A stretch of 64,000 nt of DNA from Pristiophorus japonicus (GCF_044704955.1 NC_091995.1:56544001-56608000); one strand, 5' to 3'; shown: positions 1 to 64,000, numbered from the stretch's first letter. Notes: generated from the letters alone by a model not told the origin. Translations and numbers: made by a program.

Positions 1-3000
1 CACTGCTGGGGGAGTGTAGGCCCAATCATTGCTGGGGGAGTGTAGGCCCGATCACTGCTGGGGTAGTGTAGGCCTGATCGCTGCTGGGGAGTGGAGGCCC
101 AATCACTGCTGGGGGAGTGTAGGCCCGATCACTGCTGGGGGAGTGTAGGCCCGATCACTGCTGGGGGAGTGTAGGCCCGATCACTGCTGGGGGAGTGTAG
201 GCCCGATCACTGCTGCGGGAGTGTAGGCCCGATCACTGCTGGGGGAGTGTAGTCCCAATCATTGCTGGGGGAGTGTAGGCCTGATCACCGCTGGGGGAGT
301 GTAGGCCCAATCATTGCTGGGGGAGTGTAGGCCCAATCGCCGCTGGGGGAGTGTAGGCCGATCAATGCTGGGGGAGTGTAGGCCCAATCGCTGCTGGTGG
401 AGTGTAGGCCCGATCTCTGCTGGAGGAGTGTAGGCCCGATCACTGCTGGGGGAGTGTAGGCCCGATCACTGCTGGGGGAGTGTAGGCCCGATCACTGCTG
501 GGGGAGTGTAGGCCCGATCACTGCTGGGGGAGTGTAGGCCCGATCACTGCTGGGGGAGTGTAGGCCCGATCACTGCTGGGGGAGTGTAGGCCCAATCGTT
601 GCTGGGGGAGTGTAGGCCCAATCACTGCTGGGGGAGTGTAGGCCCGATCACCGCTGGGGGAGTGTAGGCCCAATCACTGCTGGGGGAGGGTAGGCCCAAT
701 CGCCGCTGGGGGTGTGTAGGCCCAATCGCCGCTGGGGGAGTGTAGGCCCGATCACTGCTGGGGGAGTGTCGGCCCAATCGCCGCTGGGGGAGTGTAGGCC
801 CGATCACCGCTGGGGGAGTGTAGGCCCAATCGTTGCTGGGGGAGTGTAGGCCCAATCACCGCTGGTGGAGTGTAGGCCCAATCGTTGCTGGGGGAGTGTA
901 GTCCCAATCACCGCTGGGGAAGTGTAGGCCCAATCGCCGCTGGGGGAGTGTAGGCCCAATCGTTGCTGGGGGAGTGTAGGCCCGATCCCTGCTGGGGGAG
1001 TGTCGGCCCGATCGCTGCTGGGGGAGTGTAGGCCCAATCGCTGCTGGGGGAGTGTCGGCCCGATCATTGCTGGGGGAGTGTAGGCCCAATCGTTGCTGGG
1101 GGAGTGTAGGCCCGATCACTGCTGGGGGAGTGTAGGCCTGATCGCTGCTGGGGAGTGGAGGCCCAATCACTGCTGGGGGAGTGTAAGCCCGATCACTGCT
1201 GGGGGAGTGTAGGCCCGATCACTGCTGGGGAAGTGTAGGCCCGATCACTGCTGGGGGAGTGTAGGCCCGATCACTGCTGCGGGAGTGTAGGCCCGATCAC
1301 TGCTGGGGGAGTGTAGGCCCAATCATTGCTGGGGGAGTGTAGGCCCAATCGCTGCTGGGGGAGTGTAGGCCCGATCACCGCTGGGGGAGTGTAGGCCCAA
1401 TCACTGCTGGGGGAGTGTAGGCCCAATCGCCGCTGGGGGAGTGTAGGCCCGATCGCTGCTGGGGGAGTGTAGGCCCAATCACTGCTGGGGGAGTGTAGGC
1501 CCAATCACTGCTGGGGGAGTGTAGGCCCGATCACCGCTGGGGGAGTGTAGGCCCAATCGCCGCTGGGGGAGTGTAGGCCCGATCACCGCTGGGGGAGTGT
1601 AGGCCCAATCGTTGCTGGGGGAGTGTATGCCCGATCACCGCTGGGGGAGTGTAGGCCCAATCGCCGCTGGGGGAGTGTAGGCCCAATCGTTGCTGGGGGA
1701 GTGTAGGCCCGATCACCTCTGGGGGAGTGTAGGCCCGATCGCCGCTGGGGGAGTGTAGGCCCGATCACCGCTGGTGGAGTGTAGGCCCAATCGTTGCTGG
1801 GGGAGTGTAGGCCCAATCACCGCTGGGGGAGTGTAGGCCCAATCGCCGCTGGGGGAGTGTAGGCCCAATCGTTGCTGGGGGAGTGTAGGCCCGATCCCTG
1901 CTGGGGGAGTGTCGGCCCGATCGCTGCTGGGGGAGTGTAGGCCCAATCGCTGCTGGGGGAGTGTAGGCCCAATCGCTGCTGGGAGAGTGCAGGCCCAATC
2001 GCTGCTGGGGGAGTGTAGGCCCAATCGCTGCTGGGGGAGTGTAGGCCCAATCACTGCTGGGGGAGTGTAGGCCCAATCACTGCTGGGGGAGTGTAGGCCC
2101 AATCACTGCTGGGGGAGTGTAGGCCCAATCACTGCTGGGGGAGTGTAGGCCCAATCACTGCTGGGGGAGTGTAGGCCCAATCACTGCTGGGGGAGTGTAG
2201 GCCCAATCACTGCTGGGGGAGTGTAGGCCCAATCACTGCTGGGGGAGTGTAGGCCCAATCACTGCTGGGAGAGTGTAGGCCCAATCACTGCTGGGGGAGT
2301 GCATGCCTGATCGCTGCTGGGGGAGTGTAGGCCCGATCACTGCTGGGGGAGTGTAGGCCCAATCACTGCTGGAGGAGTGTAGGCCCAATCGTTGCTGGGG
2401 GAGTGTAGGCCCAATCACTGCTGGGTGAGTGTAGGCCCGATCACTGCTGGGGGAGTGTAGGCCCGATCACTGCTGGGGGAGTGTAGGCCCGATTGCTGCT
2501 GGGGAGTGTAGGCCCAATCACTGCTGGGGGATTGTAGGCCCGATCACTGCTGGGGGAGTGTAGGCCCGATCACTGCTGGGGGAGTGTAGGCCCGATCACT
2601 ACTGGGGGAGTGTAGGCCCGATCACTGCCGGGGGAGTGTAGGCCCAATCGTTGCTGGGGGAGTGTAGGCCCAATCGCTGCTGGGGTAGTGTAGGCCCGAT
2701 CACCGCTGGGGGAGTGTAGGCCTAATCACTGCTGGGGGAGTGTAGGCCCAATCGCCGCTGGGGGAGTGTAGGCCCGATCACTGCTGGGGGAGTGTAGGCC
2801 CAATCACTGCTGGGGGAGTGTAGGCCCAATCGCTGCTGGGGAAGTGTAGGCCCGATCACTGCTGGGGGAGTGTAGGCCCAATCGTTGCTGGGGGAGTGTA
2901 GGCCCAATCACTGCTGGGGGAGTGTATGCCCAATCACTGCTGGGGGAGTGTAGGCCCAATCACTGCTGGGGGAGTGTAGGCCCAATCACTGCTGGGGGAG

Positions 3001-6000
3001 TGTAGGCCCAATCACTGCTGGGGGAGTGTCGGCCCAATCACTGCTGGGGGAGTGTCGGCCCAATCACTGCTGGGGGAGTGTAGGCCTGATCGCTGCTGAG
3101 GGAGTGTAGGCCCGATCACTGCTGGGGGAGTGTAGGCCCAATCTCTGCTGGAGGAGTGTAGGCCCAATCGTTGCTGGGGGAGTGTAGGCCCGATCACTGC
3201 TGGGGGAGTGTAGGCCCAATCGCTGCTGGGGGAGTGTAGTCCCGATCACTGCTGGGGGAGTGTAGGCCCGATCACTGCTGGGGGAGTGTAGGCCCGATCA
3301 CTGCTGGGGGAGTGTAGGCCCGATCACTGCTGGGGGAGTGTAGGCCCGATCACTGCTGGGGGAGTGTAGGCCCGATCACTGCTGGGGGAGTGTAGGCCCA
3401 ATCATTGCTGGGGTAGTGTAGGCCCGATCACTGCTGGGGGAGTGTAGGCCTGATCGCTGCTGGGGAGTGTAGGCCCAATCGTTGCTGGGGGAGTGTAGGC
3501 CCAATCGCTGCTGGGGGAGTGTAGGCCCGATCACCGCTGGGGGAGTGTAGGCCCAATCACTGCTGGGGGAGTGTAGGCCCAATCGCCGCTGGGGGAGTGT
3601 AGGCCCGATCACTGCTGGGGGAGTGTAGGCCCAATCGCCGCTGGGGGAGTGTAGGCCCGATCAACGCTGGGGGAGTGTAGGCCCAATCGTTTCTGGGGGA
3701 GTGTAGGCCCGATCACCGCTGGGGGAGTGTAGGCCCAATCGTTGCTGGGGGAGTGTAGGCCCAATCGCCACTGGGGGAGTGTAGGCCCAATCGTTGCTGG
3801 GGGAGTGTAGACCCGATCGCCGCTGGGGGAGTGTAGGCCCGATCACTGCTGGGGGAGTGTAGGCCCGATCACTGCTGGGGGAGTGTAGGCCCGATCACTG
3901 CTGGGGGAGTGTAGGCCCGATCACTGCTGGGGGAGTGTAGGCCCGATCGCTGCTGGGGGAGTGTAGGCCCGATCACTGCTGGGGGAGTGTAGGCCCGATC
4001 GTTGCTGGGGGAGTGTAGGCCCGATCACTGCTGGGGGAGTGTAGGCCTGATCGCTGCTGGGGAGTGGAGGCCCAATCACTGCTGGGGGAGTCTAGGCCCG
4101 ATCACTGCTGGGGGAGTGTAGGCCCGATCACTGCTGGGGGAGTGTAGGCCCGATCACTGCTGGGGGAGTGTAGGCCCGATCACTGCTGCGGGAGTGTAGG
4201 CCCGATCACTGCTGGGGGAGTGTAGGCCCAATCATTGCTGGGGGAGTGTAGGCCCAATCGCTGCTGGGGGAGTGTAGGCCCGATCACCGCTGGGGGAGTG
4301 TAGGCCCAATCACTGCTGGGGGAGTGTAGGCCCAATCGCCGCTGGGGGAGTGTAGGCCCAATCGCCGCTGGGGGAGTGTAGGCCCGATCACCGCTGGGGG
4401 AGTGTAGGCCCAATCGTTGCTGGGGGAGTTTAGGCCCAATCACCGCTGGGGGAGTGTAGGTTCAATCGCCGCTGGGGGAGTGTAGGCCCAATCGTTGCTG
4501 GGGGAGTGTAGGCCTGATCACCGCTAGGGGTGTGTAGGCCCGATCGCCGCTGGGGGAGTGTAGGCCCGATCACCGCTGGGGGAGTGTAGGCCCAATCGTT
4601 GCTGGGGGAGTGTAGGCCCAATCACCGCTGGGGGAGTGTAGGCCTGATCGCTGCTGGGGAGTGTAGGCCCAATCACTGCTGTGGGAGTGTAGGCCCGATC
4701 ACTGCTGGGGGAGTGTAGGCCCGATCACTGCTGGGGGAGTGTAGGCCCGATCACTGCTGGGGGAGTGTATGTCCGATCACTGCTGGGGGAGTGTAGGCCC
4801 AATCGTTGCTGGGGGAGTGTAGGCCCAATCACTGCTGGGGGAGTGTAGGCCCGATCACCGCTGGGGGAGTGTAGGCCCAATCACTGCTGGGGGAGTGTAG
4901 GCCCAATCGCCGCTGGGGGAGTGTAGGCCCGATCACTGCTGGGGGAGTGTAGGCCCAATCGCCGCTGGGGGAGTGTAGGCCCGATCACCGCTGGGGGAGT
5001 GTAGGCCCAATCGTTGCTGGGGGAGTGTAGGCCCAATCACCGCTGGGGGAGTGTAGGCCCAATCGCCGCTGGGGGAGTGTAGGCCCAATCGTTGCTGGGA
5101 GAGTGCAGGCCCAATCACCGCTGGGGGAGTGTAGGCCCGATCACTGCTGGGGGAGTGTAGGCCCAATCGCTGCTGGGGGAGCGTAGGCCCAATCGTTGCT
5201 GGGGGAGTGTAGACCCAATCGCTGCTGGGGGAGTGTCGGCCCAATCACTGCTGGGGGAGTGTAGGCCTGATCGCTGCTGAGGGAGTGTAGGCCCAATCAC
5301 TGCTGGGGGAGTGTAGGCCTGATCGCTGCTGAGGGAGTGTAGGCCCAATCGTTGCTTGGGGAGTGTAGGCCCGATCACTGCTGGGGGAGTGTAGGCCCAA
5401 TCGCTGCTGGGGGAGTGTAGGCCCGATCACTGCTGGGGGAGTGTAGGCCCGATCACTGCTGGGGGAGTGTAGGCCCGATCACTGCTGGGGGAGTGTAGGC
5501 CCGATCACTGCTGTGGGAGTGTAGGCCCGATCACTGCTGGGGGAGTGTAGGCCCGATCACTGCTGGGGGAGTGTAGGCCTGATCGCTGCTGGGGAGTGTA
5601 GGCCCAATCACTGCTGGGGGAGTGTAGGCCCGATCACCGCTGGGGGAGTGTAGGCCCAATCACTGCTGGGGGAGTGTAGGCCCAATCGCCGCTGGGGAGT
5701 GTAGGCCCGATCACCGCTGGGGGAGTGTAGGCCCGATCACTGCTGGGGGAGTGTTGGCCCGATCACTGCTGGGGGAGTGTAGGCCCGATCACTGCTGGGG
5801 GAGTGTAGGCCCGATCACTGCTGGAGGAGTGTAGGCCCAATCGTTGCTGGGGGAGTGTAGGCCCGATCACTGCTGGGGGAGTGTAGGCCCAATCGCTGCT
5901 GGGGGAGTGTAGGCCCGATCACTGCTGGGGGAGTGTAGGCCCGATCACTGCTGGGGGAGTGTAGGCCCGATCACTTCTGGGGGAGTGTAGGCCCGATCAC

Positions 6001-9000
6001 TGCTGGGGGAGTGTAGGCCCGATCACTGCTGGGGGAGTGTAGGCCCGATCACTGCTGGGGGAGTGTAGGCCCGATCACTGCTGGGGGAGTGTAGGCCCTA
6101 TCATTGCTGGGGGAGTGTAGGCCCGATCACTGCTGGGGGAGTGTAGGCCTGATCGCTGCTGGGGAGTGTAGGCCCAATCGTTGCTGGGGGAGTGTAGGCC
6201 CAATCGCTGCTGGGGGAGTGTAGGCCCGATCACCGCTGGGGGAGTGTAGGCCCAATCACTGCTGGGGGAGTGTAGGCCCAATCACCGCTGGGGGAGTGTA
6301 GGCCCGATCACTGCTGGGGGAGTGTAGGCCCGATCACTGCTGGGGGAGTGTAGGCCCGATCACTGCTGCGGGAGTGTAGGCCCGATCACTGCTGGGGGAG
6401 TGTAGGCCCAATCATTGCTGGGGGAGTGTAGGCCCAATCGCTGCTGGGGGAGTGTAGGCCCGATCACCGCTGGGGGAGTGTAGGCCCAATCACTGCTGGG
6501 GGAGTGTAGGCCCAATCGCCGCTGGGGGAGTGTAGGCCCGATCGCTGCTGGGGGAGTGTAGGCCCAATCACTGCTGGGGGAGTGTAGGCCCAATCACTGC
6601 TGGGGGAGTGTAGGCCCGATCACCGCTGGGGGAGTGTAGGCCCAATCGCCGCTGGGGGAGTGTAGGCCCGATCACCGCTGGGGGAGTGTAGGCCCAATCG
6701 TTGCTGGGGGAGTGTATGCCCGATCACCGCTGGGGGAGTGTAGGCCCAATCGCCGCTGGGGGAGTGTAGGCCCAATCGTTGCTGGGGGAGTGTAGGCCCG
6801 ATCACCGCTGGGGGAGTGTAGGCCCGATCGCCGCTGGGGGAGTGTAGGCCCGATCACCGCTGGTGGAGTGTAGGCCCAATCGTTGCTGGGGGAGTGTAGG
6901 CCCAATCACCGCTGGGGGAGTGTAGGCCCAATCGCCGCTGGGGGAGTGTAGGCCCAATCGTTGCTGGGGGAGTGTAGGCCCGATCCCTGCTGGGGGAGTG
7001 TCGGCCCGATCGCTGCTGGGGGAGTGTAGGCCCAATCGCTGCTGGGGGAGTGTAGGCCCAATCGCTGCTGGGAGAGTGCAGGCCCAATCGCTGCTGGGGG
7101 AGTGTAGGCCCAATCACTGCTGGGGGAGTGTAGGCCCAATCACTGCTGGGGGAGTGTAGGCCCAATCACTGCTGGGGGAGTGTAGGCCCAATCACTGCTG
7201 GGGGAGTGTAGGCCCAATCACTGCTGGGGGAGTGTAGGCCCAATCACTGCTGGGGGAGTGTAGGCCCAATCACTGCTGGGGGAGTGTAGGCCCAATCACT
7301 GCTGGGGGAGTGTAGGCCCAATCACTGCTGGGGGAGTGTAGGCCCAATCACTGCTGGGAGAGTGTAGGCCCAATCACTGCTGGAGGAGTGTAGGCCCAAT
7401 CGTTGCTGGGGGAGTGTAGGCCCAATCACTGCTGGGTGAGTGTAGGCCCGATCACTGCTGGGGGAGTGTAGGCCCGATCACTGCTGGGGGAGTGTAGGCC
7501 CGATTGCTGCTGGGGAGTGTAGGCCCGATCACTGCTGGGGGATTGTAGGCCCGATCACTGCTGGGGGAGTGTAGGCCCGATCACTGCTGGGGGAGTGTAG
7601 GCCCGATCACTACTGGGGGAGTGTAGGCCCGATCACTGCCGGGGGAGTGTAGGCCCGATCGTTGCTGGGGGAGTGTAGGCCCAATCGCTGCTGGGGTAGT
7701 GTAGGCCCGATCACCGCTGGGGGAGTGTAGGCCTAATCACTGCTGGGGGAGTGTAGGCCCAATCGCCGCTGGGGGAGTGTAGGCCCGATCACTGCTGGGG
7801 GAGTGTAGGCCCAATCACTGCTGGGGGAGTGTAGGCCCAATCGCTGCTGGGGGAGTGTAGGCCCGATCACTGCTGGGGGAGTGTAGGCCCAATCGTTGCT
7901 GGGGGAGTGTAGGCCCAATCACTGCTGGGGGAGTGTATGCCCAATCACTGCTGGGGGAGTGTAGGCCCAATCACTGCTGGGGGAGTGTAGGCCCAATCAC
8001 TGCTGGGGGAGTGTAGGCCCAATCACTGCTGGGGGAGTGTCGGCCCAATCACTGCTGGGGGAGTGTCGGCCCAATCACTGCTGGGGGAGTGTAGGCCTGA
8101 TCGCTGCTGAGGGAGTGTAGGCCCGATCACTGCTGGGGGAGTGTAGGCCCAATCTCTGCTGGAGGAGTGTAGGCCCAATCGTTGCTGGGGGAGTGTAGGC
8201 CCGATCACTGCTGGGGGAGTGTAGGCCCAATCGCTGCTGGGGGAGTGCAGTCCCGATCACTGCTGGGGGAGTGTAGGCCCGATCACTGCTGGGGGAGTGT
8301 AGGCCCGATCACTGCTGGGGGAGTGTAGGCCCGATCACTGCTGGGGGAGTGTAGGCCCAATCATTGCTGGGCTAGTGTAGGCCCAATCGTTTCTGGGGGA
8401 GTGTAGGCCCGATCACCGCTGGGGGAGTGTAGGCCCAATCGTTGCTGGGGGAGTGTAGGCCCAATCGCCACTGGGGGAGTGTAGGCCCAATCGTTGCTGG
8501 GGGAGTGTAGACCCGATCGCCGCTGGGGGAGTGTAGGCCCGATCACTGCTGGGAGAGTGTCGGCCCGATCACTGCTGGGGGAGTGTAGGCCCGATCACTG
8601 CTGGGGGAGTGTAGGCCCGATCACTGCTGGGGGAGTGTAGGCCCGATCGCTGCTGGGGGAGTGTAGGCCCGATCACTGCTGGGGGAGTGAAGGCCCGATC
8701 GTTGCTGGGGGAGTGTAGGCCCGATCACTGCTGGGGGAGTGTAGGCCTGATCGCTGCTGGGGAGTGGAGGCCCAATCACTGCTGGGGGAGTCTAGGCCCG
8801 ATCACTGCTGGGGGAGTGTAGGCCCGATCACTGCTGGGGGAGTGTAGGCCCGATCACTGCTGGGGGAGTGTAGGCCCGATCACTGCTGCGGGAGTGTAGG
8901 CCCGATCACTGCTGGGGGAGTGTAGGCCCAATCATTGCTGGGGGAGTGTAGGCCCAATCGCTGCTGGGGGAGTGTAGGCCCGATCACCGCTGGGGGAGTG

Positions 9001-12000
9001 TAGGCCCAATCACTGCTGGGGGAGTGTAGGCCCAATCGCCGCTGGGGGAGTGTAGGCCCGATCGCTGCTGGGGGAGTGTAGGCCCAATCGCCGCTGGGGG
9101 AGTGTAGGCCCGATCACCGCTGGGGGAGTGTAGGCCCAATCGTTGCTGGGGGAGTTTAGGCCCAATCACCGCTGGGGGAGTGTAGGTTCAATCGCCGCTG
9201 GTGGAGTGTAGGCCCAATCGTTGCTGGGGGAGTGTAGGCCTGATCACCGCTAAGGGTGTGTAGGCCCAATCGCCGCTGGGGGAGTGTAGGCCCGATCACC
9301 GCTGGGGGAGTGTAGGCCCAATCGTTGCTGGGGGAGTGTAGGCCCAATCACCGCTGGGGGAGTGTAGGCCTGATCGCTGCTGGGGAGTGTAGGCCCAATC
9401 ACTGCTGTGGGAGTGTAGGCCCGATCACTGCTGGGGGAGTGTAGGCCCGATCACTGCTGGGGGAGTGTAGGCCCGATCACTGCTGGGGGAGTGTAGGTCC
9501 GATCACTGCTGGGGGAGTGTAGGCCCAATCGTTGCTGGGGGAGTGTAGGCCCAATCACTGCTGGGGGAGTGTAGGCCCGATCACCGCTGGGGGAGTGTAG
9601 GCCCAATCACTGCTGGGGGAGTGTAGGCCCAATCGCCGCTGGGGGAGTGTAGGCCCGATCACTGCTGGGGGAGTGTAGGCCCAATCGCCGCTGGGGGAGT
9701 GTAGGCCCGATCACCGCTGGGGGAGTGTAGGCCCAATCGTTGCTGGGGGAGTGTAGGCCCAATCACCGCTGGGGGAGTGTAGGCCCAATCGCCGCTGGTG
9801 GAGTGTAGGCCCAATCGTTGCTGGGAGAGTGTAGGCCCAATCACCGCTGGGGGAGTGTAGGCCCGATCACTGCTGGGGAAGTGTAGGCCCAATCGCTGCT
9901 GGGGGAGCGTAGGCCCGATCACTGCTGTGGGAGTGTAGGCCTGATCGCTGCTGGGGAGTGTAGGCCCAATCACTGCTGGGGGAGTGTAGGCCCGATCACC
10001 GCTGGGGGAGTGTCGGCCCAATCGTTGCTGGGGGAGTGTAGTCCCAATCGCTGCTGGGGGAGTGTCGGCCCAATCACTGCTGGGGGAGTGTAGGCCTGAT
10101 CGCTGCTGAGGGAGTGTAGGCCCAATCACTGCTGGGGGAGTGTAGGCCTGATTGCTGCTGAGGGAGTGTAGGCCCAATCGTTGCTTGGGGAGTGTAGGCC
10201 CGATCACTGCTGGGGGAGTGTAGGCCCAATCGCTGCTGGGGGAGTGTAGGCCCGATCACTGCTGGGGGAGTGTAGGCCCGATCACTGCTGGGGGAGTGTA
10301 GGCCCGATCACTGCTGGGGGAGTGTAGGCCCGATCACTGCTGTGGGAGTGTCGGCCCGATCACTGCTGGGGGAGTGTAGGCCCGATCACTGCTGGGGGAG
10401 TGTAGGCCTGATCGCTGCTGGGGAGTGTAGGCCCAATCACTGCTGGGGGAGTGTAGGCCCGATCACCGCTGGGGGAGTGTCGGCCCAATCACTGCTGGGG
10501 GAGTGTAGGCCCAATCGCCGCTGGGGAGTGTAGGCCCGATCACCGCTGGGGGAGTGTAGGCCCGATCACTGCTGGGGGAGTGTAGGCCCGATCACTGCTG
10601 GGGGAGTGTAGGCCCGATCACTGCTGGGGGAGTGTAGGCCCGATCACTGCTGGAGGAGTGTAGGCCCAATCGTTGCTGGGGGAGTGTAGGCCCGATCACT
10701 GCTGGGGGAGTGTAGGCCCAATCGCTGCTGGGGGAGTGTAGGCCCGATCACTGCTGGGGGAGTGTAGGCCCGATCACTGCTGGGGGAGTGTAGGCCCGAT
10801 CACTTCTGGGGGAGTGTAGGCCCGATCACTGCTGGGGGAGTGTAGGCCCGATCACTGCTGGGGGAGTGTAGGCCCGATCACTGCTGGGGGAGTGTAGGCC
10901 CGATCACTGCTGGGGGAGTGTAGGCCCTATCATTGCTGGGGGAGTGTAGGCCCGATCACTGCTGGGGGAGTGTAGGCCTGATCGCTGCTGGGGAGTGTAG
11001 GCCCAATCGTTGCTGGGGGAGTGTAGGCCCAATCGCTGCTGGGGGAGTGTAGGCCCGATCACCGCTGGGGGAGTGTAGGCCCAATCACTTCTGGGGGAGT
11101 GTAGGCCCGATCACTGCTGGGGGAGTGTAGGCCCGATCACTGCTGGGGGAGTGTAGGCCCGATCACTGCTGGGGGAGTGTAGGCCCGATCACTGCTGGGG
11201 GAGTGTAGGCCCTATCATTGCTGGGGGAGTGTAGGCCCGATCACTGCTGGGGGAGTGTAGGCCTGATCGCTGCTGGGGAGTGTAGGCCCAATCGTTGCTG
11301 GGGGAGTGTAGGCCCAATCGCTGCTGGGGGAGTGTAGGCCCGATCACCGCTGGGGGAGTGTAGGCCCAATCACTGCTGGGGGAGTGTAGGCCCAATCACC
11401 GCTGGGGGAGTGTCGGCCCAATCACTGCTGGGGGAGTGTAGGCCCATTCGCCGCTGGGGGAGTGTAGGCCCGATCACTGCTGGAGGAGTGTAGGTCCAAT
11501 CGTTGCTGGGGGAGTGTAGGCCCGATCACTGCTGGGGGAGTGTAGGCCCGATCACTGCTGGGGGAGTGTAGGCCCAATCATTGCTGGGGGAGTGTAGGCC
11601 CAATCGCTGCTGGGGGAGTGTAGGCCCGATCACCGCTGGGGGAGTGTAGGCCCAATCACTGCTGGGGGAATGTAGGCCCAATCGCCGCTGGGGGAGTGTA
11701 GGCCCGATCACTGCTGGGGGAGTGTAGGCCCAATCGGCGCTGGGGGAGTGTAGGCCCGATCACCGCTGGGGGAGTGTAGGCCCAATCGTTGCTGGGAAGT
11801 GTAGGCCCAATCACTGCTGGGGGAGTGTAGGCCCGATCACTGCTGGGGGAGTGTAGGCCCGATCACTGCTGGGGGAGTGTAGGCCCGATCACTGCTGGGG
11901 GAGTGTAGGCCCGATCACCGCTGGGGGATTGTAGGCCCAATCGCCGCTGGGGGAGTGTAGGCCCAATCATTGCTGGGGGAGTGTAGGCCCGATCACCGCT

Positions 12001-15000
12001 GGGGGAGTGTAGGCCCTATCGCCGCTGGGGGAGTGTAGGCCCGATCACCGCTGGGGGAGTGTAGGCCCAATCGTTGCTGGGGGAGTGTAGGCCCAATTAC
12101 CGCTGGGGGAGTGTAGGCCCGATCACTGCTGGAGGAGTGTAGGCCCAATCATTGCTGGGGGAGTGTAGGCCCAATCGCTGCTGGGGGAGTGTAGGCCCGA
12201 TCACTGCTGGGGGAGTGTAGGCTCGATCACTGCTGGGGGAGTGTAGGCCCGATCACTGCTGGGGGAGTGTAGGCCCTATCATTGCTGGGGGAGTGTTGGC
12301 CCGATCACTGCTGGGGGAGTGTAGGCCTGATCGCTGCTGGGGAGTGTAGGCCCAATCGTTGCTGGGGGAGTGTAGGCCCAATCGCTGCTGGGGGAGTGTA
12401 GGCCCGATCACCGCTGGGGGAGTGTAGGCCCAATCACTGCTGGGGGAGTGTAGGCCCGATCGCCGCTGGGGGAGTGTAGGCCCAATCGCTGCTGGGGGAG
12501 TGTAGGCCCAATCGCCGCTGGGGGAGTGTAGGCCCGATCACTGCTGGAGGAGTGTAGGCCCAATCGTTGCTGGGGGAGTGTAGGCCCGATCACTGCTGGG
12601 GGAGTGTAGGCCCGATCACTGCTGGGGAAGTGTAGGCCCAATCATTGCTGGGGGAGTGTCGGCCCAATCGCTGCTGGGGGCGTGTAGGCCCGATCACCGC
12701 TGGGGGAGTGTAGGCCCAATCACTGCTGGGGGAATGTAGGCCCAATCGCCGCTGGGGGAGTGTAGGCCCGATCACTGCTGGGGGAGTGTAGGCCCAATCG
12801 CCGCTGGGGGAGTGTAGGCCCGATCACCGCTGGGGGAGTGTAGGCCCAATCGTTGCTGGGGGAGTGTAGGCCCAATCACCGCTGGGGGAGTGTAGGCCCA
12901 ATCGCCGCTGGGGGAGTGTAGGCCCAATCGTTGCTGGGGGAGTGTAGGCCCGATCACCGCTAGGGGAGTGTAGGCCCAATCGCCGCTGGGGGAGTGTAGG
13001 CCCGATAACCGCTGGGGGAGTGTAGGCCCGATCGTTGCTGGGGAGTGTAGGCCCAATCACCGCTGGGGGAGTGTAGGCCTGATCGCTGCTGGGAAGTGTA
13101 GGCCCAATCACTGCTGGGGGAGTGTAGGCCCGATCACTGCTGGGGGAGTGTAGGCCCGATCACTGATAGGGGAGTGTAGGCCCGATCACTGCTGGGGGAG
13201 TGTAGGCCCGATCACCGCTGGGGGAGTGTAGGCCCAATCGCCGCTGGTGGAGTGTAGGCCCGATCACCGCTGGGGGAGTGTAGGCCCAATCGTTGCTGGG
13301 GGAGTGTAGGCCCAATCACCGCTGGGGGAGTGTAGGCCCAATCGCTGCTGGGGGAGTGTAGGCCCAATCATTGCTAGGGGAGTGTAGGCCCAATCGCCGC
13401 TGGGGGAGTGTAGGCCCGATCACTGCTGGGGGAGTGTAGGCCCAATCGCTGCTGGGGGAGTGTAGGCCCAATCGTTGCTGGGGGAGTGTAGGCCCAATCG
13501 CTGCTGGGGGAGTGTAGGCCTGGTCGCCACTGGGGGAGTGTAGGCCCGGTCGCCGCTGGAGGAGTGTAGGCCCAATCGCCGCTGGAGGAGTGTAGGCCCA
13601 ATCGCTGCTGGGGGAGTGTAGGCCTGAGCGCTGCTGGGGGAGTGTAGGTCCAATCACTGCTGGGGGAGTGTAGGCCCAATCACTGCTGGGGGAGTGTAGG
13701 CCCGGTCGCCGCTGGAGGAGTGTAGGCCCAATCGCCGCTGGAGGAGTGTAGGCCCAATCGCTGCTGGGGGAGTGTAGGCCCAATCATTGCTGGGGGAGTG
13801 TAGGCCCAATCACTGCTGGGGGAGTGTAGGCCCAATCGCCGCTGGGGGAGTGTAGGCCCGATCACCGCTGGGGGAGTGTAGGCCCAATCATTGCTGGGGG
13901 AGTGTAGGCCCGATCACCGCTGGAGGAGTGTAGGCCCAATCGTTGCTGGGGGAGTGTAGGCCCGATCACTGCTGGGGGAGTGTAGGCCCGATCACTGCTG
14001 GGGGAGTGTAGGCCCGATCACTGCTGGGGGAGTGTAGGCCCGATCACTGCTGGGGGAGTGTAGGCCCGATCACCGCTGGGGGAGTGTAGGCCCAATCGCC
14101 GCTGGGGGAGTGTAGGCCCAATCATTGCTGGGGGAGTGTAGGCCCGATCACCGCTGGGGGAGTGTAGGCCCAATCGCCGCTGGGGGAGTGTAGGCCCGAT
14201 CACCGCTGGGGGAGTGTAGGCCCAATCGTTGCTGGGGGAGTGTAGGCCCAATTACCGCTGGGGGAGTGTAGGCCCGATCACTGCTGGAGGAGTGTAGGCC
14301 CAATCATTGCTGGGGGAGTGTAGGCCCAATCGCTGCTGGGGGAGTGTAGGCCCGATCACTGCTGGGGGAGTGTAGGCTCGATCACTGCTGGGGGAGTGTA
14401 GGCCCGATCACTGCTGGGGGAGTGTAGGCCCTATCATTGCTGGGGGAGTGTTGGCCCGATCACTGCTGGGGGAGTGTAGGCCTGATCGCTGCTGGGGAGT
14501 GTAGGCCCAATCGTTGCTGGGGGAGTGTAGGCCCAATCGCTGCTGGGGGAGTGTAGGCCCAATCATTGCTGGGGGAGTGTAGGCCCAATCGCTGCTGGGG
14601 GAGTGTAGGCCCGATCACCGCTGGGGGAGTGTAGGCCCGATCACTGCTGGAGGAGTGTAGGCCCAATCATTGCTGGGGGAGTGTAGGCCCAATCGCTGCT
14701 GGGGGAGTGTAGGCCCGATCACTGCTGGGGGAGTGTAGGCTCGATCACTGCTGGGGGAGTGTAGGCCCGATCACTGCTGGGGGAGTGTAGGCCCTATCAT
14801 TGCTGGGGGAGTGTTGGCCCGATCACTGCTGGGGGAGTGTAGGCCTGATCGCTGCTGGGGAGTGTAGGCCCAATCGTTGCTGGGGGAGTGTAGGCCCAAT
14901 CGCTGCTGGGGGAGTGTAGGCCCGATCACCGCTGGGGGAGTGTAGGCCCAATCACTGCTGGGGGAGTGTAGGCCCAATCGCCGCTGGGGGAGTGTAGGCC

Positions 15001-16565
15001 CAATCACTGCTGGGGGAGTGTAGGCCCAATCGCCGCTGGGGGAGTGTAGGCCCGATCACTGCTGGAGGAGTGTAGGCCCAATCGTTGCTGGGGGAGTGTA
15101 GGCCCGATCACTGCTGGGGGAGTGTAGGCCCGATCACTGCTGGGGAAGTGTAGGCCCAATCATTGCTGGGGGAGTGTCGGCCCAATCGCTGCTGGGGGCG
15201 TGTAGGCCCGATCACCGCTGGGCGAGTGTAGGCCCAATCACTGCTGGGGGAATGTAGGCCCAATCGCCGCTGGGGGAGTGTAGGCCCGATCACTGCTGGG
15301 GGAGTGTAGGCCCAATCGCCGCTGGGGGAGTGTAGGCCCGATCACCGCTGGGGGAGTGTAGGCCCAATCGTTGCTGGGGGAGTGTAGGCCCAATCACCGC
15401 TGGGGGAGTGTAGGCCCAATCGCCGCTGGGGGAGTGTAGGCCCAATCGTTGCTGGGGGAGTGTAGGCCCGATCACCGCTAGGGGAGTGTAGGCCCAATCG
15501 CCGCTGGGGGAGTGTAGGCCCGATAACCGCTGGGGGAGTGTAGGCCCGATCGTTGCTGGGGAGTGTAGGCCCAATCACCGCTGGGGGAGTGTAGGCCTGA
15601 TCGCTGCTGGGAAGTGTAGGCCCAATCACTGCTGGGGGAGTGTAGGCCCGATCACTGCTGGGGGAGTGTAGGCCCGATCACTGCTGGGGGAGTGTAGGCC
15701 CGATCACTGCTGGGGGAGTGTAGGCCCGATCACCGCTGGGGGAGTGTAGGCCCAATCGCCGCTGGTGGAGTGTAGGCCCGATCACCGCTGGGGGAGTGTA
15801 GGCCCAATCGTTGCTGGGGGAGTGTAGGCCCAATCACCGCTGGGGGAGTGTAGGCCCAATCGCTGCTGGGGGAGTGTAGGCCCAATCATTGCTAGGGGAG
15901 TGTAGGCCCAATCGCCGCTGGGGAAGTGTAGGCCCGATCACTGCTGGGGGAGTGTAGGCCCAATCGCTGCTGGGGGAGTGTAGGCCCAATCGTTGCTGGG
16001 GGAGTGTAGGCCCAATCGCTGCTGGGGGAGTGTAGGCCTGGTCGCCACTGGGGGAGTGTAGGCCCGGTCGCCGCTGGAGGAGTGTAGGCCCAATCGCCGC
16101 TGGAGGAGTGTAGGCCCAATCGCTGCTGGGGGAGTGTAGGCCTGAGCGCTGCTGGGGGAGTGTAGGTCCAATCACTGCTGGGGGAGTGTAGGCCCAATCA
16201 CTGCTGGGGGAGTGTAGGCCCGGTCGCCGCTGGAGGAGTGTAGGCCCAATCGCCGCTGGAGGAGTGTAGGCCCAATCGCTGCTGGGGGAGTGTAGGCCCA
16301 ATCATTGCTGGGGGAGTGTAGGCCCAATCACTGCTGGGGGAGTGTAGGCCTGGTCGCCGCTGGGGGAGTGTAGGCCCAATCACCGCTGGGGGAGTGTAGG
16401 CCCAATCGCTGCTGGGGGAGTGTAGGCCCAATCACCGCTGGGGGAGTGTAGGCCCAATCGCTGCTGGGGGAGTGTAGGCCTGAGCGCTGCTGGGGGAGTG
16501 TAGGCCTGAACGCTGCTGGGGGAGTGTAGGCCCGATTGCTGGTGGGGGAGTATAGGCCTGGTCAC
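1..16565. repeat. 26-bp tandem satellite (consensus CACTGCTGGGGGAGTGTAGGCCC[A/G]AT), roughly 630 units, continuing beyond the window start
   Basis: Unit read directly throughout. Occasional 25-bp units have G4 instead of G5. The array degenerates at about 16540-16565. Confidence 0.98.
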
Positions 16566-16890
16566 CTGGTTGGAGGCTCACCTGCTCGCCGGGAGTCATT
16601 GTGGATCGAGGACCCAGATCATCGTCGCTGATGAGTGGTGTGGTGGGAAGCCTGAGGCCTGAAGGTAGGCCTGATCTTGTGGGGTTCACAGGCTTGGCTT
16701 TAGCATAGGGGTTTAGGTGTTTATGCCCCCCTATTGGGATCTATTAAGGCTGGGGGAAGTTTAAACAGTGGGAAGAGGGAGGCTGAGTGTGTAAAATTGC
16801 CGGATGGTTGCCGATGGTGGTTTTTCAGCAGGGGAGCTCGCTGGGGAGCTACCACCCTGTCAGCCATCTAGCACGTTGCTTTGAACATAG

Positions 16891-19547
16891 TGGTGGATGG
16901 AGAAAGCACAGGAGATATAGCAGCTGGCCAACAGCCATGATGTGCGAGGATTCTTCACCGCAGTCAAGGCTACCTACGGCCCAAGCACCCAAGGCCCCAT
17001 CCCACTGCTGGCCAAGAATGGGGAGACACTCATCAAGGACACTGAGGCAGTCAGGACCCTAGGAAGGAGCAGTTCGATGATCTCCTCAATCGAGACTCTG
17101 CCTTTGACTCGAGTGTTCTCGACTCCATCCCGCAGCATGCGACCCGCCACCACCTCAGTGAGACCCCAACACTGCACGAGGTAGGAAAAGCCATAAGACA
17201 GCTCAAAAACAACAAGGCTTCGGTAGCGGATGGAATCCCTGCTGACGCTCTGAAGTATGGCGGAGAGGCACTGTTGTGGAGTATTTAAATATAACACTTG
17301 ACACAAGTCCGTATATGGAGAAAAGAGTTGTTTATTTTTACTCGATCAAGGGAGAAATGGCTTGCACCAGTCCCACAATTGGATACACCCCCACCGCTCT
17401 CACTGAACAATCGTCGGGTCACTGTCTTTTACAGTCAAAATACATACTAAATCATGAAGTTCCGCATGGAAGCTTTCCATTTGTTGTTTCCCTGATGGTC
17501 ACAAATTTTTGCCTACCTACTATGATTACATTGTTAATACAATTATACCGACACAAAGTTTTGTTGCTACCCCCTGTGCGCCCTTTATCTGACTAGTTAC
17601 ATGCTGCATCATTACTTTTCTACGGTTAAGCAATTCCTGTGAAAGTACTTCTTCCCAGACTTATTTGTCCTCGACTAAATCGTCTGTTAATTGAGAGACA
17701 AAGCTGGGATGTTTCAATTGTTACCTCGTGTAACTCTATGTGAACCACTCGTTCCCACAACTTACCTCCCCACGATAAGCCTGCTTTCCCATCACACACT
17801 ACACTCCTGACAATTATAAGCTTAGCTACAATACTTTTAGAAATACTAATGATTTTAACCCCTTCAGGCACTATTGGCGCGAATACATGACCTCATCTCT
17901 CTCATCTGGAGGGAGGAGAGTATGCCGGGCGATCTCAGAGATGCAGTGATCGTAACCATCTTTAAAAAAGGGGACAAGTCCGACTGCGGCAACTACAGAG
18001 GAATCTCCCTGTAATCAGCCACTGGGAAAGTCGTCGCTAGAGTCCTCCTCAACCCTCTTCTCCCTGTGGCCGAGGAGCTCCTCCCGGAGTCATAGTGTGG
18101 ATTTTGTCCCCTTTGGGGCACAACGGACATGATTTTTGTAGCACGACAGCCGCAGGAAAAATGCAGGGAACAACACCAGCCCTTATTCATGGCCTTCTTC
18201 GACCTTACAAAGGCCTTGGACACGGTCAACTGCGAGGGTCTATGGAGCGTCCTCCTCTGTTTCGGATGTCCCCAAAAGTTTGTCACCATCCTCCGCCTGC
18301 TCCACGATGACATGCAGGCCACGATCCTGACCAATGGATCCATCACAGACCCAATCCATGTCCGGACCGGGGTCAAACAGGGCTGTGTCATCGGCCGAAC
18401 CCTCTTCTCAATCTTTCTCACCGCCATGCTCCACCTCACAGTCAACAAGCTCCCTGCTGGAGTGCAACTAAACTACAGAACCAGTGGGAACCTGTTCAAC
18501 CTGCGCCGTCTCCAGGCCAGTTCCAAGACTACCCCAACCTCCGTCGTCGAGCTACAGTACGCGGACGACGCCTGTGTCTGCGCACATACAGAGGCCGCAC
18601 TCCAGGACATAGTCGACGTATTTACTGAGGTGTACGAAAGCATGGGCCTTACACTAAACATCCGTAAGACAAAGGTCCTCCACCAGCCTGTCCTCACCGC
18701 ACAGCACTGCCCCTCCAGTCATCAAGATCCAAGGTGTGGCCCTGGACAATGTGGACCACTTCCCATATCTCGGGAGCCTCCTATCAACAAAAGCAGGTAT
18801 TGACGACGAGATCCAACACTGCCTCTGGAGCGCCAGTGCAGCCTTCAGCCGCCTGAGGAAAAGGATGTTTGAAGACCAGGCCCTCAAAACTGCCACCAAG
18901 CTCATGGTCTACAGGGCTGTAGTAATACCCGCCCTCCTGTATGGCTCAGAGACGTGGACCATGTACAGTAGATACCTCAAGTCACTGGAGAAATACCACC
19001 AGCGATGTCTCCGCAAGATCCTACAAATCCCCTGGGAGGACAGATGCACCAACATTAGCGTCCTCGACCAGGCTAACATCCCCAGCATTGAAGCACTGAT
19101 CACACTTGATCAGCTCCGCTGGGCAGGTCCCATAGTTCGCATGTCAGACACGAGACTCCCAAAGCAAGCGCTCTACTTGGAACTCCTTCACGGCAAACGA
19201 GCCAAAGGTGGGCAGAGGAAACGTTACAAGGACACCCTCAAAGCCTCCCTGATAAAGTGCGGCATCCCCACTGACACCTGGGAGTCCCTGGCCAAAGACC
19301 GCCCAAAGTGGAGGAAGTGCATCCGGGAGGGCGCTGAGCACCTCGAGTCTCAATGCTGAGAGCACGCAGAAACCAAGCACAGGCAGCGGAAAGAGCGTGT
19401 CCCACCCTCCCCTTTTCCTCAACCACTGTCTGTCCCACCTGTGACAGAGACTGTGGCTCTCGTATTTTACTGTACAGCTACCTAAGAACTCATGCTAAGA
19501 GTGGAAGCACGTCTTCCTCGACTCTGAAGGACTGCCTATGATGATGA
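16891..19547 (+). mobile_element. 5'-truncated, decayed RTE-clade (BovB-like) LINE
   Basis: RT fragments with GVKQGCV and LQYADD (18129-18803), then LLYGSETW, QLRWAG and GGQRKRYKDTLK (18736-19359). The 3' end is ...GGACTGCCTATGATGATGA. Stops and frameshifts are present, and a solo LTR interrupts it. Confidence 0.93.
17272..17866 (-). mobile_element. Solo LTR (595 bp) inserted into the RTE LINE
   Basis: TG...CA termini. 5-bp TSD GGCAC at 17267-17271 and 17867-17871. Removing it restores RTE coding sequence (GGEALLAR). Minus-strand AATAAA at about 17331-17336. Confidence 0.85.
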
Positions 19548-19984
19548 CTCCATCCTACCTTAAAACATTTGATCTCCTGGGAGAGCCAAACAACAGGTAC
19601 AAAAACCCAGGTCAATTTGGGGAAAAAAATCAGGGAAATTCCGTTCCGACCCATCTAGGCGATCAAAAGTAGTCCAGGAGATCACTCTGGCCTTAAATTC
19701 CCTGCAGTACCTACCTGTAAGTGTTAATCTCCATTGCAGCCAGAAACAAATCCAGCTTTTGCCTGAAGGAATTCAGTGTGTCTGCATCCACCACATGAGA
19801 GGACAGCTTGTTCCAGAGGTCTACTGTTCTCCGGGAAAAGAACCACCCCTGACATCTATCCTCGATCTAGCCTTATACAACTTAAATTTGTGCCCCTGGT
19901 CCTGCTTAACCTACTTAATTGAAATAAACGGTCAGCTGGAATACTGTCTATTCCCTTCAAAATCTTATAAACCTCAATCAGATC

Positions 19985-22900
19985 TGTTATGTATTTAACC
20001 CCTTGTAACCTGTATGACACCTGACCACCAGAGGACCCACCTGTTGGAGTCCCAAGGGATTCCAGCATCCCTTGGGAGCACAGTATATAAGTAGGCCACC
20101 CACGAGATACCTGCACTCTGGAATCTTATTAAAGGAGCCACGGTCACACTTGCTCATTGTACACAGTACTCAGTTTCATCCTTTATTATGAGTGTACCAA
20201 TTGGCGATGAGGTAACGAACAACCACGTGAAAATGCAAAGAATAGTCGGTATCCTGGAGAAGTTCTCAGAAGAGGATAATTGGGAGGCCTTCATGGAGAG
20301 ACTCGACCAATACTTCATGGTCAGCGAGCTGGAAGGGGACGAGAACGCTACCAAACGAAGGGCGATCCTCCTAACCGTCTGTGGGGCAACAACCTATGGC
20401 CTCATGAAGAATCTCCTGGCTCTGGCAAAACAAACAGAGAATTCCTACGAAGAATTGTGTACGGTGGTCCGGGAGCACCTAATTCCAAAGGAAAGCATTT
20501 TGATGGCGAGATATTGGTTCTACACGTGTCAACAATCGGAGGGCCAGGAAGTGGCGAGCTATGTTGCCGAACTAAGGCGCCTCGCAGGACATTGTGAGTT
20601 TGAGGGATTTCTAGAACAAATGCTCAGAGACTTTTTTGTACTGGGCATTGGCCATGAGACAATCCTTCGCAAACTGTTGACTGTAGAAACTCCAAATCTA
20701 AGTAAAGCCATAACGATAGCCCATGTAGTTTTGTCCACCAGCGACAACACCAAACAGATTTTGCAGAGTAAAGAAGTTTCAGTCAGTACTGTGCACAAAG
20801 TAACGTCGTTTTCGAGCAGGAATGTACAGGGCAGTATGTACACGCCGGCTACTGCTGCCCGACATCAGATAACCCAGAGTCCGCCATCAATCGTTAATGT
20901 GAGGCAGTTAACACATTGTTGGCGCTGCGGAGGTGACCATCGGCCCATCAATGCCGCTTCAAGCACTATGCGTGCAATGGTTGTAGAACAATGGGACACC
21001 TCTAGCGAATGTGCAATGAGCTGCAAACCCTGCAAACCACCACGTTGCAGAGGAAGCTCGATCCACGGTGGATCAGGCTGTATTGGAGACTCGTACCGAG
21101 GAGACAGAAGTGTACGGGGTACACAAATTCACCACGAAATGTCCACCAATAATGTTGAAAGTTGAACTGAACGGTATTCCAGTATCTATGGAACAAGTCA
21201 GTCCATATTGAGTAAAAAGGCCTTTGACAGGCTGTGGGGCAAAAAGGTACACAGGCCCAAGCTCAGCCCCATTCACACCAAACTACGGACTTACACCAAG
21301 GAACTAATCCCTGTAATTGGCAGTGCTGAAGTCAAAGTCGCCAATGATGGAGCAGTACACGAACTCCCGCTGTGGATTGTGCCAGGGGATGGCCCCACGT
21401 TGTTTAGCAGAAGCTGGCTGGGAAAAATCCGCTGGAACTGGGGCAACATCCGAGCGCTTTCGTCCGTTGACAACGCCTCAGGTACCCAGGTTCTGAGCAA
21501 GTTCCCATCATTGGTACACGACCCATCCACCACAAGGCACGGGTGGTACCGTACATGATGCGTGAAAAAGTGGAAATTGAGCTGGACAGGCTGAAACATG
21601 AAAGCATCATCGTGCCGGTGGAATTCAATGACTGGGCCAGTCCGATTGTCCCGGTACTTAAAGAGGACGGCACGGTTAGAATTTGTGGGGACTATAAAGT
21701 AACGATTAACCGTTTTTCGCTACAGGACCAGTACCCGCTACCCAAGGCAGACGACCTATTTGCGACCCTGGCTGGAGGGAACACGTTCACCAAGCTGGAC
21801 CTGACCTCAGCCTACATGATGCAGGAGCTGGAGGAGTCTTCGGAAGGCTTCACCTGCATCAACACGCACAATGGTCTGTTCATCTATAACCGGTGCCCAT
21901 TCAGGATTCGGTCGGCTGTGGCAATCATCCAACGGAACATGGAGAGCCTGCTAAAGTCGGTTCCTCGCACCGTGGTTTTCCAGGATAACATACTGGTTAC
22001 AGGTCGGGACACCATTGAACACTTGAAGAATCTGGAAGAGGTTCTTAGTCAGTTGGATCGCGTGGGGCTCAGGTTGAAACGCTCGATGTGTGTTTTCCTG
22101 GCACAGGACATCGAGTTCTTGGGAAGAAGAATCGCAGCAGACGGCATCAGACCCATGGACACCAAGATGGAGGCCATCAAGAATGCGCTGCGACCACAGA
22201 ATGTTAACTATTTCGCTAATTTCTTACGTGGGTTAAACACCTTGCTAGAACCCCTACATGCGCTACTGCGCAAGGGAGACGACTGGGTATGGGGGAATTC
22301 ACAAGAGGCTGCCTTTAAGAAAGCCAGAAATCTGTTGTGTTCAAACAAACTGCTGGTCCTATATGACCCATGTAAACAATTAGTGCTAGCTTGCGATGCG
22401 TCGTCATACGGGGTCGGGTGTGTGTTACAACAGGCTAACGAATCGGGGATCTTGCAACCGGTCGCTTATGCGTCCAGGCGTTTGTCCAAGGCCGAAAGGG
22501 CCTACAACATGATTGAAAAAGAGGCTCTAGCGGCGTTTACGGGGTAAAAAAAAATGCACCAGTACTTATTTGGCCTCAAGTTTGAGCTTGAAACTGACCA
22601 CAAGCCGCTTATATTGCTGTTCTCTGAGAGCAAAGGGATTAATAGCAATGCTTCTGCCCGCATCCAAAGATGGGCACTCATGTTGTCGGCATACAACTAT
22701 GTAATCCGCTACAGACCGGGCACAGAGAACTGCGCAGATGCTCTCAGTCGGCTGCCATTACCCACCACCGGGGTGGAAATGGCACAGCCAGCGGACTTGC
22801 TCATGGTCGTGGAGGCATTCGAGAATGAGAAGTCCCCCGTTATAGCCCGCCAGATCAGGATCTGGACCAGCCAGGATCTTTTACTGTCCTTGGTAAAAAA

Positions 22901-24393
22901 ACTGGTCTGGTGTCCCAGTGGAGATGCAGGAGGCGATTAAGCCATTCCACAGACGCAAGGATGAGTTTTCCCTGCAGGCGGACTGTCTATTGTGGGGCAA
23001 TCGTGTGGTCTTGCCCAAGAAAGGCAGAGATACGTTCATATGTGAACTGCACAGCACCCAACCAGGCATTGTAATGATGAAAGCCATAGCCAGATCCCAT
23101 GTGTGGTGGCCCGGCATCAACTCAGATTTAGAGTCATGCGTGCGCCAGTGCAACACTTGCTCTCAGCTGAGCAATGCACCTAGAGAGGCACCCCTAAGTT
23201 TGTGGTCGTGGCCCTCCAAACCGTGGTCGAGGATCCACTTGGACTATGCGGGCCCATTTCTAGGCGAAATGTTTTTGGTTGTCGTGGATGCTTACTCAAA
23301 ATGGATTGAATGTGCAATAATGTCTGTAAGCACGCTATTGAAAGCCTACGAGCCATGTTTGCCACGCAAAGCTTGCCTGATGGCCTAGTCAGTGACAATG
23401 GGCTGTGTTTCACCAGTGCTGAATTCAACGAATTCATGACCCACAACGGGATCAAGCCACATCACATCTGCCCCGTTCAAGCCTGCATCCAATGGTCAGG
23501 AAGAATGGGCAGTCCAGACCATCAAGCAAAGCTTGAAACGCATGTCAGAAAGCTCCCTGCAGACCTGGCTGTCCCGAGTGCTGCTCAGCTACCCACCAGA
23601 CCCCACTCACTCACCGGGGTTCCCCCAGCCGAGCTACTCAAGAAAACAGCGCTTAAAACAAGGCCCTCTCTGGTCCACCCTGATCTCCATGATCACGTGG
23701 AGGGCAAGCGGCATCAACAAAGTGTGTACCATGACTGCGCAAATTTGTCATGCGATATTGAGATCAATGATCCTGTGTTTGTGTTCAATTATGGACATGG
23801 TCCCAAATGGCTCGCTGGCACGGTCACAGCCAAACAGTGGAGTAGGGTGTTTCAGGTCAAACTAACAATGGACAAATGCACAGAAAACATTTGGACCAAA
23901 TCAAACTGCAGTTCACCAACAGCTACGAACAACCTGAAGAGGACACCACCAACTTTGACCTTCCAACACACACACAAGTGGCAACTGACATCATGTGACC
24001 ACGAAGCCGAACTCACCATCCCCAGCAGCCCGGCAAGGCCGGCTGACCAGCAGCCCAGTGAAGAACTGAACAACTCACCCACACCCACATTTGTACCGAG
24101 ACGATCGAGAAGAGAGCAAAAAGCCCCAGATCGTCTCACCTTGTAAATAAGTGTACTGTTGACTTCACGGGGGAGTAATGTTATGTATTTAACCCCTTGT
24201 AACCTGTATGACACCTGACCACCAGAGGGCCCACCTGTTGGAGTCCCAAGGGATCCCAGCATTCCTTGGGAGCACAGTATATAAGCAGGCCACCCACGAG
24301 GTACCTACACTCTGGAGTCTTATTAAAGGAGCTAAGGTCATACTTGCTCATTGTACACAGTACTCAGTTTCATCCTTTATTATGAGTGTACCA
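19985..24393 (+). mobile_element. Full-length degenerate Ty3/Gypsy LTR retrotransposon
   Basis: LTRs 19985-20199 and 24179-24393 (215 bp each, TG...CA). TSD AGATC at 19980-19984 and 24394-24398. PBS TGGCGATGAG at about 20202, PPT at about 24169-24178. Domain order gag-PR-RT-RH-IN. Confidence 0.96.
20233..24146 (+). pseudogene. Gypsy gag-pol, fragmented by frameshifts and deletions
   Basis: Gag with CWRCGGDH knuckle. RT WASPIVPVLK...RICGDYK, with FQDN at the YxDD position. RNase H LACDAS and ETDHKPL. Integrase zinc finger (HSTQPG...CNTC), RIHLDYAGP and VSDNG. Confidence 0.92.
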
Positions 24394-24959
24394 AGATCCC
24401 CGAAAGTCTATGCTGCTCTAAGGTAAGGAGTTCCAACTCATTTCACCTATCTTGATAAATAAGATGTTTTAGACTTGGAAATAGTCTAGTGGCCCTCTTC
24501 TGCACCTTTTCCAGAACCTCAATATCACTCACCATGTGAGGAGACCAAAACTAGACACAGTATTCCAAGTGCGGCCTGATTAAGGTTTTGTATAAGGACA
24601 AACAGTACGCTTCGTCTTATACTCAATTGTCCTATGGATACACCCCAACACCCTATTTGCTCTAGCTGTCGCTGCACCGCATTGCTCGAGTACCTTTAAG
24701 GATGTATGCACTAGAAGCCCAAATCTCTTTCTATCTCCACCATCTTTAATGCCTTTCCCTGGAGGGTGTATGAATGTTGAGCATAACACTGCAGTTATCG
24801 AAGTTATACATCATTTTCCAGTCTTGGGCCCAATTTCCCAACACTTTAAGATCTGCCTGAATCAGAAGAACCTCTTCTACAGTTCGAGCACTCACACAGA
24901 TCTTGGTATCATCTGCAAATTTGCAAATTGAACCGCTAATCCCTGAATAAATTTTCATC

Positions 24960-25884
24960 TAGAAAGACATGGATTACTCAAGGACAGTCAGCATGGATTT
25001 GTTAGGGAAGGTCGTGTCTGACTAACTTGATTGAATTTTTCGAGGAGGTTACCAGGAGGGTCGATGAGGGCAGTGCATTTGATGCTGTGTATATGGATTT
25101 TAGCAAAGCTTTTGATAAGGTCCCACACGGCAGACTGGGATCCAGGCCAAAGTGGCAAGTTGGATCCAAAATTGTCTCAGAGGCAGGAAGTAAAGGGTAA
25201 TGATTAATGGATGTTTTTGTGACTGGAAGGCTGTATCCAGTGGGGTTCCGCTGGGCTCAGTGCTGGGTCCCATGCTTTTTGTGGTATATATCATGGACTT
25301 GGACTTGAATGTTGGGGGTATGATTAAGAAGTTTGCAGATGACACTAAAATGGGTTGTGTGGTTGATAATGAAGAAGAAAGCTGTGGACTGCAGGAAGAT
25401 ATCAATGTACTGGTCAGGTGGGCAGAACAGTGGCAAATGGAATCAATCCGGATAAGTGTGAGGTAATGCATTTGGGGAGGTCTAACAAGGAAAGGGAATA
25501 CACATTAAATGGTACGACACTGAAAAGTGTAGAGGAACAAAGGGATCTTGGAGTGCATGTCCACAGATCCCTGAAGGTAGCAGGCCAGGTGGATAAGGTG
25601 GTTAAGAAGGCATATGGAATACTTGCCTTTATTAGTCGAGGCATAGAATACAAGAGCAAGGACATTATGCTTGAACTGTATAAAACACTGGTTAGGCCGC
25701 AGCTGGAGTACTGCGTGCAGTTCTGGTCACCACATTACAGGAAAGATGTGATTGCACTGGAAAGGGTGCAGAGGGGATTTACAAGAATGTTGCCTGGACT
25801 GGAGAATTTTGGCTATGAGGAAAGATTGGAGATGATGGGTTTGTTTCTTTGGAACAGAGGAGGCTGAGGGGAGAGCTGATTGAG
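24960..25884 (+). mobile_element. CR1 LINE ORF2 (RT) fragment
   Basis: SGVPLGSVLGP, KFADDTK, RPQLEYCVQFWSP motifs. Confidence 0.9.
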
Positions 25885-26149
25885 GCAGCAGGAGACTCCC
25901 AGGTGCACACACGGCAACTGCAGATTCACCATCAGCCACAGCTCCCGGATCACTCTGCAATTGCCCAGCGCCGGGATCTGCAGCATTGTGTGGGCTGGAA
26001 GGGCTGCATGTGTCAGGCGGAGTCAGTCTGGGGGAACTGGCTGGGTGGGTGAATGCTGATCGGCTGTTCCGTGTTCACAGCACCCTTTACACAGCACAGC
26101 AAATAATGTGGCTGGTGGGTTATTAAAGGAACAACATGACTTACATAGG

Positions 26150-27440
26150 ATTACATAGAATATACGGCACAGAAACAGGCCGTTCGGCCCAACCAGTCCA
26201 TGCCGGTGTTTATTCTCCACTTGAGCGTCCTCCCGTCTTTCCTCATCTAAATCTATCAGCATTTCATTCATTCATAGGCGATCCCTCGTATCGAAGATGA
26301 CTTGCTTTCATACCAAGAAGAGATGAGCTTACAGTGTTTCAATGAAGGGCCTAATATTCCAGGTCCCGAACTACATGTTGAATGGTAGAAGATGCCTGTG
26401 TGTAGATTTTTTTAACGTGGGGTGACCGTTGCACACCAGCCACCACACAGCCTCAACAGAGCTATGTCTTGGTCCAGTGGCAAGGATTAACCAAGACGAC
26501 TGGAGACTGGCTCTGGTGCACGGACCTAGTGCGCACACATATCGCACACAGTGTGGGCTGGCCCGTGCTGCCCCTGGGCCCTCGCCTCTTCTGGGCCCTG
26601 AACTCTCGCCTCTACTGGGCCCCGGTCACGTCGCTCCACGATCACTCGTCGCTCCGTCTGCCCTGACCTCGCCGCTCCTGCTGTACCTGCCCACGCTCCA
26701 ATCAGCATAACCCTCTATTCCCTACTCCCTCACAGGCTTATCTAGCCTCCTCTTAAATGTATCTATTCACTTCAACAATTCACTGTGATAGTGAGTTCCA
26801 CATTCTCACCACAGTCTGGGTAAAGAGGTTTCTTCTGAATTCCCTATTTGAATTCTTGGTAACTGCCTTGTATTGATGGCCTCGAGTTTTGCTCTTCCCC
26901 ACAAGTGGAAACATTCTCTGTATCCACTCTAACAAAACCTTTCATAATTTTAAATACCTCCATTAGGTCACCCCTCAGCCCTCTCTTTTCAAAAAAGGAG
27001 ACGCAGCCTGTTTATCCTTTCCTGATATGTATACCCTCACATTTCTAGTATCATCCTTGTAAATCTTCTCTGCACCCTCTCCGGTGCCTCTATATCCTTT
27101 TTATAATATGGCGACTAGAACTGTGCTCAGTGCTCCTAGTGTGGTCTAACCAAGGTTTGATGCAAGTTTAGCATAACTTCCCTACTTTTCAATTCTACCC
27201 CTCTAGACGTAAAGCCCAGTGATGGTTTGCTTTTTTATAGCCTTGTTAACCTGTGCCGATAGTTTTAGTGACTTGTGTATTTGTACTCCAATCTCTTTGT
27301 TCATCTACCCCACCCAGACACGCATCCTCCAAGTAATGTGACCTCCCTATTCCTCCTACCAAAATGTTATAGCTCACATTTATCTGTGTGGAATTTCATT
27401 TGCCAATTATATGCCCATTCTGCAAGTTTATTAATGTCTT
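26150..27440 (-). mobile_element. CR1 LINE 3' end, interrupted at 26263-26700
   Basis: Minus-strand CR1 tail (plus strand ACATAGGATTACATAGAA...AACAGGCC) followed by decayed ORF2 C-terminal sequence. A homologous uninterrupted tail lies at about 44490-44700. Confidence 0.75.
26263..26700 (-). mobile_element. RTE-derived non-autonomous (internally deleted, SINE-like) element
   Basis: 8-bp TSD ATCAGCAT (26255-26262 and 26701-26708). Minus strand has a GC-rich leader, then ATG TAG TTC GGG ACC TGG AAT ATT AGG (M*FGTWNIR, start of an APE endonuclease), then the RTE-type tail AAGCAAGTCATC...GCCTATGAATGAATGAA. Confidence 0.8.
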
Positions 27441-27604
27441 GTAACTTGTAGCTATACAGCGTCTCATCCCTCTCAGACATCCCACAATATCACAGCATAG
27501 AGCAGAACCTTGAAGTTATGGAACAAAATGATTCCATTTCCATGATCTGTCATCTCCCCCCGTGCACTGTGTGCGTTCCTGTTAAACGCTGGGCGAGTCA
27601 TTCA

Positions 27605-28131
27605 TTAATCTGGGCTTGCATTGGAGGCTGTTCAGAGAAGGTTCACTGGGTTGATTCTGGAGATGAGGGGGTTGACTTATGAAGAAGATAGGTTGAGTAG
27701 GTTGGGCCTCTACACAATGGAGTTCAGAAGAATGAGAGGTAATTGTATTGAAACATATAAGATAATGAGGGGCTCCACAAGGTGGATGCAGAGAGGATAT
27801 TTCCACTCAGGAAACTAAAACTAAAACTAAGGGACATAGTCTTAGAATAAGGGACCACCCATTTAAAACTGTGATGAGGAGAAATTTCTTCTCTCAGAGG
27901 GTTGTAAATTTATGGAATTCTCTGTCCCAGAGAGCTGTGGAGGCTGGGTCATTGAATATATTTAAGGTGGAGATAGACAGATTTTTGAGCGATAAGGGAA
28001 TAAAGGGTTATGAGGAGCGGGCAGGGAAGTGGAGCTGAGTCCATGATCAGATCTGCCATGATCTTATTGGATGGCGGAGCAGGCTCGAGGGGCCATATGG
28101 CCTACTCCTGCTCCTCTTTCTTATGTTCTTA
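27605..28131 (+). mobile_element. CR1 LINE 3' fragment
   Basis: EAVQRRFT...EFRRMRG motif and TTCTTATGTTTCTT tail. Confidence 0.88.
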
Positions 28132-28822
28132 TTAACACATTCACTGTGAATGGTTCACAGTTGTGTTACACATAACCCACCAGGGGATTCACACTGATAC
28201 ATTCATCACAATTCCTCTGTAAAGTTTCCCCTCAGTTGTGTAAAATTCCCAAACATCGGAAAACGGGTGTGCTCAGTATTTCTCCATCCCTGGGATCAGT
28301 GCTGGTATTTGCTCAGTGAGTCATGGGTGCATTGCCTGCCCTACCGTCAATAAGGGCTCTGTTGTTGGGTGTCTCTCTCCCCTCCATCCCTCTCCCTGCC
28401 CCTTCACCTGTCACTCTGCCCCATGCTGTCCATTCCCTGATGTCTGTCTCTCCATCAGTGCTCCCCGTACCCCTCTTGCAGTCACTTCACCCTTTCACTT
28501 CTTCCCCTCCTCTCCCCCTCTGACAACCCTCACCCTTAAATTTCATCCCCTCTCGGAATCCCCTCACCCTTTCACTTCTTCCCCTCCTCTCCCTCTCCCC
28601 TCACCCTTTCATTCTTCCCCTCCTCGCCCTCTCCAACTCCCCTGACCCTTTCCTCCTTCACCTTTTTCCAGGCAACCGTGGTCCTCACCTCCCCTCACCC
28701 TTTCTTTCCCTTCCCCAAACCCGCACCCTTTCCCTCGACTTCCCCATTTCTCTGGCCCTCACTTTGCTCACCATTCCCCCTCCCTCTTCTCTTCTCTTCT
28801 TCTCCCCCGGAGTCGACGATGA

Positions 28823-29405
28823 CACTGAGAGAGGTTCTAAGGTGACTGCTGAGACCAATGCGGGATCGACAGACCCTGTCACAGGTGGGGCAGGTGGTGG
28901 TTGGAGGGATGGGTGGGTGGGGTGCTTGATTTGTCGTACGCTCATTCCACTGTTTGTACTTGGTTTCCGCGTGCTCCCAGTGAAGAAACGCGAGGTGTTC
29001 AGCGCCTTCCCGGGTGCTTCTCCTCCACTTTGAGCGGTCTTGGGCCAGGGATTCCCAGGTGTCGGTGGGGATGTGACATTTTTTCAAGGAGGCTTTGAGG
29101 GTGTCCTTGAAACATTTTCTCTGCCCGCCTGGGGCTCGCCAACCGTGACGAACTCAGAGTAGAATGCTTGTTTCGGGAGTCTAGCCCATAGTACATGGTC
29201 CATGTCTCTGAAGCATATACGAGGGTGGTTATCACTACTGCCCTGTCAGCCATGAGCTTGGTGCCGGGTTTGAGATCCTGGCCTTCAAACATTCTGTTCC
29301 TCAGGTGACCGAAGGCTGCGCTGGCGCACTGAAGGCGGTGTTGGACCTCATAATCGATGTTTGTCCTTACTGATAGTAGGCTCCCGAGGTATGGAAAGTG
29401 TCCTC
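28823..29405 (-). mobile_element. RTE LINE 3' fragment
   Basis: TLVYASETW, CHIPTDTWESLAQDR and CPTCDRVC, homologous to 18736-19500. Confidence 0.88.
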
Positions 29406-32105
29406 GTTGTCAAAGGTCACGTCATGGATCACTGTTCCCATCATCTCCATGATGTTTCCCTCTTCCTCATCCCCTCCCCTCATTATTACCCCTCCCTCCC
29501 CTCACTATTACCCCTCCCCCCTCCCCTCACTATTAACCCCACCCCTCCCTCCCCCCTCCCTTCACTGTTACCCCAACACTCCCCTCACTATTATCCTTCC
29601 CTCACCTTCCTCACTATTACCCCTCCCCCTCCCCTCACTATTACCCCTCCCTCCCCCTCACTATTACCCTCCCTCCCCCTCCCCTTACTATTACCCCTCC
29701 CTCCCCCCTCACTATTACCCTTCCCTCCCCCTCCCCTCACTATTACACCTCCCTCCCCCTCCCCTCACTATTACCCCTCCCTCCCCCTCCCCTAACTATT
29801 ACCCCTCCCTCCTCCTCCCTTCACTATTACCCCTCCTCCCTCCTCCTCCCTTCACTATTACCCCTCCCTCCCCCTCCCTTCACTATTACTCCTCCCTCCC
29901 TCTCCCCTCACTATTACCCCACCCTCCCCCTCCCCATTACCCCACCCTCCCCCTCCCCTCACTATTACCCCCCTCACTATTACACTTCCCTCCCCCTCCC
30001 CTCACTATTACACTTCCCTCTCCCTCCCCTCACTATTACCCCTCCCTTCACTATTACCCCTCCCTCCCCCTCCCTTCACGGTTACCCCACCCCTCCCTTC
30101 ACTATTACCCCACCCCTCCCTTCACTATTACCCCACCCCTCCCTCCCCCTCCCCTCACTATTACCCCTCCCTCCCCTCACTATTACCCTTCCCTCACCCT
30201 CCTCACTATTACCCCTCCCCTCACTATTACCATCCCTCCCCCTCCCCTCACTATTACCCCTCCCTCCCCCTCCCCTCACTATTACCCCTCCCCCTCCCCT
30301 CACTATTACCCCTCCCCTCACTATTACCCATCCCCCCCTCACTATTACCCCTCCCTCCCCCTCACTATTACCCTTCCCTCCCCCTCCCTCACTATTACCC
30401 TTCCCTCCCCTCACTATTATCCTCCCCTCCTCCTCCACTATTACCCCTCCCTTCACTATTACCCCTCCCTTCACTATTACCCCTCCCCCCCTCACTATTA
30501 CCCCTCCCTCCCCCCTCACTATTACCCCCTCCCCTCACTATTACCCTCCCTCCCCCTCCCCTCACTATTACCCCCCCTCCCCCTCAATATACCCCTCCCC
30601 CTCACTATTACCCCTCCCCCTCCCCTCACTATTACCCCTCCCTCCCCCTTTCACTATTACCCCTCCTCCTCCTCCCTTCACTATTACCCCTCCCTCCCCC
30701 TCCCTTTCACTAGTACACTTCCCTCCCCTCCCCTCACTATTACCCCTCCCTTCACTATTACCCCTCCCTCCCTCTTCACGGTTACCCCACCCCTCCCTTC
30801 ACTTACTACCCCACCCCTTCCTCCCCCTCCCCTCACTATTATCCCTCCCTCCCTCACTATTACCCTTCCTCAACCCTCCTCACTATTACCCCTCCCCCTC
30901 CCCTCACTATTACCCCCCCCTCCCCCTCCCCTCACTATTACCCCTCCCTCCCCCTCCCCTCACTATTACCCCTCCCCCTCCCCTCACTATTACCCCTCCC
31001 CTCACTATTACCCATCCCCCCCTCACTATTACCCCTCCCTCCCCCTCACTATTACCCTTCCCTCCCCCTCCCCTCACTATTACCCTTCCCTCCCCTCTCA
31101 CTATTACCCCTCCCTTCACTATTACCTCTCCCTCCCCCTCCCCTCAATATTACCCCTCCCCTCACTATTACCCCTCCCCCCTCACTATTACCCCTCCCTC
31201 CCCCCTCACTATTACCCCCTCCCCTCACTATTACCCCCCTCCCCCTCCCCTCACTATTACCCTCCCTCCCCCTCCCCTCACTATTACCCCCCCTCCCCCT
31301 CACTATTACCCCTCCCCCTCCCCTCACTATTACCCCTCCCTCCCCCTCCCCTCACTATTATCCCTCCCTCCCCTCACTATTACCCTTCCCTCACCCTCCT
31401 CACTATTACCCCTCTCCCTCCCCTCACTATTACCCCTCCCTCCCCCTCCCCTCACTATTACCCCCCTCCCCCTCACTATTACCCCTCCCTCCCCCTCCTC
31501 CTCTCACTATTACCCCTCCCTCCCCCTCCTCCTCTCACTATTACCCCTCCCTCCTCCTCCCTTCACTATTACCCCTCCCTCCTCCTCCCTTCACTATTAC
31601 CCCTCCCTCCTCCTCCCTTCACTATTACCCCTCCCTCCCCCTCCCTTCACTATTACCCCTCCCTCCCCCTCCCTTCACTATTACCCCTCCCTCCCCCTCC
31701 CCTCACTATTACCCTTCCCTCCCTCTCCCCTCACTATTACCCCTCCCCTCACTATTACACTTCCCTCCCCCTCCCCTCACTATTACCCCCCTCCCCCTCA
31801 CTATTACTCTTCCCTCCCCCTCCCCTCACTATTACCCCTCCCTTCACTATTACCCCTCCCTCCCCCTCCACTATTACCCCTCCCTCCACTACCACCCCTC
31901 CCTCCTCCTCCCCTCACTCTTACCCCTCCCTCCCCCTCCCCTCACTATTACCCCTCCCTCCCCCTCCCCTCACTATTACCCCTCCCTCCCCTCCACTATT
32001 ACCCTTCCCTCCTCCTCCCCTCACTATTACCCCTCCCTGCCATCCCCTCACTTACCTCTCCCTCCCCTCCCTTCTACCGCTCCCTCCCCCTTCCCTCACT
32101 ATTAC

Positions 32106-35100
32106 TGTTGTGTCCTTGGATACTCTGATAATGACTCCATGAGGCAATGTGTTTAACTTGAACTGTAGTGACCTTAGTCCTTTATTAGTTAACTCCAGAG
32201 TGAGGATCACACCTGGTGGCCTGCCTTTTATACTAGGTCAGGCACACCTGTACAGGTAACCTACGAGTCTCCCACTGCTGTGCCCTCTGGTGGCACACAT
32301 TGAGATAGTACCAACAGTAGCTATGTAGGATACATGACATCACTCTCCCCTGAGCCTTTAATGCAAATCGCCTCTGCACTGACTGCTCTGGGCTTAGCTC
32401 TATGTGGGCTCTATCTGGTTGCCCCTTGGCAGGTCGTTTCGATCTAGGCTGAGTGGTTGGTGCATTTCTGCTTGTGTGTGTGTCCCTGACCACTCCATTC
32501 TCCCCTCCCCGCACATAGGAATTATGCTGGAGGCTCATTGCATTCATATATATTCAAGTTCAGGAAAACAGGTTTGCATTACATTAGAGATTCCGTTGTG
32601 AGACAAGTACGTTAGACTGGTGAGGTACATTATTGATGCAGTGACCGGTGTGTAAAGACAGACTAGTTCCAGAGTTGCTGGATGGTGTCCCTGCAGTCTG
32701 GTGGCAGCGCGGTGCCCAGTACTGGCAGTGGGAACCCGGTTGGCTCAAGTTGCCTGCTCTTGGGGCTGTTGCTGTGGTCCCTAACGTCGGGCTGGTTCAC
32801 AGATGCCTGTGATCTCCCTGTCCTTTCTTTGCGCCCTGGGTCACTGCTGCTCCCTGAGAAGCTGTCGTCTGGCAGTGCACAGGGAACTGCTAACTCACGG
32901 GTCTGGGCGTGGTTTGGTTTGGGATCCTGGCTGGTCCCGGTCCCCTTTGGGAGAATTGTGACGGGTAACCCTTCGTTTCCGGGTATGGCCTTGGTGGCGA
33001 TGGGGTCTGGGGGCTGCGCCTTCGCACAGTTTGCTCTTTCAGGCTCGTGGCGGTTAGTGCCATCGGGTGCCTGAGGGGTGGAGCCGATCAGGGGCAGGGT
33101 ATCGATACCGGTGCCGTTGCCCTGCTGAGGTCGCTTGCTCTTCAGCTCGTGTGTGTTGGCTGCTTGTGGCCACACTCCATGGTGCATGACTCTGGTCCCC
33201 GGGACGCAGGCTACACCATTGGGTAGCTCGCTGGACCTGTGTGCTCCTGATGGGTGTCTGCCCACTGCATTGGCTGCGTGCAGTTGAAATCCTACATCGT
33301 ACAACCTTTCATTACTAATGATGGACACTCTGTGGGTCCGATCGCGATCGCATGACTTTTCCTCGCTGGTTGCATGTACACAATTCAGATCATCAACTAC
33401 ACATTTTACATGATCAATTACACATTTTGTCTCTGACTTACAGTTGCTATTACATTGCTTGAGTGTGTGAGACTGTCCTTTTAATTGTAGTGGGTTGCAG
33501 GCCTCCTTTAAGAGAGCTTTGTTTGCTTTACCCCAATCCTCTTCTCTGTTTGGTTCCATGTGTTGCTCCATCAGCGCTGCACCTCGTGGTCTGGCCGCGG
33601 CCATCTTTTTCTTCAGCGCCTCACCTCGTGGTTTGGGCGCCATCTTTCCTCCATCCACGACTGTGGTGATCCTCTTCTCCCTGGGTTCTGCCTCGAAAGC
33701 TGGGAAGTCATCTCTGAATCCGATTTTCTTCCTCCGGAGTCCTGCCATTGGAGCCTGGAAGGTGCGTTCGGGTCATCTCAACTGGATCATCTCCATGCAG
33801 TCGTGCTGAACGGTCTGTGTCTCTGGTGCTGTGCTAGTCTGCTCTCTGGTGCCGAGTCCACCCTTAGGTGAGGGCTTGCTTTGCCTCTGAGCGCAGATAA
33901 TATCGATCGCTGGAGGGGTGAAGTCTTCCACTTCCAATGGATCTTCTCCATCCACCTTCTGCCGAGCAGCGTTGGTCCATCACCTGCAACAAACCACAGA
34001 GGTAACTTGTGCACCGCACCAACATGGAGTACCTTTACATTCACAATACCAGAGACTGGGATAATTTCATCGGTGTAGGTGCGCAGCTTTGCCTCAACCG
34101 GGACCAACTTGGGTCGTTCAGCCTGATTGTCCCATAGCCTCTCAAAGGCTTCTTGATTCATCACTGACTGGCTCGCCCCTGTGTCCACTTCCATGAAGAC
34201 TGGAACGCCATCTGTCTCGACTTCATCTTCAGCGGGGAACACTCGGTGGTGCAGGTAAACATGCTATGTACCTCCCCATGGGGCTGGGCTGCATCTCTGC
34301 CTATCATTTCATAATCTGCGCTGGATTCATGGCCATCTGCAGACTCTTCATCGACACTGAGTCATATTTCTCTTACACATTCGCTGGAGGTGGCCCTTTG
34401 TGCTGCAGCCTTTGCATACATAGTCTTTAAAGCGGCACTGGTGAACCCTGTGATTCCCTCCACAACGCCAGCATGGAACTACTCGATTAACCCCCCTCAG
34501 CACTCTCTGAGTTAAGGGACTCTCTTCCTTCCCTGAGAGGGTTCGCGTTCTACAGTCCAGCCTCTAAAAGGCACCACTCTGTGCACAGTACCTACTGGGT
34601 TTGAGTCCTGAGGGTGAGTCATCTGCCTGGAACCGCAGGTCGAGGTCATGAATGCCTGGCTCATGGAGATGGTCTTCTGCAGTGTGACTGTGGTATCCGC
34701 TGACAGTAGCTTATGAAGAAGGCCTTCATGGCCGATTCCAATGACAAAAATGTCCGCAGCGCTTCGTTGAGGTGGTTGCCGAACTCGCACGGTGCTGCCA
34801 GCCTCCTGAGGTCGGCGGCATATTTCACAATTTCCTGGCCTTCGGGCCATCGGTGGGTGTAGAACCGGTGTCTGGCTGTGAGGTTGCTCTCCTTGGGCTT
34901 TGAGTTGCTCCTGGATCAGAGTTACGAGCTCCTTGTACGTCTTGGTCATTGTCTTCACTGGTGCCAGCAAGTCCCTGATGAGGCCACAGACGGTGGGCCC
35001 ACAACTGGTTAGCAGGATAGCTCTGCGCTTATCAGCCAGTGTGGCCGGGCCGTCTCCTGCCAGGTCGTTTGCTGTGAAGAAATGTTCAAGCCTCTCCCCA

Positions 35101-35418
35101 AAGGCGTCCCAATCATCACCATCGGCGAACTGCTGCAACGTACCAAGGGTAGCCATTTTCGCGTGAAAGTTCATAATTTCGTCGCCAATTGTTGTGTCCT
35201 TCGATGCTCTAATAATGACTCCACAAGGCAATGTACTTGAACTGTAGTGACCTTAGTCCTTTATTAGTTAACTCCAGAGTGAGGATCATATCTGGTGGCC
35301 TGCCTTTTCTACCCTGCCAGGCACACCTGTACAGGCAACCTACAAGTCTCCCACTGCTGTGCCCTCTGGTGGCACACATTGTGATAGTACCAACAGTAGC
35401 CATGTAGGATACATGACA
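32106..35418 (-). mobile_element. Non-autonomous Gypsy-type LTR element (gag-protease-unknown ORF; no RT, RH or IN)
   Basis: 5' LTR 35418-35190 and 3' LTR 32339-32106 (TG...CA). PBS TGGCGACGA next to 35189. PPT GGGGAGAGTGA next to 32340. Flanks ATTAC/ATTAT. Gag resembles that of the 19985 element (RRAILLT). Protease EVDTGAS at about 34190. Confidence 0.9.
32663..33748 (-). CDS. 361-aa ORF of unknown function replacing RT-RH-IN inside the LTR element
   Basis: Open frame from the ORF track. It is in frame with the post-protease segment 33955-33773, separated from it by a single TGA. No recognisable retroelement motif. Confidence 0.4.
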   Translation of the reverse strand: MAGLRRKKIGFRDDFPAFEAEPREKRITTVVDGGKMAPKPRGEALKKKMAAARPRGAALMEQHMEPNREEDWGKANKALLKEACNPLQLKGQSHTLKQCNSNCKSETKCVIDHVKCVVDDLNCVHATSEEKSCDRDRTHRVSIISNERLYDVGFQLHAANAVGRHPSGAHRSSELPNGVACVPGTRVMHHGVWPQAANTHELKSKRPQQGNGTGIDTLPLIGSTPQAPDGTNRHEPERANCAKAQPPDPIATKAIPGNEGLPVTILPKGTGTSQDPKPNHAQTRELAVPCALPDDSFSGSSSDPGRKERTGRSQASVNQPDVRDHSNSPKSRQLEPTGFPLPVLGTALPPDCRDTIQQLWN

Positions 35419-36309
35419 ATTATCACTCTCTCCCCCTCCCCATTACCCCTCCCTCCCCCTCCACTCACTATTACCGCTCCCTCCCCCTCCCCTTACTATT
35501 ACCGTTCCCTCCTCCCCACCTCACTATTACCCCTCCCTCCTCCTCCCCCACTATTACCCCTCCCGCCCCCTTTTGCCCTCATACCCATGGGAAGGTTGGC
35601 TCCTGTTGGCCGGTCCCTTTATAATTGCTCAAAAGTTACAGTAAGTTGCTGAGTTAGCATAGAATCAGAGAACAGAGGTGTTTATTTGTACTGTAAAAGT
35701 GGTCTCTGATTGGTCCCCTTTGAGGATAAGCCACACCTTGAAGTTTCTCTGGAGTGTGTAACTGGAACCGCCCAGCCCAAGGTCTCACTGACTTCACAAA
35801 TTGTAATTCGATCCACTTTGACTTCCAGAAGCCACGCAGGATAGATCTCCCCAGAGGCCACCAAGTGCCAGCCTAAGTCCCTTATCTCCCCAGTGCAAGT
35901 ACGTCCCTCCCCCCAGCGCAAATGCTGCCTCCCCCAACTGGAGTCCCTTATCCCCCAGCGCAAGTGCATGACATTACCGCCTCCCTCTTTCCCCCCATAG
36001 ATGGGGCATTGTGTGCGGATTGGTAACAAATTTATTGGGTATGAAGTGTCAGTGTCATGACTTCTTGATTTCATCCACTCCAATGGTGTCAGGTGTGGGT
36101 GTAAAGGGGTTTGGAAGAACATGATATGTCTTCCCCGAGTTCCCTCTCTCTTCTCCCTGCCCCCAACCAGTTAGCTCTCTGTATCCCCCCACCAACACCC
36201 CCCCTCCTCCCCCGAAACCAGGGAGGGGGAGGGTCAGTCAGTCAGTCAACGGGGCAGGGGGGAGTACAGGACCCGGTGGGGGATCGGGGGTGATGCCACA
36301 GTAAAAGCA

Positions 36310-36718
36310 CAGTACAAAGTCACTTCGGAGAATGATAGTGTACTGGAGACCGTTCAGCCCATCGTATCCGTGATGGCTCTGTGACAGAGCTGGCCAATTA
36401 GTCCCACTCCCCCGCTCTTCCCCAATTCCCTTTCGAAAGTTACTATTCAACCTGCTTCCCTTTCCCTTTCTGGCAGTGCATTCCCGATCACAACAACTCG
36501 CTGCGTACAAAAGTAGCCTCCTCATCTCACCCGTGGCTCTTTAGTCAATTACCTTAAATCTGGGTCCTCTGATTACTGACCCTCCTGCCACTCGAAACTG
36601 TTTCTCTTTATTTACTCTATCAAAACTCTCAATGATTTTTAATGTAATCCCCCCTCAATCTTCTCTGCTCTATGGAGAACAATCCCAGCTTCTCCAATCT
36701 CTCCCCATAACTGAAGTG
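36310..36718 (-). mobile_element. CR1 LINE 3' fragment
   Basis: YGERLEKLGLFSIEQRRLRGD motif plus 3'UTR-like sequence. Confidence 0.75.
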
Positions 36719-36719
36719 C

Positions 36720-39700
36720 AGCAGCTGAGAGTGGGAACACAGAGTTTGGTAAGTGTGAGATATCGGTGAAGTGGGGGCGGGAGGTGTTGCTTTGCCTTGT
36801 TTTTCCGAACTTTTTCCGCAGAGCGGCGGCATGCCTGAGCAGTAGCAGACCGAGGCCCGAGAGCAGGGATAATAGCCACAGCAGACTACAGCATCCAGTC
36901 AGTGTGATCTCCTGGACTAGTTTCGATCGCCTGGTTGAGTCGGAGAGGAATTTTCCTAGATTTTTTTCCCCAATTGGCCTGGGTTTTTATCTAGTTTTTG
37001 CCTCTCCCAGGAAATCGCCCGGCTCCGGGTCGGGAGAACTCAGCTGTGTGACATCGCAGGTAAGGCAGGTAAGTGATTGGTAGCGATTGTGGGCTAAGTT
37101 TTTCTTTTAAATTAATATATAGCATATAACTAAATACTAAAAACTAACCTTTATTTGTTTAACTAATTTAATAAACTATATAGGGTGTAAATACTTAGAT
37201 TAACACTAAACTAATTAATTAAATAAAATAATGGGAAAAAAGGAGATGTGTTGCTGCTGCAATATGTGGGAGCTTCTGGACATTTTGGTCCAGGGCGACG
37301 ACATCTGCAGTAAGCGTCTGCGGCTCGATGAACTTCCGTCCGAGTTGAGGAGCTGGAGTCTGAGCTGCAGACATCGTGTGACATCAGGGAGGGAGAAAGT
37401 TACCTGGACCTTTTGCTCCAGGAGGCAGCCACACCCTCTAGATTAAATACTTTAGAATTGACACGGTCAGGGACAGGAGGGTGTGACTGAGTGAGGCAGG
37501 TAAGGAGATCCAGGGGGTAGTATTGCAGGAGTCTCAGTCCCTGCACTTGTCCAATAGATTTGAGGTTCTTGCAACCCTCGAGGACAAGTGTGCAGACTGC
37601 GGAGTGGATGAGCAGACTGATGAATGCACCATGGTGCAGAAAGCCATTCAAGTGGGGGGAGTAAAGAGACAGGTGGTTGTAGTAGGGGACAGTACAGATA
37701 GGGGGATAGATGGGGTTCTCTGCAGCTGAGGGTGTGTGTCCCGAAGGCTGTGTTGCCTACCCAGTGCCAGGGTAAAGGACATCTCCTCCGGGCTGGAGAA
37801 AACTTGGAGTGGGAGGGGGAGGATCCAGTTGTCGTGGTACATGTAGGTACCAATGACATAGGTAGGACAAAGAGGTTCTGCTGAGAGTGTTTGAACAACT
37901 AGGGAATAAGTTGAAAAGCAGAACCACAAAGGTAATAATCTCTGCATTATTACCTGAGCCATGAACAAATTGGTACAGGGTCAATAGAATCAGGGAAATG
38001 AATGTGTGGCTCAGAGGTTGGTGTGGGAGAAGTGAGTTTCGATTCGTGGGGCATTGGCACCAATACTCAGGAAAGAGAGAGCTGTTCCGTGGGGACAGAT
38101 TACACCTGGACTATGCTGGGACCAGAGTTCTAGCAAACTGAATAACTAGGGAGGTAAACAGGGCTTTAAACTAAATAAGGGGTGGGGGAGGGGGCGAGTG
38201 GGGAGGATGGTCGCAGTGGAGAACAATCTAGAATGCGAAAGAGAAAAGAAAAGAAGCAATGCAGGAAAGTGATTGTGGTAAGGATAACCAGATTATATTG
38301 TAAGGGACAGAGCATACAAACAAAAGAGTGCATGAGCAAATAGGGTCCAAGTAAGAAAAAATAGCAAGACGACAAATAGGGCTACAGTACAAAATAATAT
38401 TAAGATGTCTAATAATGTTAAAAATACAAATCTAAAAGCATTGTATCTGAATGCACAAAGGTAGACAAAGCAAGGTAGATGAATTAACAGCGCAAATAGA
38501 TGTAAATGGATACGATATAGTTGCAATTAGAGACATGGTTGCAGGGTGACTAGGGTTGGGAACTGAATATCCCAGGATATTCGATATTTAGGAAGGACAA
38601 ACAAAAAGGAAGAGGGGGTGGTGTGGCATTGTTAGTAAAGGATGAAATCAGAGCAATAGTGAGAAAGAATATTTGCTCAGAAAATCAAGACGTAGAATCA
38701 GTCTGGGTGGAGCCAAGGAGCACCAAGGGGCAGAAAACATTGGTGGGAGATGTCTATAGGCCTCCAAACAGTTGTGGTAATGTAGGGGACGGCAACAAAC
38801 AGGAAATTAGAGATGCATGCAACAAGGGTACTAGAGTAATCGTAGGTGACTTTAATCTACATATAGACTGGCCAAACCAAAATTAGTTATAATACTGTGG
38901 AAGATGAATTCCTGGAGTGTGTACAAGGTGGCTTTTTTAGACCAGTATGTTGAGGAGCCTACTAGGGAACAGGCTATCCTAGATTGGGTATTGTGTAATG
39001 AGAGGGGGTTAATTAACAGTCTTGTTGTGCGGGGTCCTTTTAGGGAAGCGTGATCATAACATGATTTGAATTCTTTATAAAGATGGAAAGTGAAGTAGTC
39101 CAATCCGAAACTAGGGTTCTAAATCTAAACAAAGGAAACTACGAAAGTATGAGGAATGAATTGGCTATGATAGATTGGGAAGATTCATTAAAAGGCATGA
39201 CGGTGGATAGGCAATGGCAGACATTTAAAGATCACATGGATGAACTTCAACAATTGTACATCCCTGTCTGGCGTAAAAATAAAACGGGGAAGGTGGCTCA
39301 ACCGTGGTTAACAAGGGTAATTAGGGATAGTGTTAAATCCAAGGAAGAGGCATATAAATTGGCCAGAAAAAGCAGCAAACCTGAGGACTGGGAGAAATTT
39401 AGAATTCAGCAGAGGAGGACAAAGGGTTTAATTAGGAGGAAAATAGAGTATGAGAGTAAGCTTGCAGGGAACATAAAAACTGACTGCAAAAGCTTCTATA
39501 GATATGTGAAGAGAAAAACATTAGTGAAGACAAATGTAGGTCCCTTGCAGTCAGAATCAGGTGAATTTATAATGGGGAACAAAGAAATGGCAGACCAATT
39601 GAACAAATACTTTGGTTCTGTCTTCACTAAGGAAGATACAAATAACCTTCCGGAAATACTAGGGGACCGAGGGTCTAGCGAGAAGGAGGAACTAAAGGAA

Positions 39701-39813
39701 ATCCTTATTAGTCAGGAAATTGTGTTTGTGAAATTGATGGGATTGAAGGCCGATAAATCCTCAGGGCCTGATAGTCTGCATCCCAGAGTAATTAAGGAAA
39801 TGGCCCTAGAAAT
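36720..39813 (+). mobile_element. CR1 LINE 5' part: 5'UTR, ORF1 (Cys-rich N-terminus plus SGNH esterase) and ORF2 endonuclease, decayed
   Basis: ORF1 start CCCCNMWE...ICSK (37231), esterase VVVGDS and VVVHVGTND, ORF2 VYRPPN and GDFNLHIDW. Ends abruptly at 39813. Confidence 0.88.
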
Positions 39814-40092
39814 CTAACTCCTTTTTGAATATATTTAGTGAATTGGCCTCAACAACTTTCTGTGGTAGAGAATTCCACAGGTTCACCACTCTCTGGGTGA
39901 AGAGGTTTCTCCTCATCTCGGTCCTAAATGGCTTACCCCTTATCCTTAGACTGTGACCCCTGCTTCTGGACTTCCCCAACATTAATATGAACATAAGAAT
40001 TAGGAACAGGAGTAGGCCATCTTGCCCCTCGAGCCTGCTCCGCCATTCAACAAGATCACGGCTGATCTGGCCGTGGACTCAGCTCCACTTAA
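39814..40092 (-). mobile_element. Two short inverted CR1 3'-end fragments
   Basis: Minus-strand RGHSLRIRG...VVNLWNSLP (39806-39994) and a tail reading AACATAAGAATTAGGAACAGGAGTAGGCC on the plus strand. Confidence 0.8.
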
Positions 40093-40094
40093 TT

Positions 40095-42316
40095 CCAGTT
40101 AATTCAGAAACTAGGGTCCTGAACATAAGGAAAGGTAACTTTGATGGTATGAGGCGTGAATTGGCTAGAATAGACTGGCAAATGATACTCAAAGGGTTGA
40201 CGGTGGATAGGCAATGGCAAACATTTAAAAATCACATGGATGAACTTCAACAATTGTACATCCCTGTCTGGAGTAAAAACAAAACGGGGAAGGTGGCTCA
40301 ACCATGGCTAACAAGGGAAATTAAGGATAGTGTTAAATCCAAGGAAGAGGCATATAAATTGGCCAGAAAAAGCAGCAAACCTGAGGACTGGGAGAAATTT
40401 AGAATTCAGCAGAGGAGGACAAAGGGTTTGATTAAGAGGGGAAATAGAGTATGAGAGTAAACTTGCAGGGAACATAAAAACTGACTGCAAAAGCTTCTAT
40501 AGATATGTGAAGAGAGAAAGATTAGTGAAGACAAACATAGGTACCTTGCAGTCGAATTCAGGTGAATCTATAATGGGGAACAAAGAAATGGCAGAGCAAT
40601 TGAACAAATACTTTGGTTCTGTCTTCACGAAGGAAGACACAAATAACCTTCCGGAAATACTAGGGGACCAAGGGTCTAGCGAGAAGGAGGAACTGAAGGA
40701 AATCCTTATTAGTCAGGAAATTGTGTTAGGGAAATTGATGGGATTGAATGCCGATAAATCTCCAGGGCCTGATAGTCTGCATCCCAGAGTACTTAAGGAA
40801 GTGGCCCTAGAAATAGTGGATGCATTGGTGGTCATTTTCCAACATTCTAGAGACTCTGGATCTTTTCCTATGGATTGGAGGGTAGCTAATGTAACACCAC
40901 TTTTTTTTTTAAAAAAGGAGGGAGAGAGAAAACAGGGAATTATAGACCGGTTAGCCTGACATCAGTAGTGGGGAAAATGTTGGAATCAATTATTAAAGAT
41001 GTAATTTGGAAAGCAGTGACAGGATCGGTCCAAGTCAGCATGAATTTATGAAAGGGAAATCATGCTTGACAAATCTTCTAGAATTTTTTGAGGATATAAC
41101 TAGTAGAGTAGACAAGGGAGAATCAATGGATGTGGTGTATTTGGACTTTCAAAAGGCTTTTGACAAGGTCCCACACAAGAGATTGGTGTGCAAAATTAAA
41201 GCACATGGTTTGGGGTAATGTATTGAAGTGGATAGAGAACTGGTTGGCAGACAGGAAGCAAAGAGTAGGAATAAACGAATCCTTTTCAGTATGGCAGGCA
41301 GTGACTAGTGGGGTACCGCAAGGTTCAGTGCTGGGACCCCAGCTATTTACAATATACGTTAATGATTTAGACAAAGGAATTAAATGTAATATATCCAATT
41401 TTGCAGATGATACTAAACTGGGTGGCAGTGTGAGCTGTGCGGAGGATGCTAAGAGGCTGCAGGGTGACTTGGACAAGTTAAGTGAGTGGGCAAATGCATG
41501 ACAAGTGCAGTATAATGTAGATAAATGTGAGGTTATCCACTTTGGTGGTAAAAACACAAAGGCAGAATATTATCTGAATGATGACAGATTAGGAAAAGGG
41601 GAGGTGCAACGAGATCTGGGTGTCATGGTTCATCAGTCATTGAAAGTAGGCATGCAGGTACAGCAGGCAGTGAAGGCGGTAAATGGCATGTTGGCCTTCA
41701 TAGCGAGAGGATTTGAGTATAGCAGCAGAGAGGTTTTACTGCAGTTGTACAGGGCCTTGGTAAGGCCACACCTTGAATATTGTGTACAGTTTTGTTCTCC
41801 TAATCTGAGGAAGGACATTCTTGCTATTGAGGGAGTGCAGCGAAGGTTCACCAGACTGATTCCAGGGATGGCAGGACTGATATATGAAGAAAGATTGGAT
41901 CGACTAGGCTTATATTCACTGGAATTTAGAAGAATGAGAGGGGATCTCATAGAAACATATATAATTCTGACAGCATTGGACAGGTTAGATGCAGGAAGAA
42001 TGTTCCCGATATTGGGGAAGTTCAGAACCAGGGGTCACAATCTAAGGATAAGGGGCAAGACATTTAGGACCAAAATGAGGAGAAACTTCTTCACTCAGAG
42101 AATTGTGAACCTGTGGAATTCTCTACCACAGAAAGTTGTTGAGGCCAGTTTGTTAGATAGTTAGATGTGGCCCTTACGGCTAAAGGGATCAAGGGGTATG
42201 GAGAGAAAGCAGGAATGGGGTAATTAAGTTGCATAATCAGCCATGATCATATTGAATGGTGGTGCAGGCTCGAAGGGCCGAATGGCCTACTCCTGCACCT
42301 ATTTTCTATGTTTCTG
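40095..42316 (+). mobile_element. CR1 LINE ORF2 (RT) and 3'UTR, 5'-truncated
   Basis: KSCLTNLLEFF, SGVPQGSVLGP, FADDTK, RPHLEYCVQF. Tail TTTCTATGTTTCT. Confidence 0.93.
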
Positions 42317-42777
42317 TGATAATCTGTTTTAGCGATGTTGGTTGAGGGATAAATATTTGCTGGACAACTGGCCCGCTCTTCGTCCAATAGTAAGAGTTTA
42401 ACGTCAGCAAGGCCACATGTTCCGACAGTGCAGCGCTCCCTCAGTACTGTCCCTCCCACAGTGCAGCGCTCCCTCAGTACTGCCCCTCCCACAGTGCAGC
42501 GCTCCCTCAGTACTGCCCCTCCCACAGTGCAGCGCTCCCTCAGTACTGCCCCTCCCACAGTGCAGCGCTCCCTCAGTACTGCCCCTCCCACAGTGCAGCA
42601 CTCCCTCAGTACTGCCCCTCCCACAGTGCAGCGCTCCCTCAGTACTGCCCATCCCACAGTGCAGCACTCCCTCAGTACTGCCCATCCCACAGTGCAGCAC
42701 TCCCTCAGTACTGCCCCTCCCACAGTGCAGCACTCCCTCAGTACTGCCCCTCCCACAGTGCAGCACTCCCTCAGTAC
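42317..42777 (-). mobile_element. Deu-domain SINE fragment (SacSINE1/AmnSINE1-like) ending in a 33-bp tandem array
   Basis: Minus strand CAGTACTGAGGGAGCGCTGCACTGTCGGA...GACGTTAAAC...AATATTTATCCCTCAACCAACATC...AAAACAGATTATC matches the Deu-domain consensus as I recall it. About 11 copies of CAGTACTGCCCCTCCCACAGTGCAGCGCTCCCT. Confidence 0.75.
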
Positions 42778-43142
42778 TTTTTTTTTTTTATTCGTTCATG
42801 GGATGTGGGCGTTGCTGGCAAGGCCAGCATTTATTTCCCATTCATAATTGCCCTTAAAGGTGGTAGTGAGCCCACTTAAGTGCCCAAGCCTGAATGTCGT
42901 CCAGGTCTTGCTGCATGCGGGCATGGACTGCTCCATTATCTGAAGAGTTGTGAATGGAACTGAACACTGTGCAGTCATCAGCGAACATCTCCACTTCTGA
43001 CCTTATGATGGAGGGAAGGTCATTGATGAAGCAGCTGAAGATGGTTGGGCCTAGGACCCTGCCCTGAGGAGCTCCTGCAGCGATGTCCTGGGGCTGGGAT
43101 TATTGACCTCCAACCACCACAACCATCTTTCTTTGTACTAGA
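42778..43142 (-). mobile_element. Non-LTR retrotransposon remnant (3' tail joined to an RT fragment)
   Basis: Minus strand reads MFADDCTVFS...QQDLDDIQAW next to an A-rich tail. Clade not resolved. Confidence 0.6.
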
Positions 43143-43189
43143 TGGAAACTCCGATCCCCAACCACCAACTCCATCCCTCTCCCTGCTCA

Positions 43190-43684
43190 CTGTCCGAGGC
43201 CCGACCGGACCGGGCGCTGTCCGAAGGCCCGACCGGACCGGGCGCTGTCCGAAGGCCCGACCGGACCGGGCGCTGTCCGAAGGCCCGACCGGACCGGGCG
43301 CTGTCCGAAGGCCCGACCGGACCGGGCGCTGTCCGAAGGCCCGACCGGACCGGGCGCTGTCCGAAGGCCCGACCGGACCGGGCGCTGTCCGAAGGCCCGA
43401 CCGGACCGGGCGCTGTCCGAAGGCCCGACCGGACCGGGCGCTGTCCGAAGGCCCGACCGGACCGGGCGCTGTCCGAAGGCCCGACCGGACCGGGCGCTGT
43501 CCGAAGGCCCGACCGGACCGGGCGCTGTCCGAGGCCCGACCGGACCGGGCGCTGTCCGAGGCCCGACCGGACCGGGCGCTGTCCGAAGGCCCGACCGGAC
43601 CGGGCGCTGTCCGAGGCCCGACCGGACCGGGCGCTGTCCGAAGGCCCGACCGGACCGGGCGCTGTCCGAAGGCCCGACCGGACT
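43190..43684. repeat. 28-bp CpG-rich minisatellite CTGTCCGAAGGCCCGACCGGACCGGGCG, about 18 copies
   Basis: Near-identical units, a few of 27 bp (GAGG instead of GAAGG). Confidence 0.97.
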
Positions 43685-43699
43685 GGTCACAACCTCAGC

Positions 43700-44020
43700 C
43701 TCCTATTTGACCCCGAGATGAGCTTCTGACCCCCATATCCTGTCAATCACTAAGACCACCTACTTCCCCCTCTGTAACATCGTCCGTCTCTGCCCCGCCT
43801 CAGATCAAAGGCTGCTCAAACCCCCATCCATGCCACTGTTACCTCTACACCTGACTATTCCAAAACTCTCCTGGCCAGCCTCCCACATTCAACCCTCCAT
43901 AAACTGCAGCTCATCTAAAACTCCGCTGCCTGTATCCTAACTGACACTAAGTCCCACTCACCTATCACCCCTGCACTTGCTGACTCCCAGCCCAGCAACA
44001 CCTAGATTTCACAATTCTCA
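43700..44020 (+). mobile_element. Old L2-type LINE ORF2 fragment
   Basis: Decayed sequence resembling the L2 C-terminal region (…CCTACTTC…AACATCGTCCGTCTC…CTGCAGCTCATC…AACTCCGCTGCC). Confidence 0.55.
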
Positions 44021-44054
44021 GTCAGTGACGAAACTCAGTACAGCGCCGATCCTC

Positions 44055-44470
44055 ACAACCCCCTCCCCCCCACCGATACCCCAAGCCCCCAGTAATGGTG
44101 TTTATGGGGAAACTCAGTGACCACTCCACCACTGCCCCCCACCCGAGGCCCACAGTAATGGTGTTTATGGGGATGCACTGTACAGCCCCCCCCCCACCCC
44201 ACCCCGATACCGTGAGCCCACAGTAATGGTGTTTATGGGGATGCACTGTACAGCTCCCCCCACCCCACCCCGATACCGTGAGCCCACAGTAATGGTGTTT
44301 ATGGGGATGCACTGTACAGCCCCCCCCCCACCCCACCCCGATACCGTGAGCCCACAGTAATGGTGTTTATGGGGATGCACTGTACAGCTCCCCCCACCCC
44401 ACCCCGATACCGTGAGCCCACAGTAATGGTGTTTATGGGGATGCACAGTACAGCACCGCCCCCCCCCCCC
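44055..44470. repeat. About 60-bp minisatellite (CCCCGATACCGTGAGCCCACAGTAATGGTGTTTATGGGGATGCACTGTACAGC + C-tract), about 6 copies
   Basis: Units read directly. Confidence 0.93.
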
Positions 44471-44489
44471 CAGGAATGCTATTTACTCA

Positions 44490-44996
44490 GGATCGACCAC
44501 AGAAACAGGCCATTCAGCCCAACCAGTCCCTGCTGGTGTTTCTGCTCCACCCGAGCCTCCTCCCGTCTTTCCTCATCTAACTCGCTCAGCATAGCCCTCT
44601 AACCCCCTTCTTCCTCTTGTGCTTATATAAATTCTCCTTAAATGCATCGATACTATTCGCCTCAACCACTCCCTATGGCAGTGAGTTCCACATTCTCACC
44701 ACTCTCTGGGTAAAGACCTTTCTGCTGAATTTCCCCATTTGATTTTTTTGGTGACTATCTTGTATCGATGGCCTCTAGTTTTGCTCCTCCCCACAAGTGG
44801 AAACACTCTCTTTCTAAAATTATGAAAGGTTTTGATAGATTAAAGACCTGTCTTCCGTCACTCCTCGGCGTATCTTTTGACCCAGCCTGTTCATCCTTTC
44901 TTGATAGTTATAATCTCGCAGTTCTGGTATCATTCTAGTGATTTTTTTTTTTGCAGCCTCTCCAGTGACTTTACATCCTTTTTTTTTTACAATATG
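44490..44996 (-). mobile_element. Decayed CR1 3' end
   Basis: Homologous to 26165-27120 (ACAGAAACAGGCC, GAGTTCCACATTCTCACCAC, CCCACAAGTGGAAAC). Confidence 0.75.
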
Positions 44997-45773
44997 ACCG
45001 TATTATCTCATCCTCATTTACAAATTCCTCCATGGCCTTGCTCCTCCCTGTCTCTGTAATTTCCTCCAGCCCCACAACCCCCTCCCCCACCCCAAGATGT
45101 CTGAGCTCTTTCAATTCTGCCCTCTTGAGCATCCCTGCTTCTAATCGCTCCACCATCAGTGGCCGTGCCGTCTGTTGCCTGGGCCCCGAGTTCTGGAACT
45201 CCTTCCCTAAACCTCTCCACCTCTATCTACTTCTCTATCCTCCATCAAGACGCTCCTTAAAACCTACCTCTTTGACCAAGCTTTTAGTCACCTGCTCAAA
45301 TTTCTACTTATGCGACTCGGTGCTAACATTTTTATCTCTCAATACTCCTGTGAAGCACCTTGGAATGTGTCACTATGTTAAAGGTGCTATATAAATACAA
45401 GTTGTTGTTGTTGAATCTCCATGTGGTCTAAGTAAGGTTCAATACAAGTTTAGCATAACTTCTCTCTTTTCAATTCTATCCCTCTAGAAATAAACAACTT
45501 GCATTTATACAGCGCCTTTAACATAGCAGACAGAGCATCCCAAGGCGCTTAACAAGAGCCATATCAATAAAAACATTTAACACCAAGCAACGGTTTTAAG
45601 GAGCATATTAACGGGAGAGAGATGGAGAGAGGAGAGGTTTAGGGAAAGAATTCCAGAATTTAGGACCAAGACAGCGGAAAGTACGGCCGGCAATGGTGGA
45701 ACGATTAAAATCGAGGAATGCACAAGAGGCCAGAATTGGAGGAAGCGCAAAGATCTCGGAGGGTGTTGGGGCT
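44997..45773. mobile_element. Two L2-type LINE 3' ends in inverted, tail-to-tail orientation (about 44997-45413 +; about 45493-45773 -)
   Basis: Tail ATAAATACAAGTTGTTGTTG on the plus strand and its reverse complement ACAACTTGCATTTATA at about 45494. Shared body CTGGAA(C/T)TC(C/T)TTCCCTAAACCTCTCC. Confidence 0.7.
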
Positions 45774-46104
45774 CGATTTTGTACTTTTGTGCTTATCGGC
45801 CAAAAATGGGCATTATTTCCGGCCCTCGGCGAGGTCCCGCAAAAGCCGATTTTTGGCATGCAATGCGAATGTGCCGAAAACCAGCTTTCCCGATTTGTGA
45901 AGATATCTCTCGACGGATCCTTCGCATCCCCGGGAGAAGGACATCCGCGCGGGAGATATTGGGCTATTTGCCCATCTCTTACCCAGCGAATGTTCGAGGT
46001 CCCATAGACGTCTAAACTTCGGCGGTGTGTTAGTTAATTAAACACCGACCTATTGATCGGCTGGAAAGCCTACGACTCGAGACCCCAGTAAAGAAATCGG
46101 TATT

Positions 46105-47631
46105 ATGGCAGCAGGAGATAAGAGCAAAGAATTGCCTACAACTGTTAAAGGTGGGCAGGCACCACCTGAAGTTTCACTAGATTTAATTCTCGAACAGTTG
46201 AAAGAATACATAGAGCAACAATTCAACTTATCTAAAACCTGTATTAAGATCGAACAAAAGTACGGAACCTCCAAAGGACAATGGTCCTTGGACGAGATTA
46301 AAAGGGTCTGGGGAAAAACAACCCGTATGAAAAATAAAGAGTGAACTAGATGGTCCTTAGCGGTTATGGGCCAGATTCGAAAGCGGAATGAAATTATAAT
46401 GTGTTCCCAACATGATCGAGAACTGACCAGTACAAAGGATCCATTGCAAGCAGTTTGTGCACAGCTGCAACAGAAAAAACTTGAACTTGAAAAGCTGGAA
46501 GCGGAAGTTGGAGATCTTAAAGGTGAAATTAAAGAATGGAAAAAATCATTAGGTCAAGAGACAGTAATAGGAAAAGGAAAATGTATTGATAATTCCCAGA
46601 GTACTCATGTTTGGATAAATTAAAAGCGCAAACCCGAAGACACGACCGAGGAATAGATACGGATTCTGAATCCTCCGATGATGAAGAATTAGGGGTGCGC
46701 TTTGCCCCGTTTAAAAAAAGACGAGTTGTAGTCAAATCAGAAGAGACTGCGGAACCAAAAAAACAAAGAGAAGAGTGTATGCAGAATACCTTGGGTCTGC
46801 CGGAGCATGAACTGAGAAAATTGATAAATGGTCCAAGGAATTGCCCAATCCAAAGAAAGGGGGAGTAAAAACATGGGACCAATTGGACCGCTTAAGAAAT
46901 ATATATCAACTTCATCCCTGGGACGGAGTGCAAATTTTGACCATAATGGTGCCAAAAACACAGGGAAGAAAATTGCACGACAAGGTAGAAGAAGCTTTGG
47001 GGCAGAATTAGACGCAGGATGGGAGGTGATTAAACACTGGCTGCAAGCCTTCAGTCCAGCTAAGACAGACTGGGGAAAAATTGCAGCCTGCCAACAGAAA
47101 GGAACAGAGGAGGTCCTGGAGTATGACGAGCGGTTTAGATGCATGTGGCTAGAACATTCGGGTATGAATAATACGGATGAGGAAATGGATGAACAAGTGT
47201 TTGTACCCCTGAAAGCAGCTTTTGTGGCAGGTCCAAAGCCAGAACTGTCCAAAATGCTTAAGGTAGTGTTACCGGACTGAGAAGGTAGAGGAACTACCTT
47301 TGCAGCATTGGTGGATCGATGTAACCAATTAGATCGGGATATGGGAGCTAAAGTCCGAGCTGTACAGGCTATGGGATGGAAATCCCAGGATTCCGATAAA
47401 CAGTCATTTGGAAAATTACCCGGAAAATGTCATTATTGTGGGAAAGAAGGTCACTGGGCCAAGACATGCAGGGCAAAACAGCAAGGTCGTGGCTGGGGAA
47501 GAGGACGCAGCCAGTGATACAATTCAGCCAACAAACCAGGCTTGTCACAAGATAACGACCTCATAGAAGCATTTAAGCGACTGACAATACAACAACAGAA
47601 GGAATTACTTGGGATAGCAAAAAACGATTAG
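46105..47631 (+). pseudogene. gag: ERV gag (stops and frameshifts)
   Basis: Fragments 46105-46344, 46366-46623, 46611-46868, 46828-47280 and 47308-47517. MHR-like QKGTEEVLEYDERF. CCHC knuckle CHYCGKEGHWAKTC. Natural stop TAG at 47629-47631. Confidence 0.85.
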
Positions 47632-50600
47632 AGCCCACCCTGGCCCCCCTCCTCGCACTAATACAACAAAGGGGAGATGGGCTATATATAACTATGAAGG
47701 TGGGCGATAAGGATGTGGACTGTCTTTTAGACACAGGGGCGGAATTAACATGCTTACCCCTACAATATGGAGACTTTTTGCCGTTGGATGGTAGGGCACG
47801 TTCGGCCTATGGAGTTGGGGGCCATAAAATGGAAATTAAAAGGACAACACCGGTACTTATAGGGCTGGGTCCACATGAACTAACCACGCCGGTCTGGATA
47901 GGCCCAGTAGATCAACCCCTTTTGGGAATGGACGTTCTAATCCAAGTAGATTCATCGTTGCATTTCGAGGATGGTCGGGTGACATGGTCAATTAGAACTT
48001 TGAAGAAAGAAGAATTGAAGGAACACCCAATATGGGCTAAAGATAAGAACGATTGTGGCCTACTCCAGATGGAGCCTGCGTCATTTACAGGGACCAAGCC
48101 TCCATGCACTAAACAGTATCCCATCAGTCCAACTGCCATCGCGGGAATCTTACCGGTTATTCAGCAATTGGAGAAACAAGGGGTGCTTATTAAAACGCAT
48201 AGCTCCTCCAATAGCCCCGTGTGGCCGGTACAGAAATCTAATGAGACTTGGCGTTTGACTGTCGATTATAGGAAAGCTAACCAGTGTATTGATCAAAAAG
48301 CTCCTTTGGTCGCAGATCCCTCCACCATTTTTAATGCCCTCAAACCAGAACATAAATATTTCTCGGTTATAGATATGGCCAACGGATTTTGGTCGGTGCC
48401 TCTGGCACCGGAGGTTCGACAGTGGTTTGCTTTCACTGTCCAAGGACAACAGTATACTTGGACCCAGTTACCACAGGGTTTCCACAACAGCCCTACGGTA
48501 TTCCACATAGTTTTACAAAGCCATTTGCGAGAATTACCTCCCGTCATCCACAGTCATCCAATATGTAGACGATATTCTGCTAGCTTCAAACACGGAAGAC
48601 CAGCATGAACAAGATTTACGAGCTTTGCTGGATCACCTTCGGCTGAAAGGACATAAAGCCAGCATTGACAAAGCACAAATATCCCAAGAAGAGGTTGTAT
48701 ACCTGGGACAAAAGATTTCACAAGGAAAGAGAGAACTTACCCAGGATAGAACTGCAGCCATTCGGGCTGCTAAAAAACCCACCACTATTCAGGAACTAAG
48801 GTCTTTTTTGGAATTGTGTAACTTTAACAGAAATTGGATTGACTCCTTCACACAGCTTGCTCAGCCATTGAATGATATTTTAAAGCGGAAACGTGCCTCT
48901 AAAGAAGCCATCACCCTCACTAAAGAACAGCAAGAGGCCTTCCTGAGTTTGAAAAAGGCTTTGTGTTCGGCACCGGCTCTGGGAATCCCCGACAGTGGTA
49001 AGCCATTTACCCTGTTTGTTCATGAGAAAGAAGGATATATGACAGCTATACTGACACAAGAACATGGGGATCTGCAAAGACCTATTGGCTATTATTCGGC
49101 AAAACTGGATGCGGAAGTTGCCAAAGGGCCATGGAAGCTACATGTCGAGCGGTAATGACCACTGCGGGTCTAGTGCTCGACCAAAAGCTGATTGTCAAGT
49201 GTCCCCACACCGTACACGCTTTGCTGTCTATGAATAGAGTGTCTCAGGTGACAGCAGCAAGATGGACCCGCTGGACAGCAGTTTTGGAAGCTCCTAATCT
49301 CCATATCATCCGGGCCAGCCCGGTTAATCCCGCAACTATGCTCCCGATGTCAGAATCGAGGGAGCAAGAGGGGGGAGAATGTGAAGAGCATGACTGCGTG
49401 GAGATTTTAAAAGAAACAGAAGAAGCAGCCTTAGCAGCAGAGGAGCCTCTGCACAACCCAGACCTCATCCTGTTTACAGATGGATCCTTCTTTGTTGACA
49501 ATGGTACCAGAAAAACAGGATGGGCAGTTACAACCTTATATGAGGTAGTGGCAAAAGAATGTTTACTCTCAGGAACGTCAGCACAACAGGCCGAGTTACA
49601 GGCCCTGTCAGAAGCATGTCGAATAGCAGAAGGACAGACAGCTAATGTCTACACAGATTCGCGTTATGCTTGTGGAGTCGCTCACGACTTTGGTCTGTTA
49701 TGGCGGAAAAGAGGATTCCTCACTGCTGCTGGTACACCTATCCGAAATGGAAAAGAAGTCCGAGACTTACTGGAGGCCATACAATTACCTCAGGAAGTGT
49801 CCATCCTGAAGTGTAAGGCCCATACCAAGGAAAATATCACAGAAGCACAGGGAAATGCCCTAGCCGACCAGGCAGCTAAAGATGCCGCCTCACAGGGCGT
49901 TCCTCCAGAAGAACCAACACAGATGTGCAGATTGAAAGCACTCAGGACTCTGACACGAGACCTTCAAACAATGCAAGGCGAGTGCTCCCGAGGGGAAAAA
50001 TGGTCATGGATTGAGGCAGGAATTAAGCTATGCGAAGATGGTGTCTGAGACAAAGAGTTACCGACAAGCCAGTCGCGCCACAAGCGCTTATGCCTTTTTT
50101 AGCCCAACAGATCCACTCGTGGGGACACTTGGCCTCACAACAGATGACGGCACGGTTCCAGAAAAGCTGGTGGGGTCGGGGATTTAAAAAACATGCCCAG
50201 CTGGTAACAGACCGCTGTGTGGTCTGCCAGAAAAATAATTCTGGACCCATCACGGTAATGCCCCAACTGAGGCCCCCTGCCCCTGTCGGACCATTCCAGC
50301 ATCTGCAGGTTGATTATATATCTCTTCCTTCATGCCAAGGATACACTAACATTCTTGTCATGGTCGACAGATTCTCTAGATGGGTAGAAGCTGTCCCAAC
50401 TAAAAGAGCCACAGCCAATCACACTGCAAAGGTCTTGTGTAAGGATTACATTCCCCGATGGGGAGTCCCGAGTAGCATTGACTCAGATCAGGGAACACAC
50501 TTCGCAGGTGCTGTCTGCCAAGAAGTCTGTAGGTTACTGAACATTACGTGGGATTTACACTGTCCTTATCATCCACAATCATCAGGACAAGTAGAACGAA

Positions 50601-51084
50601 TGAATCGAAGTCTGAAACAACGGCTTGCCAAATATCACCAAGAAGGAACACCATGGCCCCAGGCACTACCAGTAGTGCTATGTAGCATTAGGGCAACCCC
50701 GAACAGAACTACAGGTCTAAGCCCATTTGAAATTATAACAGGAAGACCCATGTCGCTGCCAGAAACTATCGATTTACGGAAAGCTGATGTTCACTTAATG
50801 AGTGACACTTTGTTATCATACTGTCAGAACTTAACCAATGCTATTAGTTCCGTTTCCCGACGGGTATCGGCAGCTTGGGGTAATCCACCCGAAGGAGGAC
50901 ACGACATCATCCGGGAGTCTGGGTGTATGTGAAAAAGTTGCATAAAGAATCTTTGGATGCCAAGTGGGAGGGACCTTATCAAGTGTTATTGACCACCCAG
51001 GCAGCTGTAAAAGTCCAAGGAAAGAAAGCCTGGATCCACGCTTCACACGTTAAACGAGCACCCGTAACTGAAGCTGAAATCTAA
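47619..51084 (+). pseudogene. pol: ERV pro-pol (PR, RT, tether, RNase H, IN) with about 4 frameshifts
   Basis: LLDTGA; LPQGFHNSP; YVDD at about 48563 in a shifted frame; LFTDGS, SAQQAEL and YTDSRY; IN LQVDY, SDQGTHF and VERMN; C-terminal [11 protein letters not shown]...WIHASHVK. Confidence 0.93.
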
Positions 51085-51108
51085 TAATGACAATTACTTT
51101 TTGCAAAA

Positions 51109-64000: not shown

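Follow-up and report, generated by a model that had tools for sequence, protein, structure and literature searches.

A predicted -1 ribosomal frameshift signal at the gag-pol junction of a shark endogenous retrovirus family

Gag-pol junctions of the closest described retroviruses

Readthrough of a stop codon is the strategy on record for gamma- and epsilonretroviruses and for SnRV, SSSV, ZFERV and RMERV (PMC13517186). In WDSV, WEHV1, SSSV, ZFERV and RMERV, gag and pol are reported to occupy one frame with a stop codon, an in-frame gag-pol stop is also given for SnRV, and this 2026 review names readthrough for all aquatic retroviruses that it covers (PMC13517186). These fish retroviruses agree with the first-pass annotation of the present locus, which had named stop readthrough as the way gamma- and epsilonretroviruses express pol. 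In-frame stops with readthrough are likewise described for Ovex1 (PMC2717909) and XtERV-S (PMC8278194), and spumaviruses keep pol in a different frame with a separate start (PMC8278194). Retrovirus taxonomy has relied on translational strategy as a global marker; the same source assigned a -1 gag-pro offset to 14 of its 82 gamma-like ERVs from human and chicken and cautioned about post-insertion indels (PMC1224870). The name "clade Mu" has been given to aquatic class I viruses (PMC6001957). Lokiretroviruses have fish hosts, a dual RNase H and an env resembling paramyxovirus fusion proteins; the related Bhikhari elements carry a coiled-coil Gag, and screening of three cartilaginous fish genomes in that study found no lokiretrovirus (PMC7947760).

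The element analyzed here lies in a window of 64,000 nucleotides from the shark Pristiophorus japonicus (GCF_044704955.1 NC_091995.1:56544001-56608000); positions are counted from the first letter of this window, and all features lie on the + strand. It shares with epsilonretroviruses and other aquatic class I viruses a fish host, a gamma-type env, a single zinc knuckle and a protease (pro) in the pol frame, and differs from epsilonretroviruses in a -1 gag-pol offset, an RT outside the crown and a Gag with no Gag_p30 match. The gag-pro frameshift of MMTV and HTLV uses the heptamer A_AAA_AAC, and HIV-1 has a gag-pol frameshift with a stem-loop. The -1 slip that we propose for the shark family, on a heptamer with a downstream structure, would resemble that of MMTV, HTLV and HIV-1, albeit known here from sequence; unlike theirs, its Pol seems unrelated (the RTs of HIV and FIV match at 52-58 bits), its env is gamma-type and its hosts are sharks and fish. 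A single shift with pro in the pol frame would be shared with lentiviruses (PMC1224870), and on mammalian ribosomes A_AAA_AAC, a textbook shift site, ranks with the most shift-prone heptamers (PMC5009743).

The RT motifs WRLTVDYR and NGFWS are like those of SnRV as printed in the supplement of PMC7947760, and as in XtERV-S (PMC8278194) a non-class-I RT is joined to a gamma-type env and a Ser primer. Compared with SnRV and the SnRV-like or class III elements (Ovex1, XtERV-S and lineage I of the elephant shark CmiERV), the shark RT is nearer to class I (95/87). Fish hosts and a dual RNase H are also features of lokiretroviruses, whose RT has TRCPFG (PMC7947760) in contrast to LPQG here. The shark clade may well have been included under "Mu" in RT-only surveys, without the junction being examined (PMC6001957). 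Our literature search, with subscription papers and Repbase entries mostly outside it, found no description of this junction.

The junction among genomic copies and the structure predicted downstream

In the window copy the 3' end of gag, taken in the zinc-knuckle frame, is GCA AAA AAC GAT TAG. The slippery heptamer A_AAA_AAC (47619-47625) is thereby in X XXY YYZ phase relative to gag, as the first-pass annotation had it, and the gag stop codon TAG (47629-47631) follows one codon past the heptamer. The same annotation was correct in describing the -1 frame as open from the heptamer into the protease: this frame is open starting at 47577, giving a gag/pol overlap of 47577-47631, and continues uninterrupted through KKRLEPTLAP...LLDTGA to the RT. 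The gag frame meets five additional stops at 47659-47746, all less than 120 nt past the gag end, and readthrough would therefore be unable to yield pol; the single gag-pol frame with a readthrough stop, typical of gamma- and epsilonretroviruses, is not the arrangement found. An in-phase heptamer is by itself weak evidence. Five other in-phase slippery heptamers occur in the ~510 codons of gag, a frequency from which the chance of one falling inside the 17-codon overlap is calculated as ~15%. The case for a frameshift signal is strong because the junction is conserved across copies and lineages, rather than from the heptamer alone, with the downstream gene open in -1 and kept so in relatives (in cyprinids by deduction, see below).

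A genome-wide pattern search across the junction, with a free gap of 4-8 nt and the 5.9 Gb genome as search space, matched 1,488 places, which is a minimum copy number. Exactly 6 nt was the length of the run in 1,469 of these, A-run length variants accounted for the other 19/1,488, and among the matches listed six A were present in 98/100 (of 1,488 in total). Since the pattern ends only 6 nt beyond the gag stop, 60 fetched loci, the window locus among them, were additionally aligned, and 58 of them cover the stretch from zinc knuckle to protease. Across that stretch the -1 offset is kept in 51/58 copies and missing from seven, the heptamer is intact in 53/58, and the gag TAG is present in 55/58. 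The subset retrieved with a protease query instead of the junction (n=28) retains the offset in 22, the heptamer in 24 and the TAG in all 28 copies, and contigs of two further studies span the junction without gaps. A private 1-bp indel in the window copy, the outcome by which the first-pass annotation would have been overturned, is rejected by these figures (1,469/1,488 with the spacing, 51/58 with the offset, 53/58 with the heptamer), since offset and heptamer are family-wide. Three of the junction matches lie ~5,416 bp apart on the same strand (C1:266045194-266056056) and likely represent a tandem array of a shortened provirus.

Energy minimization predicts a stimulatory stem-loop of 73 nt (47633-47705) that begins 7 nt past the heptamer, a spacing within the canonical 5-9 nt. 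It consists of helices P1 (47633-47639 with 47699-47705, GCCCACC/GGUGGGC), P2 (47641-47646 with 47679-47684) and P3 (47649-47654 with 47671-47676), with pair probabilities of 0.76-1.0. The minimum-energy fold of 47626-47725 reaches -32.6 kcal/mol, and P1-P3 dominate at all tested lengths that take in 47705. An 80-nt segment (47630-47709), the length of which was picked after the fold had been seen, has -31.1 kcal/mol and a z of -3.1, with 7/1000 shuffles equally low; among tiled provirus windows (n=158) one is more stable and two have a lower z. The first-pass annotation had drawn a different stem, AGCCCA (47632-47637) with TGGGCT (47678-47683). The complementarity exists, whereas folding assigns this pairing a probability of 0.0; the drawn structure has -13.5 kcal/mol, and the best fold with that stem forced has -18.3, against -32.6 for the minimum-energy fold; this stem was rejected as the dominant fold. 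Folding thus put a longer stem-loop in its place, the 3' arm of P1 (47699-47705) lying beyond the end of the annotated interval at 47696.

Among 71 copies, variation is as frequent at stem positions (46/2,679) as at loop positions (42/2,475), and so gives no comparative support to the predicted structure, a comparison that is uninformative because most changes post-date insertion. The contigs of the two further studies can be aligned over 47646-47725, gap-free and with 11 differences; three of these differences are detailed, two at unpaired sites and one at a paired site with its partner outside the coverage. No Rfam family matched the junction structure, and a brute-force scan for H-type pseudoknots returned only 5-bp, G-U-rich second stems, none of them convincing.

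It is accordingly possible, albeit on the unlikely side, that frameshifting is real and its stimulator is something other than the predicted stem-loop, be it the AGCCCA/TGGGCT stem, a pseudoknot or the nearby stop codon. This alternative, which is compatible with our main reading and not exclusive of it, draws on the missing covariation support, on the tendency of folding programs to overlook pseudoknots and on the feasibility of the 6-bp AGCCCA/TGGGCT stem at a 6-nt spacer. The dominance of P1-P3 at every length including 47705 and the poor second stems of the H-type scan speak for the predicted stem-loop instead.

Relatives in other species and the route to Pol

A horn shark protein is 72% identical, and the horn shark pol frame has SKKL at the corresponding junction place. 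Pol relatives at 45-60% identity are present in gar, anchovy, characins and cyprinids, and a cyprinid-type Gag, linked to its Pol by natural fusions, proved to be a homolog of the shark Gag at 24% identity (E 2e-21). No DNA of the distant relatives turned up when metagenome, viral and prokaryote collections were scanned, and the teleost junction was deduced from protein clusters, with 92 Gag-like matches examined. A Gag end of the form [EK]KN-stop is seen in 29/92 clusters, one of them named Labeo rohita, and a lost stop with reading through to the next stop five codons on in 2/92; the other two frames are shown by 2/92 and 4/92. Gag is fused straight into pol in frame in 6/92 clusters, each single-member and none with an RT domain; a sublineage with another tail accounts for 20/92, and 29/92 are uninformative. 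Several Labeo rohita Gags from this lineage carry erroneous database names (UvrABC protein B, GMP synthase or tyrosine-tRNA ligase).

One cyprinid Gag end was solved together with a pol-frame peptide at offsets from -9 to +9, requiring at least three overlapping codons. The solution is unique: an offset of -1, the heptamer A AAA AA(C/T) and a stop directly behind it, with a third-frame peptide (worked by hand) fixing the C. Cyprinid relatives thus appear to share A_AAA_AAC in the -1 arrangement, and with the same junction deduced there, frameshifting is likely a trait of the shark-and-fish lineage. The second cyprinid Gag sublineage (20 clusters) has a conserved T/A/I-L-K/N-x-P-L tail that, together with the Astyanax pol start (FFKL), is compatible with a candidate U_UUA_AAN slippery site.

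Whether pol was translated can be judged from codon variants in 20 copies, divided into rare (1-2 copies) and shared (at least 3 copies), with CpG sites left in. Rare variants comprise 399 non-synonymous or stop against 165 synonymous changes (omega ~1), and shared variants 17 against 27, with omega ~0.1-0.4 depending on the segment (shared versus rare, Fisher p 3e-5). Given the purifying selection on shared variants, translation of pol likely went on as the family multiplied. A pol-frame ATG ahead of the protease is found in only 1/20 copies, the other sequencing runs compared have G in the ATG that the window copy shows at 47694, and a strong splice acceptor is not evident at 47577-47730, where every AG has at most 11 pyrimidines in the preceding 20 bases. 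With pol likely translated, an ATG nearly absent and no strong acceptor evident, frameshifting is the remaining simple route.

The near absence of an ATG and of a pyrimidine-rich AG also weighs against a foamy-like route, in which a spliced mRNA or a start codon of its own would serve pol and the heptamer would be incidental. Such a route was suggested by the RT fragment, which among solved structures matches foamy RTs best (124 bits versus 94 for MLV and 52-58 for HIV and FIV), and spumaviruses do keep pol in a separate frame with its own start (PMC8278194). Yet the shark RT does not group with that of feline foamy virus and the heptamer recurs, by deduction, in cyprinids, and we regard this route as very unlikely. 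The selection on shared pol variants and the cyprinid junction, which was deduced where Gag identity is 24%, are similarly hard to reconcile with descent from a defective founder that carried a 1-base indel and spread through a helper virus using readthrough. Defective sublineages did spread here (env deletions in 9/20 copies) and A-runs are prone to indels, but outside-protein searches (best 150 and 129 candidates) gave matches within a single narrow range of identity and showed no second, closer family in this genome, and such a founder is highly improbable. Polymerase slippage on the A6, giving some RNAs with pol in frame and no ribosomal shift, has the homopolymer and its 19/1,488 length variants to recommend it and is scarcely credible, six A being short for efficient polymerase slippage and the heptamer phase and 7-nt spacer to a strong predicted fold suiting ribosomal slippage.

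The family therefore very probably made Gag-Pol by -1 ribosomal frameshifting at A_AAA_AAC, the signal, as read from sequence, being family-wide and close to the standard type. By established retroviral biology, ribosomes bearing Lys and Asn tRNAs on AAA AAC would stall at the predicted stem-loop 7 nt downstream; in a minority both tRNAs would slip back one base in tandem, so that TAG is bypassed and translation proceeds into protease, RT and integrase. The majority would terminate one codon later, releasing a Gag that ends two residues after the slip site. The mechanism is already known; the lineage that would use it is unexpected.

Placement, anatomy and age of the family

Trees were built from 63 of 249 proteins, picked for length and motif variety, plus the window element. 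Rows that we take to be gamma-like or ERV-L-like were so labeled by motif. The SnRV-like labels come from motifs as printed in the supplement of PMC7947760. The RT tree retained 60 rows after a 70% coverage filter, its only named viruses being FFV and WEHV1, with no class II or lokiretrovirus rows. The elements of shark, gar and teleosts fall into a single RT clade (100/99), apart from the SnRV-like, ERV-L-like and foamy rows and sister (95/87) to the gamma plus epsilon crown (100/99) rather than inside it. Grouping of the RT with WEHV1, a group named after inspection of the tree, is rejected (p-AU 0.027). The RNase H groups with WEHV1 (91/86) within a class I group (99/97), and the integrase falls among class I rows (94/95 group) next to two frog elements, both domains being of class I type. 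The bullfrog and Xenopus tropicalis elements have an SnRV-like RT and an integrase grouping with the shark family (92/92).

As to class II, lentiviral RTs score far below MLV and foamy ones, and the trees contained no class II row. The features of a foamy virus (an RT with spumaviruses, a separate pol start, no zinc knuckle) are not those of the element. A lokiretrovirus was likewise rejected, the RT motifs differing by eye from those in the supplement of PMC7947760 and the env being TLV_coat.

Neither its RT nor its translation strategy places the element within the gamma/epsilon crown, and with the RT outside, a mere change of strategy in a gamma- or epsilonretrovirus would be too simple a description. 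The first-pass picture of a frameshifting fish ERV with a gamma-type env holds for env and junction, and needs amending in that the RT lies beyond the gamma/epsilon crown and the host is a shark, with teleost relatives as well. Whether this is a previously undescribed shark-gar-teleost lineage on the gamma/epsilon stem that uses -1 frameshifting is, in our judgment, evenly balanced; neighbors on both sides use readthrough, and if true it would imply at least one switch of recoding strategy on this branch. The rule that readthrough marks the gamma/epsilon branch would then fail at the branch base, and a widespread frameshifting lineage beside class I would be evidence that retroviruses exchanged recoding modes early in their history. 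Such a lineage would also offer a natural pair for studying how one signal converts into the other; the stop lies one codon past the slippery site in the shark and directly behind it in cyprinids. For annotation, pipelines would call such a junction a disabling frameshift.

The window copy is a dead provirus, spanning ~45994-53088 and 5'-truncated: it lacks the 5' LTR and primer site, and its likeness to other copies starts at 45994. Its gag (46105-47631), with several stops and indels, encodes a coiled-coil-like N-terminal stretch, a capsid and one CCHC zinc knuckle (47428-47469; Pfam zf-CCHC, E 1e-4), with no Pfam match to Gag_p30 found. The coiled-coil-like N-terminal part (46345-46617), which has no Pfam match to gamma-type matrix or p30, is reminiscent of Gags with coiled coils in Bhikhari and foamy elements. 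Pro-pol (47577-51090), beginning in the -1 frame, comprises protease, RT, tether, RNase H and integrase, with Pfam matches for protease, RT, RNase H and integrase, and in this copy shifts frame four times (near 48540, 49130, 50040 and 50910). The env (51109-52461) is gamma-type, as annotated earlier (Pfam TLV_coat, E 4.8e-17), with what we take to be CWVC in SU and an immunosuppressive-domain motif and CX6CC in TM. A polypurine tract (52715-52734) precedes the 3' LTR (52735-53088; TG...CA, ~355 bp).

Twenty copies were fetched at 10 kb for the LTR, env, primer-site and pol-variant analyses. Two LTRs are present in 17 of them, with identities of 93.4-99.2% (median 97.3%), a divergence that, under the slow rate which PMC4422223 assumes for sharks, would amount, very uncertainly, to tens of millions of years. 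Env deletions (equivalent to window 51232-52317) occur in 9/20, seven sharing one start point. One variant of the primer site complements the 3' end of a host tRNA-Ser(CGA) gene; a second, for which there is no match, is carried by most env-deleted copies, which suggests that an env-less sublineage spread on its own. Elsewhere in the window, a 26-nt tandem satellite runs from position 8 onwards with >600 copies in register, further tandem repeats lie at 42350-42880 and 43020-43730, and an open frame at 41502-42164 resembles the terminal part of a reverse transcriptase from a CR1-type LINE.
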